From a virus (lineage: Duplodnaviria > Caudoviricetes): a stretch of 52,438 nt of DNA. Under the pieces are notes generated by a model. The model searched no databases, had not been told where the DNA came from, and saw only the letters and a list, made by a program, of their open reading frames with translations. The position numbers and the translations under genes are program-made. This document shows positions 1 through 52,438 of this stretch, piece by piece (the stretch's first letter is position 1; each line of letters opens with the position of its first letter). The stretch spans positions 1 to 52,438 of the IMG/VR virus record IMGVR_UViG_3300010054_000044; one strand, written 5' to 3'.

Positions 1-226
1 GCGGGAGTTCGGCGGGGCGTGTCGGCTGACTAGCGGCGGGATCGGTGGCGCTCGCTACAGCGCGGCGGCCCATATCGGTTAGGTGCCCAGCAGAATGAAA
101 GGCTAGAAAGAAGGTCAGGAGGGGAACCGACTTTTCACCATGAAACTGGAAATCTATCCAGTATGACTACCTGAGAATAGCTCTCAAAAAAATGGTTAGA
201 AAAAGTGGTTAGAATGCAAAAAAATC

Positions 227-261
227 AAAGCCCGCAAGTCGTTGACTCTACGGGCTTTTTT
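227..261 (-). terminator. Hairpin/terminator downstream of the displaced tRNA 3' fragment
   Basis: AAAGCCCG...CGGGCTTT stem flanked by A/T tracts. Confidence 0.55.
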
Positions 262-266
262 AATAA

Positions 267-328
267 TGGCGGAGGGACAGGGATTCGAACCCTGGATAGG
301 CTATTAACCTATGCCGGTTTTCAAGACC
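267..328 (-). repeat. att site (duplicated 3' 62 nt of tRNA-Ser)
   Basis: Identical to 52316..52377; diverges after ...TCAAGACC, so the tRNA 5' part is missing here. Confidence 0.96.
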
Positions 329-375
329 AGAAAACCAGCCGAAATTTCTCCCAATAAAACAGTAGCTTAGAATAC

Positions 376-451
376 AGCAGTATAACAGAAAGCGGTTATA
401 CTCGTGTGTTTTAGCTCTGTTCCCACCTAAATCTAAAGCCTTTCTGTTCCC
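376..451. promoter_or_regulatory. Putative integrase arm-type/accessory sites
   Basis: AGCAGTATAAC (376..386), GTTATACT (395..402) and TGTTCCC (418..424, 445..451) recur at 52214..52248 next to the other att. Confidence 0.45.
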
Positions 452-541
452 CTATCTTACCACCTTGAGCCTGCCCTACTAACCACAATACAACGCGTGC
501 GACATGCTGGAAGCGGCGTTAATGGCGTTGCATTGTCGAGC

Positions 542-709
542 TTAGTGGCAGTGACGCGTGCCTGCTTTCGTATCCCGGTGGCAACCACTGCCATCAGTAC
601 GGCCACCATGCTCCACTACGTCACCGCTGCTAATAGCGGTGGCAGCCGTTACGTTTCCTGCACCTAGCAACATGCCAGCCAGCATTAGAGCTACCAGTAC
701 CTTTTTCAT
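542..709 (-). CDS. Small secreted YHYH-like protein
   Basis: Signal peptide MKKVLVALMLAGMLLGA; C-terminal HGGRTDGSGCH...HCH motif; GAGGAAG RBS before ATG 709. Confidence 0.7.
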   Translation of the reverse strand: MKKVLVALMLAGMLLGAGNVTAATAISSGDVVEHGGRTDGSGCHRDTKAGTRHCH

Positions 710-866
710 TATCGCTTCCTCATTTACGCTGGCCCATCGCCAGCCAAAAGAGATTAGCACTGTCCCTACTCAAGCAAAGCTGACTTTAGTCAAAAGCCTA
801 CTTAATTTTTATCAGCAGGTCGCATCAATTGCGAAATTTTATTAGTCTTCCCTCTCACTTGCAGGG

Positions 867-1760
867 ATGACCCAAATGAAACAGCTTTCCTACTTTAGTG
901 CCCTTCTAGTTGCCCTACTGCTGCCTGGCCAATCAGTCGCCGATGTGCCTTCTTCTTTCAATGCGGCAAAGCGCATCGCTGAAGAGCAGATTTACTATGA
1001 TCAGGACACGTCTTTTTACTGCGGCTGCCAGTTCGACTTTGAGGCTGGGCCCAACCTGGAAGCCTGCGGTTACGAGATTAGAAAGCAGCCTCGAAGAGCA
1101 AGCCGTATCGAGTGGGAGCATGTAATGCCAGCTTACGACTTTGGCCGGCAACGGCAGTGCTGGAAAGATGACGGTCGGGATAACTGCCGCCGGACAGATG
1201 AAGTATTCAGGCGCGCAGAGGCGGATCTACACAACTTGGTACCGGCAATTGGCGAGGTCAACGGTGACCGGTCAAACATGCGGTTCGGCATGGTCAACAC
1301 GCCTGTTCACGAATACGGTGCTTGTGATGTGACTGTCTCATTTGAAGAGCGCACCTTTCAGCCGCCACCCCACCGGCGTGGCGACATAGCGCGCACCTAC
1401 TGGTACATGCGGGACACCTACGGCATTGAGATCAGCCGACAGCAACAGCAGCTTTTCACGGCCTGGGCTAACCAAGACCCAGTCGATGAATGGGAGCTAG
1501 AGCGAAACCGACGCATCGCAGCTGTGCAGGGGAACGCTAATCCATACGTCGGTGAGGTCGCTATACAAGAGCCCGAATCAGCAACATCTACTCCGGCAAT
1601 CCCTCAGCGCTCAGCAAGCACTGAATTTAGCTGTTCAACTCGCAAAACATGCGGCGCGATGTCCTCTTGTGAAGAGGCAATATTTCACCTGAATCAATGT
1701 GGAAACGGCCGCCTAGACGGCGATGGCGATGGCGTTCCTTGCGAATCAATTTGCCGGTAA
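867..1760 (+). CDS. Secreted endonuclease I (EndA/Dns family) with C-terminal Excalibur Ca-binding domain
   Basis: Signal peptide, FYCGC, RIEWEHVMPA, ADLHNLVPAIGEVNGDRSN, RGDIAR; C-terminal C..M.SC.EA...LDGDGDGVPCE. Confidence 0.9.
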   Translation: MTQMKQLSYFSALLVALLLPGQSVADVPSSFNAAKRIAEEQIYYDQDTSFYCGCQFDFEAGPNLEACGYEIRKQPRRASRIEWEHVMPAYDFGRQRQCWKDDGRDNCRRTDEVFRRAEADLHNLVPAIGEVNGDRSNMRFGMVNTPVHEYGACDVTVSFEERTFQPPPHRRGDIARTYWYMRDTYGIEISRQQQQLFTAWANQDPVDEWELERNRRIAAVQGNANPYVGEVAIQEPESATSTPAIPQRSASTEFSCSTRKTCGAMSSCEEAIFHLNQCGNGRLDGDGDGVPCESICR

Positions 1761-1971
1761 TCCCAAAGCCCCCATTGGCGGTTTGTTAGGCATTTCGGTT
1801 ACAAGGCAAACGTTAAACTGGTATTTGAATTCAGCATGTACCGCCTAGATAAGCGCTTCTATGCCCCAACGTATCAGCATTGATAGAAAAAGGGACAATT
1901 TCAAGAGCTAATCAGCCTTTTACAATCCGCTCGCTATGTCAGCATCGCTTAATTATTCTGTGGAAAATAAT

Positions 1972-2871
1972 ATGACAATTAATATTGCCCTAGCCACCTC
2001 GGAAGCAATTGTTTTGGGTTGTGATAGCCTCTCGAGTATGGCGGAACCAGTTTTCAAGGCCCGTGATGTGGAGCTCGTCATAGATGACAATGGGCGCCCA
2101 GTTCAAGATGAGCATGGCAACTTCGTCTTTAAAGGCATGGCATCGACGGCTGTAACCACAGTATTCGGCGGAGTTAGAAAGATGTTCTGCTTAAGTGAGC
2201 ATACAACTCAGGTTGCTGCTGTGACTGCGGGCCTAGCTATCCTTGAAAACATGACCATAGCTGAACACGCCAATAAATTTCGTCGAGAGAGTGGTAACAA
2301 TCTAACCACGGTGGAAGAGGTCGCAGGCGCTTTTCTCCAATACGTCAGAAATAAGTGGGAAATTACAGTTGGGTATATTGATTCACCAAACGAACAGTCA
2401 TTCGATGAGTACCCGAATGTAGAGTTTCTAATTGCTGGCTTTGAACCCAACGGTGAAGGATGTGTCTACAGGGTCGATGTGTTGAAAAATAGCATGGATC
2501 TGCAGTACGATGGCCAGCCCGGGATTGCATGGGCAGGACAAGCAAATTTTGTCCACAGGCTTCTCATCGGAGCAGACGGCTCTCTTGAGCATGATCTGGT
2601 TCATAACCGAGGAGTTGATCCCAATGTTTTTAATGAAGCTTTGCGAGTTAGTAAAACAAATATAGATTTTGCGAATCTTCCAACGCAATACGCTATCGAT
2701 TTTGTAGAGATGTTGGTCAATACTCAGTCAGGCATGCAGCGCTTTGAGCCAGGGATTGCTACAGTTGGCGGAAGAACCCACATCGGAGTCCTGAGACGAG
2801 GTGAAGAATTCACCATGCTCAATGAGCCACAGCTCATCCACAAACACACGGGATTCAATCATGATGATTAA
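1972..2871 (+). CDS. Ntn-hydrolase / proteasome beta-subunit-like protein
   Basis: Likely start M-T-I-N-I-A-L...IVLGCDS (Thr1 after Met removal); RKMF, VAAVTAG, FLIAGF, TVGG motifs. Confidence 0.65.
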   Translation: MTINIALATSEAIVLGCDSLSSMAEPVFKARDVELVIDDNGRPVQDEHGNFVFKGMASTAVTTVFGGVRKMFCLSEHTTQVAAVTAGLAILENMTIAEHANKFRRESGNNLTTVEEVAGAFLQYVRNKWEITVGYIDSPNEQSFDEYPNVEFLIAGFEPNGEGCVYRVDVLKNSMDLQYDGQPGIAWAGQANFVHRLLIGADGSLEHDLVHNRGVDPNVFNEALRVSKTNIDFANLPTQYAIDFVEMLVNTQSGMQRFEPGIATVGGRTHIGVLRRGEEFTMLNEPQLIHKHTGFNHDD

Positions 2872-3055
2872 CCTGTCGAATGCTAGCAGCTCTGTGTTTT
2901 CGAATACTTCCAGACCTCGAGATCCAAGCTTCTACCAAAGTTCTGGTTACGTTTCTACCTCGACGCAATTATCTGGAAAAGAGCGCCAACAGCCCTCAAG
3001 GCAAGAAACAGAAGCCGCTATGCGGGCTATGAAAAAAGCAGTGAGCAAGAAATAG
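2861..3055 (+). CDS. Small Ser-rich/basic hypothetical protein overlapping the Ntn gene
   Basis: ATG overlaps the upstream gene end; followed directly by a terminator. Confidence 0.45.
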   Translation: MMINLSNASSSVFSNTSRPRDPSFYQSSGYVSTSTQLSGKERQQPSRQETEAAMRAMKKAVSKK

Positions 3056-3073
3056 CACATCGATACTATAGAC

Positions 3074-3097
3074 AAGGGCCGCTGATGCGGCCCTTTT
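3074..3097 (+). terminator. Rho-independent terminator
   Basis: AAGGGCCGC-TGAT-GCGGCCCTT followed by TT. Confidence 0.75.
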
Positions 3098-3375
3098 GCT
3101 GTCTAGCGCTAGCAGCAAGAAAAGGGTAGCTGGTTTTCAGCTAACCGCCTGAATATTGACGCGTTGCACCATTGATATGACATGCTGAAGTTTTGAGACA
3201 GCGCTTTCCAGGTGGTGCCGCAAGCTGGCGATCTCCAGGCTCCAGGCCTTAGGTTATGGCATCCCGCCTCCAGCTCTTACAGGCTGCCACAGTGCCTAAG
3301 AGTTACTCGCGTTCTCCGCCATGAAGCGTTAGCGTTAATGCTTGACCAAATTACTATTTAAGTGGAGCGCAGCCT

Positions 3376-3597
3376 TTGGACACTGAAACGTTACTGGGCA
3401 CAGCCTTCATCCTGCCAATGCTTGGGCTGCTGATCATGATCGGTATGCCCAAACATTGGCAAAATGTGCAGGGCTGGCTAATGGTGAGCTACCTGGGGAT
3501 ACCTGGCGCACTGATCGTTATTGCCCTGCTGGTGAACGTCCCTGTTCTCCTGTTTGGTGCGCTGTTCCTGCTAGGGATAGCGGCGGTCAGCCGCTAG
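3376..3597 (+). CDS. Small membrane protein
   Basis: Highly hydrophobic 73 aa; GGAG RBS; convergent with the late operon. Confidence 0.6.
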   Translation: MDTETLLGTAFILPMLGLLIMIGMPKHWQNVQGWLMVSYLGIPGALIVIALLVNVPVLLFGALFLLGIAAVSR

Positions 3598-6500
3598 CGC
3601 GCCCTCGCCTCCTGCACTTGCTCGCCTAGCGCCCGCTGAATCTGGTTTTTCACCGCGTTCAATCGGTCAATGCGCTGACGTTTCACTTCGCCATCAAGGT
3701 TGGAGCGGCGGATGATATCGATCTGCTGGTTGATCGTATTTAAGCGCCGCTGTGCGCGGTTGAGCGGTAGCCGTAACGCCAGCATGTCCCGCTTGTTGGT
3801 AGCTACCTCGGCCGCATCGGCCAAGCGCCCCATTTCTCTCAGCTCTTTAGCATCCGAATAGGCGCGGTTCGCTTCGCGCAGCCCCTCATAGAAGATCGTG
3901 CCGTACTTGGTGTAGCGGTCTTCATCGCCCAGGTTGCGATAGAAGCGGCGCACCGGTTGATATTCGTACCAGCGCTGTGCTGGGTTCTCTACGCCAGTCG
4001 CTGCCCGCCACGCAACATCAGCGCTGGACGCTACCCATGTTCCCACCTGCCCGAAGTACCCCCCAATCAAATGATCTACTTGCACCGGCGATAGCGCTAA
4101 CGGGTTTTTATCCGGGTCGCCAATCGCACCAACGGTGCTGTTCAACGCACCGGAGATCCACTCGGCGGCTTTGCTGGTGTTCGCCCGACGGCGCAATTCT
4201 GGCGACAAGCGCTCCATGCCCATGCCTTCAATCGGTCGCCCGGTAAAGGCGTCATAGTTGGCGTAGATATCGAGCGCGGGCTGCATCATCTGCGGTACCG
4301 GCGAGAAGCTAAAGGTGTCGGTCATCATGTGGCCCAGGCGCTGCGCAAATAGCTTGCCCGTAGCTTTATCGTCCACAAACTGCTCGGTCATGCGCTCGGC
4401 TAGCGTAGCCATGGCGCCGACTTCAAACGGCTTGGGAATAAAGAAGGCTTGATCGCCAAAGCGCATGAACCAGTAGGTGTCCTTCTGCCAGTCCTCTAGC
4501 TTCTGATACTCCTCGTCGTCCTGGTTGTGCAGGTAGAGCGCAATAGTGGCTAGCGTCACGGCGCCGGTTACGGTCCAGAAGCGGGCGGCTGCCTGCTTGT
4601 CGGTGACGTTCGCCTTGCCCTTGCCGAAGGCTTCGGCCAGTACGCTTGCCCCTGGCTTCATGCCGCTGCGGTAAATCTTATCCAAGCCCTGAATGCGGGC
4701 GTTGAGGAACGGCACGATATCGATCAGGATGCGCACGGCAGGCCATGCACCGTGGGCACTAAAGTCGATCAAGTCGCGAGACTCAAACGCAGCGCGCAAT
4801 GCCCCTTTGTCGCGGTTTTGCGAGTAGATGGCGGCGCGGTTGAGGTTTTCGGTGGCGTTGTTAACGTCATTCCACCATGTCCAGCCAGCGCGCAGCACGC
4901 TGGGCACCATTGAGGGGCCGTTTACCAGCTTGGCGTTACGCATATTGCGGGTTAGCTGGGCGCGTAGCTCGTCGGGGTTGTTGCCGTACAGGTGGCCGAA
5001 GTTGAACGATGCGCCGCTGGCCAGCATTTGCGCCCGGATGCGCTCATCTTTATAGCTGCGCCCGCCCTCGATCACGTTCTTAAAGGCGTTCTTGCTCACG
5101 TCGCTGGTGGCCGATGCCTGCAAGCTGTCGCGGATTAAGTTGGCAATCATGAACTGCGGCGTGGTGGTAGTCAGGTTGGTAAATACGCGCTTAAAGCCGC
5201 GCATCACCTTCATGGCCATGCTGTTCATGCCGGGGTGAGCCAGTGCCGTCAGTGCCGTGAATACCAGCGGGTCGTCAATCTCATAAAACGCTTTCTGGCC
5301 GTTTTCCATGACGAACGTGGAGCGCTTGGTGTCGCGGTTGCTTTCCGGTACGCGCTCGGCCATGCCAAGCTTCTTGGCGTTCTCAATCGCTTGCGCGGCC
5401 GCTTGGTTCTTCAAGCTAGCGTCCAGTAGATGATGGAAGTTCATCATCGTGTTTTGAAGCAGGTCGTTCAGGTTCTGGGTGCCGCCTTTGAGCCGCTTGT
5501 AGGCCTGCTGGCGTGATAGGCCGCTGGTGGCCATCATGCCGCTTACCTGCTGGTCATCTTCGGCAAGGCGATAAAACGGAACGTAGAACTCCTCGCCCCA
5601 CATTTCCCGCTGCTCGCTGGTAATGATGCCGCTCTGCTCGGCCACGGCTAGCACATCGTCGCGGTACTGCTGGAACTCGTCGAACACTTCCTTATAGAGC
5701 TGCTGGCGGCTCCGGCCATCTTCCGTTTGCCCACGGTTCCATGCCTGCATGGCGTTAATGTCGCCTACGTCGAACAGATTTTCGCGCCCATCTTGGGCAA
5801 GGCGTGCCGCACGGTTACCGGCAATCCAGCCCATGAAGCGCTCAATCTCGGCAGCGCTACCCAAGCGGCCAAGCACTTCACCTAGGCCTTTGGCATCGCC
5901 GTCCTGCATTTCAATAATGCGCTCTTGCCGGTTCAGCTTAATGCGGCCGTTGTGAAGCATGGCGTGCAGGGCGCCGTTCGCCGCATTGCTCATGCGTGCC
6001 AGCACCCAGCTTGAGCGCTGAATGTTCTCGCCCAGCGCCGTTTCACCGTAAAGGCGCTCGTCCATTTCTTTCAGTGCGGCGTAGCGGTCTACCATGCCCT
6101 GGCGAATCTTGAGGCCTGCGCGGTCGGCCTTCTCTTTAAACCAAGCCACTGCCCGCTGTGGCGGCGTGCGGCTGCCGATCTTCGCAGCGGCGGCGCGGTC
6201 GGCGTCGGTGAAGTCGCTAAACGCATCCTCGAAGTTGGCGCGCTGTTTGCTGCGCAAGGCGTAACGCTGATCGTCGTCACTCTGATTCTCCGCCTGCTGC
6301 TTCCGCAAATACTCGCGGCTTTGCTCACCTAGCGCCAAGGCGTCGGTATACGTCCACGCCACTGAGGGGAATAGCTGACGTAGCAGCTCGCGAATTTTCG
6401 CCACGGCGCGCTGCCAAGCCTTGGGGCGATGGCCTTTCTCCAGTAGGTGGGCCACCATTTCCTCGGCAATGGTAATGCGGTCTTTGCGGTTCTCCGGGTC

Positions 6501-9500
6501 AAGGAACGGATAATCGCGGCGCACCTCGCGCAAGGCGTCGCGGCCCTCTTTGCTGTTCGGCAGATTGCGGTAGAGGTTGAGCATTACGCGGTCGAGGTCT
6601 TCGCCCAATACGGCACGCATACCCTTGTGGCCTACGGCTTCGTGAACGGCGGTACGCACGCCCTCTTGTACGTCATCGACGTTATCCGCAATCACATAGA
6701 GCTGGTCGCCCACGAACAGGCCACGCACGTCGCGGGGGTTCACGCCTTGTAACGCCATCATCATGATGGATTGCGCGGGCAGCTCGGTGGCGGACTGGAT
6801 CACGGTTACGCCAGATAGCTCGGGCGAGCTGGCCAGCGCGTCGCGGATATCTTCTGCACGCGGCGCTGGACGCAGCGCCTCACTACCCGGATTGAGCGAG
6901 TAGAGCTGAACACCTCTGGCCGTTTCGCGATGTTCTAGCGTACCCATTAGCCGATCAAAGGCGGGGCCAATGCTCTTGATTTCCTGGTCGTTGGGATAAG
7001 GGCCCTCGGGGTCACTGGAAATGTTGACTAGGTAGTCGTTGCGGATGCCTTGAGCTTCCAGTTTGTCACGTGTGTAACGCTCAAACGCACGGGCTGCCAT
7101 TTCAACCGGTGTTCCGAAGTAAGCCTTTGAGCGTGGGGCATCAAACTCGCGAGAGCGCTTTTCAAAGCCGCTATCTTTTAGGGCTTGCCGCATTTCTCGC
7201 CAGCGCTCGGCCAGCTCTGCACGCGCAGGACCATCGGTCATAAGCTCGGTCTGCATGGCATCCGTGCCCTGGCCATGCGGAATGAAGTTGTCCAGCGCGT
7301 GGAACCACTCATGCGCCAAACTGCCCGCACCCTCGGTCTTGGTCAGGTTAATGACGACTTGGCCGGGTTCGTAGTGCGCAGCTGCAGAACGCTTCCCGCC
7401 TTTGCCGCGCGCTCCGAAAGCGAGGCCTAGCGTGCCGTCCAGTGACATAGCTTTAGGCGGCACGCCCAACATGGACGATAGATCCATCAGCGCATCGTAG
7501 GCGCGGTTTAAATCAGCTTGGCGGCGTTGGCCTTCGACGTAGTTACCAAACTGTACGCCACGGAAGCCAAAGGCTTCCTGAAAGTCGTCAGGCGTTACAT
7601 CGCCTTCTCGCAGCTCCACGCCTTCGCGGGGTGCGTTGGTATCGCGGCGCATACGCGGCCCTGCCCGCATGGCGTCGATCTGCTGCTGAATGGCATCACG
7701 GTTCTCGGCAACGTAGTCAGCCGCGGCCGATGGCGAGTCAAAGCCACCTTGGAGGCGAATGACTCGGCTCCCTGCTTTGAAGGCAATAAAGCGCTCGCCT
7801 GTGCTGCGGTCACGGTAAACGCTTACCGGCGTCAGCTTGCTCTTAGGCTTAGCGTTGTCGCCCTCGATAGCGCGGGAAAGCACATTCGCCGCCTTGTCCC
7901 GCATTTCGTCGAAGTCAGTGGCCCAAATACCGGTATCACGACCGCGCTCATCTTTCAGACGATAAAACGTCGTGTTAGGGCTCACCTTTTCGCCGTTGAA
8001 CATGGAGTAGCCAGACCTAGCATCGACATTCCACTTCGAAGCTTTGGCATAGAGGCTGGGCTTTAGGGGCGCAATGAGCTCAGCGGTGCGCAATGCGCCC
8101 TCTAGCTGCTTGTACTCCCGAGAGCGAACGCGGTCCATCATGTCATCGATGGAAAGAGAGCCGTCCAGAACACGGCGGGCAACGTCTTGGGCCATCGTGA
8201 GGCCTTTCATCCACTGCTGAAGACGAAAAGCTTTACGCGGCTTTGCGGGGATCTGTGCGCGCATGACTGCGACGAAGGCGGCGGCTCGCGGGTCAACGCC
8301 CTCCTCGATCAGCTTGGTGTAGTTGGGTGCGGGGAATGCCTCGCTAAGCGTTGTGGCATCGGTCACTTCACTGTTTAGGCCAGACAGCACTTGGTTGACC
8401 TGATCTTTCCGAGCGCCTGCAATCTTCTCGCCGAAGTCCTCAATGCGCTCGGCTTGAGGAGCGCTATCGGTTGCCTCCGTGTTTTCCACCTGGTTGGTTT
8501 CTGGCGGGGACTCGGTCAAGTCCTGCTGACCTCGTGCGGCAGCAACGTCGGCGGTGCGATTGCTGCCGGTTAGATTGAAGTCGACGGCTTCCCGGTCTGC
8601 CTGGGCGCGCTGTGCCTGCTCACGTTGCTGACTGGCCTCAGCTTCTTCGGCCTGCTGCTGGGCCTGCTCGCGCTCGGCAAGCTCTTGCTCGGTGTAGGTG
8701 CTGAGTAGCGGCTCGTCGTCTACTTCTTGGGCTTGCTGTTCTGCTGGAGGCCGCTGGGCAGGTTCAGCTTGTCCTTGCCTTTCAGCTCCTTGTTCGCGTC
8801 GTTGAGTGCCTGGCTGAACATCCCTTTCAGGTGGTCGTTGTTGGGTACGCTGATTTTGATTTTGCCCTTGGAAGCCTGCATCGAAAATGTCCTGGTTGGT
8901 GGTGTCGTCGGCGAATAGCGCGCCGTTGGCCTCGCCTTCTGCGCGGCTGCGTACTGCTCGACCAATATAGCCAAAGGCGGCAGTCATTGCCTGTCGGCTG
9001 CGCATGTTGTTGTTAATGGCAATGGCGAGTAGCGCGGTGGTTTCCGGCACCGGATCGCTAAAGGCGTCGGTTTGGCGGGTCAGCTCGCGCACGCTAATGC
9101 CGTCTTGGCGGGAGCGGCGCACCAAGCGCACGGCGTCGTTGATCGTGCCGATGGCGTCCAGCGCGTCACGGCTGCCGGTTTCACGCGCTACCGCTAAATC
9201 AGCGGCGGCGGCTTGCAGTCCGGCAGCGAGGTTACGCATGTTCTCGGCCTGCTCGGTGACCATCTCCACCATATCGGGGTCTTGGTACGCGGCAGCAAAG
9301 ACGGCGCGCTGCATGCGTTGGCCGAGCTCGGGTGTGGCTTGGCCGTCTCGCGTGGTGTAGCGGCTGGCCTCGTTGTTGCCTAAGCGTTGCACAAAACCGC
9401 GCTGAAAGCCTCGGTTCGTTGCGGCCAGCGGGTCGCCGCTTTCGTCGGGCTGCCATGCTTGCAGGTCGTCAGCGGTTAGGCTGTCGGCGTCGGATTGGGC

Positions 9501-11957
9501 TTGTTCGTAGGCCGTCATGCCTGCCACTTGGCTTTCGTTAGCGCGGCGGGCGAAGTCGGCACGGTCAACGTTAGTGATGCGCTCGCGCACCAAGACCGGC
9601 TGCTGCATTTCATCGACGGCGCTGGGGTCAATGCCCTGGCGCTGGGCTTCGGCGCGCACGAACTCGCGGTAGCGCTGGGCTTGCGGGCTGTTCTGACCGT
9701 AGGCGGTGGTAATCGCCATGGTGCGGCCGTTGCCGGATTCCACTACGCCGTCGCTGCCGATAATCGGCGCACCGGTACCGGCGTCGTTGCTGCTGCCTAA
9801 GCGCTCCGGGTTCAGGCGGGCGGCGATGTTGCGCACTTGCACTTGGCTGTTCGCGTTTGTGCGGTCGCGGGGCTGTAGCTCCTGAGGGTAGCGTTGATTG
9901 ACGCGGCCATCAGGGGAGTTGGAAGCGGTTAGCTCTGACGCTTCGACGACGCGGAAGCGGGTTCGGATTGGCGTGTTGTCGGGCAGGTAAGTGGTTTGGC
10001 CGCGGCCACGGGTGCGAGCAAGCTGAGCAACACGCTCGGCGCTCTCTTGCTGCCGTGGGCGCTGCCCCTCTACCGCATTGCGTGCGCCTGTATCGGTGAA
10101 GCGTGCGCGCTCGAAAGACTGATCAAGGCCGTTATTGGCGTTTCCTGCGATTGGACCTTCACCGTAAATCACGTTATCACGGCCAAGGCTGCGGCGGTTG
10201 AGCGTGTCGGCCTGCTCCTGCTGAGTGCGCTGGCGGGCTTCAAACTGCTGGGGTGATTCGCCGCGAATGCTGTCACCGGTGCCGGGTGGTAATCGACCCA
10301 TGCCGCCACCAAGCAGGCCTGCCACCGGCTGCGGCTGCTCTGGGTCGGCCAGCTCGCCTTCCATCGGGCGTTCGCGGGTGCCAGTGGTGCGTAGGGCGCT
10401 GCGAAGGTTATTGGCGATATTCTCGGCGCGCTCCATGAGACGACTGGCTTGCTCAACATTGCCCGCTTCCAACGCAGCCTCTGCTCGCTCGGTAATCATC
10501 CGCATGTTGCGTAAGCGGGTACCGCCTTCAAAGCTAGAGCCTCGCGCTAAGGCTTGCAGGTCGTCGGCATCAGCCATGCCACGTTGTATGCGCAAACCCG
10601 TCTCGCTCGCCTGTTGCTGGCGTTGCGCTTGAGCTTCGGGAGACCGCTCAGCGGCTTGCTGTTCGCCTTGGGCCTGCTGTTCAGCGCCCAGCCCTGCCGT
10701 GGCTTGATCGAGGGCGTCGCCACCTTGGGCGGCGGCTTGCTCACGAGCTTGAGTAATGCTTTCTTGCGTGCGTGGCCGCCCTGCCAACGCACCGGTACCA
10801 CCGCCCATCACGCCGCCAATAAAGCCTTCTGACAGACCCGCAGCCGCCACACCTTCCATCGGGTTGCGGTTCGGGTCAGCGCCAATCTCGGCGACGGCAC
10901 TGTTAATACTGTACTGCCCCATGCCGCCCTGTCCGGTCTCCGCTGTGCCCTGAACAGCGGCCTGACGCACGGCAGCGCCCAGACGGCCGCCGCCAGCGCG
11001 GGTTCCTTTGGTGACCAGGTCATCCAGCACCTTGCCGCCATAACCGCCGAGTACGCCAGTGGTCAGCAGTAGCGCAGGGTCGCGCATTACTAGACTTTTC
11101 GCGCCTTGGCCGAGCTGCTCGCGGGCTTGCTGGCGTAGCTCGTCAACGCTGGCGTTGGGATTTTCATCGGCTAGCTGCCAGTACGTCTCTGCGAACGCCT
11201 GCGACTGGTCCAGCTCCTCGTCGGGCATGGCGAGGATTTCTTGATAGGCGCCGTCAGCAATCTGGCCGGTGTTCACGGCGGTTTCTACCGCGCCGTAGGT
11301 GCCAAGCTTTACGCCATCAGCCGTGCGTGAAGAGGCGAAGTCGCGCATTGCCTGCACGGCGGCGGCTTGCTGGCCTGCTTCGTCCAGCCCTTGGCGCGCT
11401 GCGTTGCGCCGTGCTGTGCGGCCAATCACTTTGCCGGTCAGGCTAAGGCCTACTCGTGAGCCACCGCCCGCCAAGCCGCCGGATGCTACCGCCTCGCCTG
11501 CTAAGCTGGCGGTTTGAAGTGCGATAGTGAGAGGGTTAGCGCCTTCGCCAAGTTTAAAATCCCACAAGCCAGAGCCAGTGCTTTCAAAGATTTGCTGCTG
11601 AATGGCGTCAGCCGCACGCGGGCTCATCTGCTCTAGCTGGCTGGCAGCACCTTCTCGGCCAAAATTGCCTAGGCCACGGCCAACGCCGGTGTATTCGTAG
11701 GAGAAGTCGCCCAGGCCTTGCGCGACGTTGTACGCGCCCATTTGCCCAGCGTCGACAAGATCGCCTACAAAGCCAGCTATGGTTTCGCTATTGCGGCCGC
11801 TGGTATCGGCAGACGGTGCGCCGGTTACCAACGCCTCAAACTGCTCGTCGCTATACGCACGAAACTCAGGTTGAACACGCAGGGTTTGTTTTAAGGTTTC
11901 GTCATCGACGTTACGGAGGGCGGGCGCCTGAGCGCGCAGGTTGTCTAGCAGTGACAT
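3594..11957 (-). CDS. Giant polyvalent virion/ejection protein (ddrB-ParB-like, LPD5, LPD1, zincin-like HExxxH, LPD38)
   Basis: ~2790 aa; YPQELQPRDR/ESGNGR, IEDFGEKIAGARKD, FRGVQFGNY/AHEWFHALD/EMAARAFE, HEAVGH, IPKPFEVG; GGGAG RBS before ATG 11957. Confidence 0.8.
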   Translation of the reverse strand: MSLLDNLRAQAPALRNVDDETLKQTLRVQPEFRAYSDEQFEALVTGAPSADTSGRNSETIAGFVGDLVDAGQMGAYNVAQGLGDFSYEYTGVGRGLGNFGREGAASQLEQMSPRAADAIQQQIFESTGSGLWDFKLGEGANPLTIALQTASLAGEAVASGGLAGGGSRVGLSLTGKVIGRTARRNAARQGLDEAGQQAAAVQAMRDFASSRTADGVKLGTYGAVETAVNTGQIADGAYQEILAMPDEELDQSQAFAETYWQLADENPNASVDELRQQAREQLGQGAKSLVMRDPALLLTTGVLGGYGGKVLDDLVTKGTRAGGGRLGAAVRQAAVQGTAETGQGGMGQYSINSAVAEIGADPNRNPMEGVAAAGLSEGFIGGVMGGGTGALAGRPRTQESITQAREQAAAQGGDALDQATAGLGAEQQAQGEQQAAERSPEAQAQRQQQASETGLRIQRGMADADDLQALARGSSFEGGTRLRNMRMITERAEAALEAGNVEQASRLMERAENIANNLRSALRTTGTRERPMEGELADPEQPQPVAGLLGGGMGRLPPGTGDSIRGESPQQFEARQRTQQEQADTLNRRSLGRDNVIYGEGPIAGNANNGLDQSFERARFTDTGARNAVEGQRPRQQESAERVAQLARTRGRGQTTYLPDNTPIRTRFRVVEASELTASNSPDGRVNQRYPQELQPRDRTNANSQVQVRNIAARLNPERLGSSNDAGTGAPIIGSDGVVESGNGRTMAITTAYGQNSPQAQRYREFVRAEAQRQGIDPSAVDEMQQPVLVRERITNVDRADFARRANESQVAGMTAYEQAQSDADSLTADDLQAWQPDESGDPLAATNRGFQRGFVQRLGNNEASRYTTRDGQATPELGQRMQRAVFAAAYQDPDMVEMVTEQAENMRNLAAGLQAAAADLAVARETGSRDALDAIGTINDAVRLVRRSRQDGISVRELTRQTDAFSDPVPETTALLAIAINNNMRSRQAMTAAFGYIGRAVRSRAEGEANGALFADDTTNQDIFDAGFQGQNQNQRTQQRPPERDVQPGTQRREQGAERQGQAEPAQRPPAEQQAQEVDDEPLLSTYTEQELAEREQAQQQAEEAEASQQREQAQRAQADREAVDFNLTGSNRTADVAAARGQQDLTESPPETNQVENTEATDSAPQAERIEDFGEKIAGARKDQVNQVLSGLNSEVTDATTLSEAFPAPNYTKLIEEGVDPRAAAFVAVMRAQIPAKPRKAFRLQQWMKGLTMAQDVARRVLDGSLSIDDMMDRVRSREYKQLEGALRTAELIAPLKPSLYAKASKWNVDARSGYSMFNGEKVSPNTTFYRLKDERGRDTGIWATDFDEMRDKAANVLSRAIEGDNAKPKSKLTPVSVYRDRSTGERFIAFKAGSRVIRLQGGFDSPSAAADYVAENRDAIQQQIDAMRAGPRMRRDTNAPREGVELREGDVTPDDFQEAFGFRGVQFGNYVEGQRRQADLNRAYDALMDLSSMLGVPPKAMSLDGTLGLAFGARGKGGKRSAAAHYEPGQVVINLTKTEGAGSLAHEWFHALDNFIPHGQGTDAMQTELMTDGPARAELAERWREMRQALKDSGFEKRSREFDAPRSKAYFGTPVEMAARAFERYTRDKLEAQGIRNDYLVNISSDPEGPYPNDQEIKSIGPAFDRLMGTLEHRETARGVQLYSLNPGSEALRPAPRAEDIRDALASSPELSGVTVIQSATELPAQSIMMMALQGVNPRDVRGLFVGDQLYVIADNVDDVQEGVRTAVHEAVGHKGMRAVLGEDLDRVMLNLYRNLPNSKEGRDALREVRRDYPFLDPENRKDRITIAEEMVAHLLEKGHRPKAWQRAVAKIRELLRQLFPSVAWTYTDALALGEQSREYLRKQQAENQSDDDQRYALRSKQRANFEDAFSDFTDADRAAAAKIGSRTPPQRAVAWFKEKADRAGLKIRQGMVDRYAALKEMDERLYGETALGENIQRSSWVLARMSNAANGALHAMLHNGRIKLNRQERIIEMQDGDAKGLGEVLGRLGSAAEIERFMGWIAGNRAARLAQDGRENLFDVGDINAMQAWNRGQTEDGRSRQQLYKEVFDEFQQYRDDVLAVAEQSGIITSEQREMWGEEFYVPFYRLAEDDQQVSGMMATSGLSRQQAYKRLKGGTQNLNDLLQNTMMNFHHLLDASLKNQAAAQAIENAKKLGMAERVPESNRDTKRSTFVMENGQKAFYEIDDPLVFTALTALAHPGMNSMAMKVMRGFKRVFTNLTTTTPQFMIANLIRDSLQASATSDVSKNAFKNVIEGGRSYKDERIRAQMLASGASFNFGHLYGNNPDELRAQLTRNMRNAKLVNGPSMVPSVLRAGWTWWNDVNNATENLNRAAIYSQNRDKGALRAAFESRDLIDFSAHGAWPAVRILIDIVPFLNARIQGLDKIYRSGMKPGASVLAEAFGKGKANVTDKQAAARFWTVTGAVTLATIALYLHNQDDEEYQKLEDWQKDTYWFMRFGDQAFFIPKPFEVGAMATLAERMTEQFVDDKATGKLFAQRLGHMMTDTFSFSPVPQMMQPALDIYANYDAFTGRPIEGMGMERLSPELRRRANTSKAAEWISGALNSTVGAIGDPDKNPLALSPVQVDHLIGGYFGQVGTWVASSADVAWRAATGVENPAQRWYEYQPVRRFYRNLGDEDRYTKYGTIFYEGLREANRAYSDAKELREMGRLADAAEVATNKRDMLALRLPLNRAQRRLNTINQQIDIIRRSNLDGEVKRQRIDRLNAVKNQIQRALGEQVQEARAR

Positions 11958-12039
11958 AGTGGCGTTGTCTCCCGACAAGGCTAGGTAGGCGCTAAGCGAA
12001 GGCGGCGAGGTTCCGCCACGACCGCTTAGCGGGCTTTCT

Positions 12040-13095
12040 TTAGCGTGTTACGCCTGCTTCATAAAGCGCATCAAGGGCGCGTTTCAGCATGGCTTTTCGC
12101 TGTGGGTCTGATTCTTGATTATACGCGGCACTAACGCGCTCTAACACTACTTGCGCGGCTTCGCGCTCGGCTTCGGTGTCAATGCCGCCTTGCGTGGCGC
12201 TGTTGATTAAGCCGCCGCGCTGAAAACCGCCGCCAAGCTGGTCAGGAATAGTGATCCGCCCAGCGATGCGGCGCGCTTCGGCAGCCAGTTCTTGCACGGC
12301 GTCGTCGGCCTCTTGGTCGGCTTGTTGAGCGGAGTCTGCCTCTTGGCGTGCGCCCATATAGCCTTCTGCGGTATTGGGGCGCGGCGGCGGTGCACTGCGA
12401 GGCGGCGCGCTTTCTGGCGGTGCTGCCTGTTCTTCGGGTACGGCGTCGGGGTCGATGCCTAGCTGCTCTGTTAGCCGGGTCGCTAAATCGCCGCCGCCAG
12501 CGCTTGTGCCTAGCAGCCGCTCCATCTGCGCATTGATCTCGCCCAGCCGCGCCGCCTGCTGGTCGCTGAGCTGGCCCATGCTGGATTCCATGATACTAGT
12601 GCGCTCATCGGCCAACGTTTCGATGGTGAGCTTTTCGCGCTCAGTTAGCTCGCTGCCGCCAAAGCTTACGCCTTCTGGCAGGTTAGCTTCGCGGTAGTTG
12701 TTCGTCACCGGGTCGTACTGGATATAGCCGCCGTTGCCGTCGGGCACCATCTGCCATTGCGGGCGCTGCTCACGGCTGGCGGCAATTTGTGCGGCACTGC
12801 GCCGATTCGCTCCGGCTTCGCGCATTTGGAGTAGCCCGACTTGCTGCTGATAGCCCACGTCCCGGTCTTCCACGGCATGGCCGCGCAGTCGCTCGTAGTC
12901 TTCCAACTGCCACTGTCGATCTTCGGCGCGTATTGCGTCTTGCCGCTGCGCCTGCCGCTGTTCGCGCTCGCGCTCATACTTCTGCAACCGAGCTTCTTTC
13001 ACCTCGTCGGCTTTGGCGCGGAGCAGGAAGTTGCCCGCGTCGCTCACGCCCTGGCCCAGCCCCATCAAGGCCCCATTGAGTAATCCTGCCATCAC
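12040..13095 (-). CDS. Putative DNA ejection/internal virion protein
   Basis: Gly-rich hydrophobic N-terminus, coiled coil, position in the ejection module. Confidence 0.55.
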   Translation of the reverse strand: MMAGLLNGALMGLGQGVSDAGNFLLRAKADEVKEARLQKYEREREQRQAQRQDAIRAEDRQWQLEDYERLRGHAVEDRDVGYQQQVGLLQMREAGANRRSAAQIAASREQRPQWQMVPDGNGGYIQYDPVTNNYREANLPEGVSFGGSELTEREKLTIETLADERTSIMESSMGQLSDQQAARLGEINAQMERLLGTSAGGGDLATRLTEQLGIDPDAVPEEQAAPPESAPPRSAPPPRPNTAEGYMGARQEADSAQQADQEADDAVQELAAEARRIAGRITIPDQLGGGFQRGGLINSATQGGIDTEAEREAAQVVLERVSAAYNQESDPQRKAMLKRALDALYEAGVTR

Positions 13096-13637
13096 ATGCC
13101 CCCTTGCATTGGTGGTTGTTGGGCGGCTGGCTCTGCTCCTGCCGTCATCCGGTCAAATTCTTCTGGCGGAATAGCATCCATGGCGGCCTGCAGCTGTCGC
13201 GTGTCGTGCCCCATTTCGCCCACGTAGCGGAGAATCATGGATTTCATAGCATTGGCTAGGTCAACGGGGCGCAGGTCCACTCCTGACGCGGCAGCAATAT
13301 CCGCCACTTCGTTCAACATGTTGGCGGCGAGGAGGATAATGAGCTCATCAGGTACTTGGCCTTCAGTGCGTTCGTCGGCGATTTCGGTCATCTGGTAGGC
13401 AATGTCGGCCATCTGGCTGACCGGGTCCTCTGCGTTGATGAGTATGGCGTGAATCTCATCGGCGCTGCCCTGCTCATACAGCGCTGTGTGCGCAAGCTGT
13501 ACGGCGGCTTCAAAGGCGGGATGGCTTTCATCCATGGGTGCGCCTTCACCCTGGGGCATGGGCTTACCCTGCACCGGTTGCGCTGCCTGCGGTGGCGGCT
13601 GCTGCGCCGCCATGCCTTGCTGTAGTAGTCCTGGCAT
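13092..13637 (-). CDS. Hypothetical virion-associated protein
   Basis: GGAGG RBS; ATGA coupling to the next gene. Confidence 0.6.
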   Translation of the reverse strand: MPGLLQQGMAAQQPPPQAAQPVQGKPMPQGEGAPMDESHPAFEAAVQLAHTALYEQGSADEIHAILINAEDPVSQMADIAYQMTEIADERTEGQVPDELIILLAANMLNEVADIAAASGVDLRPVDLANAMKSMILRYVGEMGHDTRQLQAAMDAIPPEEFDRMTAGAEPAAQQPPMQGGM

Positions 13638-13645
13638 GGTGCCTC

Positions 13646-14266
13646 CTAACCCCAGAGCGGGGTACCGACGTTGATGTTGTAGCGCGTGCGCTCGTCGTCG
13701 CTCAGGCTTTCTTCGTACTCGCGCTGCTCTTTAGCGGCTCGCTGCTGTGACATACCGCTCAGCATGTTGCCGCCCACCTGCATAGCCATGGGTAGTGCAT
13801 AAGGGCTGCTCATGGCGCGGGAGAGCAAGCCGCCGCTTCCTTGAGCTACTGTCTGGGTAGCGCCCTGCGTGGCCGCCTGAGTGACGCCCTGCGTTGCACC
13901 ACTTAACAAGCCCTTGCCCGCCCCCTCAGTGGCTACTTGCTCTAGGAATCCACCTGACGATGCGCTGCTTAATCCTGAGCCTGAAATGCCACTGGTCAGG
14001 CCGCCCCAGGCGTTAGAAATGTTGGTCATCGCGCCCGAGAGGCCGCTAGCCCCAGATGCCGCTGCGGCTCCACCTCCTAACATGCCTTGTATGGCGGGTA
14101 CTCCCATAAACATACCGGCAGCGCCTAACGCGATTTTTCCCAGCGGGTTATCCCACACTTTTTTGGCAACCTTGCCCACGCCCTTTACAGCACCCTCAAC
14201 GACATTACCGACGCCTTTGACAACCTTGCCTACGGCGCGTGTGACGCCTTTAATTGCTTTTGACAT
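13646..14266 (-). CDS. Gly/Ala-rich DNA transfer (ejection) protein
   Basis: Amphipathic KGV repeats and Gly/Ala/Ser-rich core as in podovirus small ejection proteins. Confidence 0.55.
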   Translation of the reverse strand: MSKAIKGVTRAVGKVVKGVGNVVEGAVKGVGKVAKKVWDNPLGKIALGAAGMFMGVPAIQGMLGGGAAAASGASGLSGAMTNISNAWGGLTSGISGSGLSSASSGGFLEQVATEGAGKGLLSGATQGVTQAATQGATQTVAQGSGGLLSRAMSSPYALPMAMQVGGNMLSGMSQQRAAKEQREYEESLSDDERTRYNINVGTPLWG

Positions 14267-14709
14267 TATGCACCTCGGATATACATGCGGTTGGTAGAGG
14301 ATCGCGTGAAGCCCAAGCGCTCAATAAAGCGCAGCACCTTGGCGTCGTGACAATCTTCGATTTCAATCAACGCCATTTTGATGCCGCTGCGGCTTTTCAC
14401 CCACTTGGCAAACTCGCGCATCAGCTTGACCCAAGCGCCGGTGTCTGTTGCGTAATGCAACAACACTGAGCATTGGAGCTTATGGAACCAGAAGCCCGGT
14501 ACCACTTGTGCCGCCACTGCGCCGACGATGACGCCGTCTCGCTCAGCGACCATGCAGAAATGCGCAGGCTGTAGGCATAGCTCCGTCATATTCCGCATAG
14601 CATCCCGGTCGATCTTCAGTTCAGGGATAGGGGCAATGGTGGTGACCGATTCCACGGCCAGCTCAACGATGGCCGCCACGTCCTGCGGCTTGGCCTTACG
14701 TATGATCAT
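14266..14709 (-). CDS. GNAT-family acetyltransferase-like protein
   Basis: MIIRKAKPQDVAAI, VAERDGVIVG, FIERLGF; ATGA overlap with upstream stop. Confidence 0.7.
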   Translation of the reverse strand: MIIRKAKPQDVAAIVELAVESVTTIAPIPELKIDRDAMRNMTELCLQPAHFCMVAERDGVIVGAVAAQVVPGFWFHKLQCSVLLHYATDTGAWVKLMREFAKWVKSRSGIKMALIEIEDCHDAKVLRFIERLGFTRSSTNRMYIRGA

Positions 14710-15962
14710 GCAGCCCCCGGCGTGCGCAGCGCAGGCATGGGCGTGTTGTAGAACACCTCCGCCCACGTCAGGTTGGCGTTCGCCATGTCGATAGCGTTCT
14801 TGATGGCGGCCTGCTTGGCGGCAGGTTCCAGGTTCGGGTCGGCCTGAATGGCTTGCACGTTTTGCAGCGTCTGGGCGCTGATATTGGCGGCATAGTTCTG
14901 GGGAATATTGCGCTGGTCAAGCTCATAGGCGTAGCCCATGCGCTGCATTTCATTGTTGAACTGCTGCTGCATGCGGCCCATGTCGAAGCCATAGCCTTGC
15001 TCGTTTAAGCCTCGCTGGTTCTGATAGTTTAGGTTCGCCATGTACGCCTGCTGCTGGCGATCCGCATTGGCCTGGCTGTTCTGGAAGTAGGTGTTAGCGT
15101 CTTGCTGGGCAATCGGAGTGGCACGGTCGATCATCGCCCCTTGAGCCGCTTCGCTCGCCATGCTGCTATTGAGCAGCCCGCGGGCATTGGCGTACTGCCT
15201 ACCCTGCATGGCAGCGCGTTGCATTAACGGGGAGTTACTGGCCAGCATGTCATCCAGCTGGCCTGCGGCGGTTTGGTTGCGGCTGACTGTGGTGCGCGCA
15301 GGGCCAAACTGCTGCGGAGCGGGTGCGCCAGTCACGGTATATAGCCCGCCGTTTTGGCTGCGGTAGAGCGTCTCGCCGTTATCGCCTTGCACAATGGTAA
15401 ACCGCCCATCTTCGACGCCTTGCCTCATTGCATTACTGAGCAGCGCGTAATCCGTCGCATCGCGTGCTTGTGTATTGGCGACGTTGCTGGAGTTGCGGTA
15501 ATTGAAACCGTCTACTTGATCTAGCGCGGAGACGTAAGCGCCGGTGCCGCGCTGTTGGTATATACGTGCTTCATCACTATTCGCAATAGAGTTTCGCACC
15601 CAGTCAAGGCCGCGCTCATTCGCCATTTGGGAGTAATAATCCATCCCGCTTTTATCCAGTGAACGCCCTAAATTGCTTTGATATATGTCGTTAAGCTGGC
15701 TGCTAAGACTGTTACTGGAAGAGGAGCTACTAGATGAAGAGGGAGAACGATAGCTAAGCCCGCTGACACGATCTGACGCCTTAACAGTCGCGGCCTGCTT
15801 AGTGCTTCGATACTTTTTCGCTTCGTCACTGCCAGACAGGGAGTTTTTGACCCAATCTATCCCTTTTTCACTGGCCATTTTTGTGTAGTAGTCCAACCCG
15901 CTTTTATCAGCGCTACGGCCGAGCGTGGACTGAAACAAAGCATTAATGTCGTTTGCCGCCAT
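14706..15962 (-). CDS. Virion protein with two N-terminal DUF4214-like repeats
   Basis: Repeats LFQSTLGRSADKSGLDYY and IYQSNLGRSLDKSGMDYY separated by poly-Ser; ARGLLNSSMA motif. Confidence 0.6.
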   Translation of the reverse strand: MAANDINALFQSTLGRSADKSGLDYYTKMASEKGIDWVKNSLSGSDEAKKYRSTKQAATVKASDRVSGLSYRSPSSSSSSSSSNSLSSQLNDIYQSNLGRSLDKSGMDYYSQMANERGLDWVRNSIANSDEARIYQQRGTGAYVSALDQVDGFNYRNSSNVANTQARDATDYALLSNAMRQGVEDGRFTIVQGDNGETLYRSQNGGLYTVTGAPAPQQFGPARTTVSRNQTAAGQLDDMLASNSPLMQRAAMQGRQYANARGLLNSSMASEAAQGAMIDRATPIAQQDANTYFQNSQANADRQQQAYMANLNYQNQRGLNEQGYGFDMGRMQQQFNNEMQRMGYAYELDQRNIPQNYAANISAQTLQNVQAIQADPNLEPAAKQAAIKNAIDMANANLTWAEVFYNTPMPALRTPGAA

Positions 15963-16071
15963 GAGAAAGCCTCCCGGCTTGCTAGAAACAAAAAAAGCGC
16001 CTAAGCGCTATGGTAGTGAGTCATCAGCTAGGCGGCTATGTGTTGCGAGGCTGCCTAGCGTCGATCATTAT

Positions 16072-18885
16072 TTACAGAGCAGCAATAATAAAGGCTAGCA
16101 ACTCTTCATAGCGCACACCGTAACGATTGCCAGCGGAGCGGTACTCCTGCGTGATATTACCATCTTCATCTTTCACTTCAGGCTGCTCTTCCCACTCATC
16201 ATAACAAATGATTCCGTAGCGATTAGCGTCAAGACCTTCGGCGGCAAACGCTTCTGCAACTTCTTGCGCTATCACCCCAATATGGATTCGGGCCTCAGAT
16301 CCTTTCCTATCCACAGCATCACGATAGCGGAATTTTTTAACTAGGCCTTTTAGGCGTTTAGCAACAAGTAATTCCGCTTCGTCTAAACATTCAATGTCTT
16401 GCTTTTCGCGCTTGTCCGACGTATTTATTGTTCCAGTTGATGCGTACAGCTCAGAAAACCTATTCGCTGCTGTGCCAAGCAAGTGCACCCCGTCAACCTC
16501 AGGTCGTGTAATTACGTCGTAGAATCTCAGGGAATTGGTGCTGTTCGCTCTTAATGACCAGAAGTCATTTGAAGACGTTTCTGTGCAGTTATATAATAAC
16601 TGAGCCTCTCTAAACGAATTCGGCGTGGATACTGCTATCCCTGCCGCCGACCCGTTTTCTCCAGTAATTGCCATGGACGTAATAGAATATAATCCACCTT
16701 CGTTCACCCAAAAGTGAGCACTAGGGTTTAGGTTCGCTTGAGTTTCAGCTAATTTGTCATGAAAACGACCAGACAAAGATCCAATTCTTTCGCCCGTCGC
16801 GTGACAAAAAACCGGATTAGCGTCACTACCCCTAAGTGCGGCTCCGCTTTCGTCTTTCAAATATGGAGCAATGCTATTTCTGGAACCAGGGTGGCTAACA
16901 TGGGTAACATTCCTAACCGAACCTATATTAATTTCAACTACATCAGCAGCTTCATCAAACGCGCAAACTTCGGTGAAATTATTATTCCCTGAATACCTAA
17001 CTGTGCTTACTGGGCTGCCTAGTGAGATTGCAGAGTATACTGCATTTTGTGATGCCTGCCCTGTCAGATTGATAGCATGTTTCTCGTTGAGATTGGGTGA
17101 TTGCGTTACGTCATATAGCAACCCAACAAATAAATTGCCGCTGCCCTCTCCGAGTAAAACACCTTCGTTGCAGTGCTTAGACAATACTCCCATTGCTAGG
17201 TTGTAATCAGCGCCATCTACATCAATAGTGGTCTGTCCATACGACAGTGCAACGTTGCTGTTTTCAGCTATCAACGATGAGAGCAGATTGTGCCTAGCAT
17301 CGTTTTTTAGTTCATGTGCATACCCAATGCCGTTCTTAACATCTTTTGCATACATGTTAGAAGCGAATGATGTGTCGGTACGATCAAAAAGCCAACCGAC
17401 TGAAATGTCGCAATCTGGATTCGGAATTAAGTCACAATCTAATAGGCGTACATTTTTAGGTCTGACTCCCGTGCCGCCCGCTATTAATATCCCTGTTCCT
17501 CGCTCATCACCCGCAGCGCCGTAATCAATTACTCTTACATCTCTTATATGTAAATCACTTCCAGAGGCGGCTATTCCGTGCCCAGATCCGTTTCCAGAAA
17601 GCTGGCCCATATCAATAGTGAACCCGGATAGGCTTATGTTGTTTTTTTCTGGCGCATCAAACAGCGTGCCTGTTCCTGTTTTTCTTATGACGGTTTGCGT
17701 GGAACCTGCACCATACATAGTCAGATCTGCTGGAAGCGACTGTTCTGACAATAAATCGTAGACGCCGCCCTTCTCTAACCGATTTGTATATTCGGTTTTT
17801 AAAATTAAATCGGCAATGCTGTCGCCAAACTGACTGGCTCTAGCCATTGAGCCAAACAGCCCCTTCGCCTGCAATCCACTCCCACTTAGATCAATAAAGC
17901 TACCGCCATCATCCGTACCTGTTCCAGCCGCCACAATCTCATAATCATTGCCGCCGCCGTCTCCTGGTGAGTAGTAGCCTAGGGTGCGCACTTTTGCGCC
18001 AACCTGTAGTCCGGCAAACGCCTGCATATCGGCCACGGTGTCAAACACGATGCCGCGACGGTCGATGGCGGCGGGGATAAGCTGCACCCCTGAGCTAGTA
18101 CCCACTTCGTAGGTGTCTAGGTCGTTGGTACGCCACACGCTGCCGTTAAACACCTTCTCAGCACCCACCGTGGTGTTGTAGTAGCGGTCACCTGCATTCG
18201 GTGCGTTACCGAGCGGGTCTAACGTAGGGTCGCTGGCTAGTGCGCCGTAGTACGCGCCGCGAATCAAGTTCCAGGTATTGGCAGCAGAATTCTTGTGCTC
18301 TTCGGCGGTATTGCGGTAATCCAGCGTGGTATCACGAGCAGTAAGCGTTTTGTCGCGGTAGCCCTTGGTGGTATCTCGCGCCGTCAAGGTGGTGTCGCGG
18401 GCAGCGAGCGTGGTGTCTCGTGCCGATAGCGTGGTGTCGCGGGCGGCTTCGGTGGCAGCCTTGGCGTTTTCGATATCCACCACGTTAACGCCCAGGCTCC
18501 AGTTCGCGGCATTGAACGTGGCCCCGCTGGTCATGCGTGATCGCGAAACGTACAGGTTCTTGGTGTCCGGGTCGCGCACCACGTCATTAATGAAATAGTC
18601 AGTGTTTGGCGTCCAATCGCCGCGCCAAGTAAATCCGTCTAGCAGCGCTAGCTTGCCGTCTTTATCGAACCCTACCACTTTGTTGCGCCGCTGCAGGGCA
18701 TTGGCCTCAATCTCTTGGCTGGCACTTTCATCCGGCAGCTTGAGTGCGCGAGAGGTATCTACCTTGACTTTGCCAAGAGCGGTGGCGACCTCGTCAAACT
18801 TATAGTCAACGGATGATGACTCAACGGTGGTGCCGGGCTGAAAGCGCTGGGCGGGGTCTGAGTTGTCGTAGTACGGTTCAGTCAT
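16072..18885 (-). CDS. Tailspike/tail fiber with beta-helix domain and C-terminal intramolecular chaperone (peptidase S74)
   Basis: VRTLGYYSPGDGGG, beta-helix-like G/I/N-rich core, GTINTSDKREK...GVIAQEV...YGVRYEELLAF. Confidence 0.85.
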   Translation of the reverse strand: MTEPYYDNSDPAQRFQPGTTVESSSVDYKFDEVATALGKVKVDTSRALKLPDESASQEIEANALQRRNKVVGFDKDGKLALLDGFTWRGDWTPNTDYFINDVVRDPDTKNLYVSRSRMTSGATFNAANWSLGVNVVDIENAKAATEAARDTTLSARDTTLAARDTTLTARDTTKGYRDKTLTARDTTLDYRNTAEEHKNSAANTWNLIRGAYYGALASDPTLDPLGNAPNAGDRYYNTTVGAEKVFNGSVWRTNDLDTYEVGTSSGVQLIPAAIDRRGIVFDTVADMQAFAGLQVGAKVRTLGYYSPGDGGGNDYEIVAAGTGTDDGGSFIDLSGSGLQAKGLFGSMARASQFGDSIADLILKTEYTNRLEKGGVYDLLSEQSLPADLTMYGAGSTQTVIRKTGTGTLFDAPEKNNISLSGFTIDMGQLSGNGSGHGIAASGSDLHIRDVRVIDYGAAGDERGTGILIAGGTGVRPKNVRLLDCDLIPNPDCDISVGWLFDRTDTSFASNMYAKDVKNGIGYAHELKNDARHNLLSSLIAENSNVALSYGQTTIDVDGADYNLAMGVLSKHCNEGVLLGEGSGNLFVGLLYDVTQSPNLNEKHAINLTGQASQNAVYSAISLGSPVSTVRYSGNNNFTEVCAFDEAADVVEINIGSVRNVTHVSHPGSRNSIAPYLKDESGAALRGSDANPVFCHATGERIGSLSGRFHDKLAETQANLNPSAHFWVNEGGLYSITSMAITGENGSAAGIAVSTPNSFREAQLLYNCTETSSNDFWSLRANSTNSLRFYDVITRPEVDGVHLLGTAANRFSELYASTGTINTSDKREKQDIECLDEAELLVAKRLKGLVKKFRYRDAVDRKGSEARIHIGVIAQEVAEAFAAEGLDANRYGIICYDEWEEQPEVKDEDGNITQEYRSAGNRYGVRYEELLAFIIAAL
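18320..18445 (-). repeat. 21-nt (ARDTTLx) heptad repeats in tailspike neck
   Basis: ARDTTLS-ARDTTLA-ARDTTLT-ARDTTKG...ARDTTLD. Confidence 0.8.
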
Positions 18886-18915
18886 GGGAAACCCTCTCGG
18901 CTTGCCAGTGGTGGT

Positions 18916-20739
18916 TTATCCGCGACGGTGGCGTCGCTGTTCGAAATGAATGTCGTAGCCCAGTATTTCGTGGGGGTCGCTGTCAGAGTTGGAGTAGATG
19001 GCGAAGTTAATGGCGGTACCGGTGCCGCTGACGTTCATCGGCTCCTGGCCAAGCGAAGGCGACGACCAGTTGAATTGGCCCCAGTTGTCGATATCCCATA
19101 AACCGCCGCCCAGCAGGAATTGAATGAACTCGCGCCGTGGTGTCGCGGTTTCTACGCGCCCGTAGTCGAAGTCGGTCAGGATGGAGATATTGGCGTTGGA
19201 GCCTGAGCGCACGTCCCAAAACACGCGGCGGAATCGCTTGCGGATGCTTGGGCTTTTCAGCGTGTTGTAGGCCAGCGTTAGAAACGATTCGATAGGCGCG
19301 CCGTTGAAGCTGGTGGCGTTATTGTCCAGGCGGTAGACGTTGCCTTGATCATCCCCGAATAGCAGCACTTCGGCCCCGTTGTCGCGCTCGCCGCTGTGCG
19401 CCACTTCAACCTGAGCCGGGAAGCGCACGGTGGTAATGCCGGTTGGGCTCATGTACACGCCGGTACCGTTGTCGAACCACACACGGTACTGTGCCCGCTG
19501 CTTACTGATCGCCGAGGCTTTAACCCGGGTGAACAGCCGCTCCTGCAGAAAGATCGGCTCGACTTGGTAGCCTTGCTGCATGGGCCGGAAGTCACCGTAA
19601 GCATTTGTGGCTTCAAGGCTGCCGATGCCGCGCTCTGCGATGAAGTACGGCTGCATCAGGCTTTGCCCGCTGTAGGGTCGAGCGCCGCTAGTGGGTACCG
19701 TCACCTCTAGCCGCCAATCTGCTGTACTGGAGCCATACAGGGTTTGAATGGTATCGCGGCACAGCACATGCAGTACGCCACCACGGCCCAGCACTAGGCC
19801 GGTGAGCGTTTGGCCCACTGCTATTTCGCCAGCGCCGCCGGTAGAGGCATCCCACTCGGCAGGCTTGCCCAGCTCGGAATGTTGAATGCTGCCCTCGGCA
19901 AAGCCTAAAAATAGGTGGTTCTTGAAGAGCTCAATGTACAAGGCACCGCTGGGGGCGGCAGTTAGCTCGGTGTGAGCGAGTGTCTTATCCGGCACCATCA
20001 TGCTCATTTGCGGCAGGTTGCCCACGGTAAACGTCACGCGCTCAATGGTGTTTGGGTCAAGCCCTGCCAGGTCAATCGTCATTTCCGTGGTGGCGGTGCC
20101 GTCCCCTGTTACGTCAGCAGGCGATAGCAAAGCCGTACCGTCGCGGCCTTGCACCGTAGCGCCGGTAATGTTGCGCCCCTTGGCATCCTTGAGGGTGAGT
20201 ACGTCTGTTGCATTGGCAAAGGTGACGCCATCGGCAAAGTGGCTTTCCATCGCAGTGACCAGCGCCGTGATAGAGGCGTAATCCGCCGCCTCGGCAGCAG
20301 GCAGGGCCAGCGAGAATGGCTTGCCTCCACCCACACCATACAAACGGCGTCCGCCTTCGGTGCCTGTCACGTTGCCTTCCGTCCACTCATGGCGGCCTAG
20401 ATGCACCTCGGCCATGAAGCGCCACGCCTCGCTCTCGCCCTCACCTTCCAGCACGTACAGCGCGGCCCATTCGGTAGGGTCGCCGCCTTCCTCCTCGGCG
20501 GGAATATCCACCTGCTGCCGCACCGCTAGCTCGTAGCTGCCAAACGACACCACGCCGAGCATCGGGCCAGTGCCCGGCACTTCCAGGCCGATTTGCGTAT
20601 ACCCTTCAATGCGCCGATAACCGCCTGTGACCGGGCAGTCGTAGTTGACGGCTGACAGGCACGCACCGGGGGCTAGCTGTGCAGGGGGCGTGACAAGATC
20701 AATGCCGCCGCCGAGGGGGACATAGGCGTTAGTGCTCAT
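18916..20739 (-). CDS. Tail nozzle / tail tubular protein B-like
   Basis: GGIDL...GGYRRIEGY N-terminus, beta-rich, position after the adaptor. Confidence 0.6.
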   Translation of the reverse strand: MSTNAYVPLGGGIDLVTPPAQLAPGACLSAVNYDCPVTGGYRRIEGYTQIGLEVPGTGPMLGVVSFGSYELAVRQQVDIPAEEEGGDPTEWAALYVLEGEGESEAWRFMAEVHLGRHEWTEGNVTGTEGGRRLYGVGGGKPFSLALPAAEAADYASITALVTAMESHFADGVTFANATDVLTLKDAKGRNITGATVQGRDGTALLSPADVTGDGTATTEMTIDLAGLDPNTIERVTFTVGNLPQMSMMVPDKTLAHTELTAAPSGALYIELFKNHLFLGFAEGSIQHSELGKPAEWDASTGGAGEIAVGQTLTGLVLGRGGVLHVLCRDTIQTLYGSSTADWRLEVTVPTSGARPYSGQSLMQPYFIAERGIGSLEATNAYGDFRPMQQGYQVEPIFLQERLFTRVKASAISKQRAQYRVWFDNGTGVYMSPTGITTVRFPAQVEVAHSGERDNGAEVLLFGDDQGNVYRLDNNATSFNGAPIESFLTLAYNTLKSPSIRKRFRRVFWDVRSGSNANISILTDFDYGRVETATPRREFIQFLLGGGLWDIDNWGQFNWSSPSLGQEPMNVSGTGTAINFAIYSNSDSDPHEILGYDIHFEQRRHRRG

Positions 20740-21350
20740 GCCAGTGCCTCCCCTGTGCTAATCGGGGGTAGCTCGGTGGCGGCCACGCGCATCATCACCT
20801 CCCGGTAATTAGCGCTCGCCTGCTGCACGACTTCGGGGGCATTCTCGTAAAGCCCGTACTGCAGCATGGCGCGGTAAACAATCGCCATGTGATAGCGCGG
20901 CGGCATACGCGGCACATCGTTGTTGTTCTCCAATTCCTGCGGAGTGCGCCAGTATTCAAACTGCAGCGCACCAGAGGTGTTGGGCGCGGCGTTAAGGTGA
21001 AGCACTCCGTCCGGCGCAATCGCCGTGCATGTAAAGTGGTCGTTAGCGGCGTAGCGCAGCTCTTCCCACGGCAAGACGCGAATCACTTGGCTGCCGAAAC
21101 GCAGGGTATCCGCTGCCCAGGCTTCAAAGTCCTCGGGCAGCGGGTATTGGGTGTCCTCGGTGTTTAGATCCACCTGCCCAAGCGACCAATCAAACCGCCA
21201 GCGGCGTTCTAGCTGAATTTCCCGCCACGCGGTTTTCACCCAGCCGATCAGGCGTGCGTATTCCCCGGACTGACCGGCCACGTTGGCAGGGCCGTTCCCG
21301 GCTGCGCCAACTTCTTGGCGTAGCCGTTGGCACAATTCCAGGAACGTCAT
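20736..21350 (-). CDS. Head-tail adaptor / tail tubular protein A-like
   Basis: MTFLELCQRLRQEVG, W.F.W, P..P..YH.AIVY pattern. Confidence 0.65.
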   Translation of the reverse strand: MTFLELCQRLRQEVGAAGNGPANVAGQSGEYARLIGWVKTAWREIQLERRWRFDWSLGQVDLNTEDTQYPLPEDFEAWAADTLRFGSQVIRVLPWEELRYAANDHFTCTAIAPDGVLHLNAAPNTSGALQFEYWRTPQELENNNDVPRMPPRYHMAIVYRAMLQYGLYENAPEVVQQASANYREVMMRVAATELPPISTGEALA

Positions 21351-21353
21351 GGC

Positions 21354-21764
21354 TTACTCCACTTCGCGCACGATCTGGAAGGGGTAGGCCAAGACTTCGG
21401 TGCGGCTCATATCCTTGGGGTCGTACTCGTAGCGGTTGGCGTTTTTCAGCACCTCGACCACGGATTCAGGCACGATGACGTTTTTGCCGCGCTGAATGGC
21501 CCACATCTTGCCGTTCACGCCCACGGGCACCGGCTGCTTATCCTTGCCATCGGTTTGAATGATGATCTCAAAGCGCTTTTCTTTGGTGCTTTCAGCGGTG
21601 CTTGGTGCCGTATTCAGCTCTGGTGCTGGCGGCTCGCCTAGTGCTTCACGCAGCTTGTTACGCAGCGTGTCGTCGCTGGCGTTGTGTGCAAACTTAACGC
21701 CCAGGTCGTTGGCGGTTTGCTCCAGCGTGGCGCGGTCCATGGTGTTGACGTTGACTTCTGACAT
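21354..21764 (-). CDS. Conserved post-capsid hypothetical protein
   Basis: PVPVGVNG...IQRG..V.VP..VVEVL motif; RBS hairpin. Confidence 0.65.
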   Translation of the reverse strand: MSEVNVNTMDRATLEQTANDLGVKFAHNASDDTLRNKLREALGEPPAPELNTAPSTAESTKEKRFEIIIQTDGKDKQPVPVGVNGKMWAIQRGKNVIVPESVVEVLKNANRYEYDPKDMSRTEVLAYPFQIVREVE

Positions 21765-21791
21765 TGCGGTTACCTCACGGTAAGCGGAAAT

Positions 21792-21818
21792 AAAAAGCCC
21801 CAGCGGATGCCGGGGCTT
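21792..21818 (-). terminator. Terminator after major capsid gene
   Basis: AAGCCCCGG...CTGGGGCTTTTT on the minus strand. Confidence 0.75.
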
Positions 21819-21834
21819 GAGGGGTGGTTAGGGG

Positions 21835-22827
21835 TTACGCCAGCTCGGAAGCAGCGACTTCCAATCGGGCCAGCCATGCTTCGTTAAGCACCTTGGCCAC
21901 GAAGTAGGTTTTCCAGCCTACGGAGCCACGCTGGCCGAGCGGATCGCCGCCACGCGGGGTATCCGGGTTCAGCACCTTGGGCGTGACCGCGTTCTTGCCT
22001 TTCAGCGGCACCAGGCCGTAGGACTCTTTGGCGATGTACACTACGGGGTATACGTCTGCGTTGGTGCCAGTGGTAGACACCATGCTGCCTGCAGTGCCGC
22101 CCGCGTCGGCGAACTTGTCCAGCACGGGGGAAAGCACGTAGCGCACGTCCTCGACCTTGCCGATCTCATACGGTAGCGCCTTCATGCTTCCGTACTTCTC
22201 GGTGGGAACGAAGCCGACCATGTCTCGAATATCCGCTTCGAGGTCGGTATGTGCGAACGCGACAAACGCGGCATCAACCGGCTCGGTGGAGTAGTTGGGA
22301 GAGCTGCCCACCATGCTGGTAACTTTCTTGGCGCGCTGGGCTTTCAGTGCGCGAGTGATAGCGCGCTGCTTAGCCAGGCTAATCTTGGTGTTCACCGCTG
22401 AGCGGGCTGCGCCGTTGGCATAGAACACGTTGGTGCCTGCACGAATGGCACCCCAGGTCTGCACCTCGACGGTTTCCGCTGCTTGCTCACCGCACAGCAT
22501 GGAAGCGTCAGACAGCACCGGGTCTTCGGCCAAGTCGTTGACCACATCGGTGATTTCAACCCAAGCGCCCCACTGCTTGAGCTGTACTTCCACGTCCTCG
22601 TACTGCATTTGCTGCGCAGTCGGGGTGACGCCCTCAGCCAGCGGGGTGTTAGGGATGTTGAACGGCACCGGGCGGCGGAACTTCACCGTATCGGCTTTGT
22701 TCTTCGGCATCGGCTTGGATTGGCCGAATTTAGACAGAACCAAGATGGGCTCGGCATGAGCCAGCATTTCAGCGGCGGCCCAGGCAGCAGTACGCTGCGA
22801 GATAGAGCCATAAGTAGTTGTAGCCAT
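21835..22827 (-). CDS. Major capsid protein, N4-gp56 family
   Basis: LSKFGQ.K.MPKN...VKFRR, PLAEGVTP, EIG.VEDVR, DPLGQRGSVGWK. Confidence 0.9.
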   Translation of the reverse strand: MATTTYGSISQRTAAWAAAEMLAHAEPILVLSKFGQSKPMPKNKADTVKFRRPVPFNIPNTPLAEGVTPTAQQMQYEDVEVQLKQWGAWVEITDVVNDLAEDPVLSDASMLCGEQAAETVEVQTWGAIRAGTNVFYANGAARSAVNTKISLAKQRAITRALKAQRAKKVTSMVGSSPNYSTEPVDAAFVAFAHTDLEADIRDMVGFVPTEKYGSMKALPYEIGKVEDVRYVLSPVLDKFADAGGTAGSMVSTTGTNADVYPVVYIAKESYGLVPLKGKNAVTPKVLNPDTPRGGDPLGQRGSVGWKTYFVAKVLNEAWLARLEVAASELA

Positions 22828-22853
22828 TGCGTGTTACCTCACGGTAAGAAGGA

Positions 22854-23750
22854 TTAGCGTTGCCGCGCTTTTTTGGCGGCGTAGTGTTCAAAGGCGGCAT
22901 CGAAGTCGTCTGGCGTGCCCCGCTGTTGAGCGGCCCCTCGGCGGCTCACGGTTTGGGCGTTCGCTAGTCGGCTCTGCCGTTTGTCGTGCTGAGTGGCACG
23001 GCTGTTATCGCCCGGCAGGTTGCCCTTGTAGAAATCGAGGAGCGCGGATGCGTCGTCGGCGCTTTCGCTTCCCGCAAGCTGCTGGATAGCCGGGTTCTGG
23101 TCTTGCAGCCATGACTGAAACTCAGGGGCATTGACCACGTCACGCCAATCGCTGTGCCGGCTTTCGAGGCGGGCGTATTCCGATTGAAGCTGCTGTTCAT
23201 GCGCCTGTTGCTGGATGGGCTGCACTGCGGATTGCAGCTGCTGGAGCTGCTGTTCTAACTGCGCCTGCCGCTGCTGGTCTGCTTTCAGACGAGCTTCGAA
23301 GGCGCGGGCCATGTCGGGAAAGTCCTCCTTAAAAGCGTCCCAATCGTCACTGCCCATCTCTTGGGCAGCTTCGTCGCGGCGCTCGTCGTCGGATTTTTCC
23401 CGGCCATCGGCGTGCTGGGTGTGCTGCTGGCGTTGCTGTAGCTGCGATTGCAGGTCGTTAATCTGTCGTTGGTACGCGCCCAGGCGGCCGCGCTGACTGG
23501 CCTCAGAGTGCTTGAGCTTCTGGTTTTCCTGCTCGAGCGCGCTTAGGCGTTCGTTAATGTCCGGCTCAGGCTGGGCGGCTTCTTCTTCCTCGCCCTCTGG
23601 GTCCGGCTCTTGCCCTGACTCCTGGTCGCGGTGGTACTCGTCGCGCTCATCGGGCGCCTTGGTCTTTCCGGCATACTCGTCAAACGCGCTCTCGAAGTCG
23701 TCTTGAGTATCCTGCGGCTCTTTATCAAGCGGCTGGTTCTCGGTGCTCAT
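22854..23750 (-). CDS. Scaffolding protein
   Basis: Acidic, Gln-rich coiled coil between portal and capsid genes. Confidence 0.7.
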   Translation of the reverse strand: MSTENQPLDKEPQDTQDDFESAFDEYAGKTKAPDERDEYHRDQESGQEPDPEGEEEEAAQPEPDINERLSALEQENQKLKHSEASQRGRLGAYQRQINDLQSQLQQRQQHTQHADGREKSDDERRDEAAQEMGSDDWDAFKEDFPDMARAFEARLKADQQRQAQLEQQLQQLQSAVQPIQQQAHEQQLQSEYARLESRHSDWRDVVNAPEFQSWLQDQNPAIQQLAGSESADDASALLDFYKGNLPGDNSRATQHDKRQSRLANAQTVSRRGAAQQRGTPDDFDAAFEHYAAKKARQR

Positions 23751-23811
23751 GTAGCGGTTCTCCCGAACGGCTGTGGCGTCTCACGACGCGGTTGGCCTGC
23801 GTGCAGGCAAT

Positions 23812-23835
23812 AAAAAACCCGCTCGGTGGCGGGTT
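23812..23835 (-). terminator. Terminator upstream of scaffold gene
   Basis: AACCCGC-CACCGA-GCGGGTTTTTT. Confidence 0.7.
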
Positions 23836-24037
23836 AGTAATCGGTATCAGGTAGCGGCTCTCGCTTGGGCGTGTCGTCCGCGTTAGCAATCAGGTCATCA
23901 ATGACGCGAATCTCCCCGCGCAACTTATCGTCGTTGGGGCTGCCGTTAATCAGCGACTCAACGCACTGCTGGCGGCGATCCTGCAGCCATTGGGTCACGG
24001 CTTGCCAAGTGCCTGAGTGGCGGTCGAGGTTATCCAT
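23834..24037 (-). CDS. Small conserved post-portal protein
   Basis: LRGEIR motif; overlaps the portal stop. Confidence 0.6.
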   Translation of the reverse strand: MDNLDRHSGTWQAVTQWLQDRRQQCVESLINGSPNDDKLRGEIRVIDDLIANADDTPKREPLPDTDY

Positions 24038-26282
24038 AGGAATCGTACCCTTGAGCCATGTTGTCACGGCGCGCCATGCGGTCGTTCTGCCGCTCGGTAA
24101 GCTCGGCGGCTTTCACGTCGCGCTGGTTTTGTAGCTGGGCGGCGGTCTTGCGCATTTCTAGCTCTAGCTTCTGGCTTTCCAATCCGGCCTTCTGCTCAAG
24201 CTGCGCTAGGGTAATGCCCTCTTTCAGCGCGATCTCTAAGCGCGTCTTTTCCTGCTCGGTTTGCAGTTCGGCGGCTTTATACTGCTGCTCAAACTGTTGT
24301 TGCTGCGCCTTCATCTGGCTCTCTTGCTGCCACTGTTGGGCTTTTAGCTCTAGCTCCTGCTGGCGTAGCTGTAGCTCTTGCATCTTGATCTGAAGCTCTG
24401 GCGGCGGGCCTTCCTCGCCCTGGCCTTGTTGACGCTGCTCTAGCTCCTCGTCGGTGTACGTCACAGTATCGACCGGCACCTGCAGCGTGCGCAGGATCTC
24501 CTTGTACAGCCCTTGCCAGTTGGTTAGCTCGGCAAAGATGGGGTTATTGGCCGCCACTTGAGACAGCATCATCAGCTTCTCTTGCTGCTCCTCACGGGCA
24601 ATCAAAACGCTGGTACCCTTAGCCACCACGTCGAAGTCGCCTTTTATCTCGGCGCGGTCGGTGTACATCATGTGGTAGTCGTAAAACCGGCGAACAGTCG
24701 GCACGCTAATACCGTCATCGAAGTTCTTCACGGCTGAGCGCAGCACGATGTTGGAGTTATTCATCAACATCTGCATGCCGGTCGCCGTTCTGGCACCGGG
24801 ACCGCCGCTCATGCCCTCGCCCTGCAGTAGCACCGGCAGGTTGGTTTCGGTGTCGGCCAGTTCTTGTGCCATGTTGAAGATGGCGGCCATATCGGCTTGG
24901 TTGTTCTGGATTTGCACTGACAGGAACGCTTGATCGATGGGCGCATCGCCGGTGTATTCCCACACCTTGTTACTGCGAATCGTCCAATCGCCGTCTTTAG
25001 GAGTGACAGCGCGCTTGTTGACGACGATCTGCGGGCCAGCAGATAACCCAGCGTTGTCCATCATCATGCGCCAAGCAGCGTTGACCACCTTCTGTGGCTG
25101 CCGCATCAGGTACGGCACGCCAAAGCCGAAAATGGTGGAGCTATCCTCCTCCCAATTAAACACGCTGTAGGGCAAATCGTCGGTTTCCAGCGGGTTCAGC
25201 GCGGCCTTGATAACATGGTTGCCGACCATCAGCACGCAGCCGGTGTATTCGACCAGCGGATCATCGTCTACATCGCAGCCGCACGCCTCTAACTCTTCCT
25301 TGTCCAGCGGCCCCCAATATTCCCAGAGTTCGTAACGGGCATCGCTGACGACGGTATCTACGCCAGTAATGGCACGCATCTCGTCGCGGCGGTCGTGGGA
25401 AATGTGGTGGCCGTCTTTATCTTCCAGCGCTCGGCGCAGCTGGGGCAGCATCACGCCGGGTAGGTCGGCTAGGTCGCGTAGCTGCTTACGGTTGAGCAGC
25501 TTGCGCTCGAACACGAACTCGGCCTCACTCATCTTGGCCGCTGACATATCGGGGAAGAAATCCCAAGGGTCTACACGCTCGACCGCTGGCCGGAACTCCT
25601 CTTGAATCTCCATCACGCTCTGGCCGGTGCTGGGGTCGGTCATCCAAGCGCGGCGGGTGCGGTTCACAATGGCCGGGCCTTTCAGAATACCGGTGCCTAG
25701 AATGCAGGCGTCCTCGATCACGTCGCGGGTATGGGCGTTATAGCGGCTCTCCGCAAAATCGTCCTCGATCTGCTTCTGCATTTGCCGTGCGGCATCATCG
25801 GCAATCGCCTGCGGGTCGGACTGGCCTTGCATCTCTGGCGGCATGCCTTGCGGCATTATTCCCGGCTGCTGCATATCAGCCTGCATCATGCCCTGCTGCT
25901 TGCTCATCGCCGGTACGGGCGTGGGCTTGATGCCGAAGTTGGTGTCGTCGTTGGGCAGCAACATATCGCTAAGGCGTGCAATCGCTGCCCGCGTTTTGTT
26001 GCGCGTAATATTGACGAACACCTGGCTGCCGCCTTTCTGGCGCATGCGGCTCATTTGATCTTCGGTGTACTTGCCGTTGTATTGGCGCAAGTCTTCCAGC
26101 CAGCGGGTTTCGATCTGCTCCTTTGCGGCCACCTGCTCATGGGCCAAGCGATGCAGCTTGGAGCCCAGCATGTTCAGCTCCTCTTCCTGCTGCTGGCGTA
26201 GCGCCTCGCGCTCGTCGGCGTCTAGCTCAACGGGCGCTGTGTCTTGCTCGTCTGCCATCTCGGCAGTCGTGGGGTTTTGCAT
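24030..26282 (-). CDS. Portal protein
   Basis: 750 aa after terL; VDPWDFFPD, FGFGVP, TATGM motifs; Gln-rich C-terminal barrel. Confidence 0.85.
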   Translation of the reverse strand: MQNPTTAEMADEQDTAPVELDADEREALRQQQEEELNMLGSKLHRLAHEQVAAKEQIETRWLEDLRQYNGKYTEDQMSRMRQKGGSQVFVNITRNKTRAAIARLSDMLLPNDDTNFGIKPTPVPAMSKQQGMMQADMQQPGIMPQGMPPEMQGQSDPQAIADDAARQMQKQIEDDFAESRYNAHTRDVIEDACILGTGILKGPAIVNRTRRAWMTDPSTGQSVMEIQEEFRPAVERVDPWDFFPDMSAAKMSEAEFVFERKLLNRKQLRDLADLPGVMLPQLRRALEDKDGHHISHDRRDEMRAITGVDTVVSDARYELWEYWGPLDKEELEACGCDVDDDPLVEYTGCVLMVGNHVIKAALNPLETDDLPYSVFNWEEDSSTIFGFGVPYLMRQPQKVVNAAWRMMMDNAGLSAGPQIVVNKRAVTPKDGDWTIRSNKVWEYTGDAPIDQAFLSVQIQNNQADMAAIFNMAQELADTETNLPVLLQGEGMSGGPGARTATGMQMLMNNSNIVLRSAVKNFDDGISVPTVRRFYDYHMMYTDRAEIKGDFDVVAKGTSVLIAREEQQEKLMMLSQVAANNPIFAELTNWQGLYKEILRTLQVPVDTVTYTDEELEQRQQGQGEEGPPPELQIKMQELQLRQQELELKAQQWQQESQMKAQQQQFEQQYKAAELQTEQEKTRLEIALKEGITLAQLEQKAGLESQKLELEMRKTAAQLQNQRDVKAAELTERQNDRMARRDNMAQGYDSYG

Positions 26283-26283
26283 G

Positions 26284-27000
26284 CTAGTACCCTGTTGTGT
26301 AGTCGCCGGGGGCGCTGCCTGCGCCGGTATTCTGAACGGGGCGCGTGGTGGCGTGGTGTAGCTTCATCACTAGGTAGCGGGTGGCGTCCATCAAGTGGTC
26401 GTTGCTCTTAACGACGCGGCCTTTCTCGTCGCGGCGGTACAGCCGGTACTCGCCTAGCCAGTGCTGCAGCGTGCTAAACACTTTCAGGCGTCCAGTGCTT
26501 AACCGGTCCAGCACTTCCAGCAGCCCAGCCTCCACGCTCTTGTCAACACGGATAAGGTTCAGGCCTTCGTTTTCGTACAGCGTCATCACGCGCTTGCCGT
26601 CGCTCTGGTTCGTACCTGCGTAGTCGATGATTCCCGGCATCCAGCTGCCGCGCATCTTGATCGCTTTGGCGTGAACGGTCGGCTCAGCTTGACCTCGGTA
26701 GTGCTCGCTGTTCAGGTAGAGAATGTCGGTATCGCGGTCGAGCGCGCCCCATATTGCGGCGGTCTTTTTCCAGCCAACGTCGAGGCCATAAGCACGCGCC
26801 CACCAGCCAGGGATTTGGAACGGGTCACAGATAATGTCCTCTTCCGGCACCGGGTAGATGGCACCGCTGCCGAGCGTAGGAATGCCGTTCATGCGCGCCT
26901 CTAGCTGGTGTGGACTGATACCCTTCGCCATATCATCGATATCCTCTTGCTTGAGGTGCGGCGCATCTTTCCAGCCCGCTTGCACGACATACCGGCTCAA
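26284..27000 (-). CDS. terL: Terminase large subunit, C-terminal (lid + RNase H-like nuclease) part as a separate ORF
   Basis: AGW.DAPHL, G.P..GSG.IY, GLDVGW, DHLMDATRY; TTG start in TTGA overlap. Confidence 0.85.
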   Translation of the reverse strand: MSRYVVQAGWKDAPHLKQEDIDDMAKGISPHQLEARMNGIPTLGSGAIYPVPEEDIICDPFQIPGWWARAYGLDVGWKKTAAIWGALDRDTDILYLNSEHYRGQAEPTVHAKAIKMRGSWMPGIIDYAGTNQSDGKRVMTLYENEGLNLIRVDKSVEAGLLEVLDRLSTGRLKVFSTLQHWLGEYRLYRRDEKGRVVKSNDHLMDATRYLVMKLHHATTRPVQNTGAGSAPGDYTTGY

Positions 27001-27218
27001 CGCAGACCTACCATGAACTGTGCGCCTGCAATGGTCAGCACATCGCCAGTGCTAGCGTGCGGGTCTACCATGCGGGCCACTTTTATTGACAGCATGCCTT
27101 CTTTGATACCGCGCTCCCTCACTAGATCGGCAATGCGGGTAGCGGCTGACGTGGTGCGCTTCTGGTACTTGGTGCTGACGCTCGCGGCGAGATATTCGCC
27201 TTGGATGGGGTCGGTCAT
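26997..27218 (-). CDS. Small hypothetical protein inserted between terL halves
   Basis: GGAG RBS; coupled by ATGA and TTGA overlaps on both sides. Confidence 0.55.
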   Translation of the reverse strand: MTDPIQGEYLAASVSTKYQKRTTSAATRIADLVRERGIKEGMLSIKVARMVDPHASTGDVLTIAGAQFMVGLR

Positions 27219-27472
27219 ACTGGCTCCTGCAGGCTGCGAGCCTTGTAATGCTGGGTATTCTTGCGATTGACCACTATTTTCCAGTCGTCACGGAAAGTGT
27301 GGGAGAGCGTGAAATCCATATCGGGGGAATCGCGCATATCAACAATGCTGCCGTCTTTGCAGTGCATGTTGACGGTCTTGCACTCTGCATCCCATGCCCA
27401 ATAGCCGCCCCATTCCGGTAGCGTTACAGCGCAGCCTTGCTTCATACAGCTAAGCGCATCTTTAAAATTCAT
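27215..27472 (-). CDS. DUF2829/Tad2-like small protein inserted between terL halves
   Basis: MNFKDAL..MKQG..V..P.WGGYW...DDW.IV pattern; GGAG RBS; ATGA overlap. Confidence 0.55.
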   Translation of the reverse strand: MNFKDALSCMKQGCAVTLPEWGGYWAWDAECKTVNMHCKDGSIVDMRDSPDMDFTLSHTFRDDWKIVVNRKNTQHYKARSLQEPV

Positions 27473-29139
27473 ACCGGCTCCTGCTCATGCTTGGATTCAA
27501 GAAACGATACCACCAGCTCAGTTAGGCCAGACAGTGGCGTAAACGTCATCATCACAATGCCGCGTGTGGTCATTGTGCGGATCAGCGCCTCGTCGTATAC
27601 GTCTTTAGGTACCTCCTCGTCCAACCACACCACATCCTGCTCAGTGCCCTGGAAGATTCGACGGCCTTGGTCATAGCTGCGCAGCATCAAGCGGCTGGTA
27701 CCGCCGCTGGCGTGGCTGACATTGATCTCTTCGTACAAGTTGGCCACGCCCCTGGCAGGCGTCGGCTTGCCTAGCTTGTCGCGTGGAATCAGGCCGCTGC
27801 CGAACTCGTCGGTATTCCATAGGCCGCCGAGTAGCTTGCTCTGGATAATGTCGCGGGTGGTTTGGCTGGTATCGCCTGCAGCCAGTGCAGTGATTGGCTT
27901 ATCGAACGTGCGGCCTTCCCACCAGTGCGGGTACTCGCCAGTGAGGTGAAAAGCCATTTCTGCACCGCCAGCAATCGTTTTCCCGCAGTTATGGTGATAG
28001 ACGCCAGCGCCCCGATAGTTATTGAATACCGGAATATGAGCGTCTATTATTGGCTGGTAACCAATAGGAACGACAGCAGCGATAACTTCGCCACCCACCA
28101 AGCGAGGCATTGACGATGGGTAGAAAATCCCCAATTGATCAACACTTTCCCCAAATACTCCAACGGATTGAGGCGGGTGAGCCAACATACTTGATTGCTG
28201 ACAGCCTTGGGTTGACACGCCCTTCTCTTCAAGCCTACCTAAAGCGACGCGGGATAAAGAACCGCGCTGGCCGCATGCACCGAAAGCGCCTTGATGATAA
28301 CGAGCTTCGCCACCTAATCGAGGTTGAGCACCTGACGCAAGCGCAAGCCGCCGAAGCGCTTGGTGTCTCCACGTCAGCGGTAGAACGTCGCTGTCGGTCG
28401 CTGCAGCTGAAAACGGCGCGGACAGGGCCTCGACACGGTGACGGTCATCGTAGCTGGCAGGGTGGCCGCCGCGTTGACAAACACGGATATGTCGAGGTAT
28501 TCGCGCCTCTGCATCCTCAAGCGAAAGCGCCAAGCGGCTATGTGTTCGAGCACCGACTGGTGATGGAGGTTGTGCTGGGGCGATACCTGACTGCTGAGGA
28601 AGTGGTCGATCATCGAGATAACCACCCGCGGCACAACTGGCCTGATAACCTTCGACTGTATGCGACCAATGCAGACCATCTGCGCGCGACACTAACTGGT
28701 CGAGAGAAAGCCACCCCTCGTCGGTCAATACCCGGTGCTTACGGGAGCAGTCAAAGAATCGACCGCTGCCCAGCACCACACGAAACGCTGGCTCAATGCC
28801 CACCAGATGTGCGTCAACAGGTTGAACGTCACATTCAGATCCACCAGCCCATGCCCGAAGACTACCAGCGCAGCCGAACAGCGCTTCTGAGGCGCGGACC
28901 GAGCCAGCCGCCGTTTCAATAAACGTCCAGGGCGTGATGCAACGATTGCCTGCCATGAACAGGCGTTCTTTGTGGTACTTGCCTGCCCGGAAGAACTCGA
29001 GGTGCTTGCCGTACAGCTCCCGCCTATACGGGCCTTCATCGGGAAATAGGTCGCGTATCAGGTTGTAGCGTTTGCGCCTCGCCTTTTCTTCCAGCGCTGC
29101 CAGTAGCGCTAAGCGGGCAGCGCGGTTATCACTGCTCAC
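27469..29139 (-). CDS. terL: Terminase large subunit ATPase part (P22 gp2-like), intein-containing precursor
   Basis: ERLFMAGNR|CGKT Walker A, HLTG.YP.WW.G, WLDEE Walker B, TFTP motif III; predicted 238 aa after splicing. Confidence 0.9.
   Translation of the reverse strand: MSSDNRAARLALLAALEEKARRKRYNLIRDLFPDEGPYRRELYGKHLEFFRAGKYHKERLFMAGNRCITPWTFIETAAGSVRASEALFGCAGSLRAWAGGSECDVQPVDAHLVGIEPAFRVVLGSGRFFDCSRKHRVLTDEGWLSLDQLVSRADGLHWSHTVEGYQASCAAGGYLDDRPLPQQSGIAPAQPPSPVGARTHSRLALSLEDAEARIPRHIRVCQRGGHPASYDDRHRVEALSAPFSAAATDSDVLPLTWRHQALRRLALASGAQPRLGGEARYHQGAFGACGQRGSLSRVALGRLEEKGVSTQGCQQSSMLAHPPQSVGVFGESVDQLGIFYPSSMPRLVGGEVIAAVVPIGYQPIIDAHIPVFNNYRGAGVYHHNCGKTIAGGAEMAFHLTGEYPHWWEGRTFDKPITALAAGDTSQTTRDIIQSKLLGGLWNTDEFGSGLIPRDKLGKPTPARGVANLYEEINVSHASGGTSRLMLRSYDQGRRIFQGTEQDVVWLDEEVPKDVYDEALIRTMTTRGIVMMTFTPLSGLTELVVSFLESKHEQEPV
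28022..28050 (+). promoter_or_regulatory. Predicted sigma70 promoter for the antisense HNH gene
   Basis: TTGAAT-17 bp-TATTAT about 65 nt upstream of GAGG-N8-ATG (28116). Confidence 0.6.
28116..28922 (+). CDS. HTH-HNH homing endonuclease encoded antisense inside the intein
   Basis: Two N-terminal HTH-like segments; GYVFEHRLVME..LGR.L..EEVVDHRDN...HN.PDNL HNH motif; GAGG RBS. Confidence 0.85.
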   Translation: MGRKSPIDQHFPQILQRIEAGEPTYLIADSLGLTRPSLQAYLKRRGIKNRAGRMHRKRLDDNELRHLIEVEHLTQAQAAEALGVSTSAVERRCRSLQLKTARTGPRHGDGHRSWQGGRRVDKHGYVEVFAPLHPQAKAPSGYVFEHRLVMEVVLGRYLTAEEVVDHRDNHPRHNWPDNLRLYATNADHLRATLTGREKATPRRSIPGAYGSSQRIDRCPAPHETLAQCPPDVRQQVERHIQIHQPMPEDYQRSRTALLRRGPSQPPFQ

Positions 29140-29683
29140 CGCCCACCTGCTGTTGAAGTTTGGCGATACGCGCCTCTAGCTCGTCGTCAGTCAGGCTGCG
29201 CTCGGCGGTTTCGTCGGCCTTGTCGTCATCGTCCATCGAGTACGCCTGGCGTTCCAGCTTAATAACCTTGCCTAACGCATCCACGCCGCTATTCAAGCTG
29301 CGAGCGAACTCGTTATGGTTGGACTCGTCTACATCAACTTGGGATAGCGTAACGGCTAACTTGGCAGCAATGCCTTTCCAGTCGTTGATCTGCTGACGGT
29401 GGCCAAGCACTACCTGCGTGATTTCGTCTGCCGCTTCCTCAACAATCTCTTCGTCGCTTCGCGCAGTCTCTTGCGCGAAACTATTGCGCGAAGTTGTGCG
29501 CGACAACTTTGTCTTAGCTGTACTTCTTACCTGCTTTGACAGGTTGCGCTGCCAGCCTTTTTTTTGCGCTTTACTGCGTATCGTTGACTCTTTTGTGCCG
29601 TACTGCTCAGCAATAGCGCGTATAGATAGCAAGCCCGCCCGATAGGCGGCTTCGATAGCTTCCCAGTCGGGTGTCTTAGCCAT
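29129..29683 (-). CDS. terS: Terminase small subunit
   Basis: PDWEAIEAAYRAGLLSIRAIA HTH...W.R.L; LERQAY; directly upstream of terL. Confidence 0.8.
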   Translation of the reverse strand: MAKTPDWEAIEAAYRAGLLSIRAIAEQYGTKESTIRSKAQKKGWQRNLSKQVRSTAKTKLSRTTSRNSFAQETARSDEEIVEEAADEITQVVLGHRQQINDWKGIAAKLAVTLSQVDVDESNHNEFARSLNSGVDALGKVIKLERQAYSMDDDDKADETAERSLTDDELEARIAKLQQQVGGEQ

Positions 29684-29720
29684 AAAAAAACGCCACCATT
29701 GCTGGCAGCGTCTCCATGCT

Positions 29721-29918
29721 TTAGTGAATCGTTGCGTTCGCGTAGCTATCAACGCTGTCGGAAAGCCAAGTGCCGTCCGGTAGCTCTAGAATGAATGCAC
29801 GGGCAGTTTCATAACTGCACTCGTCGCCTTCCTCATCGATGAACGTGTCAATCTCGACCGTTTGGCCGGTGTCCAGTAGCGCTAAGCCTTTGCGCAGATT
29901 GATGGCTTCGACATTCAT
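29721..29918 (-). CDS. Small acidic hypothetical protein
   Basis: AGGTG RBS, ORF in the late operon. Confidence 0.55.
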   Translation of the reverse strand: MNVEAINLRKGLALLDTGQTVEIDTFIDEEGDECSYETARAFILELPDGTWLSDSVDSYANATIH

Positions 29919-30061
29919 AACGCTTCACCTGAATAGGTGCCGGACGCTTCACAGCGTGCGGCGGGTGTCGGTAGTGTCAGCAGTGCTTCACAGCATGGCG
30001 TGGCTACCTACCCCATCTAACGGTCAGGGGTGCCCGAGACGGATCGACCTCCTTTGCCTTT

Positions 30062-30571
30062 TCAGGCTTCCAGCTCGCGATCTTCGTATTTCCATTTATA
30101 ACCACGATGAGTTTTCTGCTTACCGCTCACTACATAGCTAACCGAGCCGTCATGAAAGCCTGCTTTCTTTAATGCGTACACATCTGTAAAAGCCAGCATT
30201 TCATTGTCGTTGAACCCAATAATGATTCTGCGAACAAAGCCAGTTATGGAATGAAAGCGCTTTTTCTGGATACAGTCGTGAACATTATCTTTCACGCTAC
30301 CAAGCTGCAGATGTTCTGGGTTGATGCAGGCTGGGTTATCGCAAGAGTGCATAACAACAAGGCCCTTAGGCACATCGCCTTTATGCAGCACATAAGAAAC
30401 CTTGTGAGCCCCTAGTCGCCTACTCCCTAGCGAAAACCTGCCGTAACCGTAGGGGTCTTTCCCTCCGCTGTACTCCCAGCAGCCGCTTTCGCTTTTAACG
30501 CATTTTGAAAGCAGTCTTTCTTTTGGGCATGTTCGTGAGCCGTAAGAAAACACTTCCCTTTTGGTAAGCAT
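30062..30571 (-). CDS. Free-standing HNH homing endonuclease with C-terminal NUMOD1-like DNA-binding domain
   Basis: GCWEYSG...YGRF...AHKVSY...VVMHSCDNPACINPEHL...N; HRGYKWKY; GAGG RBS; lower GC. Confidence 0.85.
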   Translation of the reverse strand: MLTKREVFSYGSRTCPKERLLSKCVKSESGCWEYSGGKDPYGYGRFSLGSRRLGAHKVSYVLHKGDVPKGLVVMHSCDNPACINPEHLQLGSVKDNVHDCIQKKRFHSITGFVRRIIIGFNDNEMLAFTDVYALKKAGFHDGSVSYVVSGKQKTHRGYKWKYEDRELEA

Positions 30572-30644
30572 AAACACCACCTCTGTGATTAACCTGGATG
30601 GCAACGCTTCACAGCGTGGCGTGTCGCTTCTCAGCGAGATAGAG

Positions 30645-30746
30645 TCAGCGCCTTTTGCGATGCCAGTACGCTGACAGTAAAAACGTGATGACAATCAAGC
30701 GCAGCCGGAGCCACGCTTCAACGCGCTTACTTGGTGTCAGCTTCAC
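30645..30746 (-). CDS. Putative 33-aa cationic hydrophobic peptide
   Basis: Manually translated MKLTPSKRVEAWLRLRLIVITFLLSAYWHRKRR; GTG start overlapping the holin end. Confidence 0.3.
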   Translation of the reverse strand: MKLTPSKRVEAWLRLRLIVITFLLSAYWHRKRR

Positions 30747-31170
30747 GGTAGAGGCCTGACTGCGCCTTGCCTTGCTGCCATGAGCTAATGCCCTTCTCCA
30801 CCGTGCGTCCGGTGACGTAGCCACCCACGCCGATGGTCATCAAGTCCCATAGCCGCTCTGGTAGATCTAGCTGCAGCCCCACGCCGAAGATCGCGCCAAG
30901 GTAAGGGGCTAGCAGATAGTTGTTCGCAATCACAGCAACTATCACGATCATCAACAGCGGTCGCCAGTTACGCTGCAGCCAGCTCTCGCCCTGCGCTTCG
31001 GCCAAGATGATCTGCATCTGAGCCTTGAGCAGCGAGTCTTGCGACTCGATGAGCTGCGACCGAATCTCCGACTTGAGCCGGTTGGCTTCGTCTTTATCGG
31101 TCACTGCCTTGTCGATGACGCCGAACAGCGGGCCAGTGATGGCGCTCAGCGCTTTCGTGACTAGATTCAT
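30727..31170 (-). CDS. 3TM holin-like protein (GTA-holin family)
   Basis: IDK.V.DKD.A..L...SWLQRNWRP...GY..GRT.EK. Confidence 0.75.
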   Translation of the reverse strand: MNLVTKALSAITGPLFGVIDKAVTDKDEANRLKSEIRSQLIESQDSLLKAQMQIILAEAQGESWLQRNWRPLLMIVIVAVIANNYLLAPYLGAIFGVGLQLDLPERLWDLMTIGVGGYVTGRTVEKGISSWQQGKAQSGLYREADTK

Positions 31171-31487
31171 TTTTTGGCACCCCTCACGCGGTCAGCCAGG
31201 GCCAGGAGCATTAGGTCGATACTGCGCGGGCCCGCCCAGCCGCATACCGCTGCCACGGCAGACGCAGGCCAGCCGGTCAGGTCGAAATAGAGATTGATAC
31301 CGGCAGCGATAGTAATCATGACCACCAGTGCCGGAGCATCCAGCCACAATCGACGCGTAAAGAAACGTTCACGCTCGCCGCTTTTGACCTCGTGAGCGAT
31401 TTTAGCGAGTAGACCCATAACGACTGCTACTGACGTACCCAACGCCAGCAGCACCTCCTGTATCAGTCCGGTGTTTCGCCATGGCAT
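31167..31487 (-). CDS. Holin-like membrane protein
   Basis: Three hydrophobic segments, basic C-terminus, next to the endolysin. Confidence 0.65.
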   Translation of the reverse strand: MPWRNTGLIQEVLLALGTSVAVVMGLLAKIAHEVKSGERERFFTRRLWLDAPALVVMITIAAGINLYFDLTGWPASAVAAVCGWAGPRSIDLMLLALADRVRGAKK

Positions 31488-32113
31488 CAGGCCACCTCAG
31501 TATCAATTTCGGCATACAGCGAAACCGCCATGCTGTCCGCCTGATCGCTTTCAACTTCGTTGCGCAGATTGACGACGCGCTTAAACCACCCGTATGCGAA
31601 GTCCTCTTGTCGTTCGTCTCGCTCAGCCAGCCCGCGACAGAAGGCGATGCGCACACCGTTGATAGATTCTGCCAGCACGTACAGTCCAGCGCCGCCACGC
31701 GCCTTGCGGTAATCGGCAAGCGCGTTCAGCGTGACAGGCCCCACGGCACCATCCACATTGAGATCAGGAAACAGCTTGCCGCGACTATTCAGCACGTTAA
31801 GCGTGCGCTGCAGCTCTTGCGCCGCTCGGCCTGGGCCAGAGTTAACGCCGAAGTCAAACAGGTATTCTGCCAGCGTGGCGCTCATCGGCGCGATGCGGTC
31901 GAGTCGAATACTCGTCCAGTAGCGCGCCTCGTAGATACGCACGGCCAGCGACTTGGGAAGGCTGCGCATATCACCGTGGTAGCCGTTCTCGCGCGCCACG
32001 GCCTGGGTGATGCCGTAGTTGGTCGGGCCGCCACGATCAGACGGGTGATTGACGTAGCCACCCTCTCGATCCATGACCGAGGCGACCAGTCGTTGCTTGA
32101 GGGAGGTTGTCAT
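31487..32113 (-). CDS. Endolysin, glycoside hydrolase family 108 with PG-binding domain
   Basis: EGGYVNHPSDRGGPTNYGIT, FDFGVNSG, VDGAVGPVT, FAYGW..RV. Confidence 0.92.
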   Translation of the reverse strand: MTTSLKQRLVASVMDREGGYVNHPSDRGGPTNYGITQAVARENGYHGDMRSLPKSLAVRIYEARYWTSIRLDRIAPMSATLAEYLFDFGVNSGPGRAAQELQRTLNVLNSRGKLFPDLNVDGAVGPVTLNALADYRKARGGAGLYVLAESINGVRIAFCRGLAERDERQEDFAYGWFKRVVNLRNEVESDQADSMAVSLYAEIDTEVA

Positions 32114-32148
32114 GTAGAGCTCCAGCGCCTCACGGCGGGGGAAAACAG

Positions 32149-32259
32149 AAAAGCCCCACCAGAGACTGGTAGGGCCTTAAACGAAAACGCCCCGGCTCAA
32201 AGCCAGGGCGCAGAATTCGATAGTGGGATTATTCTGGTTCAAAATGCGGCAGAGCGCAA
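32149..32259 (-). promoter_or_regulatory. Late promoter pR'-like followed by two terminators
   Basis: TTGCGC-17-CAGAAT (32259..32231); hairpin + U tracts at 32184..32211 and 32149..32178. Confidence 0.6.
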
Positions 32260-32260
32260 G

Positions 32261-32881
32261 TTATGCTGCCTTGGCGCTTGTGATTAGCGCTGCCACTGGA
32301 GCCAACGCCTGGCACTCCCAGCGGTCGAGCGTGTCCAAAAGCCGATCCCAGACGCCGCCCCACGTTGAACGGTCGCGCCTACGCCAGTCTCTTGTATTCA
32401 CCTCTTCCCCATGCTCCATCTCAATCCAGGCGGCAATCCTGCGCGGGTTATGCAGCCCCGGCCGGTTATACGGGTACGTCGTCTCGGCGTGGTGGTGAAT
32501 TGCTGCCGACACAATCCAGCGTAGTTGCCGCGCCGCTTCTGCGGTCGGGTATTCGCTCTGCCCCTGCCCTGGCAAGCGCATCTGCATACCAGCGTGCATC
32601 AGCGCGGCATGCAGCCACTCCCGATCCTCGGCAAGTTCGTCGCGTGTAAACGGGCCGAAGCAATAGCGGGCCAGCGCCTGCAAATGCTGCGGCAAACGCT
32701 CAACGACACTAATAACCTGCCCCGCTTCCAGACCATGCACTATCCGCCAGTCGTTGTTATTGCGCTGCGTCGTCTGTATCTGCGCACCCATGCGCGCTAT
32801 CTCTGCCGCGTGCTGCATCACGCTGCCACGCTGTTCGTGATAGCAGTCAAAGATCATCTGCCGTGCCGAGCCGTAACGCAT
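32261..32881 (-). CDS. Late antiterminator (Q-like) / late regulator
   Basis: Position between nin region and late promoter; size. Confidence 0.55.
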   Translation of the reverse strand: MRYGSARQMIFDCYHEQRGSVMQHAAEIARMGAQIQTTQRNNNDWRIVHGLEAGQVISVVERLPQHLQALARYCFGPFTRDELAEDREWLHAALMHAGMQMRLPGQGQSEYPTAEAARQLRWIVSAAIHHHAETTYPYNRPGLHNPRRIAAWIEMEHGEEVNTRDWRRRDRSTWGGVWDRLLDTLDRWECQALAPVAALITSAKAA

Positions 32882-33201
32882 CACCACCCCCTGCCGTTGC
32901 GCATTCGTTGCGTTTTCGTTGCGCTATTGCGCATTTGTTGCGTTTTGTTGCCCTTGAGTGTTGCGTTTTTCTCTGCAACCACTTCATTCCAAACGTCTTT
33001 TATCCGTTGCGGTGTTGCGTGCGGGAATCTCTTCACCCACTGCGTATGCACTGCCTTTCGTTGAGCTTGTGGCGCCCTGAGCATTTGCCGCGCAATGAAC
33101 ATCACCTCGCATTGCCGCGCCCATTCGTGCCATTCCGGCGGGTAACCGTTGAGGCCACCCAGTGGGCGTCCATCAGGCCATGCGGTAGGGCGCTCGATCA
33201 C
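32881..33201 (-). CDS. Hypothetical protein
   Basis: Coupled ORF in the nin region with GGAGG RBS. Confidence 0.5.
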   Translation of the reverse strand: MIERPTAWPDGRPLGGLNGYPPEWHEWARQCEVMFIARQMLRAPQAQRKAVHTQWVKRFPHATPQRIKDVWNEVVAEKNATLKGNKTQQMRNSATKTQRMRNGRGW

Positions 33202-33395
33202 GCGCTATCACCTCCCTGCCCTATATATCCCTGGTTTACTGACACCTCAGCCTCGCAGGCTGGACAGACCAACGCGGCTATGAATGGCCGGTCGCCCATG
33301 ATGGCCAGCGGCACGAAGGTTTCGCCGCACCGGCAGGCTGGGAATACGGTTTCGCCAGCGCGTGGCTTGCCGCCAATGTCGATCACGTCACCCAT
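33198..33395 (-). CDS. Small Cys-rich hypothetical protein
   Basis: CRCG...CPAC; GAGG RBS. Confidence 0.55.
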   Translation of the reverse strand: MGDVIDIGGKPRAGETVFPACRCGETFVPLAIMGDRPFIAALVCPACEAEVSVNQGYIGQGGDSA

Positions 33396-33801
33396 TTGTC
33401 ACCTCGGTTATGTCGCCGGTTATATTTTGCTGCTCGTTTTGTACTGGAATGATCTCGATCCACGTCCCCGTCTCTGCCCCCCGGTCGATCTCGGGCGGCT
33501 CCATGATCACCCGGCGCACATACTCGCCGCGGTCGTCGGGAAGCAAGCCTGCGGCGACCAGTCCGTCCTCGAGGTGCTTCACGTTCAGGCTGTAGTTGCT
33601 GGTGTCGCGCCGGCGCACGCCCTTGCCAAGCCTGGGGCGGAATACCAGATCCACACGCTGGCCGATCGGCTGGACGCCCTCGCGCTTCACGACACTGCGC
33701 ACAAGCAGATGGCAGCTATCGACCTCGCGTTTGCGCTTGGTCCAGTGCTGGCGGGTGCCTACGTTGGTGCTGGTGGCCAGGTAGGGAATGAACAACTTCA
33801 T
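33388..33801 (-). CDS. RusA-like Holliday junction resolvase
   Basis: RRDTSNY...K.LEDGL..AG.L.DD motif. Confidence 0.75.
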   Translation of the reverse strand: MKLFIPYLATSTNVGTRQHWTKRKREVDSCHLLVRSVVKREGVQPIGQRVDLVFRPRLGKGVRRRDTSNYSLNVKHLEDGLVAAGLLPDDRGEYVRRVIMEPPEIDRGAETGTWIEIIPVQNEQQNITGDITEVTNG

Positions 33802-34112
33802 GCCTTCACCGCCTTGACCAGTTGCCGCCGGGCCAATTGATCGAGGGTCAGCACGATCGCTTCGTTCATCCGCGCGCGCCGCTCGTCCCGCGAAAGGTTC
33901 TTACCGTTGTCGATCTCACCGTGACACGACGGGCACAGCGCGGCGGTGAGCGCGTCGGACGCTTTCTGGCCGCGACCCCGGTGCTGGTTACTGTGCGCGG
34001 CCTGGATGCCCCAAGCGCCGCACAGCACACACTCTTCGATCTCGTGGACGTTCGCCAGCCACTGGCGGCAGCGGTGCGGCTTGGTGGGCAGGTAGCACTC
34101 ATTGGGTAGCAT
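33798..34112 (-). CDS. DUF968/DUF1364-like Zn-finger nuclease-fold protein
   Basis: CVLCG..QAAH...G.G.KASD...ALCPSCH..ID. Confidence 0.7.
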   Translation of the reverse strand: MLPNECYLPTKPHRCRQWLANVHEIEECVLCGAWGIQAAHSNQHRGRGQKASDALTAALCPSCHGEIDNGKNLSRDERRARMNEAIVLTLDQLARRQLVKAVKA

Positions 34113-34243
34113 CAGACGTCCTCCCACTCGTCACTGAAAAGCTCTTCACAGGTCTGCTCGAAAAGGCAGTCGCTACAAAGCGCTTCTCCGTCATCGTTAA
34201 AACCAATAGCCTCATCGGTGCACTTCTCGCATTCACCGAGCAT
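34112..34243 (-). CDS. 43-aa acidic Cys-rich protein
   Basis: MLGECEKC...LCSDC...; stop/start overlaps on both sides; GGAGG RBS. Confidence 0.55.
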   Translation of the reverse strand: MLGECEKCTDEAIGFNDDGEALCSDCLFEQTCEELFSDEWEDV

Positions 34244-34752
34244 CACGCCACCTCCTTGTACTCATCTGGCTTAAAGCCACGCAGGTTGGGATCAGTCAGC
34301 CGCATGCCCAGGCTGGTGAAGTGTTGGTACACAGCATCGAGGTAGCGCGACTTCTGGTCTTTGGTCATCAGGCGCGTGCAAGGGAAGTCCAACGGCTCCT
34401 GCATTAGCTCAAGCTTGGCCTCATACGGCAGCGGCTTAACGATGCGGTCGTACTTCTCTTTGAACTCGGGCAGCTCCCAGCGCAGGATCGGTACCGCGAA
34501 GTGCAGCTTGCAGAAGCCGCGGTACTCCTCGGCGGTGTGGTCGCCTTGGGCCTCTGCCTCAAGGAGCCATTTGCGTTGGAGCTTGTTCTGGTCGGTGCTG
34601 CGCTTCACTTGGCGTTTACGCACTACGATCTCGACCTCTCCCCATAGCTGGATGGCGTCGGTCACCACCTTGGGCAGCTTGCCAATGGCGGTCAGGGCTT
34701 CGGACACGCTACTGGCACGGGACACGAATGGTTTGGCTGCTGGTTTCGTCAT
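34243..34752 (-). CDS. NinB-like recombination protein
   Basis: KRSTDQN.L..W; TRLMT..Q...YL..V......G..L. Confidence 0.65.
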   Translation of the reverse strand: MTKPAAKPFVSRASSVSEALTAIGKLPKVVTDAIQLWGEVEIVVRKRQVKRSTDQNKLQRKWLLEAEAQGDHTAEEYRGFCKLHFAVPILRWELPEFKEKYDRIVKPLPYEAKLELMQEPLDFPCTRLMTKDQKSRYLDAVYQHFTSLGMRLTDPNLRGFKPDEYKEVA

Positions 34753-35513
34753 GATCCACCCCGCAACATCCCCTTGAGCGCGGCTATTCCCTGCTCACCA
34801 CTCATACGCCGACCGAATTGCTTCTCTGCCTGGGCGGCTACCTGCTCAAGACCGTCACGCTCTGCCCGTTGAGCCGCCGTCAGTTGGCCGTCATGGCCCA
34901 CTAGCCCACGCGCCTCGACTGACCCCCCAGCCATTACCCGGTTAACGATGGCCCGGTACTGCTTGCCAAAGGTCCCGCGCAACGCACGAATCCGGCTTTC
35001 GCTGGTGGCTGCAGCAAGATCAAACCAGCCTGTCGCCCTACCCGCCTCGCGCACGGCACCATGAGTCCAGCGATGGCCTGCCGGATTTTGTGCGTGCTTG
35101 ATGGCTTCATCGAACGCAAGCTCCACGCTAGGCATCCCAAAGTCCTCCGGTTGCGGTTTCAAGCTCGCAATCAGGCGTGCCACACTCGGCGGCCACTCGC
35201 TGCCCTCGCCCTTGATCCGCTCCAGCGCTGCATCCAGGCTCTGCTGTGTCGGCAGCACTGACCACTTCGCCATCGATATACCCACTTCCCGCTTCGCCAG
35301 CTTCACCATGTCCGGCGTCGAAAATGCACTCCGCCATGTCCTCGGATAGATCGCTTCCAGCCGTGTGAACGCCCGGTTGACCAGCTCCCAAATCTCCTGA
35401 TTCCTCGTCGGGGAAGAGCCCTTCGATCCAGCTTGTGTCGTTGGGGTCGGAGAGCATTGCTGCGATTTGATCTTGGTTAGCGCGCTTTTCGTCAAATCCT
35501 GAGCGGTCTGCAT
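34749..35513 (-). CDS. Replication protein P-like helicase loader
   Basis: W..AF....AKRE, WPPS, FGMPS...AF.EA, W.H..V..A...TGW. Confidence 0.75.
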   Translation of the reverse strand: MQTAQDLTKSALTKIKSQQCSPTPTTQAGSKGSSPTRNQEIWELVNRAFTRLEAIYPRTWRSAFSTPDMVKLAKREVGISMAKWSVLPTQQSLDAALERIKGEGSEWPPSVARLIASLKPQPEDFGMPSVELAFDEAIKHAQNPAGHRWTHGAVREAGRATGWFDLAAATSESRIRALRGTFGKQYRAIVNRVMAGGSVEARGLVGHDGQLTAAQRAERDGLEQVAAQAEKQFGRRMSGEQGIAALKGMLRGGS

Positions 35514-36378
35514 GACTACCCCCTTTGCGGCGGTTATTGAACTGGATGGCGAGCGCTTTCCATTGCTTGCGCAGCTTGGTAGGGCTCAGGATGTTGGATT
35601 GCCAGAAGCTGTCCTGGCTGGCCCAGGCAAACAGGCGCTTGATGTGTTCAGGCTCTCGGCCATCCTGCTCGCGCATCAGGCGGAAGGTGTTAGCCCAGCG
35701 GGTGAGGTTGCGTTTCTCGCTGCCACCCGGGAGCGCATCGACAATGCCCGCCATCCACTCGGCAAGCTCATGGTCGATAGGCTCACCCCATACGCGACGC
35801 TTGGCGCTCGAAGTGTTTGCATCGACGTTCTTACTACCGCTAGGTAGTAAGTTGTCTTTCCTGTCTTTAGAAGCGTTACCGTTTTGGTAACACTCAGATT
35901 TACCATTTTGGTAAGAGTCACCCCTTTTTGGATCATCGTTACCAGTTTGGTGAGTGTCGGGCTTGGCCTGCTTCGGTGGTGGCGTTTTGCGCTCTGGCGC
36001 GGCCAAATCCCACTGATCGGCGTGCTTATTGAGCGAGACAGCTGAACGGCTGCCGCCATGGCGCAGCACGACGTTTTTCGCCACCAGCGCAGCGAGGGCT
36101 TGGCTCGCCTTGGTGCTAGGCAAACCGGTCAACTTGCCCAGCAGCCCACCCGTTACCCTCGCCTGCTTTCGGTTCCAGCCATACGTCAGCCTGATCACCG
36201 CCATCACCACACGCATTTCGCGCAGGGTCAGCGGTGCCGCCATAACCTGCTCCAACAGCTCATTGGCGATGCGCGTATAGCCATCTTCCACTTGTGGCCC
36301 CCTGCCAGAGCGCTCTGGCTCCGGCCTATCGACGTCTTCTCGACGTGGAAACTGGAAAATCTCAGCGGTATTAGTCAT
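35128..36378 (-). CDS. Replication initiator O-like
   Basis: EDGYTRIANELLE...RLTYGWN; WANTFRLMREQDGR...FWQSNILSP.KLR..W. Confidence 0.85.
   Translation of the reverse strand: MTNTAEIFQFPRREDVDRPEPERSGRGPQVEDGYTRIANELLEQVMAAPLTLREMRVVMAVIRLTYGWNRKQARVTGGLLGKLTGLPSTKASQALAALVAKNVVLRHGGSRSAVSLNKHADQWDLAAPERKTPPPKQAKPDTHQTGNDDPKRGDSYQNGKSECYQNGNASKDRKDNLLPSGSKNVDANTSSAKRRVWGEPIDHELAEWMAGIVDALPGGSEKRNLTRWANTFRLMREQDGREPEHIKRLFAWASQDSFWQSNILSPTKLRKQWKALAIQFNNRRKGGSHADRSGFDEKRANQDQIAAMLSDPNDTSWIEGLFPDEESGDLGAGQPGVHTAGSDLSEDMAECIFDAGHGEAGEAGSGYIDGEVVSAADTAEPGCSAGADQGRGQRVAAECGTPDCELETATGGLWDA
35831..35953. repeat. Replication origin iterons inside the O gene
   Basis: TTACC-N5-GGT(A/G)A at 35876, 35900, 35939, a degenerate copy near 35918, and hairpin TTACTACC-GCTA-GGTAGTAA at 35831. 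Confidence 0.7.
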
Positions 36379-36777
36379 AATGAACCCGTTATGAATGTGT
36401 GAAAGCCCGGCCGCTCCCCAGCGATTTGCCGGGCTTTTGCGTTTCTGTCCTAGCCCTATCAGGGCCGCTTTCCTTCCTACTGCCCTACCAACTCGCTATG
36501 CTTGGCAGTGCCAGGGCCGTCACCCCTGGTTGTCGCCAATGACACGGCGGCTAAAGGGCACCGCAACCCGGGGCGCCTCGACTCCCTTGGCTCCTGGCCG
36601 CTCGTCGGGGACGAGCCGCTAGCAAGCCCTGGGAATCCCGGGGTTAACCACTGCGATGCCTGCTCGCTGATCCCTCGTTGCTAGCGCGATATCAGCAAGC
36701 GCTTGGCAAGGCGCTATACAAAAAACCAGGTCTTCCATGACCTGTCCGGACAGGTCCTCGTCACGGGGAGAAAAACC

Positions 36778-36873
36778 GTGGACGTGACCTTGTCATTCGA
36801 AGTGACGCTAAATGTGGCTCAGACGATCTCTGCGTTAGCTGCGCTACTGGTCGTTATGCACCGCATTCGCTAA
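36778..36873 (+). CDS. Putative 31-aa hydrophobic peptide antisense to the early operon
   Basis: GGGGAG RBS; MDVTLSFEVTLNVAQTISALAALLVVMHRIR; followed by a GC hairpin. Confidence 0.4.
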   Translation: MDVTLSFEVTLNVAQTISALAALLVVMHRIR

Positions 36874-36920
36874 TCACTTCTTAAGCCCTGGCCGGGCGGC
36901 AGCCCGGTCAGGCACTTCCC

Positions 36921-37112
36921 TTAAACAGCCCGAAGCGTGCGCTCTCGGCGCATTGCATAGAGCTGGTCTTTCAACGGTCCCGCGATAGCAATGGCGTGAT
37001 CGAGCATCACGTCCTCCACCGCCACTCCGCGCTGTGCGGCTTCCTGTTCCACCACGGCTTGATGCTGTGGCGACAGTCGCCGGTACGTTCGTGACAGAGC
37101 TGCACGATTCAC
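36921..37112 (-). CDS. Hypothetical protein
   Basis: GAGGAG RBS before GTG. Confidence 0.55.
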   Translation of the reverse strand: MNRAALSRTYRRLSPQHQAVVEQEAAQRGVAVEDVMLDHAIAIAGPLKDQLYAMRRERTLRAV

Positions 37113-37144
37113 AGTGACTCCTCGGGCCTTGTTCGGCCCTTCTG

Positions 37145-37474
37145 CTAGGCGCGTAAGCGCTGCATCATCTGCTCAGTGATGCGGTTTTCGATGAGGTGCG
37201 CCATGAGCGCTTCCACCATGTCCTGCTGTGCTGTCTGTACGCTTTCGCCTTTGGCCAAGCGATCGAGCAGCACGTCTTGTCGGAGGTTGATCACCTCCAT
37301 GCCCACCAGGGCGCACTCCCGAATGGCGTGGGAGATAACGCCCCCGTGGCGCATTGCTGCCACCTGCTCCAGCGCGAGGTATTCCGAATCCTTGAAGCGA
37401 ACGCGAGCGGGGTTATCCAGGTGCTCGCCTTCCGCTTTCCGGGTGGTGGGAATACGGGGTTCACGGTTCAGCAT
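37145..37474 (-). CDS. Putative regulator in the cII position (ribbon-helix-helix-like)
   Basis: AAGGA RBS; RVRF.DSEY..L...A......S..IRE pattern. Confidence 0.5.
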   Translation of the reverse strand: MLNREPRIPTTRKAEGEHLDNPARVRFKDSEYLALEQVAAMRHGGVISHAIRECALVGMEVINLRQDVLLDRLAKGESVQTAQQDMVEALMAHLIENRITEQMMQRLRA

Positions 37475-37532
37475 TGCGATTTCCTTCTTACGGTTTGCTG
37501 AGTTCGCGGCCTTCACAGGCAGGCGGTTTGAT

Positions 37533-37760
37533 TTAGGCAACCTGAGAAGCAGAGTCACCAAAAATGTCAGGGCGCAGACCCTCAATGGTGAGCTTGCCCT
37601 CAGTCGCGTCCTGAAGGCGTTTAGCCATTTCGAGAGAGGCCTTCCGGTGCCCTCCCGAGAGCTGCCAGAGATAAGCCACGGATGTTCCAGCATTCTGGGC
37701 AACTTGCTTACGTTGCTCGGGAGGTGTTTTGCTAAGCCAAATTCGTAGTTGGTGAGACAT
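37533..37760 (-). CDS. cro: Cro-like HTH repressor
   Basis: VAQNAGTSVAYLWQL..G.RK.S...LRPDIF; divergent from cI. Confidence 0.85.
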   Translation of the reverse strand: MSHQLRIWLSKTPPEQRKQVAQNAGTSVAYLWQLSGGHRKASLEMAKRLQDATEGKLTIEGLRPDIFGDSASQVA

Positions 37761-37779
37761 ACGGCATCTCCTGTTTGAT

Positions 37780-37856
37780 GCTAAATAATTTAGCTTTGCG
37801 CTAATTTAAAATCAAGCAAGGATTAGCATTTTGCATATTTATCATCCTGCTAAATA
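37780..37856. promoter_or_regulatory. OR operators and pR/pRM
   Basis: TTAGC-N5-GCTAA at 37790..37804, variant at 37823; TTGATT-17-TAAATT on the minus strand. Confidence 0.65.
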
Positions 37857-37872
37857 CTGCGAATATTCAGCC

Positions 37873-38619
37873 ATGGACGCTTATCAAATTCGCAAAGAAA
37901 ACTTGCTGAAGCTCATGCGTACGCGCACTAAAGCCGCGTGTGCCGACAAATGGGATACGTCAGCATCAACGCTCAGCCAGATAACATCGAAAAAGTCGGT
38001 GAGGAATCTGGGAGATGCCCTTGCACGAAAGATAGAAAGGGCTGAAGGCCTTCCGGTGGGCTGGCTAGATAGAACTCATGCCGATACTGATATCGCTAGT
38101 CATAACGCAGGGGTTAGCTTTCTCTCAGAGGCAAAAGCACACGACGATCTAGAGCTCCACCAAACTGAGATAGTTGATGAAGAAGCCCCCTTACGTGAGG
38201 GGGAAGTTGAGCTTCCTTGCTTTAGAGAGGTTGAGTTCGCGGCAGGAGATGGTCGCACCCAGGTCGTAGAAAACGGTGGCCACACTATGAGGTTCCCGCT
38301 TTCCAAGCTCGCTAAGCGCGGTGTTTCACCAGAACATGCAGCTTGCGCTACGGCTAGCGGTAGTTCTATGGAGCCAACTATTGCCGATGGCTCACCCATT
38401 GCGATCGACAAAGGCACTCGTCATATTATCGATGGGAAAATATACGCGCTGGATCACGGCGGCATGCTTCGCATCAAACGTCTCTACAAGCTGCCACTAG
38501 GTCGTGTGCGCCTGGTCAGCGACAACAGCGACGAATATCCCGAGGAAACGCACAGCCTTATGGGCCCAGATGCGCCGAAGATTATCGGACGTGTATTTTG
38601 GTGGGAAGTATTTGATTAA
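37873..38619 (+). CDS. cI: CI repressor (HTH + S24 autopeptidase)
   Basis: ARKIE...GWLD, AAG cleavage site, GSSMEP, IKRL, IIGRV. Confidence 0.92.
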   Translation: MDAYQIRKENLLKLMRTRTKAACADKWDTSASTLSQITSKKSVRNLGDALARKIERAEGLPVGWLDRTHADTDIASHNAGVSFLSEAKAHDDLELHQTEIVDEEAPLREGEVELPCFREVEFAAGDGRTQVVENGGHTMRFPLSKLAKRGVSPEHAACATASGSSMEPTIADGSPIAIDKGTRHIIDGKIYALDHGGMLRIKRLYKLPLGRVRLVSDNSDEYPEETHSLMGPDAPKIIGRVFWWEVFD

Positions 38620-38645
38620 TAAAAATGGAAAACTAGGGAATTTTA

Positions 38646-39623
38646 ATGATATCTAAAGAGAGAAAAGCTTCATTTTATAGTTTATCTTTTGTTGGCACAC
38701 ATGTGCACAAGTTAAAAGCTAATGAATCCTACTCGCCCCTTTCATCCAAATTGGTCTCTAAGGCTCCCGATCTATTGATCAAAGGACTTTCAAAAGGAAC
38801 CTTTTACGAATCCGGAAAAGAAAAATTCGTAATCGTCAATTATGAAATTCATGATAAATACATACTAATATTATTCAATTTTACCACTGACCGCTACTCA
38901 GACCCAACTTATTACGATGAAAAATCAAACAAAAGAAATCAAATTACAAAATCGAATAGCGAGAGAATGGAATTTTCTTGCCATGTCATGATTAAAAGGA
39001 ATTTAGTAAATGATGAAAGTGAAATGATAGTTGAGAAAGTGTCTGGCTTTTCGAAGGCTCGACTGACTAATTTAATTAACAAAGCTTTTAGAGAATCTAA
39101 GTCAAAAAACCCTAGAGACTTTGAGTACAATCATCCGGATGGTTCTAAAGATGCCAAAGGAAACTCAAGGAAATGCAAGTTTAAATTCACTGTGCGTGTT
39201 GACGGCGTACCATCCAGTCAGATGAAAAATGATATTGAAAATGGGAAGATCTCTGGTCTTGAACTTGTATCAAGAAAAAAATTCAAAAAATGGGATCAAC
39301 ATGGACATTTTATTGAAAAATCTACTCATGTTAAGCTAGACTTCAACGCTCCGTCAGGTACCAGGATGGACAATCTAAAGGTTTTTCTTGGAAATATGAA
39401 AAAAGAAAAGCCTGATTTGGATCATGCAAAGCTACGATTCACTCCTCCCGGACAGACTAAGGGAACCGAATCTGCAGAGTTTGATCTATCTGATTCAGAT
39501 CCTACAAACTGTGAATATTACAATAAAACAGCTTCACTTAATTATAGCGCCGATAACACATCTTATACAGATATTATAAACGACATTAGAAATAGTATGA
39601 AGTATCACTTGAGGATAACTTAA
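38646..39623 (+). CDS. AT-rich soluble protein in the rexA position (candidate defence)
   Basis: 325 aa, Lys-rich, low GC, immediately downstream of cI. Confidence 0.6.
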   Translation: MISKERKASFYSLSFVGTHVHKLKANESYSPLSSKLVSKAPDLLIKGLSKGTFYESGKEKFVIVNYEIHDKYILILFNFTTDRYSDPTYYDEKSNKRNQITKSNSERMEFSCHVMIKRNLVNDESEMIVEKVSGFSKARLTNLINKAFRESKSKNPRDFEYNHPDGSKDAKGNSRKCKFKFTVRVDGVPSSQMKNDIENGKISGLELVSRKKFKKWDQHGHFIEKSTHVKLDFNAPSGTRMDNLKVFLGNMKKEKPDLDHAKLRFTPPGQTKGTESAEFDLSDSDPTNCEYYNKTASLNYSADNTSYTDIINDIRNSMKYHLRIT

Positions 39624-40189
39624 TGCTATCGCAAACAATAGTAAGGCCATACGCCTACCTAAAAATACAGCACCATTCAAAATGGGTAGTGGACTGGGGC
39701 ATCCCTCTCATTTTAGCCATATTAATTACTTTAATTACTGGCTTGGGGGATTTATATTCTGAAAAACATCTATCCTGGAAGTTTTTAGAGGATAACATTG
39801 CTAGCTTAGCTGGCATTCTTCCTGGATTTTATATTGCCGCCTTAGCTGCAATTGTGGCCTTTAATAGAAATGATATAGATGAACACATGCCTGAGCCAAC
39901 ACCTATCATCAAAGATTATCTAGGCGACATTATCTCTTTAACTAGAAGGCGCTTTTTGGCTCTTACATTTTCTTTTTTAACAGCTGAGTCAATCACATTA
40001 ATGATTTTAATTGGTCTTGGCCCCTCATTAAGCAGCATTATCGAACACCTCATAAACAATGAGCGCCTCAGTACAGGGATGTGGTACGGATATATTTTCA
40101 TACTTTACACAATTTTTTCTCAGCTTGTAACAGTAACTTTTTTGTGCCTCTATTACTTGGGCGAACGGCTCCACCAACCAGATCCATGA
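39623..40189 (+). CDS. AT-rich four-TM membrane protein in the rexB position (candidate defence)
   Basis: TAATG coupling; four hydrophobic segments. Confidence 0.65.
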   Translation: MLSQTIVRPYAYLKIQHHSKWVVDWGIPLILAILITLITGLGDLYSEKHLSWKFLEDNIASLAGILPGFYIAALAAIVAFNRNDIDEHMPEPTPIIKDYLGDIISLTRRRFLALTFSFLTAESITLMILIGLGPSLSSIIEHLINNERLSTGMWYGYIFILYTIFSQLVTVTFLCLYYLGERLHQPDP

Positions 40190-40383
40190 ATTTCATGCAT
40201 CAGAAGCTAATCAAAATGATAATCCAGGTAAAAATTATAATTTTCGAACACTCACCCCAAATTCATACACAAAGATCATATGCTTTTTCCGCTTAACAAG
40301 CGGTTTTTTGTGCCAAATCTAAGCCACCTTTGCTAATCTGCAGGCGCAACACAATTAAGAATCTAATGAAAGGGATGATCAAA

Positions 40384-40746
40384 ATGGGACGACTGCTGTT
40401 AGCGGCTATTGCCGCCCTCACCTTTTCTGGCCCAACGCTAGCACAGAGTAACTGTTACGGCTCTGGCTCTTATCAAACCTGCTACGACACACAGTCGGGC
40501 AACAACTACCACATCCAACGATACGGCAACACCACTAGTCTTCAAGGTAGTAACCCTCGCACTGGATCCACCTGGAACCAGAACAGCCAAACCATTGGCA
40601 ATACGACCTACCATAACGGCACGTCAGCGAGCGGCAACACTTGGAATGGGACGTCTACTCAGATCGGCGGCACTACCTTCCACCAAGGCACCGATTCAGA
40701 CGGCAATTATTACAACCGCACCTGTAACCAGTACGGCTGCAACTGA
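40384..40746 (+). CDS. Secreted G/T/N-rich repeat protein
   Basis: Signal peptide, terminal Cys pairs, GNTT/G.TW repeats. Confidence 0.65.
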   Translation: MGRLLLAAIAALTFSGPTLAQSNCYGSGSYQTCYDTQSGNNYHIQRYGNTTSLQGSNPRTGSTWNQNSQTIGNTTYHNGTSASGNTWNGTSTQIGGTTFHQGTDSDGNYYNRTCNQYGCN

Positions 40747-40904
40747 TGAAGCATTGGATAGGAATCACGCTATTCGTCGCAGTAGTGTTTGGCTTTGGCA
40801 TAAAAGCATCCGTGAAATGCGGTGAAGCGACTTGGGTAGACAGCTACACCATCGTTGTCTTGGCTCACAACCTAATACCTGACTTCGATCTATGTAGCAT
40901 GTAG
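40746..40904 (+). CDS. 52-aa membrane-anchored peptide
   Basis: TGATG coupling; MKHWIGITLFVAVVFGFG... Confidence 0.45.
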   Translation: MKHWIGITLFVAVVFGFGIKASVKCGEATWVDSYTIVVLAHNLIPDFDLCSM

Positions 40905-40922
40905 CAGAATTTTGAATCACTG

Positions 40923-40947
40923 AACCCGCCTACATGGCGGGTTTTTT
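40923..40947 (+). terminator. Terminator of the immunity region
   Basis: AACCCGCC-TACAT-GGCGGGTTTTTT. Confidence 0.8.
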
Positions 40948-40965
40948 GTGCGCCAAACAAAAAAT

Positions 40966-41065
40966 TTAGCATTTTGCTATTGACGAAAATTTAGCATCGA
41001 GCTAATTTTGTTAGCACGAACACAGCAAAACGTGTTCAGGCCCTCACAGGCCATGCTCTTTAAAA
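40966..41065 (+). promoter_or_regulatory. pL-like promoter with OL operators and boxA-like element
   Basis: TTAGC-N5-GCTA(T/A) at 40966 and 40991; TTGACG-17-TAATTT; GCTCTTTAAAA at 41055. Confidence 0.7.
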
Positions 41066-41069
41066 ACAG

Positions 41070-41490
41070 GATGAGCCTAGCCAGCCGTAGCGGGTAACGC
41101 CGCGAGAGTTCGCTAGGAGTACGCCGCCCAGGGCTGTCGAAATACTGGGAGCGCCTAAAGGCCGCGCTAACTGCGAGAGTGAGACGAATGCCTGCCGCCT
41201 GGGCTGAGAATACAGGCGGTATCGGGTAGCGTCTGGAGCCTATGGCTGCGGCTACGGCTGTGAAGGGCGTTACCCGATGCAGTGAAAGATACGCCCCAAA
41301 GCGGGTGCTCCCGTATGCCTTATCGGTGGGGGTTAATGGAACGAAAAGATAGGGCCACTGCATCACCCCATTCCGGCAACTCACAAGAAATTCTTACCAG
41401 TTGGAATAGCGCTGCATCGACGTTATTCCCGCGCTGCTTGGCTCCCCTTCCACTGGCACTGCGAGGGGCGCAGATACAGCAGGCAGCGCG
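41070..41490 (+). ncRNA. Candidate structured leader RNA
   Basis: Several long stems, repeated GGCTG..AATA loop motif, no convincing ORF. Confidence 0.4.
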
Positions 41491-41513
41491 CCTAATTCTG
41501 AGAGAGGTGATTT

Positions 41514-41672
41514 ATGCACAAAAACAATGCAAGACGACCGCTCGATAAAGAGTTCCTCGACTGCAAAGACCGGCTAGCGCAGCGCTCGCTCTATCAGCGG
41601 CGCTTGCAGATTGACCAGCGACTTGCAGACATGAAGAGCGCGAGAGAGCTGCGCGAGGTCTGGCAAACATGA
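41514..41672 (+). CDS. 52-aa basic early protein
   Basis: GAGAGGTG RBS; MHKNNARRPLDKEF...RELREVWQT. Confidence 0.55.
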   Translation: MHKNNARRPLDKEFLDCKDRLAQRSLYQRRLQIDQRLADMKSARELREVWQT

Positions 41673-41817
41673 GAACCGGATTCATCCTTCGCGAATACCA
41701 CCAAGGCCGCATCACTCCCCGAGTTGACTGCGGCCTTTTTTTGTAGCCGCAAAAATGCTAAGCGAGCAGCTAAGCGTCGCGGCTACCCCTTTCACCTCAT
41801 CTACAAGGTAACGCGCC

Positions 41818-42051
41818 ATGCCAACACGAACCCTTAGCCTCATCGCGCTGGCTGCCATCATCGGCAGCATGGTGCTAGCCGCCAACCTGGACGCATCCGA
41901 TAACGAGCGAATGCATCGCCAATACTGCCAAGAGGTCGCCGTATGGGCCGCAGAAGCGGCGCGAGGCATTGACCCGCATCACCGTACTGGTCATCCAGAC
42001 TATCGCGGCAACGCTGCTGAGATTTGCCCAGGAATGAGGCCAGCACCATGA
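41818..42051 (+). CDS. Hypothetical protein with N-terminal TM
   Basis: AAGG RBS; YC..V..W...GHPDY. Confidence 0.6.
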   Translation: MPTRTLSLIALAAIIGSMVLAANLDASDNERMHRQYCQEVAVWAAEAARGIDPHHRTGHPDYRGNAAEICPGMRPAP

Positions 42052-42344
42052 ACCGAGCCAAACAAATCCAGCTACGCGCCGAATCCCTGAGCGAATCCAT
42101 CCATGACGGTGACGCCGAAGGCATTGCGCGTTTTGGCACATATTTGAATGAGGTTGGCGACTTGGCCAGCGCCGTCGAAGAGCTCACCGCCACCACCACT
42201 GTGGCGGATATGGTCGATGCCTATATCCAGTCACCCGCCGGCGAGGCGGTGCTTTTCGAATGGGCCAAGGACGTGGCCGAAAGCGAGCTGCTGGCTCAAG
42301 AGGAAGACCGCGCAGAAATGGAAGCGAACTGGAGGGCGGCATGA
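42048..42344 (+). CDS. Hypothetical acidic protein
   Basis: ATGA coupling on both sides. Confidence 0.6.
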   Translation: MNRAKQIQLRAESLSESIHDGDAEGIARFGTYLNEVGDLASAVEELTATTTVADMVDAYIQSPAGEAVLFEWAKDVAESELLAQEEDRAEMEANWRAA

Positions 42345-42631
42345 GCGATTGGAGAACCACCAGCCGGGCAGGCTGGGACGAAGAAACCGGCGATGCCATC
42401 TACCACGTCACCAAAGGCAGCAAGAGTCTATGTGCGGCTGACCATTTGGAGCTGGAGCGGCTGCTGGTCGGCACCCAGGAGCGCAACGAGAGCGCCGAAC
42501 GGATGGCAGCCGCGCTATCGGAGCTGACTGTTCAGCTCGCTGCCAGCGACCAGGACGGCATGACAGAGCATAGCGACGCATTCTGCGAGGCAAGAGAAGC
42601 GCTGGGCGAGTGGCGCACGCTGAACAAATAA
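42341..42631 (+). CDS. Hypothetical protein
   Basis: GGAGG RBS, ATGA overlap. Confidence 0.55.
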   Translation: MSDWRTTSRAGWDEETGDAIYHVTKGSKSLCAADHLELERLLVGTQERNESAERMAAALSELTVQLAASDQDGMTEHSDAFCEAREALGEWRTLNK

Positions 42632-42700
42632 AAGCCCGCTCCTGGGCGAACAGGTAGCGGGCCAGATCAACGTCGAGAAGATCATCACGGAGTATAAACC

Positions 42701-43540
42701 ATGACACACCTCAGCGAGAAGCCGCGCATACGCGTGCCTTCCGGACGCTATCGCGTGGTCGATAGTGCCGACCACTTAGAGCTTTGGCACCAAGTCGATA
42801 AGACGCCGACCACGGCCATTCGTGAAGCCAACGTAGACGGCCAGCAGATCACCACGCTGGATGCGATGCACGTCATCGAGACCGCCACCAAGGTGTTTGG
42901 CCCGATGGGCATTGGCTGGGGCTACCGCATTGAGGATGAGCGCTTTGACGTAGGCGCGCCGATTCTAGGCAACAAGGGCGAGCTGATCGCTCATGAGCAA
43001 ACCCACACGATCCGCTTGGTGCTCTGGTATCGCTGGCATGGGGAGCGCGGCGAAGTCACTCAGTTTGGCCACACCCGGTACATCTACCGGACAGGTACCG
43101 GGAAATGGAAGACCGACGGCGAGGCACCGAAGAAGTCGATCACCGACGCCATCAAGAAGTGTCTGTCGCTGCTGGGCTTCTCGGCAGACGTCTACTACGG
43201 CAAGTTCGACAACAAGGACTACACCCAGGCGCAGCAAGCGGCTACCCGAATTGCGGTGGCCGAAGACCAGGACGCCGAAATAGAAAAGCTCCGGCAGGAT
43301 TACGCGGACTGGCTCAAACGTGAGTGCGAAACCCTTCGCCACCAAATCCCCCACCCCAAGAGCATCGAGCTGGCTGCCAGCAGAATGATCGACCGTATTC
43401 CGGACAAGGCATCCATGGCCCGCGTCGAGCCCGACAAAGGCCGAGACATGATCATCAAGGCCCGTGATGAAGGCATCGCCCGGGTATACGCCGAGAAGGA
43501 AAAGACCAAGCAACCACAAGAGGTAACGCAAAATGACTAA
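42701..43540 (+). CDS. Rad52/Rad22-like single-strand annealing protein
   Basis: FGPMGIGWG, EAPKKSITDAIKK.LS.LGF.ADVY.G. Confidence 0.7.
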   Translation: MTHLSEKPRIRVPSGRYRVVDSADHLELWHQVDKTPTTAIREANVDGQQITTLDAMHVIETATKVFGPMGIGWGYRIEDERFDVGAPILGNKGELIAHEQTHTIRLVLWYRWHGERGEVTQFGHTRYIYRTGTGKWKTDGEAPKKSITDAIKKCLSLLGFSADVYYGKFDNKDYTQAQQAATRIAVAEDQDAEIEKLRQDYADWLKRECETLRHQIPHPKSIELAASRMIDRIPDKASMARVEPDKGRDMIIKARDEGIARVYAEKEKTKQPQEVTQND

Positions 43541-44489
43541 CGCAGCCCCCAACACCGACTACAAAGGCGAGCTGATTGAGCTCGACGCCGTTGAGCAGGC
43601 CCTGGCAGGGCTGCGCGAGAAATACGGCACGGTGCCCGATGTTCGCACCAAGGACGGCTACGCGCTGTGCAAGACCGGCATACGCGAGCTGACCAGCTAC
43701 CGGACCAGCACCGAGAAACTGCGCAAGTCGATCACCCAGCCCCACCGTGACTTCGTCGACCGTGTGAACGCCTACGGCAAAGAGCTGACTGAAAAGCTGC
43801 GCATGATCGAGCAGCCGCTGAAAGACGCCAAGCAGCACGAAGACGAGCGCGCTGAACGTGAAAAGCAGCAACGCATCGCCAAGCTGCGTGAGCGCATTCA
43901 GGTTGAAATACTCAGCTACAAGGATACTGCCGTTGGGCTCGACTCAAATGCTCTGGCTGAGCTGCATGATGACGCCGTGAACATCAACACGGACGGCTAT
44001 TTTGACGTGACCAAAGAGGCCGAGGACGCCAAGGCAGACGTACTGCAGCACATCAGCGACATGCACGCCCACGCCCTTGAGAAAGAACGCTTGGCAGCCG
44101 AGCAAGCCGAAGTGGAAGCCGAGCGCCGCCGTTTGCGTGAAGAGAACGAGAAACGCGAAGCCGAGCAAAAGGAGCTGGAAGAACTGCGCCGCTTCAAAGC
44201 CGAGCAGGAAGCGAAGCGTAACCCCACGCCTCAGCCCAAACCAGAGCCGGAGCCCGCTCCCCTGCCCGCTGCCGCTGAGCATCAGCCGCTGAATACCAGC
44301 CGCCTGAGCGCTGCCGCTGATTCGTACAGCAAGCAACCGGCACCAACGTCAAAGCCGGAAACAGTCACGATCAGCCGCGGCGAATATGAGCAGCTTCTTG
44401 CCGACCAAGCCAAGCTGCGCGCCCTGGAGGCCATGGGCGTCGATAACTGGTCTGGGTATGAGCAGGCAATGCAGCAGCTTGCCGCTTAA
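43533..44489 (+). CDS. Coiled-coil early protein
   Basis: Long coiled coil; C-terminal LEAMGVDNWSGY motif. Confidence 0.7.
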   Translation: MTNAAPNTDYKGELIELDAVEQALAGLREKYGTVPDVRTKDGYALCKTGIRELTSYRTSTEKLRKSITQPHRDFVDRVNAYGKELTEKLRMIEQPLKDAKQHEDERAEREKQQRIAKLRERIQVEILSYKDTAVGLDSNALAELHDDAVNINTDGYFDVTKEAEDAKADVLQHISDMHAHALEKERLAAEQAEVEAERRRLREENEKREAEQKELEELRRFKAEQEAKRNPTPQPKPEPEPAPLPAAAEHQPLNTSRLSAAADSYSKQPAPTSKPETVTISRGEYEQLLADQAKLRALEAMGVDNWSGYEQAMQQLAA

Positions 44490-44540
44490 ACCTTCCCGTT
44501 ACCTCTGGGGCCGCAAGGCCCCTTTTCTTTGGAGCCCACT

Positions 44541-45134
44541 ATGAACCCTGTCCTCTTCTTCGACACCGAAACCACTGGCTTGCCTGACTGGAAATCACCC
44601 AGCGAAAGCGAACACCAGCCCCACCTGGTGCAGCTCGCCGCGATCCTGGCAGACACCGACACGCGCAAGGAAATAGCGACACTGGATTTGATCATTGCTC
44701 CGGACGGCTGGGAGATTCCCGCCGAGGTTTCAGAGATTCATGGCATCACGCATGAACACGCACTCGCGGTAGGCGTCGATGAGTCGCTTGCCCTGAATCT
44801 GTTCTTCCAGCTTTGGAACCGGTACCCACGCGTCGCCCATAATCGCACCTTCGACCAGCGGATTATCCGTATCGCAGCCAAGCGGTATATGGGAGAAGCC
44901 GAGGCCGAAGCCTGGGCCGACAAGGACGAATTCGCCGACACCATGCTGCTGACCAAGCCCATCATGCAGCTGTTGCCGAAAGGTAAGTATGGCTACAAGT
45001 CGCCGAAGCTGTCCGAAGCCTACGAGTTCTTCACCGGCAAACCTCTGGAAAACGCGCATAGCGCAATGGCCGATGCTCGCGCCTGCATGGAAGTCTACTG
45101 GCACCTGCTCGACCACGAAGCGAAAGCCGCTTAA
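44541..45134 (+). CDS. DEDDh 3'-5' exonuclease
   Basis: FDTETTG, AHN..FD, AHSAMADA. Confidence 0.88.
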   Translation: MNPVLFFDTETTGLPDWKSPSESEHQPHLVQLAAILADTDTRKEIATLDLIIAPDGWEIPAEVSEIHGITHEHALAVGVDESLALNLFFQLWNRYPRVAHNRTFDQRIIRIAAKRYMGEAEAEAWADKDEFADTMLLTKPIMQLLPKGKYGYKSPKLSEAYEFFTGKPLENAHSAMADARACMEVYWHLLDHEAKAA

Positions 45135-45194
45135 CCCTTCTCCTAACCTGGGGCCACTGGCCCCTCTACCCCCACCTCCATGAGGTAACTCGCA

Positions 45195-45554
45195 ATGTCC
45201 CACCCAACCGATGTGACCAAGTTCCTAGAGGACTTGGACGGCGGCGTATTGGCTGAACGCCTGGGTACTGTTCTGAGCCACGCAGCAGCGGCGGCAACGA
45301 ACAACCCGAAGAAGAAAGCCAAAGTATCGATTGATCTGACAATCGAGAACATTGGCTCCGGCAGCCGGGTCGGCGTGGCTCATAAATTGGGCTTCAAAAT
45401 TCCGACCGAGCACGGCACTCAGTCGGAAGAACACACCACAGAAACGGTCATGTGCGTGAACACTGGCGGCGAAATGACGCTAGAGCCTAAGAACCAGTTC
45501 GACATGATCGGCCACCCCCACCGCGATAAAGACTCGCACCAGGAGAAGCACTAA
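45195..45554 (+). CDS. YfdP-like phage protein
   Basis: TDV..FL.DLDGG; typical partner upstream of DUF2303. Confidence 0.6.
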   Translation: MSHPTDVTKFLEDLDGGVLAERLGTVLSHAAAAATNNPKKKAKVSIDLTIENIGSGSRVGVAHKLGFKIPTEHGTQSEEHTTETVMCVNTGGEMTLEPKNQFDMIGHPHRDKDSHQEKH

Positions 45555-46348
45555 TGTCATTGACTAAAGACGCCCTGCAGCACCTTGAAGCAAACCACAA
45601 AACCGGTACCGAAGCCGCCGAGGGTCACGCGCTGATCTTGGGCGATAACTTCAAGCTGGTGGATATGGAGAAATACCAAGACCACCGCCGCCGCTTCCGT
45701 GGCCAGTTCAAAACCAAGGGCTTGCGGGACTTCATTTCTTACGTATCGGCTCGTCAAGCCGATGCCCCGGTATTCATCGATCGCGACGCCATGGCGGCAT
45801 GCTCCTATTTGGATATCGGCGACAAGTCACTGCCTGGCCACTGCGACCACTCCGCCACGCTGAACCTGCCCAAAACCCCAGAGTTCACCGCCTACCTGAA
45901 TGCTGACGGCAGCACTTTCGGGCAGGAGGAAATGGTCGAGCTGGTCGAAGACTGGGGCCACCTGCTGACGTTTGAGAACAGCAAAGGCGAAGCGCTGGAG
46001 CGCGGTAAGGTCATCCATGCGTTTCGCAAGGTCAGCTTGGATGACCTGACAAGCATCGAAAGTGACAAGCAGGAGCACTCCAGTCGCGTGGGCGTGATGA
46101 ATAGCGTCACCGTCAAGAATGCCGACCGATTGCCCACAGTGATTTACTGGAAGCTCACTCCTTACGAGGGACTGACAGAGCGTACCCTAGCGATGCGCGT
46201 TTCCAGCAAGACCAAAGGCGGGCCATCGTTTGGGTTACGCGCTATCGCGCTGGACGCCGCCAAAGAAGAGATCGCCGCCGAGTTCGCCAAGCTGGTGACG
46301 GATGGATTACCAGAGAGCGAATGCTTGCTGGGCACCTTCCAGCCCTAA
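45554..46348 (+). CDS. DUF2303 (YfdQ) family protein
   Basis: [26 protein letters not shown]. Confidence 0.8.
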
Positions 46349-46400
46349 CAGCAGCACCCAACCACAGAGGGCCTTCGGGCCCTTTTCTATTGGAGGTCAC

Positions 46401-46937
46401 ATGGCCCGAGGCATTAACAAAGTCATCTTGATTGGCAACCTGGGCCAAGACCCAGAAGTACGCTTCACACAAGGCGGTACCGCTGTCGCCACTCTCAACA
46501 TTGCCACCAGTGACAGCTGGCTAGACCGCAACAGCGGCCAGCGACAGGAGCGCACCGAGTGGCATCGCGTGATCTTATTCAAGAAAACGGCAGAGATTGC
46601 TCAGCAGTACCTACGAAAAGGCTCAAAGGTTTACATCGAGGGCCGACTGCAAACACGCAAATGGCAAGACCAGAGCGGGCAAGACCGCTACACCACTGAA
46701 ATCGTCGCTAACGATATGCAAATGCTGGATAGCGGCGGGCAGCAAGCACCACAACAAGGCGGTTACCAACAACCACCTCAGAATCAGCAGCGCGGTGGCC
46801 ACCGACAACCACCGCCGAATAATACGGGATATGGCGCCCAACAGCCTCAGGGCCAACAGCAACCTCAAAGGCAGCACCCTTATGGCGCGCCTGATCCCGC
46901 TCAATACGATGACTTTGACGACGAAATTCCGTTCTGA
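46401..46937 (+). CDS. ssb: Single-stranded DNA-binding protein
   Basis: [19 protein letters not shown]...TEWHRV...DDEIPF. Confidence 0.95.
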
Positions 46938-47107
46938 AGTTGATACCCCAGGCGACGGTGGGGAGCAATAACATCGCCAGTTTGCGCGGTACCGCCCTTG
47001 ATGACGCTACCCGGTGCTAGCCCGCCGGATGCGCGAGACTGCATTGCAGTAGGGCCGTGAGCAAGCCGTAAGCCGCCGCGTGAGTGCGGCCACCATGGGA
47101 GAAGATC

Positions 47108-47608
47108 ATGCACGAGAGACTAAAAGAGTTAGCGGAGCGGCTGACCAAACCAGGCAGCAAATGCCAGCACTTAAGCATGTCTGAAGTGCACGAGTTGAGC
47201 GAGGCAGTGCTAGAGCTGCTTGAGAAGCCTGCCATCATTGAAACCAAGCAAGTGTTTGCCGTCATCCAGAACGCAGATGGCACAGAAGGCCGTGGGCCAA
47301 ATTACGTGATGGCGGTATGCGAGGCGGAGTCAACGGCTCACCGCTTGGGAAAAGGTAAAGACGTTCAAGGCTCGGATTGCGGAATTGTACCGACAGTAGC
47401 GATACGAATTAGCAACCATCCGTATGCCACGCCCTGCTCTTGGCTAGCACCGTGTCGAATATACGAGCCCAATGGCAAAGACAGAGCAGCTGAACGAGAA
47501 CTCCAGCATCAACGAGCTGCAAAAAAGCGGAAGCAAGACGCCCTAGAGCGGGCCAAAGCGGCAGGACTAAGCGACGAGGACATTAAGGCGTTGAGTATTA
47601 ATGATTAA
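47108..47608 (+). CDS. Hypothetical protein
   Basis: N.D.TEGRG motif; AGLSDEDI C-terminus. Confidence 0.6.
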   Translation: MHERLKELAERLTKPGSKCQHLSMSEVHELSEAVLELLEKPAIIETKQVFAVIQNADGTEGRGPNYVMAVCEAESTAHRLGKGKDVQGSDCGIVPTVAIRISNHPYATPCSWLAPCRIYEPNGKDRAAERELQHQRAAKKRKQDALERAKAAGLSDEDIKALSIND

Positions 47609-47858
47609 CTTCTGGAGCTGCTTTAGGGATGGAGCCGAGCATCGCACCCAAACTGGCCCAACCGACGTTTGCTGACACTTCACAGAATGTAGCAATTGTG
47701 ATGCCGAAATTTTTAAGCATGACGGTACCCTCCTCATCGGGATGTTTGCCCGAACCAGTGTTGCTTAGTAGCCAATTTTTACCCAAGTGGAGCAATAAGC
47801 AGAGAAAAATCAGCAAGAGGAAGAGCCAAGGATAAGTGGCGATAAGGCCCACCCACAT
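47598..47858 (-). CDS. Putative small membrane protein (moron) bounded by inverted repeats
   Basis: Hydrophobic 86 aa; AT-rich upstream region with TTGACA. Confidence 0.35.
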   Translation of the reverse strand: MWVGLIATYPWLFLLLIFLCLLLHLGKNWLLSNTGSGKHPDEEGTVMLKNFGITIATFCEVSANVGWASLGAMLGSIPKAAPEVNH

Positions 47859-47871
47859 CCCTAAAGCAGCT
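47616..47871. repeat. 16-bp perfect inverted repeat pair
   Basis: AGCTGCTTTAGGGATG at 47616..47631 and its reverse complement at 47856..47871. Confidence 0.85.
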
Positions 47872-47973
47872 GAACCTATATTAACAGAGCCTCACTCAAT
47901 TATCAATAACAAAACCAAATGTCAATAATTATTTTTTTCATCTTAAAAACAGCTATTGATCGAGACAAGGCGT

Positions 47974-49656
47974 ATGAATATAAAGGATATTTTTCATTTC
48001 CACCTATTCTGTGGCCTAGGTGGCGGCGCGCTTGGCTTCAATCGCGGCCATGCCCGCGTTGGCAACACGGAAGCCAAATTCCAATGCCTGGGCGGCATCG
48101 ATGTAGACCCGGGTGCTATCGCTGACTTTCAGCGGCTCACCGGTACCCCCGGCACTGTGCTGGATATGTTCAGCCGCGACCAGTACGAAGCCTTTCATGG
48201 TCACGAGCCACCCAGCGACTGGAAGGAAGCTACGCCTGCCGATATCCATGCTGCAGCAGGCAATCAGCGCCCCAACATCATCTTTCTGAGCGCGCCATGT
48301 AAAGGATTCAGCGGTCTACTCTCACAGACACGCAGCACCACGCCCAAGTATCAGGCACTGAACCAGCTCACTGTTCGCGGTATGTGGCTAGCACTTGAAG
48401 CCTGGGCCGACGACCCGCCCGAGCTGATCATTTTCGAGAACGTGCCACGCATTGCCAGCCGTGGCCGAGAGCTGCTGAATAAAATCGCTAGCATGCTGCA
48501 GCGCTATGGCTATCACATTGCTGAAACCACACACGACTGCGGCGAGATCGGCCATCTGGCGCAGTCTCGCAAGCGCTTCCTACTGGTGGCACGCCACGCT
48601 GAGAAAGTGCCGCCCTTCCTGTATGAGCCTATCAAGCGGCCGCTTCGCGCCGTGGGGGACGTACTTGGTCAAATGCCGTTGCCTGGTGATGAGCTGGCTG
48701 GACCTATGCACCGCGTGCCTCGCTTGCAGTGGAAAACATGGGTGCGCCTAGCGTTTGTAGAAGCCGGTAGCGATTGGCGTTCACTTAACAAGCTAGCGGT
48801 CGAGGATGGCTACCTGAGTGACTACCTCATCGTGCCCGAATATCGTTCAGGCTACATGGGCGTGAACCAATGGCATGAACCCATGGGCACCGTGGCGGGA
48901 CGCAGCACGCCCACCAACGGCGCGTTTAGCATTGCTGATCCTCGATTCAACCAGTCAGCCAAGTGGAAGGATGGGCAAGCCTACGGCGTGCGGCGATGGG
49001 ATGGCTCTACCGGTGCCATTACGGGCCAGCAGTCGCCCGGGCAAGGTGCATTTGCTGTCGCTGACCCACGCCGCAAAGGCCCCACCTATGGCAAGTACGC
49101 TATCACGCCATGGGATCAATCCACCGGCACCGTCATATCAGGTAGCACCACTGGCCAGGGAGCTTTTGGCGTTGCTGATCCGCGCCCGGGGCTGAGCCGG
49201 TCGAAGGGTGATCACTATTTGACCGCTGGCCACTACGGCGTTGTGCCGTGGCAATCATCGTGTGGTGCCGTTTCGACATCCGCTGGCCATGACAATGGCA
49301 ATTGGTCGGTAGCTGACCCTCGCTTGCCTGATCCCAACGACAAGCTGGTGGCCGTGATTCGCGCACTCGACGGCACCTGGCACCGCCCCTTTACCACTTT
49401 TGAACTGGCCGCCCTTCAGGGGCTGGTGGACCCCTGCGAACATCTGGAACTTGAGGGCTTGAGCGATAGCGCTTGGCGTGAGCGTATCGGCAACGCGGTG
49501 CCCGCACCTGCGGCTGAAGCTATTGCAAACGTGATGGGTACCACTTTGCTGCTGGCTTGGTCTGGAGAAACCTTCGCGCTGGGCAGTACGCCCATCTGGG
49601 TGCGGAATGTCGCTGCCAGCCTATCGCTTCAACAGCCGAGCCACATCATTAACTAA
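47974..49656 (+). CDS. DNA cytosine-5 methyltransferase (orphan)
   Basis: LFCGLGG, SAPCKGFS, FENV, QSRKR, ELAALQG, IGNAVP; internal ADPR repeats. Confidence 0.9.
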   Translation: MNIKDIFHFHLFCGLGGGALGFNRGHARVGNTEAKFQCLGGIDVDPGAIADFQRLTGTPGTVLDMFSRDQYEAFHGHEPPSDWKEATPADIHAAAGNQRPNIIFLSAPCKGFSGLLSQTRSTTPKYQALNQLTVRGMWLALEAWADDPPELIIFENVPRIASRGRELLNKIASMLQRYGYHIAETTHDCGEIGHLAQSRKRFLLVARHAEKVPPFLYEPIKRPLRAVGDVLGQMPLPGDELAGPMHRVPRLQWKTWVRLAFVEAGSDWRSLNKLAVEDGYLSDYLIVPEYRSGYMGVNQWHEPMGTVAGRSTPTNGAFSIADPRFNQSAKWKDGQAYGVRRWDGSTGAITGQQSPGQGAFAVADPRRKGPTYGKYAITPWDQSTGTVISGSTTGQGAFGVADPRPGLSRSKGDHYLTAGHYGVVPWQSSCGAVSTSAGHDNGNWSVADPRLPDPNDKLVAVIRALDGTWHRPFTTFELAALQGLVDPCEHLELEGLSDSAWRERIGNAVPAPAAEAIANVMGTTLLLAWSGETFALGSTPIWVRNVAASLSLQQPSHIIN

Positions 49657-49682
49657 AAAGTGACCCCTTAGCGAGGTGAAGC

Positions 49683-50126
49683 ATGAAACTGAATATCACA
49701 ACTCACATCATCGGTAATGACGAAAACGATAAACGCCCAATAGTCGCGGGAGGAAAAATCGAAATGGCCAGCGCCCTGGGCGACCTAAAAGCCGAAGTCA
49801 CCGAAGGTAAGCACAAAGGGCGCATCATAGAAGCCTTTGCTTGGCTCGCTTGCGGTGAAGAAAGCGCGACCATCAATATTACCGAGGCCTCAACAGGCCA
49901 CTGCCTTGAGCGCGTCCATGCTATTGCGGTCATCAACGGCAAACCATGTAGCGCAACAAAGCTACCGGACGAAGCCTTGTGGAACATGACGCCCAACTTT
50001 ATGGAAGCGGCCAAGAAAGCAGGTTTCCACCGCTTCGAGAAGGCAACCGATATAGAAGCCGATGTTCTTTTCAAGCGCATCGACGGCTTGCCGAAAATCA
50101 AAGCAACTGGATCACTGGTGGCATAG
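49683..50126 (+). CDS. Hypothetical protein
   Basis: GAGGTG RBS. Confidence 0.6.
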   Translation: MKLNITTHIIGNDENDKRPIVAGGKIEMASALGDLKAEVTEGKHKGRIIEAFAWLACGEESATINITEASTGHCLERVHAIAVINGKPCSATKLPDEALWNMTPNFMEAAKKAGFHRFEKATDIEADVLFKRIDGLPKIKATGSLVA

Positions 50127-50133
50127 AAGAAAC

Positions 50134-50340
50134 ATGAGCTATTACCCCAAACCCACTATGTGCACGTCCTGCCGCCACGCCATAGCTGATTGTGGCCACC
50201 TGCCCTTTTCTTCAATGTCCATACTGAGCAAAAGCAAGCACCGCATTATCGTCAGCTGCACGGAGTACCAAGATGCTCGACCAGCTCCCGCACGCCAAGC
50301 GGATCGCCGAGATAGTCCGCAAACGGCGGCTTATTCCTGA
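50134..50340 (+). CDS. Small Cys-rich phage protein
   Basis: YYPK..MC..C......C..LPF..M...V.C..Y. Confidence 0.55.
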   Translation: MSYYPKPTMCTSCRHAIADCGHLPFSSMSILSKSKHRIIVSCTEYQDARPAPARQADRRDSPQTAAYS

Positions 50341-50419
50341 TACGCCACGCTGGCGATTATCGACGCGATTATTCAAAGACTACCGCCGCCAATGAGCGGT
50401 TTTTTATTGCGAGGTGTTT

Positions 50420-50851
50420 ATGAGCGAACTAAAGCCATGTCCGTTCTGTGGAGGGAAAGCCGAGCTAGTTACCGGTGCTCCAGAATACTGGGTGAGATGC
50501 CTAACATGCGGCGCAAGTAGCGATACTACCGCGAGCAGTGAACGGGCTACCGATAATTGGAATCGTCGTCCAAGCCAAGAACCTGAGCATACGGCATGCC
50601 CCGAAGGTTACAGCTTGGTGCCCACCAAGATAACGGCAGAGTCTGGTCACAAGTATGCATTGATGGGCGCGTTTTCTGAGTCGATAACGCTGACTTGCCC
50701 TGACTGTGATACAGATGAGCCGGACGAGCATTGCGAAATTTGTAATGGCCTCGGGGAATACGAGCAATCGGTGGCTATTGAGTGGAACACCATCAAGCAT
50801 ATTCATGACCGAATAGTTTCTGCGTCAGCTCCACCAGGAGCGCCGTGTTAA
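50420..50851 (+). CDS. Lar-like restriction alleviation domain protein with second Zn-finger
   Basis: ELKPCPFCGG...C..CGA...WNRR; CPDC...CEIC.G.G. Confidence 0.7.
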   Translation: MSELKPCPFCGGKAELVTGAPEYWVRCLTCGASSDTTASSERATDNWNRRPSQEPEHTACPEGYSLVPTKITAESGHKYALMGAFSESITLTCPDCDTDEPDEHCEICNGLGEYEQSVAIEWNTIKHIHDRIVSASAPPGAPC

Positions 50852-50944
50852 TTTTTCCCACCGATGAGTAGGCCGCCAACTGGCGGTTTTTTTGTGCCCG
50901 CAGGCCCTGCTCGGGCCTCGCTGTCCACCAAGGGAGACGCCATC

Positions 50945-51166
50945 ATGGACCTGTTATTAACGCCAGGTGAGATAGAAACCCTGACTGGCCGCAAGCGAAC
51001 CAAGGAGCAATGCGCCGCGCTTGATGCCATGGGGGTGCGCTGGAAGATCAACGCCAGCGGCGCACTGATCGTTGGTCGTCGGCATGTAGAGCAAGTGCTG
51101 TGCGGCGAGAACGTCAGCCAAACACCAGAAACCAAGCGACCTAATTTCGAGGCCTTACACGCATGA
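50945..51166 (+). CDS. xis: DUF4224 excisionase-like protein
   Basis: LT..EI..LTG.K....Q...L...G; PNF.AL; ATGA overlap with integrase. Confidence 0.75.
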   Translation: MDLLLTPGEIETLTGRKRTKEQCAALDAMGVRWKINASGALIVGRRHVEQVLCGENVSQTPETKRPNFEALHA

Positions 51167-52182
51167 CGCAGGAGAACCCAGGCATCCCCCGGGTGTATTG
51201 GAAAAGTGGCGCATGGCGCTATAAGTGCAACGCCCGCCAGAAGGCACTGGTGGGCAAAAGCTGGATACGCTTGGGAGAAACCGCCAAGGAAGCCCAAGCT
51301 GCCTATGAGCAGTGGCAAGAGCGGCTATTTCCCAAGGCAGGCATGGGCCGCATATTCGACCGTTATGAAGCGGAGATCATCCCCGCCAAGCCTGCCGAAG
51401 CGACACGACGCTCCAACCTGCAGGAGCTCAAAAAGCTGCGCGCTGTGTTTGCCGAGTGCGAGCCAGGCGATATAACGGTTCACGACATTTATCGTTATAT
51501 GGATGCCCGCGGCGTTCAGTCGAAAACGCAGGCCAACCACGAGTTGGCTCTGCTCAAACACATCTTCCGGTACGCCCAGCGCTGGGGAATCGTGGAACAC
51601 AACCCCGCCGATCCGGTGACCAAGTTCAAGCTCAAGCCACGTGACCGCTATATCACCCACGCAGAGTTTAGCCGCTTTCTAAAATTCACCTCTCCATGGG
51701 TACGTCGCTACGCCCTACTGAAATACAAAACCGGACTACGCCAACGTGACCTGCTCACCCTCCGACTGGATCAGCTCACTCCGGACGGCATCGTGTTACG
51801 CAGTAGCAAGGCAGGCAAGCAGGCCGTCATTCCCTGGGATGATGAGCTGAGGCGTTTAGTGCATGAGATAAAGGCCGACAATCTAGGTCGTGGCAAGCAA
51901 GGCCCCACGTTGTTCTGCAAGCGGGACGGTATGCCCTACAACAAGGATAAGTTTCACAGCCGCTGGCAGTACGGGATGCGTAAGGCAATGCATGAGGGCC
52001 ACGTCGAGCGGTTTACCGAGCATGATATCCGAGCCAAGCACGCGACCGATGCCGATGAGCAAGGCTATGACGCCATGACCAATTTGCAGCACAGCGACCG
52101 GCGAACGACTGAGGTCTATCTACGTGCTAAGCGGGTGTTGACGGTAAGCACGTTGGGGGCGGGAGAGTTCCTAGAAGATTAG
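51163..52182 (+). CDS. int: Tyrosine integrase
   Basis: TGLR, K, HDIRAK, LQH and catalytic Y (TTEVYLR). Confidence 0.92.
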   Translation: MTQENPGIPRVYWKSGAWRYKCNARQKALVGKSWIRLGETAKEAQAAYEQWQERLFPKAGMGRIFDRYEAEIIPAKPAEATRRSNLQELKKLRAVFAECEPGDITVHDIYRYMDARGVQSKTQANHELALLKHIFRYAQRWGIVEHNPADPVTKFKLKPRDRYITHAEFSRFLKFTSPWVRRYALLKYKTGLRQRDLLTLRLDQLTPDGIVLRSSKAGKQAVIPWDDELRRLVHEIKADNLGRGKQGPTLFCKRDGMPYNKDKFHSRWQYGMRKAMHEGHVERFTEHDIRAKHATDADEQGYDAMTNLQHSDRRTTEVYLRAKRVLTVSTLGAGEFLED

Positions 52183-52315
52183 ACATTAGTCTATTATGCA
52201 CTGGTCTGGCTGGAGCAGTATAACGGTAGGTGTTCCCCTCGTTATACTTTCACCTTTTTTCGTGCCTAGAAACGAGAAAAGGGAACCAGCTAAGTAGCTG
52301 ATTCCCTTCATATTC

Positions 52316-52377
52316 TGGCGGAGGGACAGGGATTCGAACCCTGGATAGGCTATTAACCTATGCCGGTTTTCAAGACC
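52316..52377 (-). repeat. att site within the tRNA
   Basis: Identical to 267..328. Confidence 0.96.
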
Positions 52378-52406
52378 GGTGCATTCAACCGCTCTGCCAT
52401 CCCTCC
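52316..52406 (-). tRNA. tRNA-Ser(UGA), intact, with encoded CCA; integration site
   Basis: GGAGGGA/TCCCTCC acceptor stem, CCGGT-CTTGAAA-ACCGG anticodon arm, long variable arm, GGTTCGAATCC. Confidence 0.96.
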
Positions 52407-52438
52407 GGCTTATGGGTGCGTATAATAACAGCTTCTCC

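What the first reader, a model, noticed from the sequence alone, without database searches (positions are those of the whole stretch)
27988..28941. Intein whose homing endonuclease is a separate gene on the opposite strand
Seen: TerL is interrupted at Walker A (AGNR|CGKT) by a 318-aa intein with C1, block B His and terminal HN/C+1. Its middle has no LAGLIDADG or HNH motif and reads like an off-frame translation. The + strand of the same DNA carries a stop-free 268-codon ORF (28116..28922) with HTH segments and a clear HNH motif, lying entirely within the intein. Both strands are open over ~800 bp, and the HNH C-terminus overlaps the intein N-terminal splicing blocks. Established: intein endonucleases are normally in-frame domains of the intein polypeptide. 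Inference: this is a composite mobile element in which splicing protects terL and an independently expressed antisense HNH drives homing. I am not aware of this architecture being described.
Basis: partly seen in the sequence, partly recalled or inferred. Interest (0 to 1): 0.95.

Follow-up and report, generated by a model that had tools for sequence, protein, structure and literature searches.

The report
Terminase intein with antisense HNH gene
A marine phage's DNA-packaging gene carries a self-splicing protein insert whose DNA also encodes, on the opposite strand, a separate DNA-cutting enzyme that probably spreads the insert; similar two-strand arrangements are known with other nuclease types, but I found none reported with this one.

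Summary
Window 27988..28941 (- strand) is a 318-aa intein at the TerL Walker A motif (AGNR|C...HHN|CGKT). Window 28116..28922 (+ strand) is a real HTH-HTH-HNH gene lying inside it.

- The arrangement recurs in 70 of 70 related loci. The antisense (intein) frame has 0 stops in 42 of 42 unique loci, where synonymous shuffles expect 2-10.
- Purifying selection sits on the + frame over the HTH and HNH core. It switches to the - frame over intein block B.
- The intein ends fold as a Hint domain. The middle of the intein is unconserved filler.
- Close TerL relatives lack both intein and HNH. One near-identical pair differs by exactly 954 nt, with synonymous differences clustered at the junction, which looks like homing.
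- Synonymous sites in intein blocks F/G form -10-like hexamers upstream of the HNH start codon.

The claim that the architecture is undescribed is wrong. Antisense LAGLIDADG and VSR-like endonuclease genes inside inteins are in print (Gorbalenya 1998 as cited; Gosselin et al. 2025 preprint). I found no report of an antisense HNH, or of such deep overlap with the splicing domain. Verdict: new variant of a known kind. Splicing, transcription of the + strand and cleavage are all untested.

The parts
27469..29139 (-). TerL N-terminal (ATPase) half as a 556-aa precursor ORF. It consists of the N-extein (28942..29139, 66 aa), the intein, and the C-extein (27472..27987, 172 aa, plus stop).
   Evidence: ORF. 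Pfam Terminase_6N E 3.3e-15 over residues 385-551. PHROG 31467 matched in two stretches. Intein-less relatives read AGNR|VGKT without a break.
27988..28941 (-). Intein, 318 aa, inserted in the Walker A motif between R and C of GNR|CGKT.
   Evidence: Junctions. Invariant C1, H69, D300, H317, N318. Profile hits to solved DnaB/RecA/DnaE mini-inteins, best E 6.7e-8. Foldseek top hits are all mini-inteins, best E 3.4e-5. L085 and L087 differ by exactly 954 nt.
28651..28941 (-). Intein N-terminal splicing domain (residues 1-97, blocks A and B).
   Evidence: Block means of pLDDT 87-96 over residues 1-90. Conserved columns in A2. Aligned to DnaB mini-intein residues 19-91. The - frame is under purifying selection over block B (NG86 ratio 0.48).
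28132..28650 (-). Intein middle (residues 98-270): an open but unconserved filler read antisense to the HNH gene. No endonuclease domain in this frame.
   Evidence: No Pfam domain. pLDDT mostly 36-84. The - frame dN/dS is 1.8 here against 0.15-0.32 for the + frame. 0 stops against about 7 expected.
27988..28131 (-). Intein C-terminal splicing domain (residues 271-318, blocks F and G, ending HHN).
   Evidence: Block means of pLDDT 90-94 over residues 271-318. Invariant G294, P297, D300, Y309, G313, H317, N318. Aligned to the mini-intein C-termini.
28116..28922 (+). HTH-HTH-HNH endonuclease gene (268 codons plus stop), antisense and entirely inside the intein.
   Evidence: PHROG HNH families E 4.5e-20 to 1e-18. 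217 homologues. Conserved along its whole length. + frame dN/dS 0.15-0.32. AF2 mean pLDDT 81.
28131..28400 (+). Two three-helix HTH DNA-binding modules (residues 8-46 and 63-97 in 270-aa numbering from TTG 28110).
   Evidence: Helices. Pfam HTH_23 in 24 of 26 family members and HTH_24 in the window. Weak Foldseek likeness to the bipartite HTH domains of mariner/Tc3 transposases (E 0.1).
28467..28694 (+). HNH catalytic core (residues 120-195 in 270-aa numbering).
   Evidence: Block means of pLDDT 88-97 over residues 121-190. Invariant or near-invariant E147, H148, D170, N176, N180, N187, H190. HNH_3 in 12 of 26 members at E<=0.001. Lowest + frame dN/dS, 0.15.
28704..28757 (+). Low-confidence linker of the HNH protein (residues 199-216). 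It is antisense to intein residues about 62-80, which include the block B His69.
   Evidence: pLDDT below 50. Here + codon position 2 (= - position 3) is the most variable, and the - frame has the lower dN/dS: 0.48 against 1.16.
28776..28895 (+). C-terminal helical region of the HNH protein (residues 223-262). It is antisense to intein residues about 16-56.
   Evidence: Block means of pLDDT 83-95. + frame dN/dS 0.47 against 0.98 for the - frame. The + frame stays open to within 28 nt of the intein N-end, or beyond it, in 41 of 41 loci; shuffles give a median P(0) of 0.25 per locus.
28022..28050 (+). Sigma-70-like promoter candidate (TTGAAT-17-TATTAT) 66 nt upstream of the HNH ATG, written antisense in intein block G codons (PIID).
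   Evidence: 9 of 12 matches; 2 sites found against 0.7 expected. The site recurs in relatives. NTA codons 21 of 41 at this site against a 0.109 background. Function is inferred, not shown.
28104..28107 (+). Shine-Dalgarno-like GAGG, 8 nt before the HNH ATG.
   Evidence: 31 of 42 unique loci have a match of 4 nt or more, 3-12 nt upstream, with no chance control run. The ATG sits 128 nt from the intein C-end in 29 of 42.
28947..28975 (+). Terminator-like hairpin plus T-run, 25 nt after the HNH stop, inside N-extein codons.
   Evidence: 1 found against 1.5 expected in shuffles, so this is not above chance. Listed only as a candidate.

Best explanation
This is a 954-bp mobile element inserted in the Walker A (P-loop) codons of a marine phage's large terminase gene. 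It is read on both strands.

On the - strand it is translated as part of TerL. Its two ends form a class-1 Hint splicing domain: Cys1, block B His69, terminal His-Asn and a +1 Cys. That domain should excise the whole 318-aa insert and rejoin GNR-CGKT, restoring the ATPase. The roughly 170 residues between the two ends are filler. Their only constraint is that they contain no stop codon.

On the + strand the same DNA encodes a separately expressed 268-aa protein with two HTH modules, an HNH_3-type nuclease core and a C-terminal helical region. Candidate promoter and ribosome-binding signals for it lie antisense within intein blocks F and G.

The proposed mechanism is as follows. During co-infection the HNH enzyme nicks or cuts intein-less terL alleles at the conserved P-loop sequence. 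Repair from the occupied allele then copies the intein, the HNH gene and a short stretch of flank, including the +1 Cys/Ser/Thr codon that splicing needs. The element most likely arose when a free-standing HNH gene invaded a mini-intein in reverse orientation, and the two have since co-evolved.

Shown here: the anatomy, its conservation, strand-specific selection, the Hint fold, presence/absence polymorphism, and junction-clustered differences. Inferred: splicing, + strand transcription and translation, the cleavage specificity, and the order of events.
For: - Intein identity. Junction residues are invariant in 40 of 40 aligned inteins. A profile of the family hits solved mini-inteins at both ends, best E 6.7e-8, and the top 15 hits are all inteins. 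In the AF2 model, block means of pLDDT are 87-96 over residues 1-90 and 90-94 over residues 271-318. The Foldseek top hits are all mini-inteins.
- HNH gene is real. PHROG HNH E 4.5e-20. 217 homologues, conserved end to end. AF2 mean pLDDT 81, with the HNH core at 88-97.
- Two-strand architecture is conserved. In 70 of 70 loci one antisense frame is open across the whole HNH match. In 42 of 42 unique loci that frame has 0 stops, against 2.1-10.4 expected.
- Selection is partitioned. + codon position 3 is the most variable over HNH residues 1-195, then the pattern flips. NG86 dN/dS, + frame / - frame: HTH region 0.32 / 1.85; HNH core 0.15 / 1.77; opposite block B 1.16 / 0.48; C-terminal tail 0.47 / 0.98 (28 of 276 pairs used).
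- Mobility. Only 4 of 78 TerL-relative loci carry this intein, and the nearest relative (98% aa identity) lacks it. The HNH is found in 4 of 4 intein loci and 0 of 74 others. On an extein tree of 29 rows, the 6 intein rows need at least 5 gains or losses, and two of them have well-supported intein-less sisters (98/98 and 100/99). L085 and L087 differ by exactly 954 nt. Their other differences sit at -1, -3, -7, -10 and +3 to +18, +48, +61, with none between +62 and +332; those within 21 nt of the junction are synonymous. Window against L072 identity is lowest next to the junction, 20 of 30 nt.
- Host range. The element sits at the P-loop of TerLs of two Pfam families, Terminase_6N and Terminase_3; 9 of 10 tested exteins scored as terminase.
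- Expression signals. A promoter-like site lies at 28022-28050. A second -10-like hexamer in relatives matches TATAAT at 5 or more of 6 positions in 23 of 42. It is made by NTA codons in 29 of 32 cases, against a background of 0.109.
Against: - No experiment supports splicing, antisense transcription or cleavage.
- Pfam does not call the window's intein (0 families). Only 8 of 40 family members reach Intein_splicing at E<=0.01.
- The window's HNH_3 score (20.9 bits) is below Pfam's 24.8-bit cut-off.
- The whole-model Foldseek match to the HNH homing enzyme I-HmuI is weak (rank 7, E 0.38).
- dN/dS in overlapping frames is biased by construction. It used 28 of 276 pairs, and the sequences are related, so the ratios are comparative only.
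- The promoter evidence is consensus matching plus codon bias. Rare-codon clusters could instead serve folding of the intein. The binomial p-values ignore phylogeny. The window's own second site (AGCGAT) is not promoter-like.
- RNA-library contigs that cover the region carry no strand information and may be DNA.
- Junction-clustered differences could reflect selection for cleavage immunity rather than co-conversion.
- One locus (L042) has two in-frame TAG codons in the HNH while the intein frame stays open.
Confidence: 0.8

Rival explanations
1. The HNH protein is not a homing enzyme. It is a phage-function protein, for example a terminase-associated HNH needed for cos cleavage and packaging, or an HTH regulator, that happens to be nested inside terL.
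For: HNH genes next to terminase genes are common in phages (abstract start of PMC3592412 in the listing; the role in packaging is recalled knowledge). The protein has two HTH modules. Two of 26 family members weakly match Terminase_5, a gpP-like family.
Against: The HNH is absent from 74 of 74 intein-less TerL-relative loci within the fetched flanks (up to 3.5 kb each side, less where the contig ends), including relatives with 90-98% identical TerL. These phages therefore package DNA without it. Its presence tracks the intein exactly, in 4 of 4 loci, and the pair shows homing-like junction signatures.
Confidence: 0.07
2. The intein spreads or persists without the HNH, by ordinary recombination between co-infecting phages or by vertical descent with frequent precise loss. 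The HNH is then a passenger that invaded the intein and is kept for its own sake.
For: The extein tree cannot tell gains from losses. L073 is an intein-less allele with a +1 Cys and intein-type flank, which could be a precise loss. L042 may carry a decaying HNH. [quoted passage not shown]
Against: 69 of 70 loci keep an intact HNH frame. The HNH is under purifying selection (dN/dS 0.15-0.32). Differences cluster tightly around the insertion site in near-identical exteins, which fits break repair better than general recombination.
Confidence: 0.08
3. The - strand reading across the insert is not a working intein. TerL here would be non-functional or made in pieces, as in a fractured gene with a split intein, and the open antisense frame would be a by-product.
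For: Pfam does not recognise the window's intein. TerL in this phage is already split at a second place downstream.
Against: There are 0 stops in the intein frame in 42 of 42 unique loci against 2-10 expected. The catalytic residues are invariant. The fold is a Hint fold. The - frame is under purifying selection over block B. Terminase is essential for packaging (established knowledge), and the record is estimated to be 94% complete.
Confidence: 0.03
4. The + strand ORF is a chance or relic open frame and not a gene.
For: GC is about 58%, and long antisense ORFs are commoner in GC-rich DNA.
Against: 217 homologues are conserved end to end. There are PHROG HNH matches. The fold is confident. 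The codon-position pattern and dN/dS are typical of coding sequence. The other two antisense frames of the same DNA carry 4-25 stops.
Confidence: 0.02

Closest known systems
Inteins with anti-sense LAGLIDADG or anti-sense VSR-like homing endonuclease genes. Actinobacteriophage survey: bioRxiv 10.1101/2025.01.02.630785 (abstract, sections 8 and 15, and passages read). Its cited precedents, Gorbalenya 1998 and Gogarten 2002 for the Synechocystis dnaX intein, were not seen by me.
   Same: A contiguous intein whose endonuclease ORF lies on the opposite strand inside the intein. Terminase large subunit is among the hosts. The proposed origin is invasion of an intein by a free-standing endonuclease gene. 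The distribution is sporadic, implying ongoing transfer.
   Different: Here the endonuclease is an HTH-HTH-HNH protein; that paper lists HNH only as an in-frame type. [quoted passage not shown] The hosts here are uncultured aquatic phages rather than actinophages. The promoter-like synonymous-site signal has no counterpart in the text I read: 'promoter' has 0 occurrences.
Cyanobacterial dnaX intein with an out-of-frame LAGLIDADG endonuclease (bioRxiv 10.64898/2026.09.14.751524; abstract and section 17 read).
   Same: Overlapping reading frames inside an intein of a P-loop ATPase. Selection is frame-dependent, low omega in the endonuclease frame and raised omega in the intein frame, as. Secondary invasion of a mini-intein is proposed. 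Occupied and empty alleles co-exist in populations.
   Different: That endonuclease is a LAGLIDADG enzyme, described there as a +2 ORF. The host is a bacterial chromosome gene, not phage terL. I saw no report there of overlap with the splicing blocks.
Fractured genes: split inteins with a free-standing endonuclease gene between the halves (Dassa et al. 2009, PMC2677866; listing and passages read).
   Same: A free-standing endonuclease gene sits in an intein locus of phage-type genes. One terminase case is reported. That model predicts intermediates such as the element described here.
   Different: There the intein and host gene are broken into two ORFs and splice in trans, and the endonucleases are GIY-YIG or Vsr-like. 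Here the intein frame is continuous (0 stops in 42 of 42) and the enzyme is an HNH.
[quoted passage not shown] 1997, as cited in the preprint; not seen by me), and mycobacteriophage terminase inteins (PMC5050341; search listing only).
   Same: An HNH nuclease is associated with an intein. Inteins occur in phage TerL.
   Different: In those cases the endonuclease is a domain of the intein polypeptide. Here the - frame has no nuclease domain.
Out-of-frame 'hidden' HNH insertion in a phage methylase, the ShiLan domain (PMC11855218; abstract only).
   Same: An HNH endonuclease is encoded in an alternative frame of an insertion that stays open in the host gene's frame.
   Different: By its abstract, that HNH ORF is reached from start and stop codons inside the insertion, read out of frame with the methylase (I take this to be the same strand), and no splicing domain is detectable. 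Here the HNH is on the opposite strand and there is a clear Hint domain.
Collaborative homing of introns with separate free-standing endonuclease genes (recalled: Bonocora and Shub 2009; Zeng et al. 2009; not checked here).
   Same: A splicing element protects the host gene, and a separately encoded endonuclease provides mobility.
   Different: Those are RNA introns with the endonuclease gene next to, not inside and antisense to, the splicing element.

Membership tests
Intein (class 1, Hint splicing domain) | N-terminal nucleophile (Cys/Ser/Thr at position 1) | tested here: met
   C1 is invariant in 40 of 40 aligned inteins. In the window it is the TGC codon at 28939-28941.
Intein (class 1, Hint splicing domain) | Block B His (TxxH) | tested here: met
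   H69 is invariant in 40 of 40. The window reads CSRKHRVLT.
Intein (class 1, Hint splicing domain) | C-terminal His-Asn followed by a +1 Cys/Ser/Thr in the extein | tested here: met
   H317 and N318 are invariant in 40 of 40. +1 is C, S or T in every junction listed (the regex required it and 63 of 71 loci passed). Intein-less alleles mostly have V at this position.
Intein (class 1, Hint splicing domain) | Hint fold of the joined N- and C-terminal parts | tested here: met
   AF2 model. Foldseek top hits are all mini-inteins; best is 6frg at E 3.4e-5, and 2in9 aligns at rmsd 2.1 over 87 columns. Family profile against PDB: E 6.7e-8.
Intein (class 1, Hint splicing domain) | Match to the curated Pfam model Intein_splicing (PF14890) | tested here: inconclusive
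   The window's intein matches 0 families. 8 of 40 members match at E<=0.01, best 5.9e-4.
Intein (class 1, Hint splicing domain) | Protein splicing activity | not testable with these tools
   Needs expression of the precursor.
Canonical full intein (endonuclease as an in-frame domain) | LAGLIDADG or HNH domain in the intein's own reading frame | tested here: not met
   No such Pfam domain in the - frame. The middle has low pLDDT, is unconserved, and has - frame dN/dS of 1.8.
HNH endonuclease (HNH_3 / I-HmuI-like) | Sequence match to HNH family models | tested here: met
   PHROG HNH families at E 4.5e-20, 5.9e-19 and 4.9e-18. Pfam HNH_3 in the window at 20.9 bits, below the 24.8-bit cut-off. 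12 of 26 family members match at E<=0.001, best 1.9e-7.
HNH endonuclease (HNH_3 / I-HmuI-like) | Conserved catalytic His...Asn...His/Asn residues | tested here: met
   E147, D170, N176, N180, N187 and H190 are invariant, and H148 is at least 90% conserved, in 26 sequences. Which residue plays which role is inferred from the recalled motif. My regex check was faulty (0 of 42) and is not used.
HNH endonuclease (HNH_3 / I-HmuI-like) | Structural likeness to a solved HNH homing enzyme | tested here: inconclusive
   I-HmuI (1u3e) is rank 7, E 0.38, probability 0.85, 78 columns.
Homing endonuclease gene (functional class) | Sporadic presence among close alleles, with flank differences clustered at the insertion site | tested here: met
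Homing endonuclease gene (functional class) | Site-specific cleavage of the empty allele | not testable with these tools
   Needs purified protein and a substrate spanning the P-loop codons.
Anti-sense-endonuclease inteins as described so far | Endonuclease ORF on the opposite strand within a contiguous intein | tested here: met
Anti-sense-endonuclease inteins as described so far | Endonuclease of LAGLIDADG or VSR-like type, lying outside the splicing domain | tested here: not met
   The enzyme is an HNH. Its ORF overlaps intein residues about 7-97, including block B. This is why I file it as a variant.
Fractured gene / split intein | Intein and host gene broken into separate ORFs around the endonuclease gene | tested here: not met
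   The intein frame is continuous in 70 of 70 loci, with 0 stops in 42 of 42 unique loci.

The most novel reading that the evidence does not exclude
This is not a recent accident. It is a long co-evolved, maximally compact two-strand mobile element and a widespread class in aquatic phages.
- About 800 of its 954 nt are coding on both strands.
- Two confidently folded segments are co-encoded on opposite strands: the intein N-terminal beta domain and the HNH C-terminal helical region.
- The HNH's disordered linker is placed exactly opposite the intein's catalytic block B.
- The HNH's promoter and ribosome-binding site are written into synonymous sites of intein blocks F and G.
- The element hops between unrelated TerL families through the shared P-loop sequence. 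Possibly it also enters other P-loop ATPases, where related inteins of the same size occur.
Probability: 0.45. Interest if true: 0.7.

Novelty: new variant of a known kind. Interest (0 to 1): 0.55.

Why it matters
Three reasons.

1. It adds HNH to the endonuclease types known to sit antisense inside a working intein. With at least 70 loci, this is a large natural sample. That supports the 'splicing first, endonuclease invades later' view of how inteins became mobile.

2. It is a clean natural case of dual coding. Strand-specific selection can be read base by base here. Regulatory signals for one gene appear to be written into the synonymous sites of another gene's catalytic motifs.

3. The empty/occupied allele pairs, such as L087 and L085, define a candidate recognition site in a conserved P-loop sequence. 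This makes homing, co-conversion and extein switching directly testable with a small protein.

It does not change the general picture of inteins, and the concept itself is already in print.

Tried and rejected
- Rfam scan of 26000-29500: no match at E<=1. No known intron or other RNA family explains the terL interruptions.
- Foldseek of the whole HNH model: nothing at E<=0.001. I therefore do not claim structural membership.
- RNA evidence. Of 24 runs listed I laid 4 RNA-library runs. X15 and X16 hold short contigs (155, 240 and 337 nt) identical to parts of 28217-28975. X17 and X18 hold a 15-16 kb contig of a relative covering 27469-29320, with 231 differences. All are contigs without strand, and all may be DNA carried in an RNA library. 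They show neither antisense nor sense transcription.
- Terminator-like site at 28947-28965: not above chance (1 found, 1.5 expected).
- My regex for the HNH motif matched 0 of 42 because it was written too strictly. It is discarded, and the alignment is used instead.
- Pairwise intein against extein identities (r=0.39). Some values are artefacts of free end gaps (for example extein 1.00 for L039-L063), so I use this only qualitatively.
- DNA for related inteins in other ATPases: the search for related loci with P0258 and P0224 found nothing in viral contigs. Whether those inteins hold an antisense ORF is unknown.
- Shine-Dalgarno count (31 of 42) has no chance control and is weak.
- The openness test of the HNH tail defines its region by the observed stop. 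It therefore shows only that no locus ends early.
- Supplements of the papers were closed. The supplementary tables of 10.1101/2025.01.02.630785 might list endonuclease types that I could not see.
- 'No report of an antisense HNH in an intein' rests on the searches and the texts read. It is not a proof of absence.

Full report
WHAT IS THERE

The window is a 52,438-base virus record, estimated 94% complete. Its near-identical DNA occurs mainly in runs labelled marine metagenome.

On the - strand, ORF 27469..29139 (556 aa) is the ATPase half of a large terminase. Pfam Terminase_6N matches only residues 385-551. PHROG 31467 matches in two separate stretches. Between them the protein reads FMAGNR|CITPWTFIE...GVYHHN|CGKT. 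That is a 318-aa insert (27988..28941) placed inside the Walker A motif.

On the + strand, 28116..28922 is a 268-codon ORF (ORF listing starts it at TTG 28110). The N-terminus MG[RK] is conserved among relatives and begins at the ATG.

IS THE INSERT AN INTEIN?

I aligned 40 versions of the insert from the window and related loci.
- C1, H69 (block B), D300, H317 and N318 are invariant. The first ~97 and last ~48 residues are conserved, and the middle is not.
- A profile of that alignment hits solved DnaB, RecA, DnaX and DnaE mini-inteins at both ends. The best E-value is 6.7e-8 and the top 15 hits are all inteins.
- In an AlphaFold2 model, block means of pLDDT are 87-96 over residues 1-90 and 90-94 over residues 271-318. 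Residues 98-260 are mostly 36-84.
- Foldseek's best PDB matches are all mini-inteins, led by 6frg at E 3.4e-5.
- Pfam's Intein_splicing model does not reach the window's copy. It reaches 8 of 40 family members at E<=0.01.

I conclude that this is a class-1 intein whose own frame holds no endonuclease domain.

IS THE + ORF A GENE?

- It matches PHROG HNH endonuclease families at E 4.5e-20. It matches Pfam HNH_3 at 20.9 bits, below the 24.8-bit cut-off, plus several HTH models.
- A database search found 217 homologues at E<=0.001. The 120 listed are mostly full length, with identity down to 47%.
- A 26-sequence alignment is conserved along the whole length, with the H/N/H-type residues invariant or nearly so.
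- The AF2 model (mean pLDDT 81) shows two three-helix HTH modules, an HNH core with block means of 88-97, a disordered stretch at residues 199-216, and a confident C-terminal helical region at 223-262.
- The whole-model fold search is weak: I-HmuI is rank 7 at E 0.38.
- AT skew changes sign across the region, as expected for + strand coding.

IS THE TWO-STRAND ARRANGEMENT MORE THAN CHANCE?

Using the HNH profile I fetched 67 viral and 3 genome loci.
- In 70 of 70, one antisense frame is open over the whole HNH match (441-1203 aa). The next-best frame reaches only 15-127 aa.
- 63 of 71 loci (window included) pass a strict junction regex, giving 42 unique inteins.
- I shuffled synonymous codons of each HNH gene 2000 times. 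This predicts 2.1-10.4 stops in the intein frame. The observed number is 0 in 42 of 42. P(0) has a median of 0.0005 and a maximum of 0.076. The other two antisense frames hold 4-25 stops.

So the - frame is kept open by selection, which makes sense only if it is translated through.

WHICH STRAND OWNS WHICH PART?

In this phase, + codon position 3 pairs with - position 2, and + position 2 pairs with - position 3. A silent change on one strand is therefore always a replacement on the other.
- Over HNH residues 1-195, + position 3 is the most variable (0.43-0.73). From about 195 to 230 the pattern flips: + position 2 is the most variable at 0.44-0.53, against 0.26-0.31 for + position 3 (24 long-class loci).
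- Nei-Gojobori dN/dS ratios follow, from 28 of 276 pairs with 62-97% nucleotide identity.

| Region (HNH residues) | + frame | - frame |
|---|---|---|
| HTH region | 0.32 | 1.85 |
| HNH core | 0.15 | 1.77 |
| 195-232, opposite intein block B | 1.16 | 0.48 |
| 233-267 | 0.47 | 0.98 |

These ratios are biased by the overlap and are comparative only.

- The structure models agree with this split. The HNH's disordered linker lies opposite the intein's catalytic block B. The HNH's C-terminal helices lie opposite intein residues about 16-56, and both are confidently folded.
- The + frame runs to within 28 nt of the intein N-end, or beyond it, in 41 of 41 loci.

IS IT MOBILE?

I searched with the C-extein and obtained 80 TerL-relative loci. 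I analysed 78 and dropped L102 and L109, whose matches start mid-protein.
- Only 4 carry this intein. The nearest relative, L072 (98% aa identity), reads AGNR|VGKT. Most empty alleles have Val at +1. One locus (L111) holds a different intein at the same site.
- The HNH is found in 4 of 4 intein loci and in 0 of 74 others.
- I built a tree from C-extein DNA, leaving out the 60 nt next to the junction. On it, the 6 intein rows among 29 need at least 5 gains or losses. The window pairs with empty L072 (support 98/98) and L085 pairs with empty L087 (100/99).
- L085 and L087 carry the same dataset prefix in their contig names and differ by exactly 954 nt. Their remaining differences lie at -1, -3, -7, -10 and +3, +10-12, +18, +48, +61. 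There are none between +62 and +332, and those within 21 nt of the junction are synonymous.
- Window against L072 shows the same gradient: 20 of 30 identical next to the junction and 29-30 of 30 further away.

This is the pattern expected from endonuclease-triggered gene conversion with short co-conversion tracts. Selection for cleavage immunity could contribute to it.

The element also sits at the P-loop of TerLs from two Pfam families, Terminase_6N and Terminase_3 (9 of 10 tested exteins scored as terminase). It occurs at two registers within the motif, GNR|[CST]GK and GK|[ST].

HOW IS THE HNH EXPRESSED?

- The ATG lies 128 nt from the intein C-end in 29 of 42 unique loci. An SD-like word of 4 nt or more precedes it in 31 of 42, with no chance control.
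- In the window a sigma-70-like site, TTGAAT-17-TATTAT, lies at 28022-28050.
- Stacking the loci shows two conserved -10-like hexamers on the + strand. Both are antisense to intein codons for P-I-I-D and for I-I-A.
- At the second site, 23 of 42 loci match TATAAT at 5 or more of 6 positions. The base that gives the first T is a synonymous third position in the intein frame. It is A in 29 of 32 hydrophobic codons, against 10.9% in the exteins. At the first site it is A in 21 of 41. The p-values ignore relatedness.
- Rare-codon selection for intein folding is an alternative explanation. The window's own second site is not promoter-like.
- RNA-library contigs cover parts of the region but are unstranded.

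Independent expression is therefore plausible but not shown.

WHAT IS KNOWN?

It is not.
[quoted passage not shown] It cites Gorbalenya 1998 and Gogarten 2002 for an earlier anti-sense LAGLIDADG. It proposes invasion of inteins by free-standing endonuclease genes.
- That paper lists HNH only as an in-frame type. [quoted passage not shown]
- A 2026 preprint on the dnaX intein shows the same frame-dependent selection.
- Dassa et al. 2009 describe the split-intein ('fractured gene') relatives.
- My searches found no antisense HNH in an intein.

VERDICT

This is a real, conserved and probably active composite element. I rate it a new variant of a known kind, with interest 0.55.

Noticed in passing
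window 26284..27472 (- strand): TerL is also split at the ATPase/nuclease linker. The nuclease half (26284..27000, Terminase_6C) is a separate ORF. Two small overlapping ORFs lie between the halves: 27215..27472 (85 aa; PHROG 1048 E 8.4e-12; weak Tad2-like match, E 0.02) and 26997..27218 (73 aa; no match). Among 78 relatives, 48 end 166-218 aa after Walker A, and the nuclease half then follows after a gap of -1 to 2069 nt, in the same frame or another. 29 are contiguous. No Rfam intron was found. This may be a gene fractured by insertions, as described for nrdA of phage Aeh1 in passages of PMC2677866.
   Followed up: partly
window 30062..30694 (- strand): A second, free-standing HNH endonuclease gene (210 aa; PHROG endonuclease/HNH families, E 2.5e-29). 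It lies in a low-GC patch (0.44-0.51) upstream of the small terminase gene 29129..29752 (PHROG 1206, E 8.9e-43).
   Followed up: partly
L042:4007-4810 (+ strand): This locus's HNH frame has two in-frame TAG codons (codons 22 and 71) in otherwise conserved sequence, while the intein frame is open (1203-aa ORF). Either the HNH is decaying or TAG is read as sense in that phage. I did not resolve which.
   Followed up: partly
L111:about 2200-3500: A TerL relative carries a different, longer intein-like insert at the same P-loop site. There are 432 aa upstream of the junction, which reads ...LSVSN|SGKT. This suggests the site is a recurrent target.
   Followed up: no
L073:1685-1775: An intein-less allele has Cys at +1 and the flank typical of occupied alleles (CGKTIAGGAEM), unlike the VGKT...GGGEM flank of other empty alleles. 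It could be a footprint of precise intein loss or a receptive allele.
   Followed up: no
proteins P0198, P0215, P0224, P0258: The intein profile matches inserts of 297-342 aa (full length or nearly so) in other P-loop NTPases at E 1e-18 to 1e-24: a Strawberry-notch-type helicase, an SMC/AAA_23 protein with the insert just before the ATPase domain, and topoisomerase/helicase giants. Whether they hold an antisense gene could not be checked, because no DNA was found.
   Followed up: partly
L085 and L087: Occupied and empty terL alleles with nearly identical exteins (tree path about 0.017) come from contigs whose names share the same dataset prefix. Both alleles seem to co-exist in one community.
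   Followed up: yes
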